A DNA stretch of 64,000 nt from a virus: the IMG/VR virus record IMGVR_UViG_3300025789_001072, positions 1 to 64,000 of that record; one strand, 5' to 3'. The notes under the pieces are model-generated. The model saw only the letters and a program-made list of their open reading frames with translations. It ran no database searches and was not told the origin of the DNA. How positions within the stretch are numbered: the first letter of the stretch is position 1; the number at the start of each line of letters is the position of its first letter. Positions 1 through 64,000 of the stretch are shown piece after piece. Made by a program: the position numbers and the translations under genes.

Positions 1-151
1 CTTCTACTAAACATTTATCACCAGCAAGTTCTTGAATAACTGCAACCAACTGGTCTACTGTATCGCTATCTAGTTTTGTGTCAGCAGTTTGTTTGTCTGC
101 AACTAGTTGTGATACTTTAATTGTAATTGATTCTTCAAATAGTTTAGCCAT
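1..151 (-). CDS. hypothetical protein, runs off window edge (MAKLFEESITIKVSQLV...)
   Basis: Translated by eye; ATG at 151 overlaps the end of ORF 144..494; SD-like GGAG and TAAATA upstream. Confidence 0.6.
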   Translation of the reverse strand, partial: MAKLFEESITIKVSQLVADKQTADTKLDSDTVDQLVAVIQELAGDKCLVE

Positions 152-494
152 TGATATTCTCCAAAGTATTTATTCTAGGTTTACGCCCACGCTTTTTACC
201 CGCACCACGCACTGCACCATTTGCCTTAATATCATAAGCAAGACCAAGCCGTGTGGGTTCCATACCATCAATCTCTTCAATTTTATCAATAGGAACACTA
301 AACTTGCGACCGCTACGATGAGAAGAAATAAACTTCATTGTACCTTCATCACTCACGACACGATCAACATTAAGAAATAAACGTTTCTCGGTGGGCATAC
401 CGCCAAATGCTGCTATAGGACACCGTGCTAGAATACGAGTCTTGCTATTCACGACACCACGATTAATAAGGGCTGTTGCTAATTCTAAATTCAT
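144..494 (-). CDS. hypothetical protein with basic C-terminus
   Basis: 116-aa ORF packed in operon with neighbours. Confidence 0.65.
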   Translation of the reverse strand: MNLELATALINRGVVNSKTRILARCPIAAFGGMPTEKRLFLNVDRVVSDEGTMKFISSHRSGRKFSVPIDKIEEIDGMEPTRLGLAYDIKANGAVRGAGKKRGRKPRINTLENING

Positions 495-498
495 TATG

Positions 499-1203
499 TT
501 ACGCTTTCACTTTCTTTACTAACTTATAAACTTTTTTAATTCCATCTTGGAACAACATATATAGCAGTGGAATATTGTCTGCACTTCGGCAATAAACACG
601 AACTGTGCCATAGTAATAATGTGTTTCAAAACCTGTGGCAGTACGAGTACACCAACGATTTAGTTCGTATGGCAGTGACAAGTCATCTTTGTTGTTATTA
701 ACAAACTCATACAACTCAAGTAGATTTTCTTTCTGTGTTTTTCTGCCACTACCTTGTGATCCACCGTTTTGCCAACCCCAATAAGTTTCAAACTCAACCT
801 GATAAGGAATATCTGGGTCATACCTTGTATCACTTACCAGTTTAACATCAACTGCGATATTGTCAAGGTTTTTTATCGCTGCAATATACTGATCATTACT
901 TGTGGTAAATCCTTTGACTGCGGCAAGAAGTGATGGATCATCAAGAATAGCATCAAGTGCTGTCGTGCTATTGGTAAAGAAACGCAAGTATGATTCTTTA
1001 CGAAGCCGACAGTCTGGATCAAGGGTTTTTAAAACTTTTCGCATATTTTCACGAATATCCCAATCTCTTGGAACTGCTAATTCTACACGAAAGTGATACT
1101 TGCCATACCAAAGTTTGTTTTCAGTATCAATGTGCCACTTAAACAAATGGTCTCTGAACCGATCACGGTATTCAATCAGCGTTAATTCTGCTATTTTGGT
1201 CAT
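499..1203 (-). CDS. hypothetical protein
   Basis: 234-aa ORF overlapping the clpA 3' end. Confidence 0.7.
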   Translation of the reverse strand: MTKIAELTLIEYRDRFRDHLFKWHIDTENKLWYGKYHFRVELAVPRDWDIRENMRKVLKTLDPDCRLRKESYLRFFTNSTTALDAILDDPSLLAAVKGFTTSNDQYIAAIKNLDNIAVDVKLVSDTRYDPDIPYQVEFETYWGWQNGGSQGSGRKTQKENLLELYEFVNNNKDDLSLPYELNRWCTRTATGFETHYYYGTVRVYCRSADNIPLLYMLFQDGIKKVYKLVKKVKA

Positions 1204-3409
1204 CTTGCGCTACCAATTCCAACTTGTCAACATTTAGGTCTACCTTAATATTAGCATAGTTTCCTGTCTTGTCAAACAGTATTTTCTTTGCTAGCGGAAC
1301 TTTAATATGTTCGTGAATTGTGCGATGCATTGGTCTGGCACCAAGACTTGGAGTATAACCCGTCTTGCACAACCAATTCCACGCAGAATCAGTAAGTGAT
1401 ACTGATGTATTCTTTAGGGCAAGTTTTTCATTAAGTTCACGAATAAACTTCTCTGCAACCTTACGAATTGTAGCCCCATCAAGTTTATTGAATGTAACAA
1501 TCGCATCAACACGATTGCGGAACTCTGGACGGAAATATTCTTTAACAGCAGCATCAACTGCATCCACGTTTGTTCCGCCACCAAATCCAATAATGTTACG
1601 TTCACTATCAGCAGCACCCAAATTACTGGTCATAATAAGGATAGACTGGCGGCAATCTGCTCGTTTACCATTGGTGCCAGTGATGAAACCTTCATCCATA
1701 ACTTGCAACAGCACCTGTGAAACATCAGGATGTGCCTTTTCAATCTCATCAAAGAGAATGATGGAGTGTGGGTTCTTGGCAATCTCACTAATAAGCAAGC
1801 CACCAGCAAGGTTAGCATCCTCGTAGCCAACATAGCCAGGAGGCGCACCAATAAGGCGTGAGATAGAATGACGCTCTTGATACTCACTCATATCAAAGCG
1901 CAGCAACTTCATGCTTAAACGATCTGCCAATTGCTTTGCAAGTTCAGTCTTGCCTGTGCCAGTAGGTCCAAGGAACAGGAATGAACCAACAGGCTTGTTA
2001 TCAGCCTTAAGACCAGCCTGTGATACCCACACACGGTCTAGCACCTTGTCAACTGCGGTATCTTGATTATACACAACTGCCTTAATCTCGGCACCAATAT
2101 TTGGCATAATCTTCTGTGTATTTTCTTCGCCTAATTGACTTTCTGGAATACCAGTGATACGACTGAGTTCACGGCGAATTTGTGCAACATCAATAGTGCG
2201 TGAGCCACGTGCCTTGGTGCGGCGTAATGCTGCGGCACTATCAATAAGGTCAATTGCCTTATCTGGCAACTTCTTGTCTGCCTGATAACGAGCACTCAAT
2301 TCTACTGCTTCATTTATAGCAGCATCGGTAATCTTAACATTATGAAAAGTTTCGTAGAGTAGTTTAATGCCGCTTAAAATTTGCTTGGTAACAGCAATGG
2401 TTGGTTCATCAATTGTCACACGATTGAAACGACGCATAAGTGCACGGTCTTTTTCAAAGTGTTGGGTATACTCTTCCCATGTTGTACTAGCAATAACCTT
2501 AAACTCGCCACGAGCAAGTGCTGGTTTCAGCATATTACTCAGGTCTACTGCGCTATTACTACCGCCACCAGCACCACGCATCTGATGTGCTTCATCAATG
2601 AATAGAATAACATTACCAAGTTCAGCAGCAGCCTCTAAAATTTCTTGAATACGTTCTTCAAAGTCACCACGATACTTTGTGCCAGCAAGCAATGAACCAA
2701 TGTTTAGGCTATAAACTTCATGGTTCTTAAGAAACTTTGGAACATTTCCTTGCACAATGTTAAGGGCAAGTCCTTCGGCAATGGCAGTCTTGCCTACGCC
2801 AGCATCACCAACAAGCAACACATTGCACTTGCTTTTTCTAGCAAGAATCTGTGTCATGTCAGCAATTTCTAAATCACGACCAATTACTGGATCAATTTTG
2901 CCACTGGCTGCTTGCTCATTGAGATTGGTGCAATATTCCTCAAGTGCTTGTGCAGCATAGTTGTTGTTTTTCTTTGTTGAGGATTTCTTATAAAGTTCAA
3001 CAATCTGCTCTGGTTCCACGCCATACTTCTTTAAGAAATATGCAGCATGGCTGTGTGTTTCTTTGGAAATAGAAAGGTATAGGTCAGTAATATGAATGTT
3101 CTGACGACCAAGAAGGATTACTTGCGTAAACGCACGATTAAACACTCGTTCAAGCGTTTGAGTTTTCTTTGGTTCTACGCCATCATCATTTGATTGCGGA
3201 ACATTATCAGCAACATATTGCTCTACATCAGCAATTAGGTTATCAACATCTACGCCAAGTGTATGCAAGGTAGTTGCGAAACTACGCTCATGCAGCATAC
3301 TAATTAGCAGATGCTCAACCGTAAAATACTGATGGTTGTTATCTGTTGCAAATTGCTTTGCATACTTAACTACTTTGTCTAGGTCGCCTTGGCTATTAAT
3401 CTTACTCAT
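1172..3409 (-). CDS. clpA: ATP-dependent Clp protease ATP-binding subunit ClpA
   Basis: Clp N-domain, two AAA+ modules (GDAGVGKT/FIDEAH; GPTGTGKT/LFDEIEKAHPDV), no ClpB middle domain, IGF ClpP-docking loop. Confidence 0.92.
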   Translation of the reverse strand: MSKINSQGDLDKVVKYAKQFATDNNHQYFTVEHLLISMLHERSFATTLHTLGVDVDNLIADVEQYVADNVPQSNDDGVEPKKTQTLERVFNRAFTQVILLGRQNIHITDLYLSISKETHSHAAYFLKKYGVEPEQIVELYKKSSTKKNNNYAAQALEEYCTNLNEQAASGKIDPVIGRDLEIADMTQILARKSKCNVLLVGDAGVGKTAIAEGLALNIVQGNVPKFLKNHEVYSLNIGSLLAGTKYRGDFEERIQEILEAAAELGNVILFIDEAHQMRGAGGGSNSAVDLSNMLKPALARGEFKVIASTTWEEYTQHFEKDRALMRRFNRVTIDEPTIAVTKQILSGIKLLYETFHNVKITDAAINEAVELSARYQADKKLPDKAIDLIDSAAALRRTKARGSRTIDVAQIRRELSRITGIPESQLGEENTQKIMPNIGAEIKAVVYNQDTAVDKVLDRVWVSQAGLKADNKPVGSFLFLGPTGTGKTELAKQLADRLSMKLLRFDMSEYQERHSISRLIGAPPGYVGYEDANLAGGLLISEIAKNPHSIILFDEIEKAHPDVSQVLLQVMDEGFITGTNGKRADCRQSILIMTSNLGAADSERNIIGFGGGTNVDAVDAAVKEYFRPEFRNRVDAIVTFNKLDGATIRKVAEKFIRELNEKLALKNTSVSLTDSAWNWLCKTGYTPSLGARPMHRTIHEHIKVPLAKKILFDKTGNYANIKVDLNVDKLELVAQDDQNSRINAD

Positions 3410-3415
3410 ATTACT

Positions 3416-3443
3416 AATATACCACCTTTTTGGTTAAAGTCAA
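3416..3443 (-). promoter_or_regulatory. sigma70-like promoter TTGACT-N16-TATATT upstream of clpA
   Basis: Same motif recurs at several operon starts in the window. Confidence 0.6.
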
Positions 3444-4318
3444 GTGTTTATTGGACGAATTTTCTGAATTTGATTAATTAATTGTAATTGTTGCTCGGTA
3501 AGTGCAGTAGGAATTAGGATATTAAGTTTTGCGATATATTTGCCACGTGTTCCATTACTACGAAGAAATCCTTCATCAGTAATTCCAAACTGGCTTTGAT
3601 GTTGTGTACCTGCTGGTATATTCAACTCAATAAACTTGCCACTTGGTAGATACAATGGTATCATTGCTCCCATAATTGCTTGAAAGCAATCGATGGTTAT
3701 TTCTTCAACTACATTTTCGCCATTTCGCATAAAACGTAAGTGTGGCTTGACATTAATTTGAAGTTCAAGATTGCCACGAGGAATAGCACCATTGGCATCA
3801 TCGCCTCGTCCTTGAATTGTAAACACAGAACCATGTTCAACACCTGGCGGTATATCTACTTGTATCGTTTCTTTGCTATTTGCAGTTTGATAATTTAGAA
3901 CCTTGCTTATAGGTTGTAGCGTTTCTAAAAACTCAATATCAACTACTAACCGTAGATTACGATTGCGTGGTGGTTGACGAGTTGAAAATCCAAACTGTTG
4001 TGCAAATTGTTCGTGAAATGCACCAAATGGGTCTGGCCCACCACCAAAGTTAAAATGAAATTCAAATGGATTACCTGCACCACGCTGCTGTGCCTGTCCA
4101 TATGGATTATGCTGTGCCTGTGGATTACGACGAGTATGATCATAATGCGCACGTGCATTTGGATCACTTAATGTGCTATATGCTTCATTGATCTGTTGAA
4201 ACGTTGCCTGATTACCACCCATATCTGGGTGATGCTTCTTGGCAAGGCTTCTGAATGCCGATTTTAATTCTTCGGGGCTAGCAGTTTCTGCCACACCAAG
4301 TGTTTCATAATGACTCAT
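3440..4318 (-). CDS. DnaJ-class (type II, CbpA-like) co-chaperone
   Basis: N-terminal J domain with HPD, G/F-rich linker, DnaJ C-terminal domain, no zinc finger. Confidence 0.9.
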   Translation of the reverse strand: MSHYETLGVAETASPEELKSAFRSLAKKHHPDMGGNQATFQQINEAYSTLSDPNARAHYDHTRRNPQAQHNPYGQAQQRGAGNPFEFHFNFGGGPDPFGAFHEQFAQQFGFSTRQPPRNRNLRLVVDIEFLETLQPISKVLNYQTANSKETIQVDIPPGVEHGSVFTIQGRGDDANGAIPRGNLELQINVKPHLRFMRNGENVVEEITIDCFQAIMGAMIPLYLPSGKFIELNIPAGTQHQSQFGITDEGFLRSNGTRGKYIAKLNILIPTALTEQQLQLINQIQKIRPINT

Positions 4319-4356
4319 ATAATAACTATGCCACGATACTGGTTATTTGTCAAGTG

Positions 4357-5013
4357 TTAAGTAGTGCTTATTGTGCCACTAGGTGGCTTTGTACCAGCCG
4401 TTGCGCTTGCTGCTGATGTTTTCTCTTGAGTTCTGCCATAAGCAGAGATACCAAGAATGGCACCGAATGCAAGGTGAATTAACCCACCATTTGACAGCGT
4501 AAGGCTTTGCCATTGAGCATAGGTAACTGTATTTGCACCTAAACTTTTTAAAAAAATTGGCATCAACATGCTTAAAATTGGAGCGGCAACAAAATCAAAG
4601 AAACAAATCAACATATAAAGCCAACCCATTGCTGGACGCCAGTAACTTTTCATCCAGTGTTCACTGGTTTTTTCTTCTTTTTTATTTTCTTCTTTGGCTA
4701 TCTGTGCACGTTCATAAGCAACTTCGTCTTCTCGCTGATCTTCATGACGATCTTCAATCGCCATCTTATGATATTCTTTTTTTTCTTCTAATGCAAAGCG
4801 CATTTCTTCAAGACGAAGTTTACGAAGTTCAATGTTGTTTTGGTCTGATTCTGATAATACAGGTGCAGATGGAGCAGCAGTTTTTAACTGCGCATCATCT
4901 GGGCGTTCATCATCTGCCATACGACGAGGGCCAACTGGCTCGTCATCATCCTCAATTGGTGCTGCCACTGGTAGTTCCTGACTTGGTTGTACCTTGGGTA
5001 GAGGCTTGGGCAT
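4357..5013 (-). CDS. putative holin (3TM/GTA-holin-like C-terminus) with long hydrophilic N-terminus
   Basis: WMKSYWRPAMGWLYMLICFFDF motif and two hydrophobic segments; follows spanin pair; start re-placed at MPKPLP (5013). Confidence 0.6.
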   Translation of the reverse strand: MPKPLPKVQPSQELPVAAPIEDDDEPVGPRRMADDERPDDAQLKTAAPSAPVLSESDQNNIELRKLRLEEMRFALEEKKEYHKMAIEDRHEDQREDEVAYERAQIAKEENKKEEKTSEHWMKSYWRPAMGWLYMLICFFDFVAAPILSMLMPIFLKSLGANTVTYAQWQSLTLSNGGLIHLAFGAILGISAYGRTQEKTSAASATAGTKPPSGTISTT

Positions 5014-5347
5014 CGTAGTAAGATTTGTAGGCGTTAATTTGCGCTTGATATTGTCTAATGACTTTAACAAGGTTGGCTTGGTTAACAGCCATGTCCTCGT
5101 AATCTCTTGGGTTAATGGCGAAAAGGCTTTCGCTATGTGCTTTTCCAAATGCCGTGTCAATGTGATCTTCACTTCCTGGTTTTGCTGATTTATTTACCAC
5201 ATGCCATTCTACATCACTTAACTTAACTTGGTCTACGCTAGGAAGAACAAGAGTTGGACGTTCAACAGTTACCACTGCAGTTGTGCCAACAGTTTGGCAA
5301 GCAGCGAGTAATAAACATAGTGGAATTGCTTTAGCAACCTTGAGCAT
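4952..5347 (-). CDS. putative o-spanin (outer-membrane lipoprotein)
   Basis: Lipobox LLLAAC after a short signal peptide; overlaps the upstream TM/coiled-coil gene. Confidence 0.7.
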   Translation of the reverse strand: MLKVAKAIPLCLLLAACQTVGTTAVVTVERPTLVLPSVDQVKLSDVEWHVVNKSAKPGSEDHIDTAFGKAHSESLFAINPRDYEDMAVNQANLVKVIRQYQAQINAYKSYYDAQASTQGTTKSGTTSGSTN

Positions 5348-5732
5348 TGGTTAAACCTTTATTGACAGTATCTTCTATGCAGCGGAATGATTTGGCTGTT
5401 GCGTCATTCATACGCTTTTGTAACTCTGTTGGTTTGCTTTGTGCAAATGCGCCAAGGTCACGATTATTTTTCGTAAATTTTTCTTGGATATCTTGCACTT
5501 CATTGCGAGCAGCCTGATAGTCATCAAATGTCTTTTGTGAAACTGCTTGCTGTTCCTTTAAATCTGCTTGTGTTTTTTCAAGGGTTGCTGTCGTAGTCTT
5601 AAGAGCAAAGTCCTTGCTTGCTACTTCCTGATTCAATCTTGCTAGTTCGTCCTGTGTATACTTGAAGTAACCTACTACTGCACCGATTAATAAAACCACT
5701 GCCATTATTTTATAGATTGAAAATCCAAACAT
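5331..5732 (-). CDS. putative i-spanin
   Basis: N-terminal TM helix, long coiled coil, C-terminal Cys residues, overlaps the lipoprotein gene. Confidence 0.7.
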   Translation of the reverse strand: MFGFSIYKIMAVVLLIGAVVGYFKYTQDELARLNQEVASKDFALKTTTATLEKTQADLKEQQAVSQKTFDDYQAARNEVQDIQEKFTKNNRDLGAFAQSKPTELQKRMNDATAKSFRCIEDTVNKGLTNAQGC

Positions 5733-6259
5733 TAGATAATCCCACTTAGTCTCTTGATATCTGCTATATCACTATTTAACTTTTTGGTTTCATTTTTAAT
5801 TGTCACAAATTTCTGCACGGTTTCTTCATATTTTTCAGGAGAAAGCGGCACAATCTTTGTGAAATTTTCTTCGTTCATTGGTTGATAATCATCTTGCTTA
5901 TACCAACGAAATTTCCATTCGTCTGGTGAGATACCTGTTAGGTGATCTAGGTCTGTTAACATTTCATTTACATACTTGTAAAGATTTGGACGACGTTGTG
6001 CTTCAACAAAGACAAGACGATCCATATCACTTACTTCACCTGTTGATACATCGGCATCAAGAATCCAGTCATACCCATTTTCAAGGAATGATACTAAATC
6101 ATTTGCTGGCATAATATCACGAATCTTAAAACTGAGCGTGACAACATCTTGTGCTTGCCCCATCTTGCTATTATACTCATCAATGTGAATAGTATCCTTA
6201 ACCAAATAGTTGAGGTCACCCATTTGTAAACCTTCAGATATTAGGGACGGGCGCTGCAT
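5732..6259 (-). CDS. hypothetical protein (possibly virion-associated)
   Basis: 175-aa ORF coupled to neighbours, C-terminal IKRLSGI motif. Confidence 0.65.
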   Translation of the reverse strand: MQRPSLISEGLQMGDLNYLVKDTIHIDEYNSKMGQAQDVVTLSFKIRDIMPANDLVSFLENGYDWILDADVSTGEVSDMDRLVFVEAQRRPNLYKYVNEMLTDLDHLTGISPDEWKFRWYKQDDYQPMNEENFTKIVPLSPEKYEETVQKFVTIKNETKKLNSDIADIKRLSGII

Positions 6260-6797
6260 TAGGCTCTCCTTCGGGTTGTTCTTGTGGTTGCGGTGTGGTA
6301 TCTTGCTTGGTATTGGTCTGGTCAGTCAAACCTTTTTCCATGCTATTTTGTAGATCACTTAAGTCTACTTCTTCACCGGCAATGTCTACTGAACCTTGTT
6401 TAATGTCAGCCATAAGTTTCTTTGGTAGCATCATCTCTACATACCAGATTGGAAAGTCAACAAGTTTACCTTTATGACTGCCTGGGCGAATGTCTTGAGG
6501 ACTGCGAATTTCAACAGGCATTTGCACAACATCTTTTTCATAGGTAATCTTTGCACCATATGGAATAAGACGCTTGGCTGCTGCTGGATCAGGCATACGA
6601 TCACGTGGCCACATAAACTTGCACTTTACCCAATAACGACTAATTTTAGGACCATCTACAAGTTCGCCAATGCGCCAGTTTGGAAATGTGTAAAAATCCA
6701 TGCTGTCTAACACTCGCTCAAAGTCGCATAACATGCTGACAGCAGCATCACTCATATAAATCTTTTTAACACTATCAATATTTGGTTTAACACTCAT
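6234..6797 (-). CDS. hypothetical protein
   Basis: ORF 6234..6839; start more likely at MSVKPN, downstream of a TAAATA motif. Confidence 0.6.
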   Translation of the reverse strand: MSVKPNIDSVKKIYMSDAAVSMLCDFERVLDSMDFYTFPNWRIGELVDGPKISRYWVKCKFMWPRDRMPDPAAAKRLIPYGAKITYEKDVVQMPVEIRSPQDIRPGSHKGKLVDFPIWYVEMMLPKKLMADIKQGSVDIAGEEVDLSDLQNSMEKGLTDQTNTKQDTTPQPQEQPEGEPNAAPVPNI

Positions 6798-6908
6798 GGC
6801 AACACCTTTGAGATATTTATGATTGTACAGCACCTTCAAAGATTACAATATAATTGTCATATTACATCATTAAATACTTTTGTGTTACAACCAACACAGG
6901 AATCTCAA

Positions 6909-7682
6909 ATGCAGCATAAGCGTAAACAGAAGTATAATCAGCCAATGAATAGTTTTAACAATGGAAACGGAAACTCACACAAACGAAATTATAATAATGT
7001 TATAGAACCTGACCAGTTCGCACCTGCTAAAAAAAGAAATGTAGATATAATCCCAAGAAACCTTAATCAAGAACATTATCTTGATTTACTAATGGATGAT
7101 AGCGTAAGTATCATCATCGCAAGCGGACCAGCGGGAACTGGTAAAACCTTGCTAGCAATGCAAGCCGCAATTAAAGCCTTAAAAAATCGTGAAATTGAAC
7201 GCATTATTCTCACTAGACCAGCAGTGGGTGTAGAAGGTGAAAAGCACGGTTTTCTACCAGGTGACCTAAATCAAAAAATGGAACCTTGGACCAAGCCACT
7301 ATTTGATGTTCTCCACGAGTATTATAGTATTCGTGAAACTCAACAGATGGTAGAAACAGGTGTAATTGAAATTTGCCCACTTGCATTTATGCGTGGTCGC
7401 ACATTCAAGAACTCTATGATTATTGCTGACGAAATGCAGAACGCAACACCTAATCAAATGAAGATGTTGCTTACTCGTATTGGTGAAGGCAGTCGCATTG
7501 TTGTAACAGGTGACGTTCGTCAAACTGACAGAACAGAAGGTGAAAATGGTTTGTTAGACTTTAGCCGTCTTATTGACCGTTTTGCTGACAGTGACCATGT
7601 TGGAACAGTTGAGTTCAACGGTGGTGACATTGAACGTCATCCTGCAGTTGAAGAAATTCTACGCATCTACGGCGATATTTAA
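6909..7682 (+). CDS. phoH: PhoH-family ATPase
   Basis: GPAGTGKT, LTRPAV, GFLPGDL, FMRGRTF, DEMQN, TGDVRQTD motifs; start re-placed at MQHKRK. Confidence 0.93.
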   Translation: MQHKRKQKYNQPMNSFNNGNGNSHKRNYNNVIEPDQFAPAKKRNVDIIPRNLNQEHYLDLLMDDSVSIIIASGPAGTGKTLLAMQAAIKALKNREIERIILTRPAVGVEGEKHGFLPGDLNQKMEPWTKPLFDVLHEYYSIRETQQMVETGVIEICPLAFMRGRTFKNSMIIADEMQNATPNQMKMLLTRIGEGSRIVVTGDVRQTDRTEGENGLLDFSRLIDRFADSDHVGTVEFNGGDIERHPAVEEILRIYGDI

Positions 7683-8014
7683 TTCGTAGGGCGACTTAAT
7701 ATTTTTAAGAGTTGCCAATTATTATAGGCTTCTTCAACGGATGGATTCTCGTGAGTTTGATCTTTTACCCAACTGGTTTCACGAACCCACCCGTTGATTT
7801 TATTTTTATAAGAAGCAACCATCCATGCTTCTACTAGGTATTGCTCATACCATGTATCTTTGCCATTGTCGTCTTTTTGTATGCCAAAGAAAGCATTGCC
7901 ATCCATTATAGCAATTACTTCTGCAATAGGACGTAAGATACGTTTTTCTTCCGCAGTAAATTTCTTTTTGCGTGTTTTCTTGTAAGTGTTGTGTATATGA
8001 CTAAGAATTTCCAT
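7679..8014 (-). CDS. hypothetical protein
   Basis: 111-aa ORF overlapping the clamp loader end. Confidence 0.6.
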   Translation of the reverse strand: MEILSHIHNTYKKTRKKKFTAEEKRILRPIAEVIAIMDGNAFFGIQKDDNGKDTWYEQYLVEAWMVASYKNKINGWVRETSWVKDQTHENPSVEEAYNNWQLLKILSRPTN

Positions 8015-8936
8015 TAATTTCCGCTAACTCACACAATGTAGCACTTAGGTTAATTTCAGCATCGGCAACCATAGAATGATTGACTAGTCCATTGCGAATG
8101 ATAACAATAGCACGATCTTGTCCTTCATCGGTGGTTGAAAATAACTCAAGGTTGTCATACATCCAACGAAATACTTCTTCAATTTCATCACTACGAACTT
8201 GATTGCATAGAAGTTTACGTGCCTCTCGTACCTTACCACTCTTGAATAAATCAACTGCGGCAATACGATAATCTGTGCTACTCTGTGAATCGTTGCTTGC
8301 AGAACTTAAAGAACCACCATTGCTTGCACTTTGCAAACTGTTGATACACTTACGTAGGTCAGGATAGGCTGCAGTTACATAAACGTCTAGGGTATCTAAA
8401 TCAAAATCAACATTTTCTTCAACAAGAATAGTAGCAGCACGAGCAGTAAACTCAGTCTTATCAAGACGTTCAATATGAAATCCCTGACAGCGGCTATGCA
8501 GTGCTGGAATAATCTTATTGGGATAGTTACAGGTCATGATAAACCTAGCACTGCTGCTATAAGTTTCCATCAAACCACGCAACACTGCCTGTGCGCTCGG
8601 TGAAAGATAATCTGCCTCATCAAGCAGCACAATCTTAAACTCACCAAATGGCATCGTAGATACAAATCCTTCAATCTTATCACGAATGAAGTCTACGCCA
8701 TTGTCTCGTGAAGCATTGATTTGTAGAACGTCGTAGTCATCTACGCCCAAGTCATGGATAAGAACCTTTGCTAAGGTAGTTTTACCTGTGCCTGGTCCGC
8801 CGCTGAATAGCAAGTGTGGAATAGTTGCATCACTAATCCACTGGCGAACCTGTGCTTCTTGTGTGGCATCACGCCACACATAATCCGTCACGCTAGATGG
8901 ACGATACCGTTCAACCCAAAGATAATTTTTTGTCAT
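8001..8936 (-). CDS. sliding-clamp loader ATPase subunit (T4 gp44/RFC small subunit family)
   Basis: LWVERYRP, GGPGTGKTT, INASRD, LLDEAD, SRC motifs. Confidence 0.93.
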   Translation of the reverse strand: MTKNYLWVERYRPSSVTDYVWRDATQEAQVRQWISDATIPHLLFSGGPGTGKTTLAKVLIHDLGVDDYDVLQINASRDNGVDFIRDKIEGFVSTMPFGEFKIVLLDEADYLSPSAQAVLRGLMETYSSSARFIMTCNYPNKIIPALHSRCQGFHIERLDKTEFTARAATILVEENVDFDLDTLDVYVTAAYPDLRKCINSLQSASNGGSLSSASNDSQSSTDYRIAAVDLFKSGKVREARKLLCNQVRSDEIEEVFRWMYDNLELFSTTDEGQDRAIVIIRNGLVNHSMVADAEINLSATLCELAEINGNS

Positions 8937-8976
8937 AAGATTATACTAACACTGAGTTAGAGGAATGTCAACTATT

Positions 8977-9366
8977 TTAAGTTGGATTAAGACCAAATGT
9001 CAAATCTTCTTTTGGTGGCTCATCGCTACTCATAAGAATATCTTTTGGATCAACAAGACGAACAGTAGTGCTGTTACCTTCTTCATCGGTCATATCGAGA
9101 CCACGAGTCCAACGACCATGTGCTACGAGAATATATTCGCCTGGCACAACATCTTGTTGCGTTGGTCCAACTGCTACTACTTCTGCCCAACGAGGACGAA
9201 TGCCTTGACCTTTCTTATCATCATCAATAATGATAATGCCACCAAGTGTTTGACGTTCACCAAATGCCATATCCTTGACCAACACATTGTTTTTTGTCGG
9301 TGTAATGTTGCGATAGTCTTGGTAATAATGTAATACGCTACTACGTGAACCTAATGTGTTTATCAT
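8977..9366 (-). CDS. GroES/Cpn10-like co-chaperonin
   Basis: ITPTKNNVLV, mobile loop TLGGIII, AEVVAVGP. Confidence 0.8.
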   Translation of the reverse strand: MINTLGSRSSVLHYYQDYRNITPTKNNVLVKDMAFGERQTLGGIIIIDDDKKGQGIRPRWAEVVAVGPTQQDVVPGEYILVAHGRWTRGLDMTDEEGNSTTVRLVDPKDILMSSDEPPKEDLTFGLNPT

Positions 9367-9779
9367 ATTCTGTTTCTCTGTGCTCTCATTTTTTCGGCAA
9401 GTTCCGTACTACGTTGTTGTGCATCCGCAATACCATTGTTGGTGCTTACGCCACTTTGTGGTTCAACGACAGTTGGTTCCGCATTTGCTGCTTCAATCTG
9501 ATCATAGCCATTTGAAATTGGTTCGGCAAAGATATCAGCCACTGCTGCGGCATTTGCTTCATCGGCATTATTAAAGATTTTACCGTCAGTCAATTGGCTT
9601 GATTTTTGACTATTATAAAATTCAGTCATGATTTCATCTCGTGTTTTTACAACTTGACCGCCTTGGCCCAATAAATCACCACGAGCGTTCATGCGACTAT
9701 TTCCAACAGCAACTGTATTTTCCTGTTGTATTTTAAGAGCATTGATATCAAGATATCGCCCATTTGATGTTCTGTGCAT
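9363..9779 (-). CDS. hypothetical protein
   Basis: 138-aa ORF with AVGNSRMNARGDLLG motif, coupled to groES. Confidence 0.65.
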   Translation of the reverse strand: MHRTSNGRYLDINALKIQQENTVAVGNSRMNARGDLLGQGGQVVKTRDEIMTEFYNSQKSSQLTDGKIFNNADEANAAAVADIFAEPISNGYDQIEAANAEPTVVEPQSGVSTNNGIADAQQRSTELAEKMRAQRNRI

Positions 9780-9808
9780 AGTTGAGTCGTCCTCTGTATT
9801 ATATCTAT

Positions 9809-10324
9809 TTAACGCATAAATTCATTGAAGTCTAAATTATTTCGTAAACTATGTATGCGATGTACGCCAATTAAGTATAGCACAAAACTTGCTACACTTG
9901 AACCACGACCTACTCCCCATACTACATTATTTGTACGCATGGTGTCAACAAGATATTTTAGGTATTGTAGTAGCGGCAATAATCCACGGTCTGCATATTC
10001 CATAAGTTCACTGCCAGCACGTTGAAGTTCATTTTGGTCCGCACACTGGTCTAATACCCACTTGGCAATATCCATATCTTTGTATTCATCGGGCATAAAC
10101 CACTGTTGTTGGTTTATCTTATGATATTCTTGTATTGAACCATTTAGGGTTGCTAATTTTTGTAGTGGTTTATAATCCCAATACAAACTTTTAATGGCAG
10201 AATTATATTTTTCTGGATCAATAATAGCAACATCATCAACAGCGATTTGCGGATTCGTATATAATAAATCTGCTAACTCGCTGTCGCTGATTATACTGCG
10301 ATTATATTCGTCAGTTTTTATCAC
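9809..10324 (-). CDS. stand-alone fragment of DNA polymerase III alpha (DnaE) palm region
   Basis: WGVGRGSSVASFVLYLIGVHRI matches the DnaE G.GRGS..GS...Y.LGIT signature; only ~170 aa; probable GTG start at 10324. Confidence 0.75.
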   Translation of the reverse strand: MIKTDEYNRSIISDSELADLLYTNPQIAVDDVAIIDPEKYNSAIKSLYWDYKPLQKLATLNGSIQEYHKINQQQWFMPDEYKDMDIAKWVLDQCADQNELQRAGSELMEYADRGLLPLLQYLKYLVDTMRTNNVVWGVGRGSSVASFVLYLIGVHRIHSLRNNLDFNEFMR

Positions 10325-10967
10325 CTTTAATAACCTCTGGCTTCCACCCTTTTTTAAGTGGAACAATGTTGTTTTCTGATTTCTTCTTGGTTATTATAGC
10401 AGGTGGTTGATCCCATTGCAATATTGTTGGCCATTCATTTTCATCAGTTTCAACTATAAATTCTTTATTCTTTTTAGTTGGAACGTCCCACGTAGTAGGA
10501 GTTGGTCTAAACCACCATGCTGGTTTTTCCCAACTTTTCATTGCCAAGTCATCCATAACTTCTTCACTAGTAACAATATCTTCGTCAATGTTTAACGCAA
10601 TATCATCACTTTTATCACTGCTAACGGAAATGTATTCAAGTGTCGTTCGACCCTGAGTAATACTTAAAATTTTATACCAAGTAACCACCCCAATAATAAA
10701 ATTATTAGGTTGATATGGCAAGGTTATGATACGAGATTTAAATTTTTTATGTAGCGTTGGTAGTAGCGGATTTTCAACATGTACAAAGATTGCATCTTGA
10801 TATAAATCTTTTATTAAACTGCGCATTCTACCAAAGGAAGTATGCGGGTCTTCATCGTTAATTGATTCATCATTAAACCCAATGCTAATAGTATAATCAC
10901 ATGGTTCAAGAAAATCTTTGAAACAATTGATAGCAGTAAAATTTACATTCCAACTTACATCACTCAT
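10311..10967 (-). CDS. hypothetical protein
   Basis: 218-aa ORF coupled to neighbours. Confidence 0.65.
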   Translation of the reverse strand: MSDVSWNVNFTAINCFKDFLEPCDYTISIGFNDESINDEDPHTSFGRMRSLIKDLYQDAIFVHVENPLLPTLHKKFKSRIITLPYQPNNFIIGVVTWYKILSITQGRTTLEYISVSSDKSDDIALNIDEDIVTSEEVMDDLAMKSWEKPAWWFRPTPTTWDVPTKKNKEFIVETDENEWPTILQWDQPPAIITKKKSENNIVPLKKGWKPEVIKGDKN

Positions 10968-11197
10968 CCTATATCCAAACTATCCTTGAAAATTGGGTTT
11001 TCTTTTGCAGCATTTGCTTCTGCACGATAACGAGCATTAATTTCTTCTTGGTAAGTATCAGCAACCATCCGTAACTGATTTACCATAGCAGGGTTGCCCA
11101 TTTTACCAGCAAAACTTATCTTTTTATAAGTTTCATTGATAGTTTTAAGCAACTCGTCCAATGTTTTATCAGTTAAATTGCTCAACAATGGATGCAT
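10964..11197 (-). CDS. hypothetical protein
   Basis: 77-aa ORF with overlapping start/stop codons. Confidence 0.6.
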   Translation of the reverse strand: MHPLLSNLTDKTLDELLKTINETYKKISFAGKMGNPAMVNQLRMVADTYQEEINARYRAEANAAKENPIFKDSLDIG

Positions 11198-11613
11198 TAT
11201 AGATCACCTTTTTTACGATTTTCACTGTGCCACGCATCAAACGTGCCGCCTGGATAACGTGATTCTAATTTCTTAACATTCTCGTTAATTACATCAGTTG
11301 GATCAAGTCCAAGTGCAGTGCAGGCATTCATCCAATACCACATGATGTCGCCAAGTTCACGCTTCATATGAAATACGTTTTCTTCATTGAGCGGTTTGCC
11401 TTGGAAGAACATCTTCTTGATGATTTCATTAAATTCACCACTTTCAGCACTCAAGCCCATACCAGCAGTAAGCAACAATGCTGGATTAATCTTGGTACGA
11501 TCTTCCTGATACTGGCTTAGTTGGTCAAATCGTTCGGTAAAAGCATATTCATACTTGCTTGGTTCGCTCGTAACTGCGATCACGAACTCTTGATACAATT
11601 TAAGGTCTGTCAT
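11197..11613 (-). CDS. mazG: MazG-like nucleotide pyrophosphohydrolase
   Basis: GLSAESGEFNEIIKK and RELGDIMWY motifs. Confidence 0.88.
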   Translation of the reverse strand: MTDLKLYQEFVIAVTSEPSKYEYAFTERFDQLSQYQEDRTKINPALLLTAGMGLSAESGEFNEIIKKMFFQGKPLNEENVFHMKRELGDIMWYWMNACTALGLDPTDVINENVKKLESRYPGGTFDAWHSENRKKGDL

Positions 11614-11660
11614 AATTTACTCCTAAACTAATATAACGTTAGGTAGAGAATTAGTCAATA

Positions 11661-12566
11661 TTAAATTTGTGTTTTAAACCACTTTTCAACGCCAGGATTA
11701 CGTGGATAACCAACGTAAGTATAACCCAAGTGAGTGCCAGCAGTTAGCGTAGTCGTATTGCCGTTAATTGTATTGGCATGTAGCAAGAATAGATTTGATA
11801 CGTTTACGTTTGCAGAAATCTGAACAACCTGACCATCAACTGGATATGGAGGGAACGTTACGCTAACATTTGAAAGAGCGCCAGCAGCACCATTATCAAG
11901 AATAAGTTTTGTAACCATTGTAGTAGCAGTTGGGCTTGCAGCAGTACCATTGGCAATGTTTGCATAAGTGTAGTCAACATTGTTACGAGCACGTGATAGT
12001 GGAATAACGGTAATAGTTGCACCAGCATCATCGCTAATGAACTCATACCAATATGTACCAGCGCCACTCTGAGAATAGCCAATGCTTTTTGTATTGGCAT
12101 TATAATCTTGTAGATACGGTAGACCATATGTAACCGCTGCTGGCAGCGTGATGCGATGTGCGCTATTAGTAACTACTAGTTTCAAACGAATACGACCAAC
12201 TGTGCCAGCAACTGGGAAGTTAGTGAAAGCAATTGCGATTGACGCATTTGTTTGAACACGTTGATAATGACCTTGTGTATGGTCTAGTGTAACAGTAGTA
12301 CTAATAACACCATTATCATATTCTGTTTCACGGAAATCTTGAATAAGAGCACTGCTGATTAGTGTGCCAGCCATGTTATTAGATAGGGTTGTGCCAGTAA
12401 GTGCACTCTTTACAATTGCCTTGCTTTGAAGGTCATTGAGTTCACTCTGTGCGTAAGCAAAGTTGTTTTTAATATTTGTGAAGTTATCACGAAACCCTTG
12501 ACTATCGTTGTCAACACCTGCGACAGGGTATGCACCATTAATGTTAAGTGGATTAATATTACTCAT
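11661..12566 (-). CDS. putative virion structural protein (tail/baseplate)
   Basis: YPVAGVDNDSQGFRDNF N-terminus, beta-rich T/N/A composition, next to other structural genes, TAAATA upstream. Confidence 0.6.
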   Translation of the reverse strand: MSNINPLNINGAYPVAGVDNDSQGFRDNFTNIKNNFAYAQSELNDLQSKAIVKSALTGTTLSNNMAGTLISSALIQDFRETEYDNGVISTTVTLDHTQGHYQRVQTNASIAIAFTNFPVAGTVGRIRLKLVVTNSAHRITLPAAVTYGLPYLQDYNANTKSIGYSQSGAGTYWYEFISDDAGATITVIPLSRARNNVDYTYANIANGTAASPTATTMVTKLILDNGAAGALSNVSVTFPPYPVDGQVVQISANVNVSNLFLLHANTINGNTTTLTAGTHLGYTYVGYPRNPGVEKWFKTQI

Positions 12567-12604
12567 TTGCTAATTTCCATGTTATTATTATTTAGTACTG
12601 GTAT

Positions 12605-15600
12605 TTATTGTAAAATTGTAGTGCGAGGGAATTTTAAGTAACTGTCACTTGTATATGGAGTGACATACTGATCTTCGTTATTAATAAACACAGTTGTTTT
12701 ATTGTCAAAGGTAGTAGGAACCTTTAACTGAGTAGTATTTGTATTTACATATTCATATTCTGGAACAGTTTGCGCACCTACACCAATATGTGCGGCAGTA
12801 TACTGATAAGTCTTGCTGCTCTTTGCACCAAATCTTATAGCAACTACTTGGTTAATTTTAATCTCTTGCACAAATGTCAGTGTAATTTGATTATTAGCAA
12901 CTGTTGATAGCCATACACCGCTACGTTGGTTGACTGCACTGCTGCCACTTTGAACCTCAGCATAGCCAGGCACAACAGTATTGTTTAAGTTCCAACCATT
13001 ATTGGTAAGTGTAGGATAGTCACCAACATAATTTTCTTGTGTAGTAAAGATAATATACTTGTTATTATAATCACCTACTGAGCCATCATAGCCCCCAAGT
13101 GCTGCCATTTGTGCAAGAGTGGCACCATTAACATGATCAAATGGTATATCAAGACCAAAATCTACAGTTGTAGTAATTGGTAAACTTTGAATATATCCAC
13201 TATCAAAACTAGTATAATGCTTGGCAACATAACTGCGTGTTGTAATATTATAATTTGTATCAAGATTATTATCAAGGATATAACGGTCACTTACAAACGG
13301 CACATTTTTAATATCACTAGGAACACCATTTACAAGTTTGTATAGAACCTTGGCACCTGTGCCTGGTTTTAAATATGCAAGTACTGCTGCAGTTTGGAAG
13401 CCGAGAGTCTTGCCATTTGTTTGTATAGAGGTTTCCCACTGCGGCAGCGTATTAGTATTAGTAGTTCCAAGTGCAACAATAATATCATTAATCATTAAGT
13501 CAATATCATTTGGATACAGCGTAACGCCGTTTTTGCTTACAAAACTACTTGCAGGTATGCTTTTTAAAACTTGTCCATCAACTGTTTTATATGTTTTAGT
13601 ATCTTCAATAAGATCAACATACACTACATCATAGATTGCATTGCCATTCGTATCGGTCGCAGTGGCATAGTGATAATCACCAAAATAAAATTTCTTATTA
13701 AAATGGCGACGTTGCATTGCTGAAATATAACTGCTGCTTTCGCTTGCAGTTAAACCATAACCAACGAGTATCTTAATATCACTTTGAACACCCCACCATG
13801 GATCATTAGGACGATAGATATCATCTAACGCAAAGTAATTTGTATTTCCTAAAATATTGTTTAACAGTGAACGCTTTACAATATTTGGGCTGCAATTTAA
13901 GTATAGATTGTCATATGGCGCATATGTTACCACATTGGTTGCTAGTGTGAAAGTTCTAGTACCGCTTACTGTACCACTATAATCTTGCGCAATTACAGTA
14001 AAAGTATGTGACTTGTCAACTGTAGTAGGTGATGTATAAATTCCTAATCCTACGTTGGTAACATCAAATGTTGTTAAACCTTTGTCAAGCGCAAAACTTT
14101 GGAAACTTACACGACCACTTATATCACCATTGTTAAGTAAGGTTAAACCTTGTGGTAATTTACTGCCACTTACAAGATAATAATATAGTTGTCTACCACT
14201 TGGCGCAGTGGCATTAACATTCAACTTGCTTACACTGCCAGTATCAATCAATCCTAAGTTTGTTGGTGTATTCCATGCAACACTTAAATCAAGCGCACTT
14301 AGCACACGTATATTAAAGACAGTGGTTGGACTGCTTATTGTATTATCAAACGCATTTACCACTTGTATACCAAAACTATAATCAGTAAATGGAACAGCAG
14401 TTTCTGGTATAAGTCCTGTTAGCCAACCTGTTTGTGTGTCTAACGATAAACCTGGTGGCAGAGCAAATAAACTTTGATCCCATGGCGCAGCATCCCACCC
14501 CAATTGTGGGTCTTGGGTAGGCGGTGATACTGAACTAGAATCCCAACCTGTGCCTGCAGTGCCAGTCACACTGAAGTTTACTGGTACATTATCATAATCA
14601 ACCGCAGTAAATTTAAATGCAAAATAATTGCCACTTGTATAAACAGCATGATCACCAAGTGTTGTTGTAGTTAATATTGGTGGTCTGTTAATACTACTGT
14701 CAGCAGTAATAACATTATCATCATCTTTTAATGCGGCATTATCTGCACGAATGTCATCATGTGCATAAACTACTATCTTGTAATTTTTTACGTCACTGCT
14801 TTTACTATCGCTTGCACGAACAGTGAAGGTGTAAACATAATTACTGCTGATAGTACTAAATTCCCATGGATTATTTCCCCAAGGACTATTATTCCAACCA
14901 GTAATTTGACCTTGATTGCTGCTAGTGTTAGGTATTAAGATACCACTTATGACACCATCACTACTTAAAGCAAGACCTGGCGGAAGTGAACCATCTAATA
15001 TGCTAAAAATAATGGTGTCATTATTAAGATCAACTGCACTTAACGGTATTGATACTGATGTACCATCTAAGAACTCACCGAGTGCAGTATAATTGCTGGT
15101 TAATATTTGTGGAGCATAATTGCCTGTAACAGTTAATATAAAGTTTCTATCAGTGACCTTGCCACTGCTACTAATAGCACGAACAGTAAATGTGCTTGTG
15201 CGATCTTGTGTAACTGCTTCTGGCACACCATCAATGCTATAGGTATCTTTTGGATTACCTGTTACTTGACCGCTGCTATCAAGTTGCATACCTGCTGGCA
15301 AGCGTCCACTTATCAACTTATAATTAACATCTCTGCCATCGGGATTACCAGTTGGATCAACTGCTTGTAAACCTAATTCAAAGAACTGCAAGGCTTGAAT
15401 CTTGCCTAAGTCACCGCCTGGCGTAACCCATTGTGGATAAGCAGTTGCGGTGCCTGGTGCGGCTTCTTGTGTTGCAATATCAACGTCACCATAATAAGTT
15501 GTACCAATGACATATGGAAATGCAACATTGCCACTGTTATCAATCGTAGTAAAGTATGCATATGTGCCATTAGGAAAATCAGGAGTAACACAATATCGCC

Positions 15601-16414
15601 CATTATGTGTATCTAAATCACCAGCGTTTGTAAACTGGTAATCTTCCATGAATATACCTAGCGGATAGATTGTTAGATTACTGGCAGTAGTTCCTACACG
15701 ATAACTGCTTGGTTTTAGTGTATAACCACTCGCCATGCGACGAGTTCCACTTGTAGCACTTAGGGAATTACTATATCCATATGGACCATATATTGGATAG
15801 CCGTCGATACTAAAACCAAGTATTTTACTGTGTCCATCATCAAAAGTAAGACCACCATTTAAGTATGGTATTACATCCGTTTCTGCTAGCCCATGAACAG
15901 TGCTACTAAATGGCTTACCGCCTAGACCAGTAGTCCACGCATCGGCAAAACCATAACTTTTATAATTATATTCGCCAACACTATTTGCTACGCCATTGGC
16001 CAAATCTTCATTATATGTGTAATTAAATTGTGCTTCTGGAGTTGGTGCAGCAACAAAATGGAATCCTGCTGGTCTAGAAAACCCAAGTGGTGCAGAATTA
16101 AGCGCACTTGAATTAAGAATTGCTACGCCATTTAACCAATAACCTATATTTTCAGTACCGACAGTAGTAGGACTTGCACTTGCCGTATTGGTTCCGCCAC
16201 GATAAACCCAACTCAGATTATAATATTGAGCAAGAGAAACGGTTGTAGAAAGATTATTTCCATATCCATGATATGGCAATCCGACTGCAGTTAAGCCAAT
16301 AAGTGTTACATAACTGCCATGACGATAAACATTAGGCGTAAATGTCCATGCATTGCTGACATTGATCAGACGACCAAGTTGCACATTTGTTGCGAACCCA
16401 TTATAATTTGACAT
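12605..16414 (-). CDS. large virion protein: N-terminal YHYH-like domain plus Ig-like repeats (baseplate wedge-like)
   Basis: GHSKILGFSIDGYPIYGPYG...DLDTHNGRYCVTPDFPNGTYAYF; repeated G.LPPGL.L...G.ISG Ig-like units. Confidence 0.7.
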   Translation of the reverse strand: MSNYNGFATNVQLGRLINVSNAWTFTPNVYRHGSYVTLIGLTAVGLPYHGYGNNLSTTVSLAQYYNLSWVYRGGTNTASASPTTVGTENIGYWLNGVAILNSSALNSAPLGFSRPAGFHFVAAPTPEAQFNYTYNEDLANGVANSVGEYNYKSYGFADAWTTGLGGKPFSSTVHGLAETDVIPYLNGGLTFDDGHSKILGFSIDGYPIYGPYGYSNSLSATSGTRRMASGYTLKPSSYRVGTTASNLTIYPLGIFMEDYQFTNAGDLDTHNGRYCVTPDFPNGTYAYFTTIDNSGNVAFPYVIGTTYYGDVDIATQEAAPGTATAYPQWVTPGGDLGKIQALQFFELGLQAVDPTGNPDGRDVNYKLISGRLPAGMQLDSSGQVTGNPKDTYSIDGVPEAVTQDRTSTFTVRAISSSGKVTDRNFILTVTGNYAPQILTSNYTALGEFLDGTSVSIPLSAVDLNNDTIIFSILDGSLPPGLALSSDGVISGILIPNTSSNQGQITGWNNSPWGNNPWEFSTISSNYVYTFTVRASDSKSSDVKNYKIVVYAHDDIRADNAALKDDDNVITADSSINRPPILTTTTLGDHAVYTSGNYFAFKFTAVDYDNVPVNFSVTGTAGTGWDSSSVSPPTQDPQLGWDAAPWDQSLFALPPGLSLDTQTGWLTGLIPETAVPFTDYSFGIQVVNAFDNTISSPTTVFNIRVLSALDLSVAWNTPTNLGLIDTGSVSKLNVNATAPSGRQLYYYLVSGSKLPQGLTLLNNGDISGRVSFQSFALDKGLTTFDVTNVGLGIYTSPTTVDKSHTFTVIAQDYSGTVSGTRTFTLATNVVTYAPYDNLYLNCSPNIVKRSLLNNILGNTNYFALDDIYRPNDPWWGVQSDIKILVGYGLTASESSSYISAMQRRHFNKKFYFGDYHYATATDTNGNAIYDVVYVDLIEDTKTYKTVDGQVLKSIPASSFVSKNGVTLYPNDIDLMINDIIVALGTTNTNTLPQWETSIQTNGKTLGFQTAAVLAYLKPGTGAKVLYKLVNGVPSDIKNVPFVSDRYILDNNLDTNYNITTRSYVAKHYTSFDSGYIQSLPITTTVDFGLDIPFDHVNGATLAQMAALGGYDGSVGDYNNKYIIFTTQENYVGDYPTLTNNGWNLNNTVVPGYAEVQSGSSAVNQRSGVWLSTVANNQITLTFVQEIKINQVVAIRFGAKSSKTYQYTAAHIGVGAQTVPEYEYVNTNTTQLKVPTTFDNKTTVFINNEDQYVTPYTSDSYLKFPRTTILQ

Positions 16415-16448
16415 ACTGCGGACAACCTCTACACTAATATTTAGTGGA

Positions 16449-18689
16449 TTATCCTACTCGTATCCAACGTGGTCCACCAGGCAATTGTTGTGGAATAGGA
16501 TTTCCATTGTAAGGAGCATATTTTACATAATGCCAACTATATGGAGTTGTCGGACTAATGCTTGTAACATTTCCACTTACACTGCTATCATTTGCAATAA
16601 TATACAGCGTAGACACTGTAATATTACTGCTAATAGTAATCTTTGTACCGTCACTTATGTTTGCATTTGCGGGCAGATAAACATTTGCAATAGAAACTGT
16701 AGCACCAGCAGTATTGTCAAGTATTAAAGTAGATACATTGCCATAAAGTGTAACGCTATTTGTATTATTGTTTGCTAGATTAGCAAATGTATAGCCATTG
16801 ATGGCAATATATCCCAACACATAACTGGCGCTGCTTACACCATTTGCTGCAATGTTTGCATTTTTATAGTATGTTGGCAGATAATTTGCTACACTAGCAT
16901 TACTATAAAGACCAGTAAGATATTGTGAACTACCAACGAAGTATGTAGCATTAACATTGCCAGTTGTGTTAACATTGCCAGCATTAATATTGCCACTATA
17001 AGTTGGAAGATAAGCAGCAGCCTGAATATTACTGTATAAACCAGTTAGCAGACTTCCATTACCAATAAAGTAAGTTCCGCCTACGTTACCAGTCGCTACA
17101 AGATTGCCTGCAGCAACATTGGCAGTATTTGTAGGTAGATAAGTTGGAAGATATGCCGCAACCTGAGTATTGCTATACATGCCGCTTAAGGTGCTTCCAT
17201 TGCCATAGAAGAATATGCTGGTGACATTACCAACACTGGTAATATTAGCAACAGTAACATTACTGTTGAACTTAGCGGTGCCAGTAACCTGTAGTTTATT
17301 TGTAGCATCATCGCTGCCACCAATCACCCAACGACTGCTGGTGATACGACCTGCTTCATTAGAGGATAATGTACCATCGGTATGGAATACAATTGCTTTG
17401 TTAAGGGATGCAGTTCCGATAGCAATGTTACCATTTGCAACATATAGGTAAGCATCATTTGGGTACGTGATAGTAAAATTACTATTGCTATAATTGTTAG
17501 CATTGATACCAAGATCAACATAGTATGCACTATCATTGCCATTGTTTGCAGTTGCCACAATATCAGCACTTGTGCTACTACCATTACCAATGTTTTGAAT
17601 GTTGATTTGTGTATAGTTTGTGCTGTTATCTACAAAACTTGCAGTCAAATAAGTTGTAGGAACAGTTCCTAGCGGTCCAACAATAAGATCAGTAGTTGCT
17701 AATAGGTTTACTGCAGTAACATTACCACTGAATGTTCCATAATTAGCAGCAGTATTGCCACTTGTTACAATGTTACCGCTGCTGTAAATGTTACCAGCAA
17801 TACCAATACCACCTTGGACAATGACGGCACCTGTTTGTGTGCTACTTGCTTGCGTAGTGTCATTAACCCAAATTTGCGTTGCAGCGGCAATAGCAAGGTC
17901 ACCAGTTCCATCAGCATTAATGTTGATATTGGCATTTGTACCCGCTGGCGAGATAATATTACCTGTTGCGCTTAACACAAGATTTGCACCTGCACGAAGC
18001 GCAAGGTTACCACTTACGTTAACATTACTTGCTAACACATTTCCATTATAAGTTGTAAGATATGCCGCAGCATTTGTATTGCCATAACTTGATGGACCAA
18101 CTGCTAAGCCACTCAAGTAATAGCCATTACCTGTTACGAATCCACTTGTGCTTAAGTTACCAGTGGCATAGATATTAGCATTTGTATTAATTGTAGCAAC
18201 GTTCATAATACCAACGTTGATATAGTTTAGGTTACCAATAGCAGTTACGTTTGGTAATTGTGTGCCACTGAAATTCTGTGCATTTGTTGCAGTGCCAGCG
18301 GTTGTGGCATAGGTTGCTGTTGTAGATAGCAGAGACTGTGTTGCATAGCCACTTAAGTTACCAACAAATCCATATTGACTTGCGGTCACTGTACCAGTAA
18401 ATACTGCCGTGTTTGCTTGGAAATTTGTAATATTGGCAGTAGTGCCATAAAGAATGTTAGTGGCACCGATTACTACACTGCCCACGCCCTGTGGTTGAAG
18501 GATTAGGTTACCGTTAGTGGTACCTTGTACACCTGTTGTGATAGTATTGCCACTAAACGCAAGATCGGTACTAACAACACTTTGAAAAAGTCTTGAGAAA
18601 TTATTATTAATTTTTGTAAACGATGTTCTTAGTGGGTCACCTGTGCCATCATTCGGACCAGCACCAATATTAATAACCTCTTGTACCAT
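16449..18689 (-). CDS. tail fibre/baseplate-like protein
   Basis: INIGAGPNDGTGDPLRTSFTKINNNF resembles the T4 gp9/gp10 N-terminal motif; N/T/G-rich internal repeats; start at MVQEV after SD AGGAG. Confidence 0.7.
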   Translation of the reverse strand: MVQEVINIGAGPNDGTGDPLRTSFTKINNNFSRLFQSVVSTDLAFSGNTITTGVQGTTNGNLILQPQGVGSVVIGATNILYGTTANITNFQANTAVFTGTVTASQYGFVGNLSGYATQSLLSTTATYATTAGTATNAQNFSGTQLPNVTAIGNLNYINVGIMNVATINTNANIYATGNLSTSGFVTGNGYYLSGLAVGPSSYGNTNAAAYLTTYNGNVLASNVNVSGNLALRAGANLVLSATGNIISPAGTNANININADGTGDLAIAAATQIWVNDTTQASSTQTGAVIVQGGIGIAGNIYSSGNIVTSGNTAANYGTFSGNVTAVNLLATTDLIVGPLGTVPTTYLTASFVDNSTNYTQINIQNIGNGSSTSADIVATANNGNDSAYYVDLGINANNYSNSNFTITYPNDAYLYVANGNIAIGTASLNKAIVFHTDGTLSSNEAGRITSSRWVIGGSDDATNKLQVTGTAKFNSNVTVANITSVGNVTSIFFYGNGSTLSGMYSNTQVAAYLPTYLPTNTANVAAGNLVATGNVGGTYFIGNGSLLTGLYSNIQAAAYLPTYSGNINAGNVNTTGNVNATYFVGSSQYLTGLYSNASVANYLPTYYKNANIAANGVSSASYVLGYIAINGYTFANLANNNTNSVTLYGNVSTLILDNTAGATVSIANVYLPANANISDGTKITISSNITVSTLYIIANDSSVSGNVTSISPTTPYSWHYVKYAPYNGNPIPQQLPGGPRWIRVG

Positions 18690-18696
18690 AAAAAAA

Positions 18697-18722
18697 CTCC
18701 TGCACAATATTTAGCGCAGGAG
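18697..18722 (-). promoter_or_regulatory. hairpin sequestering the SD of the tail gene, TAAATA in the loop; also terminator-like
   Basis: CTCCTGC-12 nt-GCAGGAG followed by a U-rich run and ATG. Confidence 0.6.
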
Positions 18723-18727
18723 ATTTC

Positions 18728-19075
18728 TTATACACTAATACTTGTTCCGCATCCGCATGAACTCTTAGCCATTGGATTAGTTACAACCAGTTGACTGCTT
18801 ACAAAATCGCTTTTATAATCAATTTCACTGCCTAGCAGATACATTAATCCGCTACCGTCTACGATAAGTGACTTACCTTCACCTAGAGAGATCATTTCAT
18901 CAATTTGTGGTGAACCATTTTGAGCATAAAGTTCATCATCGGCAGGTTCCCAGAAATATTCAAATCCTGCACAGCCACCACCTTTGAGACCAAATACAAG
19001 ATATGGCTTGTCAATATTAATAAGTGTACGACGAATATGAGTTCTTGCTGCTTCTGTGATAGTTACTGCTTGCAT
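18728..19075 (-). CDS. A-type Fe-S cluster carrier (IscA/SufA/HesB family)
   Basis: GGGCAGFEY and NP...SSCGCGTS. Confidence 0.92.
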   Translation of the reverse strand: MQAVTITEAARTHIRRTLINIDKPYLVFGLKGGGCAGFEYFWEPADDELYAQNGSPQIDEMISLGEGKSLIVDGSGLMYLLGSEIDYKSDFVSSQLVVTNPMAKSSCGCGTSISV

Positions 19076-19084
19076 AATGATATC

Positions 19085-19300
19085 TCACTTAAAACGATAG
19101 GTAATTCTTCCACGAGTCAAATCATATGGAGTTAGTTCCACAGATACACGATCATCTTGGATAATCTTAATTTTATTCTTACGCATATTGCCACTTGCAT
19201 ATGCAAGGATAATATGGTTGTCAATATCTACTCGGAATACGCCGTTAGGTAGAACTTCTACCACTTTGCCTTCCATTGTTATTAGTTCTTCTTTAGCCAA
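19085..19300 (-). CDS. infA: translation initiation factor IF-1
   Basis: MAKEELI...VLPNG.FRV...[15 protein letters not shown]; TTG start. Confidence 0.95.
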
Positions 19301-19301
19301 G

Positions 19302-19988
19302 TTAATCCTTTATCTCAGTTCCATATGGCGCTAATATACCACTTACACCCATTTTACCCCACGGTAGATTATTTATAAGGTGGGATGGCATATGTTTATA
19401 TAGCGCATGTTCGGTATCACAATATTTGCCAATAGTTACATGATCTAAAATCTCTTGATGCATCTTTTTGTATATGTCATGCATCATGTTTTGAAGTTCT
19501 GTTCCATATACCATACAACGCACACTATACCAAAACTTTATATCACTAAAATTCTCTGGATTACCTGTTTTCACAGGACCACTTAGCGTAATCTTATTTG
19601 CAACATAGTTTAATGAAAATGTATCATCTAAGATATATCTTCCACTCAACTTAACTACTACACCATCTTCAAGTTTTTCATTTTGTAAGAATACACCTAG
19701 CGCATAACTCTCACATAAGTTCTTGCATATACTGTCTACGTTCCAATTATTATATATTTGCTGCAAATATTCATCATTAATCGTAACAACTTTATGTGAG
19801 TATTGTTTTATAGCAGATATTTGTGCGTCGTTTAATGAATCTTTGCTGATATCAAGTGTAATAATATGTGCGTCAGGAAATTTTTCTAAGATATTACGAT
19901 ATGTAACAAGTTGCTGTTGCAATCTTTCGTCTGATGAAAATACACCAAAACTACTATTGACAGCACTTGTTACAATAAAGTTTATCAC
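19302..19988 (-). CDS. hypothetical protein, possible glycosyltransferase-like; paralogue of 61086..61820
   Basis: Shares ITSA.N, ERL.Q, KLSGRY and D.EH motifs with 61086..61820. Confidence 0.55.
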
Positions 19989-20482
19989 TTATATTTCACC
20001 GACATAGAATCACCAGTGTCTGGGTCAAACATTGTAAATGCATCCAAATCAGTAGGAGATGCTGCCACAACCGTTTTATCGGGTGATGTATATGTGGTGA
20101 CAGGATTTCTATGTAATATATCTGTTAATTCTGCAATCTGATCATCACTCAATGTAACAGTGGGCGAATATGGCATTGGGGAGTTACCCCAATTGCCGTT
20201 ATAGTTTCTACCTTGATCATAGGTGCCTGGTGACCAATATGAGCCACGGTCTTTATTAACTGCATCTATTTTAAGTTGGTCTAATTCACGACGCATATTT
20301 TGCAATTCACGCCACATTTGTTCAAGTGGTCCAACAGGATCAATTCTATCTGAAAGCGATTCTGCTACCTTGCTTAACACAACGGCTTGCTTAAAAGCAT
20401 CAAGCACGGTTGGATCACGTGATATCAAAACTTTGTCTAGTTCTCGTAGTTGTTCTACTAAATTAGTTTTGGCCATTGTCAA
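19985..20482 (-). CDS. hypothetical protein
   Basis: 165-aa ORF in operon. Confidence 0.6.
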   Translation of the reverse strand: MTMAKTNLVEQLRELDKVLISRDPTVLDAFKQAVVLSKVAESLSDRIDPVGPLEQMWRELQNMRRELDQLKIDAVNKDRGSYWSPGTYDQGRNYNGNWGNSPMPYSPTVTLSDDQIAELTDILHRNPVTTYTSPDKTVVAASPTDLDAFTMFDPDTGDSMSVKYK

Positions 20483-21038
20483 GCAAATCCTTTCTGCGAT
20501 AAAGTAGTGTTAAACCAGGTGCATAATACATATTTTCAGCGATATGCCATGGGTCATTGTTTTGTAAGAAACTGTTAAGACCAAACACAACACCGATTGC
20601 CTGCACACCATTGCCTAGTCTAACCGTTGGATCAGGTTGATGCGCATGTTTAAATGTGTTATTAACAACAACATAACGATTAACGCACTGTTCAAACTTT
20701 TGGCAAATAGTCATTACTACATTGCCTTCGGCAAACGCATCAACTATCAACATATCAGTTTGCGGAATAGTATCCAATTCAACAATCATCTTATTGTGAA
20801 ATACAAATTGGATACCATACTGATTAGCAAGTGCTTGATAATCACCAATGCCATCAGGTAATACATGATCATATAGTGTAATGCTCTTTGGTTTGGTGCT
20901 TAATGCCACAAGAGTGCTAAGACCGCTCCCAAACCCAACAATAGTAATATTATCCACTCTGCGACACCAATCCATGAGACGAAAAAATTGAGGATTGCTG
21001 CTAATGTTCTCTGCGATGTTTTCATAAATTTCCTGCAT
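20463..21038 (-). CDS. class I SAM-dependent methyltransferase-like protein
   Basis: VGFGSGLST glycine loop, TDMLIVD strand. Confidence 0.5.
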   Translation of the reverse strand: MQEIYENIAENISSNPQFFRLMDWCRRVDNITIVGFGSGLSTLVALSTKPKSITLYDHVLPDGIGDYQALANQYGIQFVFHNKMIVELDTIPQTDMLIVDAFAEGNVVMTICQKFEQCVNRYVVVNNTFKHAHQPDPTVRLGNGVQAIGVVFGLNSFLQNNDPWHIAENMYYAPGLTLLYRRKDLLDNGQN

Positions 21039-21046
21039 GATTATAA

Positions 21047-21325
21047 TTATACCTTATGATGTTGCTTTGCTAAATTTAATAGTACCTGATACTGTTCCCA
21101 TGCTTCCATGACAGTAGGATACTGCTCACGAATCATGGCTTCATAAAATGCGTTCTCTACAATATCGTGCGCTGCATTTTTCGTAGTCCAAATTTCTTCA
21201 CGGTCATTGTTTGGCAGCGTGTTTATACGCACACGAATCTCTTTAAAACCTTCTTCATGGTTATTCCATGGACGACGAGTGACAGTTTTACCACCGTCTG
21301 GACTTTCATAAATCCAAGAGGTCAT
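21047..21325 (-). CDS. hypothetical protein (IYESPDGGKTV family)
   Basis: 92-aa ORF. Confidence 0.65.
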   Translation of the reverse strand: MTSWIYESPDGGKTVTRRPWNNHEEGFKEIRVRINTLPNNDREEIWTTKNAAHDIVENAFYEAMIREQYPTVMEAWEQYQVLLNLAKQHHKV

Positions 21326-21548
21326 TTTTAATTCCTAGTGTTTGTGGAGAATGGTCAAGATATTCTGTCTGGCCATTGCTATAAAAATAAGCATCTTCAT
21401 CATTGATGGTTACTCGTAAATCACTGTGACAAATTTCATAATCAGTAAATTCGCCGTCCTCGTGATAGACACGGAATACCCAATGATCATCCATTGGATG
21501 AGTGGGTATCAATACTCCAGTCACGCCATTTGCATTTTTTAATTTCAT
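21306..21548 (-). CDS. hypothetical protein
   Basis: 80-aa ORF overlapping the downstream gene. Confidence 0.6.
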   Translation of the reverse strand: MKLKNANGVTGVLIPTHPMDDHWVFRVYHEDGEFTDYEICHSDLRVTINDEDAYFYSNGQTEYLDHSPQTLGIKNDLLDL

Positions 21549-21613
21549 ACAATAACCATATCAAAAAATTTAAGTACAGTCAATAAGAATAATATATATT
21601 TGTAGAGGAATAC

Positions 21614-22765
21614 ATGTTTTTTTCCATAAGCAAAGATAGCAAAGATAACTTTCCACACCATTATAATTTTGGTAATTTCATCGTAAACACTGATAATGGT
21701 TGGAAAATAACAATAATTAATAATATTCAATATCTGTATAAAGGATATACAGATATAGGTAACATTGAAGATAATTTACCGCAGATTATTACTGAAAATT
21801 TTCCAACATTTCTTGGTAACTTTTGTGTTATTGGCAATAACAAGATAGTATCTGATTTATACAGAAGTTTTCCAATTACATATGATAATATGGAAATTAC
21901 TAATTTAAAAAATGTCGGACATAGTATTTGGTGTGATAATTGTGTAAAATTTGATGATGAATTAAATGTTACTGAAACACACAATGATGTTATTGGAAAA
22001 ATTGATAGCAGTACAATAACAGAAGAAACTGCAATTTCACAAATTGATCGTATTCTATCAGAAAAAACTATTGAATTTTTAAAATATAATACTAAACCGT
22101 TAAAAGTTTTCTTAAGTGGAGGAGTTGATTCTTTATTAGTATACAGTTATATTCAAAAATATACTAAAAATTATGAGTTAATATTAAACAACCATATTGA
22201 TTTTGATTATTTTTGGTTAAAAAATAGCAATTCAATAGAAAATTATTGGGGATATCGTCAGATTCATCATTGGAATAATGATTGTGTATTAACTAGTGGT
22301 GCACCTGGCGATGAGTTTATGTTACGTAGTCCAAATACAGCAAATATATTCTGTCGTTATTACAATACATCTATAACAAAATTGTTAAAAGAAAAACAAT
22401 TTGTAAATTGTTTACATCATAACTATTTTTCATTAGAAAAACATACTAAATTGTTTAAACAACATGAAATAGAAAATTTAAAATTTAATAATTTGGAAGA
22501 AACAATTAAATTCTTGTGTAATATAAATGCAAATGATTTTCAACATTGGCATTTAGGAAATACATTAACATGGACGCCGTTACGTGATTTAGAAATTTTT
22601 AAAATATTACTACGGTTAGATTTTAATACTGCATCACATCAGATAATGAACAGTACTATTAGTAAAAAATTAATTGAAAGAAATAATCCAAACTTGATTA
22701 AACTAATAAGTGATAGTAAAAATCATGAAAATTATTTAAGCAACTTAGTTTACCTACTTAATTGA
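21614..22765 (+). CDS. asparagine-synthetase-like N-type ATP pyrophosphatase
   Basis: PP-loop FLSGGVDS and SGAPGDEF motifs; very AT-rich. Confidence 0.65.
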   Translation: MFFSISKDSKDNFPHHYNFGNFIVNTDNGWKITIINNIQYLYKGYTDIGNIEDNLPQIITENFPTFLGNFCVIGNNKIVSDLYRSFPITYDNMEITNLKNVGHSIWCDNCVKFDDELNVTETHNDVIGKIDSSTITEETAISQIDRILSEKTIEFLKYNTKPLKVFLSGGVDSLLVYSYIQKYTKNYELILNNHIDFDYFWLKNSNSIENYWGYRQIHHWNNDCVLTSGAPGDEFMLRSPNTANIFCRYYNTSITKLLKEKQFVNCLHHNYFSLEKHTKLFKQHEIENLKFNNLEETIKFLCNINANDFQHWHLGNTLTWTPLRDLEIFKILLRLDFNTASHQIMNSTISKKLIERNNPNLIKLISDSKNHENYLSNLVYLLN

Positions 22766-23868
22766 TTTAAAAAATTGCTGTAATCAATACTTTTTATTTT
22801 CTTAACAGTGTCCATTTTATTAACAAAATCAATAAACTGTTTATGATTATGTTCGTCATATTCATTCGACGATAATTGCTCAATGCAATTTTTCATAGCA
22901 TTGATGGCATTTATTTTTTGCATTTTTTCTATATTACTTTTTAACAATGTTATTACTGTCTGAGTAAGTTGATTTATTATTTCTTTTCGCATCGTTAATG
23001 GTATTACTTTTAATTGTAAATGAGATTCTTGTACTACTCCAAAAGTAACTTGATGCCAATCTTCACATAAAAATTCTATTAGTTCATTAAGATAAAACAC
23101 ATTATAAACGCTTATCGTGACATTAACGCATATTTCTACATGGTCATATGTTTGACATTTTATATAATTTTCCTTAATAGTTTCCCAATTACTGCCAAAT
23201 CGAATGTATTCAGCACTTTTTCCGATACTATCAATACTAAAAACTAGTTTAATTTTACCATGATAATTTTCTATAAAATCGTAATCAATTACGCTGCCAT
23301 TGGTAAAAATAATTAAGTTTGCTTGCAAATTGTTAGATGCCCAATTTAAAAATTTTAAACAATTTTTATCATAAAATGGTTCGCCTCCCAGTACTACAAC
23401 ATCTTTTATTCTGTGTTTTACTGGTTCAAGCATATCAAAATTTTTGTGGCTAATCGATATGTTTTCTTTTTTTATCAGATTTGCGGCAACATGATATTGA
23501 TATACTCTACTACTTGCTTCTGGCCAACATGTTTGGCATGCAAGATTACATGTATTACCTGGTCTAATTTCCAATGTTAAATCATCATTGACATAATTAC
23601 CATAAGAATTGTCACCATTTAATCGTGTACTATCGCCACGACCTTGTTCTTCTAAATTTTTACATTTATAACATTCTTTTGGCCAAATATCATTACTAAG
23701 TTGTTCTCGCAACTCTTTTACTTCATCTTTATCATGCCAGTTTGCCAAATCATTATTATCTATTTGATTATTAGCAATCCAATTGCTATCTGGCACAAAT
23801 GAACAGCATGGTACTATAGTTTTATCATACTTTAAACTAAATCCATGGGATAAAAATTTACATTCCAT
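22750..23868 (-). CDS. radical SAM protein with N-terminal SPASM/twitch-like Cys cluster
   Basis: CNLACQTC motif, GGEPF, FTNGS, SIDS; N-terminal PCC...ECYKC. Confidence 0.88.
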   Translation of the reverse strand: MECKFLSHGFSLKYDKTIVPCCSFVPDSNWIANNQIDNNDLANWHDKDEVKELREQLSNDIWPKECYKCKNLEEQGRGDSTRLNGDNSYGNYVNDDLTLEIRPGNTCNLACQTCWPEASSRVYQYHVAANLIKKENISISHKNFDMLEPVKHRIKDVVVLGGEPFYDKNCLKFLNWASNNLQANLIIFTNGSVIDYDFIENYHGKIKLVFSIDSIGKSAEYIRFGSNWETIKENYIKCQTYDHVEICVNVTISVYNVFYLNELIEFLCEDWHQVTFGVVQESHLQLKVIPLTMRKEIINQLTQTVITLLKSNIEKMQKINAINAMKNCIEQLSSNEYDEHNHKQFIDFVNKMDTVKKIKSIDYSNFLNQLSR

Positions 23869-23907
23869 ATAATAATTTAGCTTTTAGTAATTAATCTAAT
23901 ATAAATT

Positions 23908-24345
23908 TTAATAATTATTTTGACGATTTCTTACCGCAATGCTTAATTGGTCTGCGGGTATGCCGTTCATTTTATACCCATCATAAACGTGTTTTAGGTA
24001 TTTGTGTGATGGTGATCTTGATATATCGTCTCTGCTCTTGATCATAACATAGGTTAAGGCTTTATATAATTCACCTTTGTATAGCACTTCAATAAAAGCA
24101 TGACTATAATCTTTGCCATCGCCTTCATACCAATCTAATATTTTTAATGAATCCATATCAACAGCCCACAATACACCATAGGTTTTTGCGCCATCTTTTG
24201 CAACGATGTTAGTATAATGATTTATTTCTAATTGTTGATTTGGTGCAACAGCAACCCCAATGCGTTTTGCGTTGGGAATACGGTTTTTTAATTCAGGTAT
24301 ATTAGTATTATGTCCGTATGAGAAATATAAAATGCTGTCAGCCAT
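23908..24345 (-). CDS. gamma-glutamylcyclotransferase-fold protein
   Basis: YFSYGHN, YGVLW, LDWYEG, PS..YL motifs. Confidence 0.8.
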   Translation of the reverse strand: MADSILYFSYGHNTNIPELKNRIPNAKRIGVAVAPNQQLEINHYTNIVAKDGAKTYGVLWAVDMDSLKILDWYEGDGKDYSHAFIEVLYKGELYKALTYVMIKSRDDISRSPSHKYLKHVYDGYKMNGIPADQLSIAVRNRQNNY

Positions 24346-24360
24346 AAAAATATTTATAAT

Positions 24361-24387
24361 AAAAAAGGGGAAGTAAAAACTTCCCCT
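24361..24387 (-). terminator. intrinsic terminator
   Basis: GGGGAAGT/ACTTCCCC stem followed by a U-run on the minus strand. Confidence 0.8.
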
Positions 24388-24416
24388 AATCCTTGTTCAT
24401 TCGCATGAACTAATAT

Positions 24417-25250
24417 TTAGTCGTTACCTGGATCACCCTTGCAGAGTGTCTTCTTAGCAGCAGCAACTGCTTTAAAATCTACTGGCCATAGAGCAGGTTT
24501 TGCTTTCTTGTCAGCGCCTGGTGGAAGTGGGAATACCAATCCACTTGCTGCTTCAACATCAGCCACGGATACCTGAACCTTGGTTAGGTCATTGCCCTGA
24601 TTTTCAGCCTGTGGGAATAAGAACGCATAAACTTCCTTAGTTTGTTCATCAATAACAATCTTAAACATCTTGTTTGGAACAGTTACCTTGTTAACGCCGA
24701 TTGTCTTATCGGTTCCAACCTTGTAGATGTTGCCAGCATAGATGAGAAGCGTATGATTGCGTGAGAATGTCCACGCACCTGTTGAACCTTCAAGCAACTT
24801 CCAGATACCACGATTAAGACCTGGCAACTGTGGTGACATGTTGCTCATTAGGAATGATTCATATTCAACCTGTTGGTCCCATGACTGATGAGCATCATTG
24901 GCGATATGTCCCTGATCATAGCCGCTAGCAGCATAATCACTTGGAGCCGAACGCTTGTCCGCAGGTAGTGCCGCATCAGCGACGAATGCATTGGAACGGG
25001 CTACACAGCCATTAACATGCTGTGGAGTGATATCCCATGCAGCCCATAGTGGTTCCTTGGCAGCATTGTCATGCATAACAAAGTAACCTTGGCGGCATAG
25101 TGGAGTAGTATCGTGCTTTGCGGTGTCAGTAATCTTGCCATAAGGCATGAACGCAGCGCAAACGCTATCTGGTTGATTTGGACGTTGGTTCCATGCGTAG
25201 GCAAGTGATGGGATTAGTAGTGCAAGTAGAATTACGAGAAGTTTCTTCAT
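24417..25250 (-). CDS. secreted DNA/RNA non-specific endonuclease (NucA/EndoG family)
   Basis: Signal peptide, GYDQGH active site, SNMSPQ...LNRGIWK.LE. Confidence 0.88.
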   Translation of the reverse strand: MKKLLVILLALLIPSLAYAWNQRPNQPDSVCAAFMPYGKITDTAKHDTTPLCRQGYFVMHDNAAKEPLWAAWDITPQHVNGCVARSNAFVADAALPADKRSAPSDYAASGYDQGHIANDAHQSWDQQVEYESFLMSNMSPQLPGLNRGIWKLLEGSTGAWTFSRNHTLLIYAGNIYKVGTDKTIGVNKVTVPNKMFKIVIDEQTKEVYAFLFPQAENQGNDLTKVQVSVADVEAASGLVFPLPPGADKKAKPALWPVDFKAVAAAKKTLCKGDPGND

Positions 25251-25287
25251 TGAGATATTTCCTTTTTGGATGAAGATATTTAGACAT

Positions 25288-25322
25288 AAAAAAACACCGC
25301 AGAGATTAATCTACGGTGTTTT
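25288..25322 (-). terminator. intrinsic terminator
   Basis: ACACCG(T)AGA/TCT(G)CGGTGT stem plus U-run. Confidence 0.75.
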
Positions 25323-25325
25323 CTA

Positions 25326-25472
25326 TCTGCTAGTTAATACGATATTGTTTAGTTTTTACACTTTACATTCTGCTAGTTATCACATGTTATATTTTTAATT
25401 TTTAAGCTAGTTATTTTCTAAAGTTAGTTTTCAAAGTTAGTTTTTACTACTGTCTATATTTTTAGCTAGTTA
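25326..25472. repeat. AT-rich non-coding tract with dispersed GCTAGTTA/TTAGTTT repeats
   Basis: GCTAGTTA at 25329, 25372, 25406, 25465; variants near 25349, 25423, 25436. Confidence 0.75.
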
Positions 25473-25505
25473 TAGGTGCCATTCAGAGTGACCCTACATT
25501 TTTAT

Positions 25506-26310
25506 TTAGCATTTGATACCAATGTCATTCAACATTTTTACGGCATCATCTACTTTGCCATTTTCAACTTCAACTTCAAGCATATCAAGATAAATCATCA
25601 TCATGTCGCTTTCGCTAAGTTCATCCATCCAAGCATACCCATCATTGTGAGTAAGTGGTTGCACCCAACTAAATTTTAGGGTAGGAAACTTTTTCTTTTC
25701 ACTCATTTTCATTATCCAATTTGCGTTGATAATCTTCCACTACTTCACGCAGTGGATCAATTCTAACTAGCGCACGATGACCATTGGGTCTAATGTGTAA
25801 TATAAACTTATCGCCATCTTTCCAACCCACTTGTGAGATGGGAAGGTCTTCATCTAATATAAGCCCAAAAGGATTGATGTCCCAAAAATAACCGTCTGCT
25901 AACATCACCAAGCCTCGTAGTCAGTTACATCAAGTTTGGCGATTTGTTCGCCATGTTCGTCAATAGCAATGGCATCAACCGCTTGACCAATGCCATTGCC
26001 ATTTGTGACGATAATCTTTACACTCTTGGCGCTCATCATTAAGTCGCTGTCTAGCCAATCTTTAATCTTGGTTATCTCAGCAACAAACAGATGAACGCCC
26101 GTCGTGTTTTTCTTTTTAGTCATTACGAGGAAGTTCTGCTACTTCTTTTACAAGAGCAACAAGTTCATCAACTGAACTTACAATGATCTTAGCAGTCTTC
26201 CAATCATCTTCACTATCACGACCACCGACTTCAATCATGAAACCGTTGTCATACATGTTGATGGTATAATTGTCATTGACCTTCGCCAATTTATCACTAA
26301 TCTTAGCCAT
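25506..26310 (-). CDS. four short coupled hypothetical ORFs (25506..25712, 25699..25911, 25905..26123, 26116..26310)
   Basis: Head-to-tail overlapping ORFs typical of phage accessory regions. Confidence 0.6.
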
Positions 26311-26330
26311 TTTTTTCTCTCCTTTTTTAA

Positions 26331-26657
26331 TTACTTAAAAACACACCATAGAGGACCACCGCTCTTGTGACCATCTGCAAATAGTGTTTCGCCATAGGCT
26401 TCTTTTGTCTTGGCATTAAACGCCATCTTAAACCTGTTGCCAGTATCGCTCACTTCAACAACAGTTAGCCAAGGGTTTTCAAAGTTTGAAATAGCACTAC
26501 GGAAACCTTTGTTATCCCATTGGATCATTGTAGTACCACCTTGACCTACGACCGTAAAGTGTTCGCCACTTTGGAAATAGCAGGTGAGTGTTGCTGGCGC
26601 ATCAGCCAGCACAGGAGTAGCAAACAGCAGCGATGCTGCTAGTAAAATCTTCTTCAT
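26331..26657 (-). CDS. hypothetical exported protein
   Basis: Signal peptide MKKILLAASLLFATPVLA, two Cys. Confidence 0.65.
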   Translation of the reverse strand: MKKILLAASLLFATPVLADAPATLTCYFQSGEHFTVVGQGGTTMIQWDNKGFRSAISNFENPWLTVVEVSDTGNRFKMAFNAKTKEAYGETLFADGHKSGGPLWCVFK

Positions 26658-27589
26658 TTCTTTTCTTCTTCGGTTGTAAATGCAATATATGGTTGGGGAA
26701 CAAAAGTCTTGTCAGCAGGTACGCCTGCTACTTTAACCAAGTTTTCAAGTTCGGTCATCGCTGGTATTTCTTCTGTTTTCTTTGGTATTGGCAAGGTAGG
26801 CATATCAATTCTATTGGCGAGCGTCTTTACGCTATCGCCCCATGCATACAACTTATTAGCAACAGCGTTCAAGAACCGCACTTGCCATACACGCTTTCTT
26901 GTGACAATAGCATTAAGTTTTACTTGCGTTTCTTTAACATGTTTAGCAATCGCATCACGGTCTGCTGCAATTTCTTCTGGCGTTGGGTATCTTTTTGGTG
27001 GCAATGTTGATGCCTTTGCAATTTTTGCTTTAAGTTCTTCGTCCATGTTATCAATCCTTCTTACAAACTTGTTTGCCATCTGCGCCCATACGAGGCGTAA
27101 GTGAATAGCGATACAGATACTGACAACCTGTTAGATGATCAGTATAAACTTCCATGTGGCTGTTCTCATGCGGACCATCGCTATCATCTCGTGGTTCATA
27201 GGGTAGTGATGCCTGATAAATTGTTATCCCAAAAATTGCGGCACAACACAGCATATAAAAAGACCACCAAGACCACCACTTAAAATACTTCTTCATGCTA
27301 CACTCCAATCATAATCATCAACTGTCATTACAGTTTCCATACCATCATATTCATCAATGCGATATTTCGTACCAGCCTCAACTTCACGTATAGCAAGTTT
27401 AGCAAATCCGTCGCCAGCAGCCTTGCCCAACTCTTCTACAACCTGCACAAGAATAGGGTCGGCACGATTTACTTCATAAACATACCAATCATCTGGTTTA
27501 GTTTCGCCACGAATTTCCCAATAACGAGCAATTGCCTCTTTGGACAATCCAAATCCACCATAACAAGTATTATAAACTATTTTAGTCAT
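26654..27589 (-). CDS. three hypothetical ORFs (26654..~27047, 27051..~27296, 27293..27589)
   Basis: Coupled ORFs; the last has the common phage IVYNTCYGGFGLS...YRIDEYDGME pattern; the middle one has a TM helix. Confidence 0.6.
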
Positions 27590-27867
27590 ACCCCAACCTT
27601 ATCCGCTCTCTCACGATCTATACTCATAATAACACCGTTACCAATATCTGTCAAGTCATTATTTGGAAAGAATATGTAAGCATTTGGGTCATTTACCTTT
27701 GTGCCGTTTAGCCGTATGCCACCGCTATCTACAAGGCGGTTAAACTCACTCTTACTTGTGACAAGTTTAGCATCAATGCCAACCTGTGCGAGATTGACAG
27801 CACGAGCATATTCTGCCAGTGGAACATAACTCCAATCGGTTAATATTTCTTCTAATGCTATATTCAT
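27586..27867 (-). CDS. stand-alone S4-like RNA-binding domain (TyrRS C-terminal type)
   Basis: LVTSKSEFNRLVDSGGIRLNGTKVNDP matches S4 consensus L..S.SEA.RL...GG...NG..V.D. Confidence 0.65.
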   Translation of the reverse strand: MNIALEEILTDWSYVPLAEYARAVNLAQVGIDAKLVTSKSEFNRLVDSGGIRLNGTKVNDPNAYIFFPNNDLTDIGNGVIMSIDRERADKVGV

Positions 27868-29454
27868 TGCCCATTCCTCATTGCCGCTAATACATATTCT
27901 TCACTGGTCATATTAGCATAGGCTTGAATAAAACCTAATTTTACCCATCTTGCAAGCAATCGCCGTTCTTTTTCAACTAACGCATCAGTAAAAATTCTAA
28001 CTTCTGCACGAGGCACAAGACGTGTGCCATCAATAAACCTGAATTGTCTATCATTTGGACCTACACTTACAGTATCGGATTTTTCAACGGTGATCATATC
28101 TGCTCCTATACCGTTGGCGATTAGCATCTACTAACTGTGACATTATATCATTAAACTCTTTACTGACCACCCATGGTTTTTCGGCGTTTGGAATTATTTC
28201 TTTACTGTCCGCAAACATCATGGAACCTTCAAGTGTTTTTGGGTCATGGACGAGCCATAACTTATCTTCTGCCCACAGTTTAAACAATTCACTTGTAGTA
28301 TAGGTCACTTACAAATCTCACGGATTTCTTCTACTGTGCGATTGCTTTTGGCATATTCCATTTTACAACTGTTCTTCTGCCAACTATCAACGGCTACACC
28401 GCCCATCATAGCCACAACTGCGATGGCGACCATAATAAAATACCATTTATATTCTGCTTCAAACATTTATATTCTCCTCACTGCATTTTGGACACAACAG
28501 TGTGCGTGTCATTTCTTTTATATCTGGATTGTCAAATCTTGAGTATGCATCCCATACTGGTTCTATCTTGTAATAAGAATAGTTCCAACCACGCAATTGT
28601 TCTTTACGCTTGGCACTGCGATTGTCAACATTATCAGCAAGGTTATCCCGCTCGCTTTCTTCGTGTGCGTGTTCTTCTACGTGACCACACGCATCACAGG
28701 TAAGTGTAATATGATATGTTTTAACTGTGAAGGTATCTAAACCCATTAGTAAGTCTCTACTTCTTTCAACAACCGCTGACAGCGTTTGCGCCAATCATCA
28801 CGTTGCTGTTGTGCTTTTTCATAACTCAATTCATACGAGTCATTGGCGATAAACCGCACAAGATCACGATACTTTTCTAACTTGGCAATCTTTTCACGGA
28901 TTGCTGCAATTTCTTCATCCATCATTCAACTCCAAAATGTTTAGCGATTAATTCTGATGGGGCGAAGAAGTTACCATATTCATCAGTGAGTACTAAATTA
29001 CCAACTTCCATACATTCACGCACAATTAGTTCAGCAAACTTCTCAACATCTTCTTGTTCGGCATTGCCACTAATGAAGTAGCGTCTAGGTGTTTCATGAT
29101 CTACATAGTTCAACAGACCAGCATCTAGCGCAAGTTCTATAAATCTCTCATTCATCGTTTCTCTTCCCAACACTCATTCGCATCGTCCCAATGACGATTA
29201 TCATATAACTTAACACTAACATAGAACCATAGAATTGTCAAGTCAAATTCTGGACCAGCGTGATCATGACCATACCACCAAGTGTCAAGATTGATGCTAA
29301 AAAACTCATCTAAACCGCTCCAAAATGAAACTTGTAATTCCAAGTTTTTATGTTTGGTAATGCGATAACTCCGTAAAATAACATCACGAGTAACTACCCA
29401 AGACTTGGCAAATGGATTGCCTATACGTAAATGAAATCCTATCATTCTACCCAC
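27864..29454 (-). CDS. run of short hypothetical ORFs (27864..~28097, 28084..28308, 28305..28466, 28459..28746, 28746..28922, 28922..29155, 29152..~29445)
   Basis: Coupled start/stop overlaps; 28305..28466 (53 aa) and 28746..28922 (58 aa) are absent from the ORF track; 28459..28746 has two CxxC pairs. Confidence 0.55.
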
Positions 29455-30386
29455 CTCATTGTAAAAAGCACAGCATGTTCCTTTTTGTAAAACCTAATCT
29501 TTGTTTGTATGTAAGTAGGATAAGTTTTACTGATTGTATCCCACATTTCCCAACCAACGGCTTTCATTGGGCGACCCCAAGTTTTAACTGGTCCAACATT
29601 TTCATCAAGCCAAATTACAATCTGCGACCACTCTTCGCCACCACGCCCATACAAATCTCGTATTGTAATTGTTTTACTCATCATGCCCATCGTAATAAAA
29701 ATAATGCTAACTGTTCTTCGGTATCAAATCCAAATGCTGGCGTTAGACTTTTATTGGCATACTCATCATACTGCACCCCGCAGTTATTTTCCTTGCACCA
29801 TGCTGCAACTTCATTAATCATATTAAACCGCATACCTGTCATGGTATCAACCTGTGGGCGATAAATGTCAGTCATTGTGGCACGAACATTGTATGGCTTA
29901 GGTAACTTTACATCTTGAAAGTAAGCGGTATCCTTAGTAATCATTTTGAATGTAAGTTTTAATGATGACATATCAACTCCATCGCATTACAAAGTGTGTT
30001 AAATCTTCTGCTCGCTTAAACTTAAAAACAAACACGGTTGGCTCTAAACTTATTAGTGTAATATTATTTGCTACAATATCGTTGGCTTCCGACCATGATG
30101 TTTTTTCAGGATTGTCAATGTTTTCTGAAACCCATTGTCGTATTTCAAGATATAATTCTTTAATAGTAGATACATGAGCACCTTCAACAATTGTAACATT
30201 AGCCTGATGTTTATACCTGTAATTAATATATTTGGCAAGCACCCACGATTTGCAGTCTTTTAATTTGCTACGCCAGTTATTCCTATGAATATCAAATCCT
30301 ACTGCAATCATGGCACATACACCGTAGCATACAACCATGATTGCATCAGTTGCAACAACCCAATAAGGTATTTCAATAACCAACAT
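29442..30386 (-). CDS. three tandem paralogous small proteins ending F....A.LF.(L/M)RW (29442..29690, 29681..29971, 29973..30386)
   Basis: Shared C-terminal motif and central W..EN. Confidence 0.65.
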
Positions 30387-31567
30387 TAGGCATCGCCCTC
30401 AAAGTGATAAGTCCAACGGAATGAACCCCATAGTGAACGGGCTTCATCTACTTTGGTCTGGCTACCAAGATGCTTGCGGATCAAGTCCAACACCATCTTG
30501 CGAGTATCCTTACCATCAAACTTACCAAACACAATGTTACCAACGAAAGCATCTTGTGCCTTGATAGTAGGAAGCCATTCTAAGGCAAACCGCTTACGAT
30601 CCATGTCATGTGCTAGCACCGTGTCGTAGTATTGGTCATATGACTTGATGACTTGGGCAACACCCATCCAAAAGTCAGTTTCAAATTCTTCAACACGCTT
30701 GCGGTCATCATCTAACATGAACGCCTTAGCATCATCCATCTTTTCTTCAACAAGAAGTTCAATGATGTTCTTCTCGTGAAGCAGATGATCTTTAGTCTTG
30801 TGAATACGCAGATACCATTCACCCTTGCACTTGACCATGTGACCATCGTCAAAGCGAACGATGTAACCTTCAATGCCTTCGGCATCACGAGTTTCATCCA
30901 TAAGGTGTGCCATAGATTCTGCAGAACCTTGATAAGTCTGCACTACTTCTATGTCAAACATATCACCGTATTCTTGCAACCATTGTAGGCTTGCATACAC
31001 ACCGCTATCCTTGCGACGAGCAGCAATCAACACAAGACGATCTTCTGGATAATCAACCACAATACGCTGCTTGCGTGAGCACCATTCAAATATAAGAGTA
31101 TAACCACATGATTGATCTGCCCAACGAATGAACTGTTCATACTGTGGGCGTGTTGCTATAAACTCTTCTGCTTGCATAGAGACTTCTGTAATCCCCATTT
31201 TGGTGCCAAGTCGCAATCCACCATCGGTGAATACGCCAGTTATCATAGAGCCGTCTAACTTCTCCAAGATAACATGTGGCTGCGTGAAGTCAATCACACC
31301 AAACTGCGTTTCATCACGCTCACCGATGTTGAAGAACTTGTGCAAACGACGAGCCATGATAGAGCCGTCCTTGTGGAACAGCATACCACGACATTCACGG
31401 CGGACTGCATCTATCTCCGTTTCAACAGGCGGAAAGGTATCGGTCATAGATACAATGTAGTTGACTATATAGCCCCAATCACGCTCTGCAATGATAAATT
31501 CATCACGACCTTCAATAGCAGGACGAACCTGATCAAGGTGAGTGATACGGGGAAATTCGTAGTGCAT
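30386..31567 (-). CDS. RNA ligase 1 (T4 Rnl1/RnlA family)
   Basis: RECRG, KFFNIGE, motif I EKLDGS, FEW, motif IV EGYIV, motif V VKCKGEWY. Confidence 0.9.
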   Translation of the reverse strand: MHYEFPRITHLDQVRPAIEGRDEFIIAERDWGYIVNYIVSMTDTFPPVETEIDAVRRECRGMLFHKDGSIMARRLHKFFNIGERDETQFGVIDFTQPHVILEKLDGSMITGVFTDGGLRLGTKMGITEVSMQAEEFIATRPQYEQFIRWADQSCGYTLIFEWCSRKQRIVVDYPEDRLVLIAARRKDSGVYASLQWLQEYGDMFDIEVVQTYQGSAESMAHLMDETRDAEGIEGYIVRFDDGHMVKCKGEWYLRIHKTKDHLLHEKNIIELLVEEKMDDAKAFMLDDDRKRVEEFETDFWMGVAQVIKSYDQYYDTVLAHDMDRKRFALEWLPTIKAQDAFVGNIVFGKFDGKDTRKMVLDLIRKHLGSQTKVDEARSLWGSFRWTYHFEGDA

Positions 31568-31590
31568 GGTCCTACTCCTGTTTATAACTT

Positions 31591-31618
31591 AATATAACAC
31601 AGATATAGGGGTTGTCAA
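31591..31618 (-). promoter_or_regulatory. sigma70-like promoter TTGACA-N16-TATATT upstream of RNA ligase
   Basis: Near-identical copies at 41331-41358 and 42660-42687. Confidence 0.7.
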
Positions 31619-32073
31619 GCAATTTCTTTATAGGCTTTTCCGACCTGATTTGTGGTAATTCCAGCGTGTTTATACCCATTTACGATGGTTGTAACATAGG
31701 AATCACTAGGGCGGCGGTCTCTGCCTGCCCATTCACGGGTAGATGGGGTCATATAATATACCCATGCCTCATACTTTTGACCGTCCACGAATATTGGGAC
31801 AATCTTCCTACCATACATGTTTGGATAACTTTCAATATGGTCAAGATAACGCAGCATTTGCTCATCTGGAAGTTCCCAAAGGACACCATCAACGCTATCG
31901 CCACCACTTTGAACAACATCGGCAAACTTATAAAATTCAAACTTGAAATTTTTAAGTTGTCCACGACCAATAAAGTGCGCATCTTGCATAATGCCAGGAT
32001 CGGTTAACATACCGTATGCAAAGTAATAGATTGGCTGACCGCCAGCTTCTAGGATTATCTCATTCATTTTCAT
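31615..32073 (-). CDS. gamma-glutamylcyclotransferase-fold protein (second copy)
   Basis: YFAYGM, DGVLWEL, LDHIESYP, PS.SY. Confidence 0.8.
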   Translation of the reverse strand: MKMNEIILEAGGQPIYYFAYGMLTDPGIMQDAHFIGRGQLKNFKFEFYKFADVVQSGGDSVDGVLWELPDEQMLRYLDHIESYPNMYGRKIVPIFVDGQKYEAWVYYMTPSTREWAGRDRRPSDSYVTTIVNGYKHAGITTNQVGKAYKEIA

Positions 32074-32092
32074 GCTCTGATATTTAGGGGTT

Positions 32093-32169
32093 TGGCGATC
32101 TCGGCAGGATTCGAACCTGCAACCTAAAGAGTAGAAATCTTTTGCACTGTCCAGTTGTGCTACGAGACC
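32093..32169 (-). tRNA. tRNA-Arg(UCU)
   Basis: Cloverleaf by eye: anticodon arm AAAGA-TTTCTAC-TCTTT, T-arm GCAGG-TTCGAAT-CCTGC, encoded CCA. Confidence 0.93.
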
Positions 32170-32172
32170 ACA

Positions 32173-32553
32173 TTACAATTCAAATATATCACGCAGTGCT
32201 GCTTCTGTCAACTCACTTGTGAGAAAAGTATGGTCGCACTTATATGATGGACTATCGCTTAAGCGACGTGGTGCCTTGTTATGCACAATACGAACGCTCA
32301 CATCATGCTGAACACGATCAACCGCATGTTGGTGGCTCTGATGCAGCACCATAGCAAGTGGTCTGGCAAATCTATAAATCTTAGAAAGACTTTCAGCACG
32401 GCTAACAACATAGGCGCTATATCCTACCGCATGTTGCTTATTATTGTATGGACTCTCAGCAATTATTTCGGCTTCACTTATGACTTTAACTTGCGGCAAC
32501 TTAGCCAACAATTCTACACAGTCATAATCTTCAACTAGAAATAATACTTTCAT
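32173..32553 (-). CDS. hypothetical protein
   Basis: 126-aa ORF filling the gap between two tRNAs. Confidence 0.6.
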   Translation of the reverse strand: MKVLFLVEDYDCVELLAKLPQVKVISEAEIIAESPYNNKQHAVGYSAYVVSRAESLSKIYRFARPLAMVLHQSHQHAVDRVQHDVSVRIVHNKAPRRLSDSPSYKCDHTFLTSELTEAALRDIFEL

Positions 32554-32576
32554 GCCGTTTCCAAAAAAAAAAATAA

Positions 32577-32664
32577 TGGCGGAGCGTAGAGGAATCGAAC
32601 CTCTTCAACCCGTTAAGGTTGTACGGTTTAGCAAACCGCTGCATTACCAGCCTGCCCACGCTCC
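32577..32664 (-). tRNA. tRNA-Ser(GCU)
   Basis: GGAGCGT/ACGCTCC acceptor, GCGGT-TTGCTAA-ACCGT anticodon arm, long variable arm, G discriminator plus CCA. Confidence 0.93.
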
Positions 32665-33359
32665 ATTATATTAAATATAGCATCTTTTCCCCATACTGTC
32701 AATTTATTTTTAAATTGTTTCCACTTGCAACGGTCAAGTTCTGTCTCATAACCCTTGACTTCAAGATAACCACCTAATTCTTCAACATAAAAATCAGGAG
32801 TATAATGACTCAATGTTCCTTTTAAATTGATATAAGGAAATCTTTCAGTATTTCTACGCCAATTCCATCCTTGTTTATCCATATATTTTGCGGAAATTAG
32901 TTCCCACGAGCCATCCAATAAAACTTCACCAGCAATAGGAGATACATATTTAATTTTTTTGCATCTTCCTGCTTTTGGCATCCATCCGTCTTCGTATCTT
33001 TTAATAATTATTTCACGGTGTCTATCTCTAAATTTTTGTTGTTTTTCTTCTGTTAAATTATTCCAAAATAATTTACCTAGATTTGCACTTCGCAACTTTT
33101 CTTTTTGAATTATTGCGCCTTGTTCACCAAATATTTCATTATATTTTTTTCCTTTAAGACTTGTGCCTTTTGAAGAACCTTTTGGGTGTCCATTTTTCCA
33201 ATAATTATTGCCTAATTCTTTTCTTAATTTTTTTATTTTAGAACGATTTAGTTCCTTCATTCCATTACAGGAACTAGTAGATTCACTACAACAATTTTTT
33301 CCATTTTTTAATTTATATTTTGCTTCTGTCCCACAACCATAATCACATAAGTTTGTCAT
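32628..33359 (-). mobile_element. free-standing homing-endonuclease-like gene (PD-(D/E)XK type) in the tRNA cluster
   Basis: YTPDFYV...YLEVKGY catalytic motif, Cys-rich N-terminus, basic linker, AT-rich; ORF reads into tRNA-Ser. Confidence 0.7.
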
Positions 33360-33407
33360 ATAACTATTTATACAAAATAATTAAAAAGGTGCTTTTAACC
33401 TCTGAGA

Positions 33408-33481
33408 TGGTAGGCAATGACAGAATCGAACTGCCGTAGCCGCTGTGTAAAAGCGGAGTTTTACCATTAAACTAATCGCCC
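33408..33481 (-). tRNA. tRNA-Val(UAC)
   Basis: CCGCT-TTTACAC-AGCGG anticodon arm, TTCGATT T-loop, encoded CCA. Confidence 0.92.
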
Positions 33482-33528
33482 ACTTCTTATATTACTAATA
33501 TACTTATATTATTCAATTTTGTCAAGCA

Positions 33529-34353
33529 TTATTTTGTAAAACATGCATTTATTTTTGGTAGAATTAAATTAAACCAATCTACATGCGCCGCTTCACTTGG
33601 GTGACTGCCGCATAGCGGATAATTATTTTTCTGTGACCAATTATTAAAGGCGTGTTCTTTATACCAGTTATTCCAATTGACAGTTTCCCATAAACCACTG
33701 TCATTTACTACTTCTGGTAAGGGATTTAATATTTCATCGCTTGCCAAACAAAAGAAATACGGTATATTCTTAGACTGCAAATAAAACTGTAACAAATTTA
33801 TTTCTTTAAGCAAATTAAATTGATGATAATGATAATCACCTGTTACTTTATAAAAATAATTTGCAGCATCAGTGATACCAAGTTCAGTCATCTTGTCATG
33901 CTGTTGTTTAAAAAATTCATGTCTTTCTGGATGCAAATCATCTTTAAAAAATGACATTTTCTCTTTAAATGTTAAACCATGCCATGCATTAAGATTAATC
34001 CAATAATTGTCAATATCAAATCTGGCTGCTACCACTGGATCATTGTTGATATCAATAAATGGTTTTTCTTTTCGTAATCTTATTTCACTACGATGTGTGT
34101 ATGTCCACATAACTGCCACATATATCTCGTCATGAATTTTAGATTGTTTTGCAACTTCTGCGATTACACGACGAGATATACTGTTATTTCCGCTGCCTGG
34201 TTTGGCAACACAATTATAGTCCATATTATAGTGTTGCGATATTTTTGCAGACCATGTTAATTGACTTGGTATGTTTTTCTCATAGTCAAGATACTGGTCA
34301 GGCAGTTCACTGCCCCATGTAAAACTATCGCCACCACTAATCAATATGGGCAT
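33529..34353 (-). CDS. SGNH/GDSL hydrolase-like protein
   Basis: GDSFTWG, AKPGSGN, C-terminal HP...H. Confidence 0.65.
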   Translation of the reverse strand: MPILISGGDSFTWGSELPDQYLDYEKNIPSQLTWSAKISQHYNMDYNCVAKPGSGNNSISRRVIAEVAKQSKIHDEIYVAVMWTYTHRSEIRLRKEKPFIDINNDPVVAARFDIDNYWINLNAWHGLTFKEKMSFFKDDLHPERHEFFKQQHDKMTELGITDAANYFYKVTGDYHYHQFNLLKEINLLQFYLQSKNIPYFFCLASDEILNPLPEVVNDSGLWETVNWNNWYKEHAFNNWSQKNNYPLCGSHPSEAAHVDWFNLILPKINACFTK

Positions 34354-34967
34354 TAAGCACCCAATACTGACTTGGCTTTGTTATAAAGTTCAGTACGTTC
34401 TTCTAGCCCAATATTTCCACCATTGATGATCTTAGTTGTTTTTACAACATCATCTGCATCAGCAGTTTCATTGCAGCCATTTTCTTGAAAGAACCATGCA
34501 GCCGAACGAGCAGCGCCTTCTGGAGTTGCGAGATAATCGCTATCACTCGTTAGGTCTTTGTTAAGTGCCTTGCCACAGTTATCATAGTTTGACTTACCAG
34601 TTAATTGGATGAGTCCACGACCACGATAACGATAGCCATCACCGCTTGCTTCATCGCCATTGCCCATGCGTGATGCATAAACACGGTTAGCAATCTTTTC
34701 TGGTTGCTTTGCAAAGTCATCTGGATTTACATCACGGAAATACTTTGGAAATACCTTTGTTAAAGTTTCTGCCTTGTAGTTAAGGTTTTCACTTACGGCA
34801 CTAAACATGCCACTTTCATGTCCACACTGTGCAAGAAACATTGCTTCACGAGCAAGAGTGTTGATTTCAAACTCATTCATTGCTTCGTTAAGTGGATCAC
34901 AGAACTTGTCTAGGTTTTCTTCTTTTGCGCCGTGAAAGATTTCTTTTAATTGGTCAATAGTTGCCAT
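34353..34967 (-). CDS. glycoside hydrolase family 19 endolysin
   Basis: FLAQCGHES, YRGRGLIQLTGKSNY, TKIINGG.IGLEER. Confidence 0.92.
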   Translation of the reverse strand: MATIDQLKEIFHGAKEENLDKFCDPLNEAMNEFEINTLAREAMFLAQCGHESGMFSAVSENLNYKAETLTKVFPKYFRDVNPDDFAKQPEKIANRVYASRMGNGDEASGDGYRYRGRGLIQLTGKSNYDNCGKALNKDLTSDSDYLATPEGAARSAAWFFQENGCNETADADDVVKTTKIINGGNIGLEERTELYNKAKSVLGA

Positions 34968-35029
34968 TTTAATTTCCTTTAGGGGTTATACACTATTTAC
35001 CATTCCCAATATGTCACCTAAATAACTAC

Positions 35030-35914
35030 ATGTGTATCATAGTGGCCAAGTATTTTGAAGGAACTGGTTGGGTCGGAGTAAAGAACCGAGATAGAAACTA
35101 TGTTCCTGATTTAAGTTTTATTAAAGTTAAAAATAATAATACCGAAACTTTATACTTTCATGATGATATTACAAAATATGTAGAAGGTATGAATGATAGT
35201 GGTATTTGTATTTTATCAGCATCGTTGATGGTGCTTGATGATGAAAAAGAAATCACTGTTCGCACTAAAACACCATCGAAAGATGGTGTAAAGATTAAGA
35301 AAGCACTTAAACTTACTGATATTAAAGCAGTTTGCATGAGTTTAATTAAACAAAAATTACCAGGCTGCACACTTATATTCAATCAAGAAGATTGCTATCT
35401 ACTTGAAGGTGCTTGGGCACCTGGTGGTTATGAAGATAAAGATTACAAATATAAGATTGAAAAGATTGAACACAATGAAACCGTTGCAAGAACTAATCAT
35501 GGTGTATGGTTAAAGTGGGCTGGCTATCAATATGGTGCGGACGATAACGAAAGCATGAGTGCTATTAGTAGTCGCAGTCGTTTGTTAATTGCGCAGCATG
35601 TTGTTGATAGCGCAGAAACACCTGCACAACTTATTGATTGGTTGACCAAAAAGTATGTTGATAATTGGCAGTTAAATGCCATGCGTTTAGCAGATGAAAA
35701 AAAGATGATGCGCACAACTGCACAACTTATGTTAGTGCCAAAAGATTTAACAATGTTTGTGCGTCCTATTCAAAGCAATATTAAGTTTAACTTTTGGAAA
35801 CTTAATGGCGCTAAGGATAATAAGATGTGGGTTGAATTGCTTACCAATCGTGTGCTACGCACTGGCGAAGATGATCCTGCTATTCCAACTAATCTTTCAC
35901 ATATTGAAGATTAA
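35030..35914 (+). CDS. Ntn-hydrolase-like protein (N-terminal Cys nucleophile)
   Basis: MC start, KNRD, EGMN..G, RTNH, SS.SR motifs. Confidence 0.65.
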   Translation: MCIIVAKYFEGTGWVGVKNRDRNYVPDLSFIKVKNNNTETLYFHDDITKYVEGMNDSGICILSASLMVLDDEKEITVRTKTPSKDGVKIKKALKLTDIKAVCMSLIKQKLPGCTLIFNQEDCYLLEGAWAPGGYEDKDYKYKIEKIEHNETVARTNHGVWLKWAGYQYGADDNESMSAISSRSRLLIAQHVVDSAETPAQLIDWLTKKYVDNWQLNAMRLADEKKMMRTTAQLMLVPKDLTMFVRPIQSNIKFNFWKLNGAKDNKMWVELLTNRVLRTGEDDPAIPTNLSHIED

Positions 35915-36162
35915 ACTGGATGATGGGCTAAACCCCAATCATTGTTTACCCAACGCAAACTAAACAGCATGGCATCTTCACTACAGTAAAATCGCCACTG
36001 ACTAGTCCAACCAAAATCGTCATTAACATATGGCCATTTTTCTACTTGAAATTTAATGTCATTTGACTCACACCATTTATGCATCTGATCAATCCACCAC
36101 TCTTTTCCATAATAGTGGGCGGCAGGTAGCGTGATATCAATTTTATAAATTTCGTCTATCAT
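35911..36162 (-). CDS. hypothetical protein, LF.LRW family
   Basis: C-terminal FYCSEDAMLFSLRW. Confidence 0.6.
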   Translation of the reverse strand: MIDEIYKIDITLPAAHYYGKEWWIDQMHKWCESNDIKFQVEKWPYVNDDFGWTSQWRFYCSEDAMLFSLRWVNNDWGLAHHPV

Positions 36163-36178
36163 GATTACTTTTTAAGTT

Positions 36179-36311
36179 TGGTGCGCTCTACCAGAATCGA
36201 ACTGGTACGCCGAAGCGAGAGATTTTACGGCGGAGATTCTGGATTTGAACCATAATGGGCGTTTACCCTTTCTCCGAAGTCTCTTGTGTCTACCTATTCC
36301 ACCAAGAGCGC
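36179..36311 (-). tRNA. tRNA-Leu(UAA) interrupted by a 50-nt insert in the anticodon
   Basis: Perfect GCGCTCT/AGAGCGC acceptor plus ACCA, Leu-type D-arm GTGGAATAGGTAGACAC, AGAGA/TCTCT anticodon stem, CGC-TTCG-GCG variable arm, ACCAG-TTCGATT-CTGGT T-arm; deleting 36227-36276 restores loop CUUAAAA and an 83-nt tRNA. Confidence 0.88.
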
Positions 36312-36318
36312 ATTAGCC

Positions 36319-36606
36319 TTATTTTACACTTATACTATGTATGCTGTCAAGACGAAACGAACGCCATTCTTTAATATCGGTCACAAAAACTGCCAACGAT
36401 TTATCACTGACCTTGCGCTTTGGCATTTCAGTATCTTCGCTTTCTACGATAGGAGGCAACATCTCAGGATTAAGAGTGCAAGGCATCGTGCGTAGATCAC
36501 CATTGACTTTAGTAAAGGTTACTTCACAAATACCTTCATGCAACATACTACGCAGCATATCAATGCTTGGTTGAACATCCGCATTAAATTCAATATATGT
36601 TGGCAT
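36319..36606 (-). CDS. WYL_2/Sm-like SH3 beta-barrel protein
   Basis: VTFTKVNGDLRTMPCTL...EWRSFRLDSI. Confidence 0.75.
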   Translation of the reverse strand: MPTYIEFNADVQPSIDMLRSMLHEGICEVTFTKVNGDLRTMPCTLNPEMLPPIVESEDTEMPKRKVSDKSLAVFVTDIKEWRSFRLDSIHSISVK

Positions 36607-36624
36607 CTATACTCTTTCAAAAAA

Positions 36625-36700
36625 TGGTGGGCAGTGAGGGACTCAAACCCCCGATCAAATTCTTATGAGGAACCGGCTTTAGTCGCTAAGCTAACCGCCC
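36625..36700 (-). tRNA. tRNA with CAU anticodon (elongator Met or lysidine-type Ile2; not initiator)
   Basis: GGTTC-CTCATAA-GAATT anticodon arm, paired G1-C72, encoded CCA. Confidence 0.88.
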
Positions 36701-36711
36701 ATTGTTATAAT

Positions 36712-36936
36712 TTATACTGTTTTGTTTAACCTGTCAATAAAAAGTTTCTTCAACGCTTTCTCAAAACCTTCCGAATTTCCTTCAACACGAGCCAAGAACA
36801 ATTCGTAAACAAGTGGGTCATGACTTGGTGGTGTAAAAACAAGATTGCGTGATTTCATCTCTTCAATGAGTTCATCATCATCAAAATCACTGATATCATA
36901 TTCTACTTCTACTTCTGTGTAATGTGTTCGTGCCAT
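36712..36936 (-). CDS. hypothetical acidic protein
   Basis: 74-aa ORF. Confidence 0.6.
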   Translation of the reverse strand: MARTHYTEVEVEYDISDFDDDELIEEMKSRNLVFTPPSHDPLVYELFLARVEGNSEGFEKALKKLFIDRLNKTV

Positions 36937-36938
36937 TT

Positions 36939-37391
36939 TTATTCTTCCATTTCAAAAAGGTTATTGCCAAATTCTTCTGGTTCACCAAAAAGATAATTGT
37001 ATTCTAGACTATCAGCGCATACAATATTTTGCTCAACAACATATCGCAAATCTTCACGCCCACACAATAAACGATCTTGACATAATTTAACATTGTCTGC
37101 CATAATGTCAACACCATAAATCGTAGATAGTGCAGTTTCAAATGAAATGCCGCTTTCAAGTTTGCAAATTAATACTTCACTTAAGAACTGCCCATCACCA
37201 CATGCAGGATCACAGAATATTTTAGTCGGATCACTGAATAATTCTTGTGGTAACTTGTCTAATACTTCTTGCACAAGTTCAGTAGGTGTAAACACTTCAC
37301 CTGTTGCTTTCACTCGCAACTTGTCACGTTCTACGCCACTCATATATTCACGATTACGAAGATGATTAATTATCTTTTGCATTGAACCCAT
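36939..37391 (-). CDS. short adenine DNA methyltransferase-like protein (SAM-binding half only)
   Basis: GEVFTP (motif X), DPACGDGQF (motif I), YGVDI; no NPP(Y/F) motif. Confidence 0.75.
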   Translation of the reverse strand: MGSMQKIINHLRNREYMSGVERDKLRVKATGEVFTPTELVQEVLDKLPQELFSDPTKIFCDPACGDGQFLSEVLICKLESGISFETALSTIYGVDIMADNVKLCQDRLLCGREDLRYVVEQNIVCADSLEYNYLFGEPEEFGNNLFEMEE

Positions 37392-38592
37392 CTACGAATT
37401 TCTTTTCATCATCAGTAAGTCCAAAGTAATTGTATACTTCATCATCGTTGTATACATGGTTCAGCGGTGGCAGCGCAAAGTTTCTGATTACTTCTTTATT
37501 ATTAAACCCACTCCACTTATTACATGCCATGATAAAGTGAAATAGTTTACTGTTAATAACGCTATGTGCACTATCAACTGTTTCACCATCTTTTACAATA
37601 TATGCCAGACACATATCAGTAAATCCCATAGTTCCGTAATCTGGCTTTGGTTGATACTTGCCACTAAGACTAATCATGACTTTATGATCATTTAGATTAG
37701 GATGCGGAACATTAGTATACCAATAACGTTCGCCCTTGGCTGGCGTATGATATACAGGATAGGTAAACATGTTATCTTGTGTTTCACTATACTTGATAAT
37801 ATTTTTACTCTGCAATTGTCCAGCAATAACTTTGCCTGTTATCTTTGCTGAGTATTTTAAATTAATGCTATATGCAAGCGCATTATTAATGGTAGGCAAA
37901 CTATCATACTGACGAAGATCAACAGTAATCTGTGTACCATCATTAAGTTCAACGAGCGTAGAGCCACCATATGGCGCATGCTGCACAATATAATAACTAA
38001 ATGTGCTTCCAACACCTGCAAAGTGTTTTCCAAGACTGTTGCTAAGATTGATATATGTTGTATTGTTCTTCGCAAGAACATCCTTGAGAAGATATCGTCC
38101 GCCGCTTAAATTCTTGGTTGGTCCTGCCCAACTTGCAGGCGTAATCATTGCAAGATATCCGCCATCGACAAGTAATTCGTTAACACTCTTGTCAACGAAT
38201 TTACTCCAAAGATTGGTGCTTAGGCTTTTACGATTGCCATTGCTATCGCTTTCGCCAAATGGTGGATTGCCGACAATTACGTCAAACTTCATAGTAACAT
38301 CCTGCTTCAAGAAATCATTATACGACATCTTATTGAAATTTCCAATAAGTTTATTCATGTTCACGGCAAGATTAACTAATGCCTTGTTATATTCAACCCC
38401 ATAAACACGGCCCTGAATGTTCTCATCATTATGACCTGCTTCACGCAACCGACGAATAATTTCAATTAAAAATTGTCCACCACCCATTACTGGATCAAGA
38501 AAAGTTGTAGTTGTGCTAGTCCACACATGTGGTGGCAAGCCGTCAAGCATTTGACTGACAAGAGCAGTGATTGGTTTAATACGAGCAAGCAT
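37366..38592 (-). CDS. Eco57I/TaqI-like N6-adenine DNA methyltransferase
   Basis: DPVMGGGQF, FDVIVGNPPF, GGYLAMITPASW, C-terminal TRD-like region. Confidence 0.85.
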   Translation of the reverse strand: MLARIKPITALVSQMLDGLPPHVWTSTTTTFLDPVMGGGQFLIEIIRRLREAGHNDENIQGRVYGVEYNKALVNLAVNMNKLIGNFNKMSYNDFLKQDVTMKFDVIVGNPPFGESDSNGNRKSLSTNLWSKFVDKSVNELLVDGGYLAMITPASWAGPTKNLSGGRYLLKDVLAKNNTTYINLSNSLGKHFAGVGSTFSYYIVQHAPYGGSTLVELNDGTQITVDLRQYDSLPTINNALAYSINLKYSAKITGKVIAGQLQSKNIIKYSETQDNMFTYPVYHTPAKGERYWYTNVPHPNLNDHKVMISLSGKYQPKPDYGTMGFTDMCLAYIVKDGETVDSAHSVINSKLFHFIMACNKWSGFNNKEVIRNFALPPLNHVYNDDEVYNYFGLTDDEKKFVDGFNAKDN

Positions 38593-40865
38593 TATGCACC
38601 TATTAGTTTAATGACTTTGGCAGATTTCTGTAAACTTGCCAAATCATAATTCAAGATACCACGGTCGAAAAACTCAAGAATCTTCTGTGGCGTTGCACTA
38701 AATTCCTGCGTGACATACGCATGATATTCACTATCGTCAATACAAGCCTTTAGACTATCACGTATTGTAACCTGATTTGTCATAAATGTCAAGTAGGGAA
38801 GATGCTCAACGATGGTAGTAAGAACCTTACGAGCCTTATCAACCGCATCTAGATTAGCATCACGTTCGTTATTATTATTTTGCTGCTTACTGGATGAAGA
38901 TTCACCGTAAGTTTTACCACGTTCAGCAATTTGAGTTTCTTCGAGATTATCATAAGCAATATTGCCGTTAGCAAGAGCAATGATTTCTGTCAGGCTCATC
39001 TTAGTCAGATCAGCTTGTTTGCCAACCATACGACTTAACGTGTCACGGTTAAGTAGCTGCTGCAAATAATCATCTGGATTTATCTTAACCGCACCATCAG
39101 GCGTTGCTGAAAAGATATCAATCGTAGCAATAACCTTACGTTGTGCATCAACTATTTCAATACCATCACGCTTGGCAATATTCTGTGCAGCGGCAACCAA
39201 CATTGTATCAAATTTATCATCACGATTTGGATCAAATGACAAACTAAAAATACGTCCAATCTTGCCAGCATCTAGAGGAGTAAGAGCACGACTGATCTTT
39301 TGTGTAGTAGCGCCAGCATCACCTTCATCATAGCATAAAAATAGATTAGTAATTTCACCAATGCTGTAACTACGCTGAGCCATACCACGGCTAAGAATAA
39401 GAACAGGTGTGTTTGACTCCTTTGCTTTGGCAACTACTTCCTTTGTAATTTCTTCGGCATTCTCATTCTTAATCTTGATACCATTATAGGTGCCAGCGCC
39501 ACTAATCTCTAAAATTATCCAACCTTTTAACGCTGATTGCGTGTATGCAACAACATCCTTAAGGTCTTTATTTCGCATACCGCCTGGCAGAAACATCATT
39601 GATGCTTGAAAGCTGTCACTGACATTTGTTTGATATGAAATGTTAAGTTCATCAAGATTATTCTTACCAAGAAACATAGCCTCAAGCATACGAACCCAGA
39701 AACCTTTTGCACGAGAAGGTTTCTTAGAAAATTTAGTCCAACTTGGCAAATTATCCTTATCAATCATAACCGTTGGATCAAGGCGACATGCTTGAGCAAG
39801 AGCATTATTGATATCAAGCTGATAGAACTGTGTATCAACCACCTTATCAACACGACTATAATCAATATCAAAGTTCTTTAACGTATTGCTATGATAGACG
39901 CTGCCACCGTTTAATACTTCTTTTTTAATAATAAGAAGTTCTGGATATACAACAGAAAGATAGTGGTCAATTTTCCAATTGCCGCATGCACGATCACCAT
40001 TAGTACCAGTCATTAGCACAACATGATCATTAGATTTTACTGCAGCAATAAATGGCTCTGTTTGATTTTTAGTATGTGCGCCAAAGTCTGCTTCATCAAT
40101 AAAAAGCAACCGTGGTTGTTCAAGATTAAACAAATAATCAATACGATCTTGCCGCAACGAACCGCCGACCATGCTAAGCAATACAATAACTTGCTGATCG
40201 TTGTCAAGAGCAGTTTGAACATCTGCTTGATATGTTGCACTGGATGCTTCGACCACTACCATATTACGAAATTGTTCATACTTTGCTAATTCATTTTTAA
40301 AACTAGCAAATGATGTAAGAACATAACTGGCAATAATAGTTAATCGTGAATTAAGTTCGTGAGCAAGAGCCGCTGCCCAAATTGTTTTACCAAAGCGAGC
40401 ACACAATTCTGCTAATGTAATCTGTTTGTTTTCGCCAATTGTAGCAATAACATTTTCAGCCGCTGCATATTGCCAAGGACTAAGACCAACTTTAGAACGT
40501 TCTATGCCCCATGAATTAATATATTGGTTAATGCGAAGCATTGCGGTTTCAAAGTGAACTGCATGATGCTCATCTTGTGGATCAACACGATATCCGATAG
40601 CAGGACGAATATAATCATCCATCTTTGCCTTTGCATAATTACGGTTAACTGCAGTTGCAATTTCAGTTACATCCCAGAAGCCATCAATAACAACCTTGCC
40701 GTTATCATAGTCACGCTTGTTAACACCAAGACTTTGGCGAACACGATTAATAACCGCAGTTTCAATGTCTTCGCCTGTTAATACAAATGTTTGTCCAAAT
40801 TTAACCTCATTTGGATTATTGATAAAATGATGCAAATATACAACCATGCTACCTTCGGTATTCAT
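38592..40865 (-). CDS. restriction-like SF2 helicase with possible N-terminal GIY-YIG-like nuclease
   Basis: ARFGKT, LFIDEADFGAH, MTGT, QKISRALT; N-terminal VY...VKFGQT. Confidence 0.65.
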   Translation of the reverse strand: MNTEGSMVVYLHHFINNPNEVKFGQTFVLTGEDIETAVINRVRQSLGVNKRDYDNGKVVIDGFWDVTEIATAVNRNYAKAKMDDYIRPAIGYRVDPQDEHHAVHFETAMLRINQYINSWGIERSKVGLSPWQYAAAENVIATIGENKQITLAELCARFGKTIWAAALAHELNSRLTIIASYVLTSFASFKNELAKYEQFRNMVVVEASSATYQADVQTALDNDQQVIVLLSMVGGSLRQDRIDYLFNLEQPRLLFIDEADFGAHTKNQTEPFIAAVKSNDHVVLMTGTNGDRACGNWKIDHYLSVVYPELLIIKKEVLNGGSVYHSNTLKNFDIDYSRVDKVVDTQFYQLDINNALAQACRLDPTVMIDKDNLPSWTKFSKKPSRAKGFWVRMLEAMFLGKNNLDELNISYQTNVSDSFQASMMFLPGGMRNKDLKDVVAYTQSALKGWIILEISGAGTYNGIKIKNENAEEITKEVVAKAKESNTPVLILSRGMAQRSYSIGEITNLFLCYDEGDAGATTQKISRALTPLDAGKIGRIFSLSFDPNRDDKFDTMLVAAAQNIAKRDGIEIVDAQRKVIATIDIFSATPDGAVKINPDDYLQQLLNRDTLSRMVGKQADLTKMSLTEIIALANGNIAYDNLEETQIAERGKTYGESSSSKQQNNNNERDANLDAVDKARKVLTTIVEHLPYLTFMTNQVTIRDSLKACIDDSEYHAYVTQEFSATPQKILEFFDRGILNYDLASLQKSAKVIKLIGA

Positions 40866-40866
40866 A

Positions 40867-41304
40867 TTACTTTACTTTCTTCTGTGATTGTTTAAACATT
40901 TTATACAATCCAAGTTCACGACCAAAGGCTTCAATCTCCCAAGGACAATCCCAATAGTTCATATCTTCTGGATAATACTCACCAGCAAAACGATACATGC
41001 GCTTACGAGAGTTGAAGCCAAACTTGTCACACACATGCTGCTTGACATGCACCATCTCATGGGCGAGCGCCAACAATATAGACCGCTCGCCCATGTCAGC
41101 ATCAACCGTGATAGTAAACTCTTTACCATCATCATTGACACAATCAGCATAATTGCCTTGGTTCTTCAAAAAACCTTTTTCAAAGTCAATATGCACGTCT
41201 ACCTTCGCATGTTTCTTCATGAGATAATCGGCATAGAAACCCATCGCTGCCTTGACGGTTTTGTGGTCAATCTTGGAAGGCTTGCCAGAAATCGTGAGGA
41301 ACAT
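40867..41304 (-). CDS. HExxH metallopeptidase-like protein
   Basis: LAHEMVHVKQ and PWEIEA. Confidence 0.75.
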   Translation of the reverse strand: MFLTISGKPSKIDHKTVKAAMGFYADYLMKKHAKVDVHIDFEKGFLKNQGNYADCVNDDGKEFTITVDADMGERSILLALAHEMVHVKQHVCDKFGFNSRKRMYRFAGEYYPEDMNYWDCPWEIEAFGRELGLYKMFKQSQKKVK

Positions 41305-41344
41305 GCGATATCTCCATTGCTTATATTCTCAATATAACATGGAT

Positions 41345-41815
41345 TTAGGGTTTGTCAAGCATTATTATTTCGTCAAATCCCTCACTCAGATGAGGCATTT
41401 CAAGATGTTCAATCATGCTATCAATAACATTTTGCGGTATCTTCTTGCCCCAACGACTGTCCAATCGGCGTTGCAATTCGGCCTCATCTGGCGTAGGAAA
41501 AAATACCCCAACCTTGATCCAATCCTTGGGTAGCCGTGCCAACCGCAACTTGCGGTGCTTGGCTACCGTGTTGGTTTGATCCCATACAAGCGTCTTGTCC
41601 AAATTGATAGCCATCTGCACTTGCGAGTCACAAAACTTTTGTGCATAGCCAATAGCCTGACTAAACATTTGGTCATAGGTCTTGCCAGCCTTGGCAGCGA
41701 CAGTTTCAATATAAGCATCGCTAGACGCAATGATTGCGTCTTCAAAACCTTGCTTTGTAATCCACGTTGACTTGCCGGAACCTGGCACACCAATTAACAT
41801 ATAACACTTTGTCAT
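41345..41815 (-). CDS. P-loop kinase, polynucleotide 5'-kinase-like
   Basis: LIGVPGSGKST, SSD, WDQTN, lid R...R. Confidence 0.8.
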   Translation of the reverse strand: MTKCYMLIGVPGSGKSTWITKQGFEDAIIASSDAYIETVAAKAGKTYDQMFSQAIGYAQKFCDSQVQMAINLDKTLVWDQTNTVAKHRKLRLARLPKDWIKVGVFFPTPDEAELQRRLDSRWGKKIPQNVIDSMIEHLEMPHLSEGFDEIIMLDKP

Positions 41816-42039
41816 TTTACACCTATCATTTCAACTTCACTATCAGTTTCAATCCAGAGTTTGGCACCACATTTTCGTGGTTTGTCTGAACTATACACCA
41901 TACGAGATGGACCTTTAATATCTACTTCCATACAGTATGTTACCACACCATCCTGTTCAACACGAACAACAGGCTCACTTCTGCCGTGTTTGGCGTTAGC
42001 CTGTATGATGTTTCGATTAATATGGATAATAGTAGTCAT
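41812..42039 (-). CDS. hypothetical protein (IHINRNII...CGAKLWIET)
   Basis: Start re-placed at MTTIIH, directly after the phosphatase stop. Confidence 0.65.
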   Translation of the reverse strand: MTTIIHINRNIIQANAKHGRSEPVVRVEQDGVVTYCMEVDIKGPSRMVYSSDKPRKCGAKLWIETDSEVEMIGVK

Positions 42040-42040
42040 A

Positions 42041-42490
42041 TCAAAAATTACCTTCGGCAACCTGCAACACACGAACGCCACATGCACGGATGGCATCAAC
42101 AACCTGATTACGGTCATCAAACCACAGCCAAGGCTCGCCAAAGTCGCTACGGATTTGGTCAAACAATTCTACTTTGACAATGCTATCCTTGCGATAGTCC
42201 CTTTCCGCTCGCATGTAAAGCCGCTTGTATGGAACGGTATGCGTTGCCAACCACTTCTCGGTTACCGCACGAGTTTCCTCGCCACGACCGCTGCAAAAGA
42301 TGATAATGTCGCCCCGTGAATGAAACACATCCAACAGCAATGAGATGTCTGCATGAACAGTGTCATTTGCCATACCAGCGTTCCAAGCAGCCCAGTTCTT
42401 TGGCTTGCTTGCAACCCAATGCTTGCGGTGTTCAGTGTTGGCAATCGTGCCATCAATGTCACATACGATAATCTTGTTCACTTTAACCAT
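42041..42490 (-). CDS. HAD phosphatase, T4 PNK 3'-phosphatase-like
   Basis: DIDGT, SGR, LYMR...RKD.IVK, FDDR.QVV, QVAEGNF. Confidence 0.88.
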   Translation of the reverse strand: MVKVNKIIVCDIDGTIANTEHRKHWVASKPKNWAAWNAGMANDTVHADISLLLDVFHSRGDIIIFCSGRGEETRAVTEKWLATHTVPYKRLYMRAERDYRKDSIVKVELFDQIRSDFGEPWLWFDDRNQVVDAIRACGVRVLQVAEGNF

Positions 42491-42633
42491 TCCTTGTGAT
42501 AGCCAATAAGCGTCTTGATTTGATCTTGACTAAGTTCGCCGTTGGACAGGAGACCCGCCATATACGAGTCATAAATCATGTTCTTTTTGTCACAATAAAG
42601 TGACACCAGAAAGCGTAATTTGTCCATGTCATA
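42478..42633 (-). CDS. small hypothetical protein
   Basis: Start probably MYDMDK after SD AAGGAG. Confidence 0.5.
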   Translation of the reverse strand, partial: YDMDKLRFLVSLYCDKKNMIYDSYMAGLLSNGELSQDQIKTLIGYHKEWLK

Positions 42634-42690
42634 CATCGTTTGCGTTCTCCTTATATCCAAATATAACACAGGTTTAAGGGTTGTCAAGCA

Positions 42691-43500
42691 TTATTTTAAC
42701 TTAACGTATTGTGGATTTATGTTATTTTTTAATAAATCGTCAACTTTGTCGATATCTTGTATCTTTCCAACAATTATGACACCGTTTGTATTTTCAAGGG
42801 TCCAATCGGGTATATTATGATGTGTTAACCATTCTTCTTTATATTGATTCCACCAGCTATTAAATTTATCAACATCAATATTTGGAAATAAATCACAATT
42901 TGTTAATGCTATGTTTAATTGTGGTTTTATTATCAACCATGGTTTTATTAATTCTTTAATGCGGTTTATATCATTCGGTTCGCCATCTTTCCAGTACCTA
43001 TATATTTTTTTACCTAATTCAGCCCATGTAATAAAAATATCACCACGTTTAACAATAGTTGTTAAATTTTTTGTATATTCATGATCATATGGTTTATTAA
43101 AATATCCAGCTTTTTCATCATATGTTATAAAAAATACATTTTTACTTGGCTTATAATAGTCTTCACACAGATGTATCATTTCATGAAATATTAACCAATT
43201 ATGATTTTTTCCATCGTAATTTTTTTCGTATAATTCATGTAAGTGGTTGCAATAAGATTGCGCTGAGTCACCGTGTAGATTATCTATGTTAACAATAATT
43301 GACAATTTTTCAGCGAAGTTTTTTAATTTTAACACATGCTCAGCATATATTATATTTTCAGTATAATATGGATTTTGAAAATCATGGAAGTCCAACGGAA
43401 TATGTTGTAGATGCTTAAAACATTTTTGTATATATTCTCGCAACGGAGAATCTATTAATTCAAATTGTACTGTTTCATTATTATTAAAAATAATTTTCAT
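42691..43500 (-). CDS. hypothetical protein, AT-rich
   Basis: 269-aa ORF with NHLHELYE and HEMIHLCE motifs. Confidence 0.65.
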   Translation of the reverse strand: MKIIFNNNETVQFELIDSPLREYIQKCFKHLQHIPLDFHDFQNPYYTENIIYAEHVLKLKNFAEKLSIIVNIDNLHGDSAQSYCNHLHELYEKNYDGKNHNWLIFHEMIHLCEDYYKPSKNVFFITYDEKAGYFNKPYDHEYTKNLTTIVKRGDIFITWAELGKKIYRYWKDGEPNDINRIKELIKPWLIIKPQLNIALTNCDLFPNIDVDKFNSWWNQYKEEWLTHHNIPDWTLENTNGVIIVGKIQDIDKVDDLLKNNINPQYVKLK

Positions 43501-43519
43501 AAATTTACTTATAAAACGC

Positions 43520-43547
43520 TTGACAACCGCCCCAAATATGTTATTAT
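43520..43547 (+). promoter_or_regulatory. sigma70-like promoter TTGACA-N16-TATTAT
   Basis: Same motif class, at the start of a plus-strand unit. Confidence 0.6.
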
Positions 43548-43576
43548 GAGGATATTATCAATAGAGAGAAAACACC

Positions 43577-43798
43577 ATGAGCAATCAACGTGCAGGCAAA
43601 ACCCATTCGGCAGCCCTTGTAGATGGTGACAAGGTTTCCCTTACGTCCATTATCAAGTTTCTCAAAGATGCCAAGACCGATCTCGAAAAGAGCGGCGAGG
43701 AAGATGCTGCTCTTCGGTTTGAAATTCTTGCTGACTATCTTGTGCAAGACTATCGTGGTGGTGGCTTCAAATATTCTAGCAAGATGATCGGACTGTAA
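43577..43798 (+). CDS. hypothetical protein
   Basis: 73-aa ORF after promoter. Confidence 0.6.
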   Translation: MSNQRAGKTHSAALVDGDKVSLTSIIKFLKDAKTDLEKSGEEDAALRFEILADYLVQDYRGGGFKYSSKMIGL

Positions 43799-43808
43799 TA
43801 ACTACAGT

Positions 43809-44510
43809 ATGACCAATGACTCCAGTGAACTGCTCCTAATGTTTCCGCTAGCAGTGTACAAGGCAATGCTAGCGGATAGCGATTCAATAAATCAAATATT
43901 CTTTGATAATATTGAAGCCTATACTTTTAGCAGTTCACTGGATACGCTAACTGGTGATTTCTTAGGCAAAGGCAATATACATCATAATCCGCTATTCAAA
44001 CCTTTCTTTGATAAGGTAAGTGAACATGCCACCAAATATATGGCAACGCTAGGTGTCAACACCGATATCTTTGATTTGTTTGTGAACAAATGTTGGTTGA
44101 GTATTATTGATACTCCGCAATATAATATGAGTTATCACACTCATACAGTTGCTGACATTTCTTTTGTATATTATTTGCAGATTCCAGAAAATAGTGACCT
44201 AATTTCATTTGCAAACCGTCACAAACAAAACGAATTATTTCCAAACTTGCTAGACAGTGATCGTCCGTTAGAGCAAACAATGCTCACGGAGATAAATTCA
44301 TTTAATTGTAGCACCTATAACATAATGCCGCAGAGTGGATTGTTGTTGATGTTTCCTGGCAAACAATCACATGGCACAATTAAAAATGCTGCTGGTGATT
44401 TTAACGGCACCCGTATTGCTGTTGTTGGCGATATGAGTTTATTTTTTAAACCAGGATTTGAAAATACTGATTATGGCAGACTACCATTTAATTACATGAG
44501 AAAAATATGA
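43809..44510 (+). CDS. putative 2OG-Fe(II) oxygenase
   Basis: HTH...ISFVYYL, LLMFPG..SH, RIAV motifs. Confidence 0.75.
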   Translation: MTNDSSELLLMFPLAVYKAMLADSDSINQIFFDNIEAYTFSSSLDTLTGDFLGKGNIHHNPLFKPFFDKVSEHATKYMATLGVNTDIFDLFVNKCWLSIIDTPQYNMSYHTHTVADISFVYYLQIPENSDLISFANRHKQNELFPNLLDSDRPLEQTMLTEINSFNCSTYNIMPQSGLLLMFPGKQSHGTIKNAAGDFNGTRIAVVGDMSLFFKPGFENTDYGRLPFNYMRKI

Positions 44511-45721
44511 CAGATTGTAAACCCCTACGCCGTTGCCTATGCTGTGGCAATCATAGCCTTAAACTTACTCTCGACTTGGGTTCTCAGCCGCTTGCCAATA
44601 GTTTTAAGGCAACGGCTAGTGAACCTGAAAATACATATCCACTTGCAGTTAATTATTGTGCTGACTGTTCGCACCTACAACTTACCCATGCTGTTGATGG
44701 CAATATTATCTTCAAGAATTATCTTTATGTGAGTGGTACTAGTCTCACTATGCAGAATTATTTCGCATGGTTTGCAGATTATGTCATGGAGTATTTTCCA
44801 GATGTTAAACCTCGCAAGGTTCTGGAAATTGGCTGCAATGACGGCACACAGTTAAACTATTTTAAGAAACATGGATTAGAAACAGTGGGTATCGATCCTG
44901 CAGAAAACATCTATCCAATCTCTTCCAAGAACCACAAGATTATTTGTGATTTCCTAACACCAGAAGCCTTACTCAAAGTAGGCAAGACACCTGATATCAT
45001 CTACGCACAGAATGTATTTGCGCACCAAGATGATCCAGAAACTTTTCTGAAACTATGTCGTAATATCATGAATCCTAACACGCTGTTGTTTATTCAAAAC
45101 TCACAGAGTGATATGATACAGAATAACGAGTTTGATACCATCTATCATGAGCACCGTAATTTCTTCTCCGTAAAGAGTTTATACACGCTTGCTAGCAGTG
45201 TTGGCTTGAACATGATTGATGTGTTCAAAGGAACTATTCATGGTGGCAGCAATATCTTTGTGTTCTCAACGGACCAACATAGTCCTGCTCGTATATCCTC
45301 GTATCTTGATTGGGAGCGTATTCAGGGATTGCATGATTATAGCACATACCAAAGTTGGGCAGAAGGTGCCAAGCGCACAGTTAATGACCTTTCAATGGTC
45401 CTAGATGGGCAGCGCAAGGCTCACCAGCGGCTTATAGTAGGCTATGGAGCGCCAGCAAAGGGTAATACGCTTCTTAACTTTGGCAATATCAATATGGACT
45501 TTATCATTGATGATAATCCACTAAAACAAGGCAAATTTACGCCTGGCATGAGCATACCTGTTGTCACGATAGATGAACTTAAAAAGTATCCTGACCGTGA
45601 AATTTGCTTTGTGCCGCTAGCATGGAACTTCTTTGATGAGATTGTAGGACGTATTCGCAAGGTTCGCAACTTCAAGGGCGATGTATTCGTCAAGTATTTC
45701 CCAGAGATCGTAATCTCCTAA
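44507..45721 (+). CDS. NDP-sugar C-methyltransferase family protein
   Basis: Zn site CLCC...CADC, LEIGCNDG, FDTIYHEH, HGGS, YGAPAKGNTLLN. Confidence 0.88.
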   Translation: MTDCKPLRRCLCCGNHSLKLTLDLGSQPLANSFKATASEPENTYPLAVNYCADCSHLQLTHAVDGNIIFKNYLYVSGTSLTMQNYFAWFADYVMEYFPDVKPRKVLEIGCNDGTQLNYFKKHGLETVGIDPAENIYPISSKNHKIICDFLTPEALLKVGKTPDIIYAQNVFAHQDDPETFLKLCRNIMNPNTLLFIQNSQSDMIQNNEFDTIYHEHRNFFSVKSLYTLASSVGLNMIDVFKGTIHGGSNIFVFSTDQHSPARISSYLDWERIQGLHDYSTYQSWAEGAKRTVNDLSMVLDGQRKAHQRLIVGYGAPAKGNTLLNFGNINMDFIIDDNPLKQGKFTPGMSIPVVTIDELKKYPDREICFVPLAWNFFDEIVGRIRKVRNFKGDVFVKYFPEIVIS

Positions 45722-45744
45722 ATAATTGTAGGAGATTACCCACG

Positions 45745-46362
45745 ATGAACAACGATATCAGATATACAATGTTAGTCCTTGAAGGACTTGAAATCAACCA
45801 TCGCATGGATAGTGATGTGTTAGACATGATTCGTGGTCTCATGGTCGAGAGTGAACAACTTGATGAAGGTGTATTGGATACCATCAAGGACAAGGCTGCT
45901 GCTTTTGCCGATAAAGTAAAAGACAGTGCCAAGAATATTCTTCCAAGTATAACACAGAAATTTGATAATGTGTTGGCACAGGTTCGTACTAAACAAGGTG
46001 AAGAAACTGCCGATGCCATTGAAGATGAAATGCGCAAAAAAGGCGGTAGTGATTGGAAAACCAATAGTGTAAAGATTGCAGCAGCCCTAGCAGTTGCAAG
46101 TAGTCTGGCACAAGCATCACCTGCACAGGCACGTGATATGTATATGCGCATGTCGCCATTTCAGGCACAACAATATGCGATGCAGAACCAGGCAAATTGG
46201 TCACGTCAGCAAGCAATGTGGGGACAACGCAATTTTAATCGTCCAATGCCACAGGGTTATTATCAGGGCAATCAGGGTGGTGGTAATGATGCAGCCGCAC
46301 TTGCTATTGGTGTTATGATTGGCGCAGCACTTGGCGCAGCATTAAGTCAGCCACACAAATAA
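45745..46362 (+). CDS. hypothetical protein (EQLDEG motif, Q-rich, hydrophobic C-terminus)
   Basis: 205-aa ORF with TAAATA and SD AGGAG upstream. Confidence 0.65.
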   Translation: MNNDIRYTMLVLEGLEINHRMDSDVLDMIRGLMVESEQLDEGVLDTIKDKAAAFADKVKDSAKNILPSITQKFDNVLAQVRTKQGEETADAIEDEMRKKGGSDWKTNSVKIAAALAVASSLAQASPAQARDMYMRMSPFQAQQYAMQNQANWSRQQAMWGQRNFNRPMPQGYYQGNQGGGNDAAALAIGVMIGAALGAALSQPHK

Positions 46363-46377
46363 TAAAATAAATACCCT

Positions 46378-47106
46378 ATGCGCAGTAGAGAATTTATCAC
46401 AGAATCACGAAGAGTCATACTAGAAGGCGGTAATATGTTTACCGATGCTAGTCAGTTTGACCAGAAGTATGCAAAGAATATTACGGACACAGTAAACAAG
46501 GCACTTGCGAAAACTGGTATCAAGGTTATTCCTGTGGGCAGTGGCGCAACACCAACTGCTGGCAAGATGAGCGGTGACTTTGATGTTATGGCAGATGAAG
46601 AAGATGTTAAGAATTACTTTAACGTTCCTGATGCCAAAAGTGCTCGTAAAGCCCTAAATGATTACTTACATAGTCTAGGTTTTAATACTGCACAAAGCGG
46701 CATCAATGTTCATATTCTAGTTCCGCTGCCTGATGGTGCAAAGGCACAAACTGATATTATGGTCACGCCGCAGGCAGCAACAATATCTAAGTTTCATGTG
46801 CACTCAGTGCCACAGGGAAGCCCGTACAAGGGCAAGAACAAGATTTTGCTTATGACGCTACTTGCTAAACAAAAAGGTATGTTATGGAGTCCATGGCAAG
46901 GTTTGTTTATGCGTGATGCCAGTGGCAAGAAAGGCGAGTTTGTATCTAACGATATTGATCAGGTTGCTAAAACACTAATTGGTGGCAACGCAAGTGGTAA
47001 AGATTTAGGCAGTGTTGAAAGTATTCTAGGTGCCATGCCACAAGACCAGGCACAACGTTTATTAACAGATATTCGTACCGATCCTAATTGGGAAGAAGCA
47101 CGATGA
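46378..47106 (+). CDS. putative Pol-beta-type nucleotidyltransferase-like protein
   Basis: VGSG...SGDFDV plus later QTDIM Asp; N-terminus MRSREFITE. Confidence 0.55.
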   Translation: MRSREFITESRRVILEGGNMFTDASQFDQKYAKNITDTVNKALAKTGIKVIPVGSGATPTAGKMSGDFDVMADEEDVKNYFNVPDAKSARKALNDYLHSLGFNTAQSGINVHILVPLPDGAKAQTDIMVTPQAATISKFHVHSVPQGSPYKGKNKILLMTLLAKQKGMLWSPWQGLFMRDASGKKGEFVSNDIDQVAKTLIGGNASGKDLGSVESILGAMPQDQAQRLLTDIRTDPNWEEAR

Positions 47107-48548
47107 GAGCAAAAGATATATTAGTTAAAGAAGCAAGCATTATTCGTAAACTTGGTGAAAAATATCACTATGGTATGAAGTTTATATTGCGTGGAAAAAA
47201 TGGTGATACTTTAACAAATATTATCAAAACAAGTGGTGTTCCTGATTTTAATAAAACAGAAGAACTAACTCTAATACAAAACAACCCACCTGGCGACGTT
47301 GATGAAGTTCAATTTGGGCGTGGAAATAATGTTATTACTTTTGAACGACCAAATGGAAAATTTTTACAAATAATTGGTACTCAAAGTAATATTGAAAATT
47401 CAATAAGCGCAGCATCCAGTGAAAAAACAAGCAGAGGTGGCAACATAGGCGATTTAAGTGAACCTGTGTTAAGCGCAGCAGTTATTGCAAAACTTATCAA
47501 GCGTGGTGGTTCAAATGTTGAAGATATTACTGGCGATGATGTAAAAACAGTATTAAATGGCGCACTTGCAAATGATGGCTTAGTCTATAACGTTTTTGAT
47601 CAAAATAGTAGAATTGCTGATAATATTGAATTTTCAATGAGACTGCGTGATGATACAAAGATGTTTATTAATAGTCCTCTCTTTTGGCCAAAGTATGATC
47701 CTATTTTACCAAGCGTAGTGCATTATGCCAATAGTGGGCAGATTGACAAATATGCAGATTATTTTTATAAAAACGGAAAAGTTGATAAAGTTCGTGTTAT
47801 ATCCGATGGCGTAAGTGACGCAAAGGCACGAAAAACAGATGTTGAGGCTTTAGTTTTTAATGAAAAAACTGGACAGGTGGATAGACCACTTCAAAATTTA
47901 AATTTAAGTTTGAAAGCGGGTAGTAATAAACTTGGTATAGTTGGTGGTGGTTCACTAAACAAATACAAATTAAGTGGCAAGGAAAAAGGTACAGAAAACG
48001 CAACCTATATACAAGCTAATGCACAGAAGTTATTCGGTGAATTAGGTGTTGGGGTTCCAGAATATAACGGCAGACAATCAAAAGCACAGTATTGGGATAA
48101 ATGTTACAAGATCGCTGCAACAGAATTGAGAAATATGTTAAAAGATCGAAATGTACGATCAGAAAAACAAATTGTTGAAAAAATAGCAAGAATGATTCAA
48201 TTCCATGCACAGAAATCAGAAGCCAATGTTCGTCTTGTAAACATAGATAGAAAAAATAATATTTCCACTGTCCATACTTTTAAAAATCTAGAAACCAGAT
48301 TAGTAAATTATGACATTGATTTAAATGCCCAGTACATATCAGGATATACTAGAGATGGTGAAAAAAGACCTACTCTCACTATATTTGATAATAATAGTGG
48401 ATATGAAATACTAAGAATTAATGTTATTATAAGTGCCAAGGGTGATTTAAATAATGAGATTCATATGGGTAAATTACTGTCAAAATTGACAGAAATACAG
48501 TTTACCAAAAATAAACCAAAAGAACCTCAACAAGGCAAACTAATATAA
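47103..48548 (+). CDS. hypothetical protein, possible PD-(D/E)XK-like nuclease
   Basis: Start at MRAKDI (ATGA overlap); KTDV...NLSLKAG pattern. Confidence 0.55.
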   Translation: MRAKDILVKEASIIRKLGEKYHYGMKFILRGKNGDTLTNIIKTSGVPDFNKTEELTLIQNNPPGDVDEVQFGRGNNVITFERPNGKFLQIIGTQSNIENSISAASSEKTSRGGNIGDLSEPVLSAAVIAKLIKRGGSNVEDITGDDVKTVLNGALANDGLVYNVFDQNSRIADNIEFSMRLRDDTKMFINSPLFWPKYDPILPSVVHYANSGQIDKYADYFYKNGKVDKVRVISDGVSDAKARKTDVEALVFNEKTGQVDRPLQNLNLSLKAGSNKLGIVGGGSLNKYKLSGKEKGTENATYIQANAQKLFGELGVGVPEYNGRQSKAQYWDKCYKIAATELRNMLKDRNVRSEKQIVEKIARMIQFHAQKSEANVRLVNIDRKNNISTVHTFKNLETRLVNYDIDLNAQYISGYTRDGEKRPTLTIFDNNSGYEILRINVIISAKGDLNNEIHMGKLLSKLTEIQFTKNKPKEPQQGKLI

Positions 48549-48549
48549 G

Positions 48550-48578
48550 AAAATAGCCCCTTTCGGGGCTATTTTTTT
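48550..48578. terminator. bidirectional intrinsic terminator
   Basis: AAAATAGCCCC-TTTC-GGGGCTATTTT between convergent genes. Confidence 0.88.
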
Positions 48579-48939
48579 AAGCATCACGTGAAATATAGTG
48601 ATGACGAATCTTCTGTGGCTTGAAATACTTTTCCACAGTAGAGAATACAAGTTCATTCTCAAATGGCTTGCATGAGAATACATCAATATAGAAATTGCCG
48701 TCATTGTCACAGAAGTGACCAGTGATGTTTGAAGTCTCAATCATCTGACAAAGACTGTAACCAGCCTTATCTGCCGCATGAGTGGCGAAACGTTCAATCC
48801 AAGGCTCGCCAAATGCTGTCATATCAATAACAACAACTAGTTCCTTAATAAAGTTATAGATATTTTCCCGTGAACCGATAAGTTCCTTATCGCCAGCGGT
48901 GCAGTCTAGTAGTAGGTGGTAACCCCAAGTTTTGCTCAT
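48577..48939 (-). CDS. speD: S-adenosylmethionine decarboxylase proenzyme
   Basis: GYHLLLD, IETSNITGH cleavage site, YIDVFSCK. Confidence 0.85.
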   Translation of the reverse strand: MSKTWGYHLLLDCTAGDKELIGSRENIYNFIKELVVVIDMTAFGEPWIERFATHAADKAGYSLCQMIETSNITGHFCDNDGNFYIDVFSCKPFENELVFSTVEKYFKPQKIRHHYISRDA

Positions 48940-48973
48940 GCCAGTTTTCCTTTGTTGATAGCAGTTTGAAGAA

Positions 48974-49519
48974 TTATTTATTTGGATATACGCCTAACTT
49001 GTGGAAACACTCAGTTAGTCGTTGTATTTGTGACAAACAATCCCATAACGCATGGTGTTTGTTATTTTGTGGAATAAAATGGTCAGGAACCAGTTTATAG
49101 ATTGTGCGAGCATCTAGCACTTGCCAGAAGTTCCACGGTGACTTATTATTGAGTTGACGGTTGCAACTTTCTAAGATAGTAAAATCAAATCCTGCACCAT
49201 TTGCCCAATAACGGTCAGCACCCTTTGCCCAATCATTGAGACTTGACATTGCTTCTGCTAGTGGTAAACGATTATCATCAGCAAATGCTTCTGCCTTTGC
49301 TTCTTGTGGTTGTTTAGCCCACCATTGAACTGTATCTTCATTGATTTCACGCTTCTGTGATTCAACATCTACTCTGCAGTAGAAGAAGTCCAGTGTGGTA
49401 GGGTCTGCTACGGTGGCATACTTGCCCATACGGTCAAAGGCAATGCCAGCGATGGTTAAAACTGTGGCGTCAGGTGTATTGCCTAACGTCTCGATATCGA
49501 TCATTACATCTCTGTGTTT
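48974..49519 (-). CDS. DEDDh 3'-5' exonuclease
   Basis: MIDIETLG, WANGAGFD, D.RT, HHALWD. Confidence 0.85.
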   Translation of the reverse strand, partial: KHRDVMIDIETLGNTPDATVLTIAGIAFDRMGKYATVADPTTLDFFYCRVDVESQKREINEDTVQWWAKQPQEAKAEAFADDNRLPLAEAMSSLNDWAKGADRYWANGAGFDFTILESCNRQLNNKSPWNFWQVLDARTIYKLVPDHFIPQNNKHHALWDCLSQIQRLTECFHKLGVYPNK

Positions 49520-49771
49520 CATACTATCAATATACACTAAAATAACAGCATGTCAAGATATTTTTATGCGTACAGAATAAATAATATTGTCAGTTAATGT
49601 TTCGGAGTACTAACCAATGTCTTCTCAAGAATGGCAATGCATTAGAAAGCATCTTCCTAATTTTCTAATTTGGCCAGAAGTATGGATGGGTTGCCTCTTT
49701 GGTTCGGTAAGTGGTGTAATACTCTTAGAAACAATATTAAAGTACGTCGTTCAATAAATTGGAATTCGTGT

Positions 49772-50050
49772 ATGGATTTCTTAAAATTAGTTGGTGAAGT
49801 TGGATTCCCTATTGCAGCCGCCTGTGCAGGCGGTTATTTTGTTTTTTTAACCCTAAAATTTATTCTTGCTGGCGTTACAAGTTCCGTGAATGGTATTAAA
49901 GGTATCATTATGGCGCTTGATAACCGTGTTAAGACAATGAACCATGATGTTATAAGAATTGATACTCTCATGAGTAATGCGTTAGGTGTGCGTCCCGACC
50001 TTGATCGTATTGCTCGTGCAGACGGTAAGAACGACGCAAGGAGAGACTAA
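49772..50050 (+). CDS. small membrane protein; paralogue of 50518..50871
   Basis: GFPIAA TM segment and D.R...N.D.IR coiled coil; start re-placed at MDFLKL. Confidence 0.65.
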   Translation: MDFLKLVGEVGFPIAAACAGGYFVFLTLKFILAGVTSSVNGIKGIIMALDNRVKTMNHDVIRIDTLMSNALGVRPDLDRIARADGKNDARRD

Positions 50051-50145
50051 ATGATAGAGAATTTTGTATTAGCAAGTTTGTTCGTCCAGCTGGCAGTAAT
50101 TGCATATGTTGGCAAAGATTATCTGTTTAATTAAAGGAAAAGACA

Positions 50146-50328
50146 ATGAAGAAGTTATTATTAGTAGCAACAATGTTAGCATTTTCAACAAGTGCTTTCG
50201 CAGCAACTGCACCAGCAACTAAGGCTCCAAAGGCTAAGGTTGTGCATAGTGCATGTGATCCTGTAAAAAATGCAGCAGCATGTAAGAGTGTAGTTCATCA
50301 CAAAGCACCAAAGAAGAAAAAGAAATAA
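50146..50328 (+). CDS. small exported basic protein
   Basis: SD AAGGA, signal peptide, two Cys, Lys-rich tail. Confidence 0.65.
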   Translation: MKKLLLVATMLAFSTSAFAATAPATKAPKAKVVHSACDPVKNAAACKSVVHHKAPKKKKK

Positions 50329-50517
50329 TTAACTTTTTGTTAAGTAATTGGTGGTAGTATAATGAAGTGGAAAATGCACAGAATCCTTACCGTGTTGAAG
50401 AACATCATCGTGTAAACGGTGATCGGTATTATACTGTGCACTTCCATGGAAAATTAATAATAATACTACGAAATAAAAGAATAGCAGACGAATATATAGA
50501 ATTGAATAAGAAGAATA

Positions 50518-50871
50518 ATGGAACAGAGTCTAGTACAAGCAATTAATCAATATGGGTTTCCAATTATAGCCGCAAGTGGAATTGGCTATATGATATATTT
50601 TGTTTGGAAATGGGCAACTGAAGAAGTTAAACCTGTGCTAAGCGAAGCCAATACAGTGCTGATTGGTCTTATAGATCGTATTCGTATGTTAGATAATGAT
50701 CTTATCCGTCTTAATCAAAAACTAAACATAGTGCTAATGTTGCGTGGTAAGGAGATTGAAAGCCAACGCCATCTTGATGATGCAGTTGCAGATGTTGCTG
50801 CAAAGGCAAAAGAAGAAGAAGTTCAACGCACTCTTAAAAGAGCAAGTAAGAAAATTCCAAGCGACGGTTAA
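50518..50871 (+). CDS. small membrane protein; paralogue of 49772..50050
   Basis: YGFPIIAA TM segment, IDRIRMLDNDLIRL. Confidence 0.65.
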   Translation: MEQSLVQAINQYGFPIIAASGIGYMIYFVWKWATEEVKPVLSEANTVLIGLIDRIRMLDNDLIRLNQKLNIVLMLRGKEIESQRHLDDAVADVAAKAKEEEVQRTLKRASKKIPSDG

Positions 50872-52923
50872 TTACTTTGAATTAGTGCGGAAAACACCAT
50901 CCCAATCTTTACCTGGCGGATTGGCAGCCATCTCGGTACAACGTTCAATCCACATATCATAATAGCCATCCATTTGACCATCAAACTCGCCTTTTAACTG
51001 CTTACATGCTTCAATAGCAGTTTTAAAGTGTTGTGAGTGATAATCATCCATCATACTAATATGCCCACTTTTTGCTGCTAGGTATTCTGCGGCTGAACCA
51101 GCATCGTATATCTGTAGCACAGTGTGAATATTAACACCTTCTTTCTTACCTTTAACTGCGATACAATCTAGTGGTAGCGTGAAGTAATCATTCTTTACAT
51201 ATTCATTGGTTTTATCGCCAATAACCATAGCAACATGATATGGTTTGCTTTGACCTTCTAGGCGTGAGGCAAGATTGACACCATCGCCAAGGCAAGTGTA
51301 ATCAAACCGCTGAGAACTCCCCATGTTACCAACAACGACAGTAGCAGTGTTGATGCCAAGTCCCATTCCAAAAGGTGGAACGCCTTCTGCGGCGACTTCT
51401 CTGTTAAACGCATCTAAACTTCCTAACATTTGTAGTGCTGTTTTTACAGCATTCTTTGCATGTTCTGCATCATCTAGTGGTGCGTTCCAAAATGCCATTT
51501 GAGCATCACCGATATACTTGTCAAGTGTTCCGCCATTATCTAAAATTTTAGCAGTCATCGCTGTCATATAGCGATTCATGATCTTGGTTAGCCCCTGAAC
51601 GTCGCTTCCATAATGCTCGCTAATAGAAGTAAAGCCCCTAACATCTGTAAATATGATAGACAATTCACGTGACTCTCCCCCAAGTGCCAATAATTCAGGA
51701 TTCTTTTGTAGTTTTTCAACCATTGCAGGTGAAAGATAAGTTCCAAATTGTTTCTTTATTTGTTGCTTTTGTAAGAACTCAGAGATAAATTTAACTCCGT
51801 AGGCATGCAAAGCAACCAAGATGATTGTAGCAACAGGAGCGGTTGCGTCCCATAACTGTAGAGTGTGACTAAACTGATACTGAGAAAAAGCAATACTGCC
51901 GATGCCCAATACAACAACCGTGCCAAGTCCAACATATACCCACCTTGTTAGGAATAGTAGTAGTAATCCACCAATGACAATGGCAGCAAGTTCTGTACCT
52001 TCTGCATAATCTGGTCTAGAAATATTTACCTTGTTTGCCAACGTAGCAATGATCTTGGCTTGAATATCTTGTGGATATACAGCACCGATAGCAGTAGGAA
52101 CGGGATTAGCAATGCCAGCAGCCGATGTACCAACAATTACAACAGCACCATCAAAGTTTTGTGGCATATTCATAAGACTTACTTGTTTATGTTGTTGACT
52201 TAAATCAATCCATACACGACCAAGTTGGTCAGTGGTGAATATAGATTTGCCCATACCCATCTTATCAATGCCAATTTCACTTAGCTTAACCTTAAAGTTT
52301 TTTTCATTTGTAAAAACACGTAGCGTTTCAATACCAATGGTTGGATAAAGTTTGCCACCACTGCCAATAAGTAGTGGAATACGACGATTCACACCATCTA
52401 TTTCAGGGTATACATTGGTAGTACCGACACCGATTGCGGCGTTTTCTAGTTCTGGAATGTTGGCGATTACTCCAGGATAATTGTAAATCCTATCTATAAA
52501 ATTGCTATTGACAATGGCGGCACCATTAGGACGAGGAGTATTTTTATTGACTGTACTTGGAATGTTTGAAAGAATGGTGGGGTGTTGTTTAAGAGTATCT
52601 GCTAGCACAGCATCACCGCCTTGACGGTCCGCCTCTGGCATCAACACTGTCCATACAACTAGACTTGCTCCACGAGCATAGATATCTTTAATAATATCCG
52701 CATATACAGTTCTGCTAAACGGCCACTGACCATACTTGTCAAGTGCTGCTTCATCAATATTAACTGTATAAATTGGGTTATCAGTAGGAGCCTTGTTGGT
52801 GATTAACGTGTCAAAGTATCGTAACTTTATACTTTCAACAAAGGTGGGTGATGAAATCTTAATGGCAACTAAAATTGCCAACGTGATGAGCGCAGTCCAT
52901 GGAGATAGCAGAATTTTTTTCAT
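50872..52923 (-). CDS. CHASE2-domain class III adenylate/guanylate cyclase
   Basis: VNIDEAAL..GQWPFSR CHASE2 start, TM helices, FTDVRGFT, DKYIGDA, DYTCLGDGVNLASRLEG. Confidence 0.92.
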   Translation of the reverse strand: MKKILLSPWTALITLAILVAIKISSPTFVESIKLRYFDTLITNKAPTDNPIYTVNIDEAALDKYGQWPFSRTVYADIIKDIYARGASLVVWTVLMPEADRQGGDAVLADTLKQHPTILSNIPSTVNKNTPRPNGAAIVNSNFIDRIYNYPGVIANIPELENAAIGVGTTNVYPEIDGVNRRIPLLIGSGGKLYPTIGIETLRVFTNEKNFKVKLSEIGIDKMGMGKSIFTTDQLGRVWIDLSQQHKQVSLMNMPQNFDGAVVIVGTSAAGIANPVPTAIGAVYPQDIQAKIIATLANKVNISRPDYAEGTELAAIVIGGLLLLFLTRWVYVGLGTVVVLGIGSIAFSQYQFSHTLQLWDATAPVATIILVALHAYGVKFISEFLQKQQIKKQFGTYLSPAMVEKLQKNPELLALGGESRELSIIFTDVRGFTSISEHYGSDVQGLTKIMNRYMTAMTAKILDNGGTLDKYIGDAQMAFWNAPLDDAEHAKNAVKTALQMLGSLDAFNREVAAEGVPPFGMGLGINTATVVVGNMGSSQRFDYTCLGDGVNLASRLEGQSKPYHVAMVIGDKTNEYVKNDYFTLPLDCIAVKGKKEGVNIHTVLQIYDAGSAAEYLAAKSGHISMMDDYHSQHFKTAIEACKQLKGEFDGQMDGYYDMWIERCTEMAANPPGKDWDGVFRTNSK

Positions 52924-52937
52924 GATGATATTTAGAT

Positions 52938-53822
52938 TTAGGAAATCTTGAAGGAGATATATTCAACAATAGCGGTGGCAATATCTACGCCGCAATACTT
53001 CTCAAACCCTTCAAAACCAGGTGCGCTATTTGCTTCGCATACCTTGTAACCGTCATCGTCAAACAGCAAGTCAATACCAGCCACATCTAAACCAAGACAC
53101 TTAGCTGTTTCACGGCATAGCAAGTCCATCTCTGGTGTAACGGCAAATGGTTCGCCACTGCCGCCGCCTGTGATGTTGGCACGGAAATCACCTTCTGGAC
53201 CAATGCGTTTCATAGCACCAATGGTCTTGCCACCAATTACCCATACACGAAGGTCAGTGCCTGCTGCAGCATTAACGAACTCTTGCACAATCATTGTCTT
53301 CTTAACGCCAAGATTATCAACCAAGTCCATTAGATTTTCAAATAGTTCTTTGGTTTGGCAAAGATGAACGCCCTTGCCATGCGAACCTTGCAGCACCTTA
53401 ACAACACATGGAAATCCTATTTCTTGTTCAACCACTTTGCTCGAAACAGGAAACTTAACTAACATTGTCTTTGGTGTAGGGATATTGTTCTGTGCTAGGA
53501 TTTGATGTGCTAGAAGTTTATCTTTAACATTTGCAATAGCATCACTACTATTAATAGTAGGCACACTAAACTTTTCTAATTGACGCATAACAGCACTGCT
53601 AAAGTAATTTGTTCCACTTCCTGTGCGGGTTAGCACAATCTTAGGCATAGAGATGCTTGTGCCTTGATAGCGAATACTTTTTGAACGACTGCGATTAACA
53701 ATGATATCAAAGTCATCTGGATGCACAAGTTTGGTGTCAATGTTTTTAGCAGCAAATGCTGCTAGCAATCTGCCGTTCTCATAACTTTCACGATGCTGAC
53801 TTAGTATCCAAACTGTGCTCAT
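52938..53822 (-). CDS. rimK: RimK-family ATP-grasp ligase
   Basis: DKLLAHQIL, GSHGKGV, QEFV, DLRVWVIG, FRAN, CEANSAPGFEG. Confidence 0.85.
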   Translation of the reverse strand: MSTVWILSQHRESYENGRLLAAFAAKNIDTKLVHPDDFDIIVNRSRSKSIRYQGTSISMPKIVLTRTGSGTNYFSSAVMRQLEKFSVPTINSSDAIANVKDKLLAHQILAQNNIPTPKTMLVKFPVSSKVVEQEIGFPCVVKVLQGSHGKGVHLCQTKELFENLMDLVDNLGVKKTMIVQEFVNAAAGTDLRVWVIGGKTIGAMKRIGPEGDFRANITGGGSGEPFAVTPEMDLLCRETAKCLGLDVAGIDLLFDDDGYKVCEANSAPGFEGFEKYCGVDIATAIVEYISFKIS

Positions 53823-53826
53823 GCTA

Positions 53827-54840
53827 TTAGTTATCTATGGACTTAATAAGACTTAAATTTTCTACAAATGCAGCAGTGCAGCCGCTCCATGTATATTGCT
53901 TACTTGATTCATGCACAGTCTTACGATCACAGTTAAGTGCTTGTTCAACCGCCTTTTCTAAATCATCATCCATATAACCATTAACGCCATTAACAACTAC
54001 ATCGCTTGGTCCAGTAACAGGATAAGCAGCAATAGGAGTTCCACATGCCATTGCTTCTAACATTACAACACCAAATGTATCAGTCTTGCTTGGAAATACA
54101 AACACATCAGCACAAGCATAATATTCGGCTAGTTCCCTACCACTCTTATAACCAGCATAGTTGATATGTGGATATTTGCGTTTTAATTCTGGCAGATATG
54201 GACCGTCACCGACGAGTATCTTGGTGCCATCTATTTGTAGGGAACAGAAATCATCTAGCCCTTTTTCATAACTAGCACGACTAACACAAAGTATGATAGG
54301 TTTCTTGACACCAGTAGTTTCTCTGCGTTGTGGATTAAAAGTAACAGTATCAACACCACGGTTCCACACAGCAAGATGTTCAAATCCACGCTGTGTCAAT
54401 TCCCCCTTCATAGTTTCATTTGTAACTAGCACCTTAGTAGAGAACTTATGAAACATTTTTATAAACCAGTATCCCCAATCTACAGGAAATCCAAAGAACT
54501 TATTAAAATATTCTGGAAACTTTGTATGGTAGGATGTATTGTGTGGGATACTGCGCTTATCTACTTTACAATACCAACGAGCAGCAAACCCTAGCGGACC
54601 TTCTGTGGCAATGTGAATGGCATCGGGATTAAATGATTCAATCATTGGACCAACCTTCCAGATATTCCACGCTAGTCTAATTTCTTTATAGCCAGGTGCT
54701 GGCACGGTCTTAAACTGACTTGGTTCAATAACCTGAACCTCGTGTCCAAGTTTTCTTAGTTCTGCAACAGTATTGACAAGGGTAGTTACAACGCCATTTA
54801 CGCTTGGACTATATGTATCGGTGACTAGGGTGATCCGCAT
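53827..54840 (-). CDS. GT4 glycosyltransferase (Agt-like glycolipid synthase)
   Basis: TDTYSPSVNGVVTTL, HIATEGPLG, SYHTKFPEY, FPSKTDTFGVVMLEAMACG. Confidence 0.88.
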   Translation of the reverse strand: MRITLVTDTYSPSVNGVVTTLVNTVAELRKLGHEVQVIEPSQFKTVPAPGYKEIRLAWNIWKVGPMIESFNPDAIHIATEGPLGFAARWYCKVDKRSIPHNTSYHTKFPEYFNKFFGFPVDWGYWFIKMFHKFSTKVLVTNETMKGELTQRGFEHLAVWNRGVDTVTFNPQRRETTGVKKPIILCVSRASYEKGLDDFCSLQIDGTKILVGDGPYLPELKRKYPHINYAGYKSGRELAEYYACADVFVFPSKTDTFGVVMLEAMACGTPIAAYPVTGPSDVVVNGVNGYMDDDLEKAVEQALNCDRKTVHESSKQYTWSGCTAAFVENLSLIKSIDN

Positions 54841-55567
54841 GAGAGTATTTAATTATAATCCACTTGCCTTCATAGGTTTCAACAAGTGCTGTGCAACTCT
54901 CTACCCAATCACCACAGTTCATATACTTTACATCACCTATATCACGAATGTTCGCATGATGAATATGTCCGCATATAATACCATCGGCACCTTTGACTCT
55001 AGCAAATTTGGCTAGGTTTTCTTCAAAGTCGCCAATAAAATTTACTGCTTGCTTAACTTTATACTTTGCCCATGCGCTTAGACTCCAGTGTGGGAGTCTG
55101 AACCAATTTTGTAATTTATTAACAACCACATTAATGTTAATGAGAATATCATATGCCCAACTTCCTATATGTGCCAACCACTTCATATTCTTCATGACCA
55201 CATCAAACTGATCGCCATGCATGACTAGATATTTCTTTCCATCTAATCCGCTATGTGTGATTGTATCAGTCAGAATAATATTACCAAAATGATGGTCGCC
55301 AAAACTGCGTAAAAACTCATCATGATTGCCTGGCAAATAGGTAACAGTTGTTCCCTTACGAGCCATACGCATAATCTTTTGTATAACATCGTTATGTTCT
55401 TGTGGCCAGTAAAATGATTTGCTCATTGCCCAACCATCAATAATATCGCCTACAAGATAAAGACGCTCACATTCAAATGTTTTAATAAATTCAAGCAGAG
55501 CCTGTGGCTGACTCATTTTTGTGCCTAGATGCACATCGCTTATGAATACACTTCGATAATAATTCAT
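54809..55567 (-). CDS. metallophosphoesterase, LpxH2/PlcP-like
   Basis: SDVHLG, GDIIDGW, GNHD, HGDQFD, GHIH, NCGDWVESCTA. Confidence 0.88.
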   Translation of the reverse strand: MNYYRSVFISDVHLGTKMSQPQALLEFIKTFECERLYLVGDIIDGWAMSKSFYWPQEHNDVIQKIMRMARKGTTVTYLPGNHDEFLRSFGDHHFGNIILTDTITHSGLDGKKYLVMHGDQFDVVMKNMKWLAHIGSWAYDILININVVVNKLQNWFRLPHWSLSAWAKYKVKQAVNFIGDFEENLAKFARVKGADGIICGHIHHANIRDIGDVKYMNCGDWVESCTALVETYEGKWIIIKYSHADHPSHRYI

Positions 55568-55592
55568 GCAGTAATATTTATGCTGCCATTTT

Positions 55593-56195
55593 TTAGTTAT
55601 TTGGGTAGTTTATTAATTCTTTGTATTCAATCCAATGATGTTTATCTAGATTAATATTTAATTTGTTAAGATTTTCATTCAGATAATTCCAATCAGACAA
55701 AGATTGCTCAACATCAATGTGAATGAAATAATCTTTATTCTTTAATTGTTCTTCAATACTTGATTTACAAATTTTCATAAATTGATCTAATTTATGTGTT
55801 TGTTCATTTTTAATGATGCAGTTTTCTGCAACTTGTTTATAATTTTTGCTATAAAGATGTATCTTGATTTGATCTTTTTCAACTAAATCTTTGTGCACGA
55901 AATTTTTAATATTCTTGAAATATTCATAATGAGTTGATATAACAGTATTCAAGTTATTATCTATAATATTTTTATAATTTTTGTTGATTAAGATATTATC
56001 ATTTTCAACACGAGTTCTAAAAGGCATCGGTTCATTGCACCACTGTGGTCCAATAAATTTTACTTTATTACCAAATTTTTTATGTATTTTCCATTCATTT
56101 ATGCCATCTGCGGAAAAAACGTTATTTGATTTTTCTAAAAGATTACAAAAACCATCTCCGCCAACACCTGCAAAGAAAAATATCCAATATTGCAT
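55593..56195 (-). CDS. hypothetical protein, AT-rich (possible P-loop/sulfotransferase-like)
   Basis: N-terminal AGVGGDGF loop. Confidence 0.55.
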   Translation of the reverse strand: MQYWIFFFAGVGGDGFCNLLEKSNNVFSADGINEWKIHKKFGNKVKFIGPQWCNEPMPFRTRVENDNILINKNYKNIIDNNLNTVISTHYEYFKNIKNFVHKDLVEKDQIKIHLYSKNYKQVAENCIIKNEQTHKLDQFMKICKSSIEEQLKNKDYFIHIDVEQSLSDWNYLNENLNKLNINLDKHHWIEYKELINYPNN

Positions 56196-56215
56196 TTAAT
56201 TATTTAATTTAGAAA

Positions 56216-56349
56216 AGGTGCGGGTAGGATTTATACCTACAATTTGATGGTATTCACAGGCTACAGGTTTAACAGACCCTTGCTTTCTAGTTTTCAATAT
56301 TTCCATCATGCCGATACTCGATTACGTGTCCTGCCCACGCCGCCACACC
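56216..56349 (-). ncRNA. tRNA-like non-coding RNA with an expanded central region
   Basis: GGTGTGG/CCGCACC acceptor-like stem, GCGTG/CACGT D-like arm, GTAGG-TATAAAT-CCTAC T-like arm, extra TGATGG/CCATCA arm; GC-rich intergenic. Confidence 0.7.
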
Positions 56350-56359
56350 CGTATTCTAA

Positions 56360-56593
56360 TTAACCTTGACTAACAAAGTCATTTAGAATCTTAGCCTTTT
56401 CAACAATCTGTTCCATAGTATAGATTGGTGGAAGGTCTGGAGTAGTAGGAACAGGTTTATGTCCTTCATGTGCCAATGAAACTTGATTGCTCCAATCAGT
56501 GCGGATCATATCACATTTTGTATGGTATTCTGTATTAAGTGCGTCTTGTGCCATCTTTAACAATTCAAGACGAAGCATATATGGATTTGACAT
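56360..56593 (-). CDS. hypothetical protein (LRLELLKMA family)
   Basis: Strong SD AAGGAG, TAAATA upstream. Confidence 0.7.
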   Translation of the reverse strand: MSNPYMLRLELLKMAQDALNTEYHTKCDMIRTDWSNQVSLAHEGHKPVPTTPDLPPIYTMEQIVEKAKILNDFVSQG

Positions 56594-56680
56594 TATATTC
56601 TCCTTTGTGTGTTTGTGTGTAATGTCTGCCTACTGTTGTAAGCAAGAGTATTTAACCACACTTTACGTAGTAATGCAAAT

Positions 56681-57385
56681 TTAATTTAACGCTATTACTT
56701 CTTTACTGCCAAGAATCTGTGCAGTGTATTTGCAAGCACGTGGATTGATAATATTCACTTCTTTTTCTTCTGGATTACCACGAACATCTACGCTTAAATT
56801 ATCAATATTGTTTGGTGGTGTAGTAGCAGTAAGTAAAACATAAACTTCTTTACCTTCACTGTGTGTGCGACCTTCTACACCTTCAATATAATCATCTATA
56901 ACATCACGATCAACAGTCCAGTGTGAACCTAAATCTGTGCGATTCAAATCTTCAAACTTTTGCAAGAATACAATACGATATAGCACACCACCTTGTTGTA
57001 TTATAGCATCGACTTCATTGCTATAATCATAAATTTCAACTGCGCCACGACGACTATCGCCATAATAATCTGTCCAAAACTTTAATGCATCAGCAAAATA
57101 TTTTGGATCAATTAGCCTATTATTTTTTTCTTTTGCGGGCGATGGCAGCGTATTAAAATATTCCCATGTATTAGAATCACGCACAACGCTAAACTCTTCT
57201 GGTTTAGCACCACTATTTTTTATGGCATAATCAATGCGATATTTTTTATACCAATCCACTGCTTCATCATATGAATTAAAAAACTTTGCATTATCATGCA
57301 TATCGTTTGGCTTACCATTACGAAATAATTCATAATAGCCTGGTCCAGTTTTTTGTGGTTTGGTTTCTATTTCACTTATACGCAT
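56681..57385 (-). CDS. hypothetical protein, possible ADP-ribosyltransferase-like C-terminus
   Basis: N-terminus MRISEIE; LYR...GSHWT...EKEV weakly resembles the R-S-E pattern. Confidence 0.5.
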   Translation of the reverse strand: MRISEIETKPQKTGPGYYELFRNGKPNDMHDNAKFFNSYDEAVDWYKKYRIDYAIKNSGAKPEEFSVVRDSNTWEYFNTLPSPAKEKNNRLIDPKYFADALKFWTDYYGDSRRGAVEIYDYSNEVDAIIQQGGVLYRIVFLQKFEDLNRTDLGSHWTVDRDVIDDYIEGVEGRTHSEGKEVYVLLTATTPPNNIDNLSVDVRGNPEEKEVNIINPRACKYTAQILGSKEVIALN

Positions 57386-57392
57386 ACTATAT

Positions 57393-57920
57393 TTAATGTT
57401 TTGTGTAACTGTATCCAGAACAAGGCGGCGTTAAACATTGGATACTCATGCTGCCGCTATCTGGCACCGTAGGGCTATCTTGTAACACTTTTGCTGTAAT
57501 ACCACTGCCACTCAAATTAAGAACAAAACTTTTATCAGCATCACCAGACTGATGAATAGCAGCGCCGTTATTGCTATTGGAAGTAGTGCCATCAAGATTA
57601 ATAGCAGCAGTATGATTTCCACTACCGCTTTGAACGATTGTGAGGGTGTTGTTGTTATTATTAGCAGCATTAGTATTAGTATTAATAGTTCCATCTTGGT
57701 TCATTCCTACGGGTGGCGTTCCAATGAATGCAGCGTGATTGCCACTGCCATTCTGTATTATAGTTAGGTTGTTGTCATCGCCTTGATTCAAAATAGTAGC
57801 CTGTGGCGCACCACTACTAACCTGTTCTACGAATATGTTATTGCTATCACCTACTTGGTCTATATAAACACTGCCAGCCGCAGCAGGCGTAATCCATAGT
57901 AAGAATAATAAACGCTTCAT
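57393..57920 (-). CDS. curlin-repeat protein (CsgB-like)
   Basis: Signal peptide; repeats such as YIDQVGDSNN, ILNQGDDNN, IIQNGSGNH, IVQSGSGNH. Confidence 0.75.
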   Translation of the reverse strand: MKRLLFLLWITPAAAGSVYIDQVGDSNNIFVEQVSSGAPQATILNQGDDNNLTIIQNGSGNHAAFIGTPPVGMNQDGTINTNTNAANNNNNTLTIVQSGSGNHTAAINLDGTTSNSNNGAAIHQSGDADKSFVLNLSGSGITAKVLQDSPTVPDSGSMSIQCLTPPCSGYSYTKH

Positions 57921-57921
57921 A

Positions 57922-59034
57922 TTAGTTTCCCTGTGTTATTGTAATAACGCTACCGCCAGGATGTTGAACATTTTGTGTCATTGAAGTTCCTTCTTGATTT
58001 AAGATAAGTGTAGTTGGGCTATCCTTATCCACTGTCAATTGACTATAACTATTACCACCTTGACGATACAGTGTAAGGTTAGTATCTATCTTGACATACT
58101 TTAATCCTGCTTGTTTATTTGCGGCATATTGTGGCAGCATTTGATTTTCACCGCCTAACATACTTGCCAATAGTGAAGCATTAGCGAGGTCTAACATATT
58201 AGCCAAGAACTCTACATCAAGATTATTGATACTTAACTTGTTAAATGCTGTTAGATAATCCATGTTTAATTCATCAAACTTTAAGAAATCTTTATCAAGA
58301 AAATTAATATCAAGTGCTGTTTTCTGAACATGCTGTTCTTCTTCTACTTTCTTTGGTGGTTGAAGAATAAGCATATTGTTGATTTGTTCTGGACTTAGGG
58401 CAAGTATAACAGGTTTGGTTGGGTTTTGCTCTTTAGCACTTGTAGATGTTGCCTGAAACGGCTTGTCAAGATGTACAGTTCCCATATCAGTTGTTACATC
58501 AATCTTACCAGTGATACAATCTTTATCAATGTTCTTGTAACCTACTGGACAACTTGGCAGCAGTACAATAAGACTGCGACCTAACTCATCAACAGTCATA
58601 CTAAAATCAGTTCCACGCACACCGATTGTAGCAGTAGGAGTTTCAATCTTTACACTTTGTGGATTATCTTTGGCAATCTGACCACTGGCATAGCGAGCAG
58701 TGCCGATAGCAACTTTTAATCCTAACTTTCCAGCATCACCGTGAGCAGGATCATAAACAAAATCATCGATAACAAGTTTACTTTGCTCCGTTATTTCAAC
58801 TTTGGTATCATCTTCAAATGTAATACCAACTCGTGCTTTAGCAGTAACAACGGCATCGTTCATTTCGACGCCGCTGTTTACATTGCTCGGTATGCTCTGA
58901 CTTGACCGTTGTATTTCCGTCGGCCCTGTTTGTTCAGTCACAGTTCCGATTGCAGCATTAGTTACCGCTGGTAACAGAAATACTGTTATTAGAACCAGTA
59001 CTCTTAATATTGACTGTGCTATCAGTTGTGCCAC
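57922..59034 (-). CDS. FecR-domain exported protein
   Basis: ITFEDDTKVEITEQSKLVID, ETPTATIGVRGTDF. Confidence 0.85.
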   Translation of the reverse strand: MAQLIAQSILRVLVLITVFLLPAVTNAAIGTVTEQTGPTEIQRSSQSIPSNVNSGVEMNDAVVTAKARVGITFEDDTKVEITEQSKLVIDDFVYDPAHGDAGKLGLKVAIGTARYASGQIAKDNPQSVKIETPTATIGVRGTDFSMTVDELGRSLIVLLPSCPVGYKNIDKDCITGKIDVTTDMGTVHLDKPFQATSTSAKEQNPTKPVILALSPEQINNMLILQPPKKVEEEQHVQKTALDINFLDKDFLKFDELNMDYLTAFNKLSINNLDVEFLANMLDLANASLLASMLGGENQMLPQYAANKQAGLKYVKIDTNLTLYRQGGNSYSQLTVDKDSPTTLILNQEGTSMTQNVQHPGGSVITITQGN

Positions 59035-59644
59035 TTTGAGTCACCGCCACGTTATTACTCGCACCAGTTACTTCAACCTTTGACACAAAGCCATTAGCAC
59101 CCGCTGGTCCGTTCTGACTTATATTTACCACGTTTGTATCGCCAGTTTCTTTGACATCAACGCCAGCACCCATTAGGTTTGTAGTGCTGCTGCTAATAGT
59201 AGTGTTGTTTGTGCTACCAGAAACTACTGCACTAACTGTGCTTTTAGAACCAGCGGTGATACTTGTGTTGTTTGTATTACCTGTAACATTGGCAGTAATA
59301 GCAGTATCATTACAACTGCTACTTGGTGCAGCACCACACGCAACCGTAGTATTATTGTTATCACCAGTTACAACGCTGTTAATAACGCTGTTAGCACCCT
59401 GTACATTTACTTTATTAGTATTGCCACTACCGACTTGTGAAATGCTTACGGTTTGTCCATTTCCATGAAGAGTAGTTGCGGTCGTGTCATTTCCAATCTC
59501 GTTGTTGGAACCTTGTTGATTGAGCGTGATCGTGCTTCCACTGCCCACTTGGTCGATATAAACGTTGTTTATCGTACCAGCAAAACTTTGACTCGCTAGC
59601 ATTATAACTGCAAATCCTATTGCAGATTTAATAATGTTTTTCAA
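58958..59644 (-). CDS. curlin-repeat protein (CsgA-like)
   Basis: Signal peptide, about nine x-Q-x-G-x-x-N repeats; TTG start with SD AGGAG. Confidence 0.78.
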   Translation of the reverse strand: MKNIIKSAIGFAVIMLASQSFAGTINNVYIDQVGSGSTITLNQQGSNNEIGNDTTATTLHGNGQTVSISQVGSGNTNKVNVQGANSVINSVVTGDNNNTTVACGAAPSSSCNDTAITANVTGNTNNTSITAGSKSTVSAVVSGSTNNTTISSSTTNLMGAGVDVKETGDTNVVNISQNGPAGANGFVSKVEVTGASNNVAVTQSGTTDSTVNIKSTGSNNSISVTSGN

Positions 59645-59666
59645 ATGCCTACTCCTTTAAGGAGTT

Positions 59667-60488
59667 TTACGACGCCTTCTTTTTAGTAGTCGCATAACCC
59701 CATAGATTTTTTTGTGCACCCTGTTTAATCATATCCACAACGGCTGCTTCTGTTGCCAGACGCACTGCGTATGTGGTGGGTTCGTTGACATTTGCACCAG
59801 CCTCGACTTGTAAACTCATCGTACTCTGATCTAGGAATGTGACTACTGTGCCACTTCCACCTGTGCTTAAGATTGTTTTGGTAGCGCCAGCAGAAATTAA
59901 AACCTCACCTGTATGAACGCTGATCAATCTCACAATCACAGTAACCTCGTCGGTTCTATATTGTTGATTTACGCCTATTCCTAACATGGCAGCGCCATTG
60001 CCACCACTTTGTACATTGGTATCATAACCTACGATACCACCTTCAACCATAACACCAGCAATAAGCATTGGTGATAATGGCTTGGCATCTTTTCCTTCAT
60101 AGGTTTCACGTTGGTTGCGAATTAATTGACGCTCTTTAATAAGATCATCTAAACCAACACGTTCTACAACTTGAAACCATTTTCCCTTACCTGCGTCTTG
60201 TAGTGCCTTGATAAGAAATACTTCACCACCCTGTGTTACAGCACTACTTAGCACTGAAAACTTATCATTTTCCTTGCGTTGACCAGTTTTATCACCAAAG
60301 CCATACATTGCAATAGTAATTGGTTGTCCATCTGGCGGTGGCATATTTGCCAACTCATTATAATAACTTTTAGTAACTTTCTGCGGCATGTCGCTTGCAG
60401 CAGTTGGAACTCTTGCTTCATATGGCTGAACAGTGCTACATGCTGCCAGCAACGTGGTTATAATCATTGATACGATAAATTTATACAT
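59667..60488 (-). CDS. csgG: curli secretion channel lipoprotein CsgG
   Basis: Lipobox LLAAC, DKTGQRK, SSAVTQG, WFQVVER.GL..L.KERQLIR, EGGIVGYD. Confidence 0.93.
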   Translation of the reverse strand: MYKFIVSMIITTLLAACSTVQPYEARVPTAASDMPQKVTKSYYNELANMPPPDGQPITIAMYGFGDKTGQRKENDKFSVLSSAVTQGGEVFLIKALQDAGKGKWFQVVERVGLDDLIKERQLIRNQRETYEGKDAKPLSPMLIAGVMVEGGIVGYDTNVQSGGNGAAMLGIGVNQQYRTDEVTVIVRLISVHTGEVLISAGATKTILSTGGSGTVVTFLDQSTMSLQVEAGANVNEPTTYAVRLATEAAVVDMIKQGAQKNLWGYATTKKKAS

Positions 60489-60937
60489 TAGAACTTGAAA
60501 CTCCCTATTGGAACTGTGATATCTGTACGATTGCCAGTAGCATCAATTACCGTTAAGGCGATAGTCTGCGCAGTGCTATCCTTGATCCAAGAGATAGTGC
60601 TGCCTTCAAATTGCATAGTTCCAGTAGTTGATCCATCGCTAAACATAGCATTGCTAAGTTGCAAACTTAACTGTGCATAGATGCGGCTTTCCAGATTGTT
60701 GAGAAATTTATTTAAATTGGTATTGCTAGCCGCTGCTGCGGCTGCATCTGCTTCTGCTTTTTTAGAAGCAGCAAGAGATTGACGACGAGTATATTCTTCG
60801 TTTTCAATAGTCAGAACATGACTAGAGAATCCATCACCACTAAATTGCGGGTTTTTAAATGCAAATGTCATATCACTTGCGTGAGCAAGTGTGGGAATTG
60901 TCATTAAAAATACACAAAGTGCGCTAATTTTACGCAT
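60488..60937 (-). CDS. csgF: curli assembly protein CsgF
   Basis: Signal peptide then F.FKNPQFSG, FLNNLESRIYAQLS; coupled to csgG. Confidence 0.85.
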   Translation of the reverse strand: MRKISALCVFLMTIPTLAHASDMTFAFKNPQFSGDGFSSHVLTIENEEYTRRQSLAASKKAEADAAAAAASNTNLNKFLNNLESRIYAQLSLQLSNAMFSDGSTTGTMQFEGSTISWIKDSTAQTIALTVIDATGNRTDITVPIGSFKF

Positions 60938-60943
60938 AATAAT

Positions 60944-60980
60944 ACCCTTGTAACTAATATTATTTAGTAGTTACAAGGGT
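60944..60980 (-). promoter_or_regulatory. perfect 13-bp inverted repeat with TAAATA in the loop, covering the csgF ribosome-binding site
   Basis: ACCCTTGTAACTA-11 nt-TAGTTACAAGGGT ending 6 nt before ATG. Confidence 0.7.
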
Positions 60981-61005
60981 GTCAAAATATTGGCACTTTA
61001 TTAAT

Positions 61006-61080
61006 TGGCTGGGGAAACTGGACTCGAACCAATACTAACGGAGTCAAAGTCCGCTTTTCTACCGATTAAAATATTCCCCA
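61006..61080 (-). tRNA. tRNA-Gln(UUG)
   Basis: TGGGGAA/TTCCCCA acceptor, GCGGA-CTTTGAC-TCCGT anticodon arm, GCCA end. Confidence 0.92.
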
Positions 61081-61085
61081 ATAAC

Positions 61086-61820
61086 TCAATTTTCTATTGC
61101 TTGTCCATTTGGTGCTACTAGACCTTTAACACCAGTTCTAGCAAACTCTACTACATCCGCCTTTGGCAAGAACTTATACCAAAGATGTTCAATATCTATA
61201 TATCCACCTGCATTAACACGGTCTTGCATATGTTCAACCATGTCTTCAAGAAGTAGAATAAACTCCCCCATACGACTGCCACCAAAACTATAAACACGCA
61301 ACATATGCTGTTGATCTACACCAGTCACACCTGGCGCAAACTGACTTAACATACGCTTGGAAACAACATACTTGTCGCCAACGATATCGTTCTCATAGTC
61401 TGCGGTATTAAACGTATCAGTAAGCATATAACGACCACTTACCTTAAAGATGCGATCACAGCCCTCAAACCAACCTTCTTCCTGTGCCATTTCAAAGAAA
61501 CTATGAACTACTGAAAGTTCAGTAAGATTCTTGACAATATCCTGTACTTCAATGTTATCATGAATCCAAACAACATTTTCATCGCCACTGAAATCCATAA
61601 AGTGATCAACATGTTCAACAAGCTGAGCCTTTACATCATCACTTATACCAGGTTGGCTGCAATCTGTCAAGCAAATAACGCCATTTGGAATACGTGCACG
61701 AACACTGGCAATAGTTTCTAGCGTCTGAGCAAGTCGTTCCTGCGGCTTATAGATTGAGAACTTGGCATTGATGGCACTGGTGATAAACACCCCATATTTC
61801 TTTGTTTTCTTTTTAGACAT
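61086..61820 (-). CDS. hypothetical protein, possible glycosyltransferase-like; paralogue of 19302..19988
   Basis: ITSAIN, ERLAQT, FKVSGRY, DIEH; directly downstream of rfbB. Confidence 0.55.
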   Translation of the reverse strand: MSKKKTKKYGVFITSAINAKFSIYKPQERLAQTLETIASVRARIPNGVICLTDCSQPGISDDVKAQLVEHVDHFMDFSGDENVVWIHDNIEVQDIVKNLTELSVVHSFFEMAQEEGWFEGCDRIFKVSGRYMLTDTFNTADYENDIVGDKYVVSKRMLSQFAPGVTGVDQQHMLRVYSFGGSRMGEFILLLEDMVEHMQDRVNAGGYIDIEHLWYKFLPKADVVEFARTGVKGLVAPNGQAIEN

Positions 61821-61867
61821 TTTTAAATCTTTCTTTATTAAGATTATAATACAACTATCTGCTGCCG

Positions 61868-62893
61868 CTAAAGCCAGGTATCAGACCTTAAGAGAGTCCA
61901 ATCAACAACTTGCTTAATACGTTCGGTAAGTTCAATCTTAGGTTCCCAACCAAGGCTCTTCATAAATTCACCACTTAAGGAATAACGAAGGTCATGACCA
62001 GGACGGCTAGAATGGAAATCAACCATTTCATAATGTAGTTGTTTGTCTTGCGCATTGGCAATAATCTTGGCAAGTTCAAGGTTATCAATTTCTTGCTTGC
62101 CTACGATATTAAACTTTGGACACTTTGCTCCACCAAACTCTGGTGGCATTGTAAAGTCCTTGAGATCAAGAATAAACATCAAGGCTTCGGCAACATCCTT
62201 AGCATGAATATAGTGACGTGAACCAGGTACTGTGCGAGTTTTGTCACTATGAACCGTGATTGTTTCGCCATCACGAGCCTTGCGAATACACATAGGAATA
62301 AACTTCTCTGGATGCTGACGCTCACCAAATACGTTCATGGTATGCGTTACATAGACGGGCAGACCATAGGTATTTTCATATGCAACCGCAAGTTCTTCAC
62401 CACCTGCTTTGGCAGCACTATACGGATTGCCACTGTTATAGCGATCATACTCACCGTAATTTACACCAACTGGTGCAGGACCAAATACTTCATCAGTTGA
62501 GAAATACACAAAGCGTTCTAAATTATCACACTTACGAGCAAACTCAAGAATATTGCAAGTTCCAACCACATTATCCATAACGAATTCCATAGGATAATCG
62601 ATACTACGGTCAACATGACTGCCAGCGGCCAAATGTAAAATAATGTCAACAGGACCAATGCGAGTTTTGGTAAGAGGATTGATTTCGGCTTTAAGATCAT
62701 GGAAGATTACCTTTACACGTGATCGTGTTTGTGGGCTATGGTCTTGCATCATGTCGTTTAAGCGGTTAAGATTGCCACTAAAATCCAAGCGGTCAAGACT
62801 GATGATATTCCAGTTGGTAGTTTTAAGGATATGATCGATAACATGGGTAGCAATAAAACCTGCACCACCAGTAACTAATACGTTCTTTGACAA
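61868..62893 (-). CDS. rfbB: dTDP-glucose 4,6-dehydratase-like SDR
   Basis: TGGAGFI, HLAAGSHVDRSI, STDEVFG, YSAAK, QHPEKFIP, RPGHDLRY. Confidence 0.88.
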   Translation of the reverse strand: MSKNVLVTGGAGFIATHVIDHILKTTNWNIISLDRLDFSGNLNRLNDMMQDHSPQTRSRVKVIFHDLKAEINPLTKTRIGPVDIILHLAAGSHVDRSIDYPMEFVMDNVVGTCNILEFARKCDNLERFVYFSTDEVFGPAPVGVNYGEYDRYNSGNPYSAAKAGGEELAVAYENTYGLPVYVTHTMNVFGERQHPEKFIPMCIRKARDGETITVHSDKTRTVPGSRHYIHAKDVAEALMFILDLKDFTMPPEFGGAKCPKFNIVGKQEIDNLELAKIIANAQDKQLHYEMVDFHSSRPGHDLRYSLSGEFMKSLGWEPKIELTERIKQVVDWTLLRSDTWL

Positions 62894-62927
62894 TTTATTC
62901 TCCGATTATTGATATTATTATATATGG

Positions 62928-63152
62928 TTACGATACTTTCGTCAATAAATTATTGATGATATCGTTACTAATCTTTTTAGAATGCCCATTTCTATCAACA
63001 AGCACCAACCCAATGCCTGTTGGACTTGCATCATCAGGATAAAACTCTACAGTAGCTTCACTGTCCTTACCACTATCACGCAGATAACGTTTTACCATCG
63101 TCATCATACGCATGTTAATAAACATGTTTTCACAATCAATGACATTATCCAT
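62928..63152 (-). CDS. hypothetical protein
   Basis: 74-aa ORF. Confidence 0.55.
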   Translation of the reverse strand: MDNVIDCENMFINMRMMTMVKRYLRDSGKDSEATVEFYPDDASPTGIGLVLVDRNGHSKKISNDIINNLLTKVS

Positions 63153-63166
63153 GGTTCACCTATCTT

Positions 63167-63337
63167 TCAATTAGTAATGGCAGTAATGCCACAAGCCTTC
63201 ATAAACATACCATAATGGAACCGTGGGTTACTCTGGCGGCAAACCTCTGCAATAGACTGTGCAATCTTTATGCGATTTTCAAGGCTGTCAATACAGGATA
63301 TAGCGGCGGCTAGAACTTCGAAATGTTTTTTACTCAT
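63167..63337 (-). CDS. small hypothetical protein (MSKKHF...NPRF...F.KACG), absent from the ORF track
   Basis: 56 aa translated by eye, SD-like AAGGG and sigma70-like promoter upstream. Confidence 0.6.
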   Translation of the reverse strand: MSKKHFEVLAAAISCIDSLENRIKIAQSIAEVCRQSNPRFHYGMFMKACGITAITN

Positions 63338-63415
63338 AGGATACCCTTTCTGTTGTTTGAACCAAGTAATATTGATTCGTATTATTAATATACCATATGA
63401 TTAAAATTTGTCAAT

Positions 63416-63446
63416 AAAAAAAAGACCGCTGCGAAGCGGTCTTTTT
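63416..63446 (-). terminator. intrinsic terminator
   Basis: AAAAAGACCGCT/AGCGGTCTTTTT stem with U-run. Confidence 0.85.
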
Positions 63447-63493
63447 AACGGACATCTTTAGTTTTGGCTCGTGCCGACGCCGCAGGTTCTTAA

Positions 63494-63907
63494 TTACTTT
63501 GCCTTCTTTGCCTTTGGAGCAGCCGCCTTCTTAGCACGGGGCTTCTTAACTGGTGCTGCTTCTGCCGCTACTTCTGGTATTACGACTGCACTTGGTGAAT
63601 CAACAGTTACAACAACTGGTGCTACTTCAACACGATTTGGGTTTTGATCACTCATTGCCCATTCAGCGTCACTTATGTTTTCTGGCTTAGTTGTTGCCTT
63701 TGGTGTTTCGGTGGCAGTTTCAGCAACATGTAATACTTCGTCCATCTTTGCCGCTACTGCCTGCTCTGCTTCTGCCAAATTTGCCTTGGCTTCTGCTTCT
63801 AACTTATCCAGAGGATCAACCTCTGGTGTCTTGTCTTTATGATTTAGCAACTTGTAAATCACTGCAATAAGAACAGCAAGACCAAGCAATAAAATAATAG
63901 TGTTCAT
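63494..63907 (-). CDS. membrane-anchored protein with K/A/P-rich basic tail
   Basis: N-terminal TM helix; C-terminal KKPRAKKAAAPKAKKAK. Confidence 0.65.
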   Translation of the reverse strand: MNTIILLLGLAVLIAVIYKLLNHKDKTPEVDPLDKLEAEAKANLAEAEQAVAAKMDEVLHVAETATETPKATTKPENISDAEWAMSDQNPNRVEVAPVVVTVDSPSAVVIPEVAAEAAPVKKPRAKKAAAPKAKKAK

Positions 63908-64000
63908 CGATATATCTCCTTTTTAGATATTTACTATCTATAATATGACATTTAAATTAAAATGTCAAATTATTTGTACGATGGGGAATAAAATTTAAAT

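Follow-up and report, generated by a model that had tools for sequence, protein, structure and literature searches.

A conserved, putatively non-coding RNA element of tRNA shape in uncultured freshwater jumbo phages

Here we describe a 133-nt element, located on the minus strand of a phage genome fragment from the IMG/VR collection, that is, as judged by comparison of its homologues, real, conserved and a new family, unrelated to that of phage T4, within a known kind of RNA, the phage tRNA-like stable RNA. We hold with moderate confidence that it is a genuine small non-coding RNA gene, either tRNA-derived or tRNA-shaped, which is read from the minus strand, does not decode, and works, as we infer, by mimicking tRNA. 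The tRNA-like stable RNAs of T4 have been known since the 1970s and, to our knowledge, are still unexplained in function; the element would add to this kind a second, unrelated family, in very large uncultured phages that carry about 20 tRNAs. The preliminary description of this DNA, made from its letters alone, had proposed a tRNA-mimicking non-coding RNA at this place. The features it described are confirmed; its interpretation as a whole is partly supported, in that a covariance model and the homologues bear out that the element is non-coding and conserved, and that its arms are ordered and its junctions spaced as in tRNA.

Architecture of the element

The window, by which we mean the whole stretch of DNA that was analysed (64,000 nucleotides), is the first 64 kb of a 130.7-kb IMG/VR record estimated to be 37% complete, a figure that implies a jumbo phage. 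Almost all of its genes, and all of its tRNA genes, lie on the minus strand. The element lies in a 163-nt gap between two ORFs and, as had been described, begins 10 nt after the stop of the first of them. The features concerned are the following, with coordinates of the window; the model R1 is described below.

56360-56593, minus strand: upstream 77-aa ORF, of no known family, often linked to the RNA but separable from it
56217-56349, minus strand: the tRNA-shaped RNA as a whole; 133 nt, counted between the outermost bases of the closing stem, both included (sequence, fold, R1 match)
56343-56349, minus strand: 5' strand of the acceptor-like closing stem, GGUGUGG, pairing with 56217-56223
56324-56340, minus strand: D-like arm, a 5-bp stem with a 7-nt loop GGCAGGA (fold, alignment)
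56311-56321, minus strand: small hairpin UCGA-GUA-UCGG, the "anticodon arm" of the preliminary description (fold)
56245-56308, minus strand: long 64-nt arm, which is where the family varies and is mosaic; above its base helix UGAUGG/CCAUCA it has internal loops and it ends in a hairpin (fold)
56287-56292, minus strand: AACUAG motif within the long arm, followed by 2 nt and AGC; invariant in 11 of 11 distinct family sequences, the divergent copy L142 included
56265-56279, minus strand: terminal hairpin of the long arm, GGGU-CUGUUAA-ACCU, with a 7-nt loop like an anticodon loop and a stem that differs among copies
56224-56240, minus strand: T-like arm GUAGG-UAUAAAU-CCUAC, with no spacer to the 3' strand of the acceptor
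56217-56223, minus strand: 3' strand of the closing stem, CCGCACC, with no CCA after it
56213-56216, minus strand: UUUU run right after the closing stem (sequence)
55593-56195, minus strand: downstream 200-aa ORF of the window

Inspection of sequence and fold showed the 7-bp acceptor-like stem, the D-like arm and the T-like arm all to be present on the minus strand, in tRNA order, as the preliminary description had it; its small hairpin TCGA-GTA-TCGG at the anticodon position (56321-56311), its non-canonical T-like loop TATAAAT (UAUAAAU in the RNA) and the absence of an encoded CCA, the 3' flank being UUUU, were likewise found. One pair of the acceptor-like stem in the window copy is G.U, and two unpaired bases stand between this stem and the D-like arm; the linker from the long arm to the T-like arm is 4 nt in the window and 4-5 nt overall. 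The R1 match to the window element spans 56212-56354 (minus strand) and scores 148.5 bits. What had been called a giant variable arm is indeed a 64-nt arm closed by UGAUGG/CCAUCA, but it is equally readable as an elongated anticodon arm, with a 4-5-nt linker and the 7-nt loop CUGUUAA; the terminal loops of this arm follow a U-NNN-AA pattern like that of anticodon loops (CUGUUAA, UGAUAA, UUCCAA). Folded in isolation, the window type of the small hairpin yields -0.5 kcal/mol, a marginal value, and the copy L177 has lost this hairpin.

The fold of the whole element is no stabler than that of shuffled sequences (minimum free energy -33.9 against a mean of -32.06 kcal/mol, z = -0.56), 63 of 200 of which fold as well as the element or better; we regard the element as more than chance because it is conserved, not because of its fold energy. 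Minimum-energy folds computed sequence by sequence, for copies other than L177, gave a shared five-helix layout in eight of ten; the exceptions are L151 and L003, whose long arms depart from it, and L142, which was also folded, is wholly different.

Family membership, sequence constraint and the mosaic middle part

Homologues were sought through the proteins flanking the element, through exact DNA patterns in IMG/VR, and by one pattern scan of JGI metagenomes. The family so assembled consists of ten distinct tRNA-shaped copies and the divergent L142, in about 18 other phage or metagenome records, with identical duplicates in L153, L162, L156, L011, L013, L163, L157 and L178. The covariance model R1 was built on nine distinct copies (the window, L150, L155, L152, L151, L003, L010, L002 and L004), L177 being the tenth distinct tRNA-shaped copy, found after the model was built. 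Among 36 sources searched, R1 gave 15 family matches (duplicates counted) of 127-165 bits each, and it scores L177 at 143.4 bits. Only one match occurs in the window's 130.7-kb contig, one in G001, a complete relative of 338,435 bp with terminal repeats, and one in the 90-kb fragment G003. The best matches outside the family are true tRNAs, namely tRNA-Cys in L006 and L007 (19.9 and 18.3 bits) and T4 tRNA-Ser (19.8 bits).

A three-block pattern returned 15 matches from metagenomes, nine real and six by chance, and six from prokaryote genomes; at E<=1, R1 recognizes none of the 12 chance loci, which are GC-rich and of metagenomic or bacterial origin. A further pattern, GGTGYGGCGGCGTGG, proved too unspecific, with at least 120 matches in GC-rich phages, and was disregarded; the 79-aa protein adjoining L142, used as query, found no new relatives. 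Interrogation of GenBank phages with the region and with a nearby 234-aa ORF (blastn and tblastn) gave no match, so that the phage has no cultured close relative; a 757-aa ORF reached only about 26% identity there, to a cyanophage protein. The sequencing runs holding the DNA are all recorded as freshwater metagenomes or simply as "metagenome", and no RNA runs are listed among those that hold the stretch. As far as these searches reach, the family is a narrow one, confined to a single group of uncultured freshwater jumbo phages, each genome having the element once.

Two blocks of the element are nearly invariant among copies: its first 26 nt and its last 29 nt, the latter made up of linker, T-like arm and closing-stem 3' strand. 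For the pairs window-L003, L155-L003 and L003-L002 the 3' block is identical at 29 of 29 positions; third-codon-position identity of the adjacent 77-aa gene is 0.66, 0.58 and 0.58 in the same pairs, and its four-fold sites are identical at 13/19, 13/23 and 11/19. The D-like stem is either invariant in the ten copies or differs only by G-C/G.U replacements, and the T-like stem is identical in nine of the ten tRNA-shaped copies, with one G.U in L152. These comparisons show sequence constraint to be strong on the acceptor-, D- and T-like parts. The lower ungapped identity of the 3' block in L152 and L004 reflects 1-2-nt indels in the T-loop. Since indels between aligned copies measure 1, 2 or 4 nt, the stretch is not coding; a reading of the middle part as a small ORF or a tmRNA tag was tried and dropped, as it is not conserved across copies.

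The middle part diverges much faster than the ends and is mosaic: L002 encodes a 77-aa protein 99% identical to that of the window, yet has a middle part of the L004 type. Helices retained with differing sequence were recognized here by eye and in local or per-sequence folds, not by a statistical test. By this inspection the small hairpin has as its stem UCGA/UCGG, CCCU/AGGG, CCCU/GGGG or, where the loop is GAAA, CCU/GGG; the base of the long arm is GAUGG/CCAUC or AAUGG/CCAUU; and the stem of the terminal hairpin is GGGU/ACCU, GGGU/AUCU (L177), AGGG/CCCU (L010), GGG/CCC or UCG/CGA (L142).

Structure tests were run on a model-fitted alignment of the ten tRNA-shaped copies. Standard pairs fill 95.2% of pair cells, against 33-48% when partners are slid, a control biased toward a structure that was derived from the same sequences. 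Covariation, for which the preliminary description had suggested that homologues be examined, did not emerge: one of 32 pairs is changed on both sides (none before L177 was added), a result no better than that of shuffles, of which 355 of 500 equal or exceed it in both-side changes and 98 of 500 in covariation score; this tells against the reading proposed there. Pair 1:72 is G-C in eight copies, A-U in L177 and A.C in L010. With formal covariation essentially absent, the acceptor-, D- and T-like stems are therefore conserved as sequence. Such conservation is not by itself required by RNA structure. G.U pairs occupy 24 of 310 pair cells and would be A.C mismatches on the opposite strand, which argues that the minus strand is the transcribed one; the genes around the element and every tRNA share that strand.

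The divergent copy L142 sits after a 79-aa homologue of the 77-aa ORF. It keeps the sequence of the closing stem, lengthened to 11 bp and followed by UUUUAUUAUU, as well as the AACUAG-AU-AGCG core and a terminal hairpin laid out as in the other copies; it is without a T-like arm, and the position of the D-like arm holds a different, longer hairpin. R1 scores it at 13.5 bits. The interior of L142 is significantly similar to that of L010 only (z = 3.5, reached by one of 300 shuffles), the comparison with four other copies giving only z = 1.0-2.0. Because L142 lacks both T and D arms, the tRNA shape is typical of the family, not universal in it.

Resemblance to tRNA and to known structured RNAs

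Each of the ten tRNA-shaped copies has tRNA arm order with canonical junction lengths, a combination not found in L142: an acceptor of 7-8 bp, 2 nt, a 5-bp D stem, and a 5-bp T stem abutting the acceptor. The D-loop contains GG, as in tRNA. Arm order, a 7-bp acceptor and a 5-bp T stem are common to the element and to canonical tRNAs, of which those of class II, with a long variable arm, come closest, and the phage's own tRNA genes have the same type of promoter as the element has in one relative (L177). The element is unlike tRNA as modelled by RF00005 in that one of its arms is about 64 nt long, in having no conserved anticodon loop, in its UAUAAAU T-loop, which is without the U-C of the U-U-C consensus, and in the missing CCA, which is encoded in all six true tRNAs of the window. 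Across copies the small hairpin has 3-4 bp and differing loops of 3-7 nt, and no 5-bp, 7-nt anticodon arm with U33 and a purine at 37 is conserved. The Tyr-like identity once suggested by GUA at the tip of this hairpin does not survive: the loop is GUA only in window-type copies and reads AUAGA, GUGAU, AGAUAC, AUGAUAC or GAAA elsewhere, and since it varies in this way GUA is not an anticodon. The absence of a conserved anticodon loop, the non-canonical T-loop and the lack of an encoded CCA together imply that the element cannot decode.

Searches with models of known RNAs agree in passing the element over. RF00005, with a gathering threshold of 29 bits, finds nothing at E<=10 when the 351 nt of 56100-56450 are searched, and the element is not among the six Rfam tRNA matches in the window or the 21 in the complete relative G001, 19 of which lie over the cut-off. 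ARAGORN and Rfam (gathering score) report five and six tRNA genes in the window, respectively; ARAGORN at default settings does not call the element there and calls none in ten of ten copies. The preliminary description had allowed that an already described Rfam family might account for the element; none does at E<=10, a result in favour of its reading: Rfam 15, searched at gathering score and at E<=10, returned at this place no family and only a meaningless lncRNA match on the other strand, and relatives searched likewise gave nothing at the element. In Rfam 15 and the literature the element thus appears to be undescribed, the catalogue entries of a 2023 IMG/VR survey apart, which reports many tRNA-like candidates among 10,006 structured-RNA predictions (PMC10690425).

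The T4 RNAs, which the preliminary description had rightly brought in, are annotated as the small stable RNAs rnaC (species 1, 139 nt) and rnaD (species 2, 119 nt). Phage-encoded and similar in size to the element, they lie among tRNA genes on the same strand and are its closest analogue in kind. When folded, rnaC has a closing stem beside its T arm, and long hairpins replace the D and anticodon arms; it combines a canonical UUCGAAU T-loop with no D-like arm, whereas the element has a D-like arm and a non-canonical T-loop. The element, moreover, stands among scattered single tRNA genes, in contrast to the tight tRNA cluster of T4. No homology was detected when R1 was run with filters off over the T4 tRNA region: the score on rnaC was 5.4 bits (E = 1.6), and nothing better was obtained on rnaD.

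Non-decoding mimics of the acceptor and T-arm part of tRNA include the bacterial Y RNA-like YrlA, the partner of Ro60/Rsr, and the tRNA-like domain of tmRNA. Their topology differs from that of the element, whose own 5' and 3' ends form the acceptor stem. ARAGORN in tmRNA mode at an 80% threshold found no tmRNA in ten of ten copies (L177 being left out), there was no Rfam tmRNA match, and the third acceptor pair is U-A, not G.U. Rfam likewise gave no YrlA match at the element. In some jumbo phages a TROVE protein is reported together with a tRNA-like partner (PMC7824862); a TROVE gene (PF05731) is absent from the window's contig (G000) and from the complete G001, control genomes having given matches. 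Genes for a CCA-adding enzyme were absent from that contig and G001, and a gene for RtcB from the contig.

tRNA-like structures also serve as processing signals, as plant mitochondrial t-elements and the MALAT1 mascRNA do by RNase P/RNase Z punctuation (PMC1920247, PMC8457004). A window-type element resembles these in being a tRNA-like fold inside a longer transcript, presumed in our case, at the junction of two genes; they are eukaryotic or organellar, whereas one copy of the phage element has a promoter of its own.

Genomic context, expression signals and competing explanations

The usual gene order is a 234-aa ORF, the 77-aa ORF, the RNA, optional cargo, and genes for a metallophosphoesterase, a GT4 glycosyltransferase and RimK. 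In L010 the RNA directly follows the 234-aa ORF, with no 77-aa ORF; in L177 it lies after the GT4 glycosyltransferase gene and before a 625-aa ORF, the 77-aa ORF not adjoining. Comparison of gene order establishes that the movement of the element is not tied to that of the genes beside it. The 77-aa ORF has distant relatives in L005-L007 (about 30-33% identity), and none of these is accompanied by an element.

A promoter-like motif, TTGACA-N16-18-TAWAWW, occurs 13 times in the window where 1.32 would be expected, a number reached by none of 100 shuffles; 12 of the 13 are on the minus strand, and five of the six tRNA genes in the window have the motif 8-15 nt before them. It was not found before the element there, which would therefore be co-transcribed with upstream genes or depend on a weak site at chance level. 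In L177 (identical to L178, the one sequence type in which an own promoter is seen), TTGACA-N17-TATAAA directly precedes the element and ends 6 nt before the closing stem, so that the expected start is the first base of the stem; it is one of only two motif matches in 10.6 kb, with 0.23 expected, and its second hexamer is the same as at the tRNA-Met of the window. A stricter promoter scan misses this site, the second hexamer being without the final T. Six U follow the closing stem of L177, whose copy thus presents itself as a clean, self-contained gene (predicted promoter, RNA, U run), suited to direct study in a laboratory bacterium.

Three other candidate signals were tried and rejected. A sigma-70-like ATGACT-18-TAGAAT ending 3 nt before the window element (9/12) belongs to a class of sites numbering 10, against 12.2 in shuffles. 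TATAAAT in the T-loop, considered as a T4-late-type promoter, is not enriched (22 found, 29.9 expected). The missing Shine-Dalgarno sequence on the downstream gene was dropped as a clue, only 51 of 173 crude ORFs having one.

How the element might act can be outlined on this basis. In the window, and wherever else an own promoter is missing, the element would be co-transcribed with upstream genes. The tRNA-processing enzymes of the host would then cut it out, RNase P making the 5' end and trimming the 3' end, to release a stable RNA of about 133 nt. The tRNA-like "top half", acceptor and T-arm, would most likely be presented to a tRNA-recognizing factor, and the long arm, which differs between alleles, would carry any specificity.

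The main rival, to which we allow a minor though real share of probability, is that the element acts only in cis, as a 3'-end structure of the upstream mRNA (a terminator, a stabilizer or "punctuation") with no function in trans. It would explain why in nine of 11 sequence types the element shares the strand of the 77-aa or 234-aa ORF and comes just after its stop, and why L133-L136 and L143, whose 234-aa ORF is 96-99% identical, have no 77-aa-plus-RNA module and carry a plain hairpin at the same spot. The lack of a promoter motif before the window element also accords with it, as do the plant mitochondrial t-elements, which help to form mRNA 5' and 3' ends (PMC1920247). The U tracts are divided: a run of at least four U lies within 12 nt of the stem in six of the 11 distinct copies and is missing in five, and a terminator scan lists nothing at the element. 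The invariant blocks of 26-29 nt and the conserved AACUAG core far exceed what a terminator needs, and the L177 copy stands behind a tRNA-type promoter of its own, among other neighbours. Were the element only a processing or terminator structure, its interest would be modest.

Within our preferred reading, that of a non-decoding RNA acting by tRNA mimicry, a more specific proposal is that a constant tRNA-like "handle", formed by the acceptor, D and T parts, bears an exchangeable allelic arm and that the RNA serves as decoy or sponge against host factors directed at tRNA or sensing it, for example an anticodon nuclease or some other tRNA-directed defence; mosaic turnover of the arm would then record an arms race. 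We consider this rather unlikely as it stands. It is worth testing since phage tRNAs that rescue translation from anticodon nucleases are documented (PMC11455837). A constant tRNA-like frame with a fast-changing arm is an unusual pattern, one that invites a test for tRNA-directed conflict between host and phage.

A 5' leader, whether attenuator or riboswitch, that controls the downstream gene seems to us very improbable. The order in L177, where promoter, element and U run are followed by the 625-aa ORF about 115 nt on, would suit it, and most copies have a same-strand gene within 20-70 nt downstream. That gene differs from copy to copy, however: it is the 200-aa ORF in the window, the metallophosphoesterase in L003 and L004, a 239-aa ORF in L010, a membrane-like ORF in L142 and the 625-aa ORF in L177, while L002 has a 65-aa opposite-strand ORF and then RimK. 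Nor is any alternative, anti-terminator pairing apparent, because the closing stem itself abuts the U run.

We give equally little credence to a recombination linker acting at the level of DNA, in which flanking sequence would be kept for the exchange of modules and not for an RNA. The site is a hot spot of gene-content change, and the element itself is mosaic, L002 being window-like in its 77-aa protein and L004-like in its middle part. Such a linker would not account for the strand asymmetry of the G.U pairs, for helices that persist in the middle part and in L142 although their sequences differ, or for a promoter and a U run in correct register in L177.

Least probable of all, and disfavoured, is a working but unusual decoding tRNA, for instance a tRNA-Asn(GUU) with a large insertion or intron: relaxed ARAGORN (80% threshold, introns allowed) does call tRNA-Asn(gtt) through the CUGUUAA loop in four of 11 copies, and a 130-nt tRNA whose anticodon loop holds a 53-nt insert does occur in this phage, but the relaxed calls give six different anticodons across the copies and none in two, the default calls, T-loop, CCA and RF00005 results given above tell against it, and in other alleles the terminal loop is 8-9 nt long.

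Presence and absence of the 77-aa ORF and the RNA

At the related phage and metagenome loci L133-L136 and L143, the homologue of the 234-aa ORF is 96-99% identical, and the sequence downstream of it carries neither the 77-aa ORF nor the tRNA-shaped RNA; that position is taken instead by another gene and a short hairpin of AT-rich sequence. Since both are missing from relatives so similar in the 234-aa ORF, the 77-aa ORF and the RNA together are, on this comparison of sequences, a presence/absence module.

Distant homologues of the 77-aa ORF (~30-33% identity) occur at L005, L006 and L007, loci that lack the RNA, with 6-7 tRNAs clustered downstream of the homologue. The region of interest in L005 spans positions 3823-6065, and this locus also carries a permuted (two-piece) tmRNA scoring 123.9 bits. 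Another sequence, about 230 nt 3' of the 77-aa ORF homologue, has a T arm of the canonical form GGUUCGAAUCC as well as ACCA on its 3' side; it was called neither by ARAGORN nor by Rfam.

A promoter motif and a tRNA gene with an anticodon-loop insertion

The motif TTGACA-N16-18-TAWAWW matches the window 13 times against 1.32 expected, an approximately ten-fold excess, and all but one of these matches (12/13) lie on the minus strand. Example sites are:

32183-32211 (-), motif match
32674-32702 (-), motif match
33497-33525 (-), motif match
36321-36350 (-), motif match
36709-36737 (-), motif match

Single tRNA genes stand directly downstream of 5/13 sites in the window; because the motif is placed just 5' of them, each of these five genes seems to have its own predicted promoter.

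The TTGACA promoter motif accompanies a tRNA gene with an encoded CCA and an enlarged anticodon loop:

36182-36311 (-), 130-nt tRNA gene whose anticodon loop carries a 53-nt insertion (Rfam tRNA model, 40.9 bits)

ARAGORN at default settings made no call of this gene in the window and, with introns allowed, reported it as tRNA-Arg(tcg) with an intron of 50 nt; in our own reading, its D arm and 11-nt variable region bear a closer resemblance to those of a class II Leu(UAA) tRNA. Within the insert there is a hairpin resembling a T-loop, UGG-UUCAAAU-CCA; at 53 nt the insert is far too small to be a group I intron. No counterpart of the gene was found in the relatives G001-G003.

Genes neighbouring the RNA

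An accessory module adjoins the RNA:

52938-55567 (-), RimK-like ATP-grasp ligase, GT4 glycosyltransferase and calcineurin-like metallophosphoesterase

It is retained in relatives, where its arrangement relative to the RNA differs. The window also holds phage-borne curli-like genes (57393-60488, minus strand):

57393-57920 (-), 175-aa protein with curlin repeats
57922-59034 (-), protein with a FecR domain
59667-60488 (-), CsgG-family protein (E = 5e-45)
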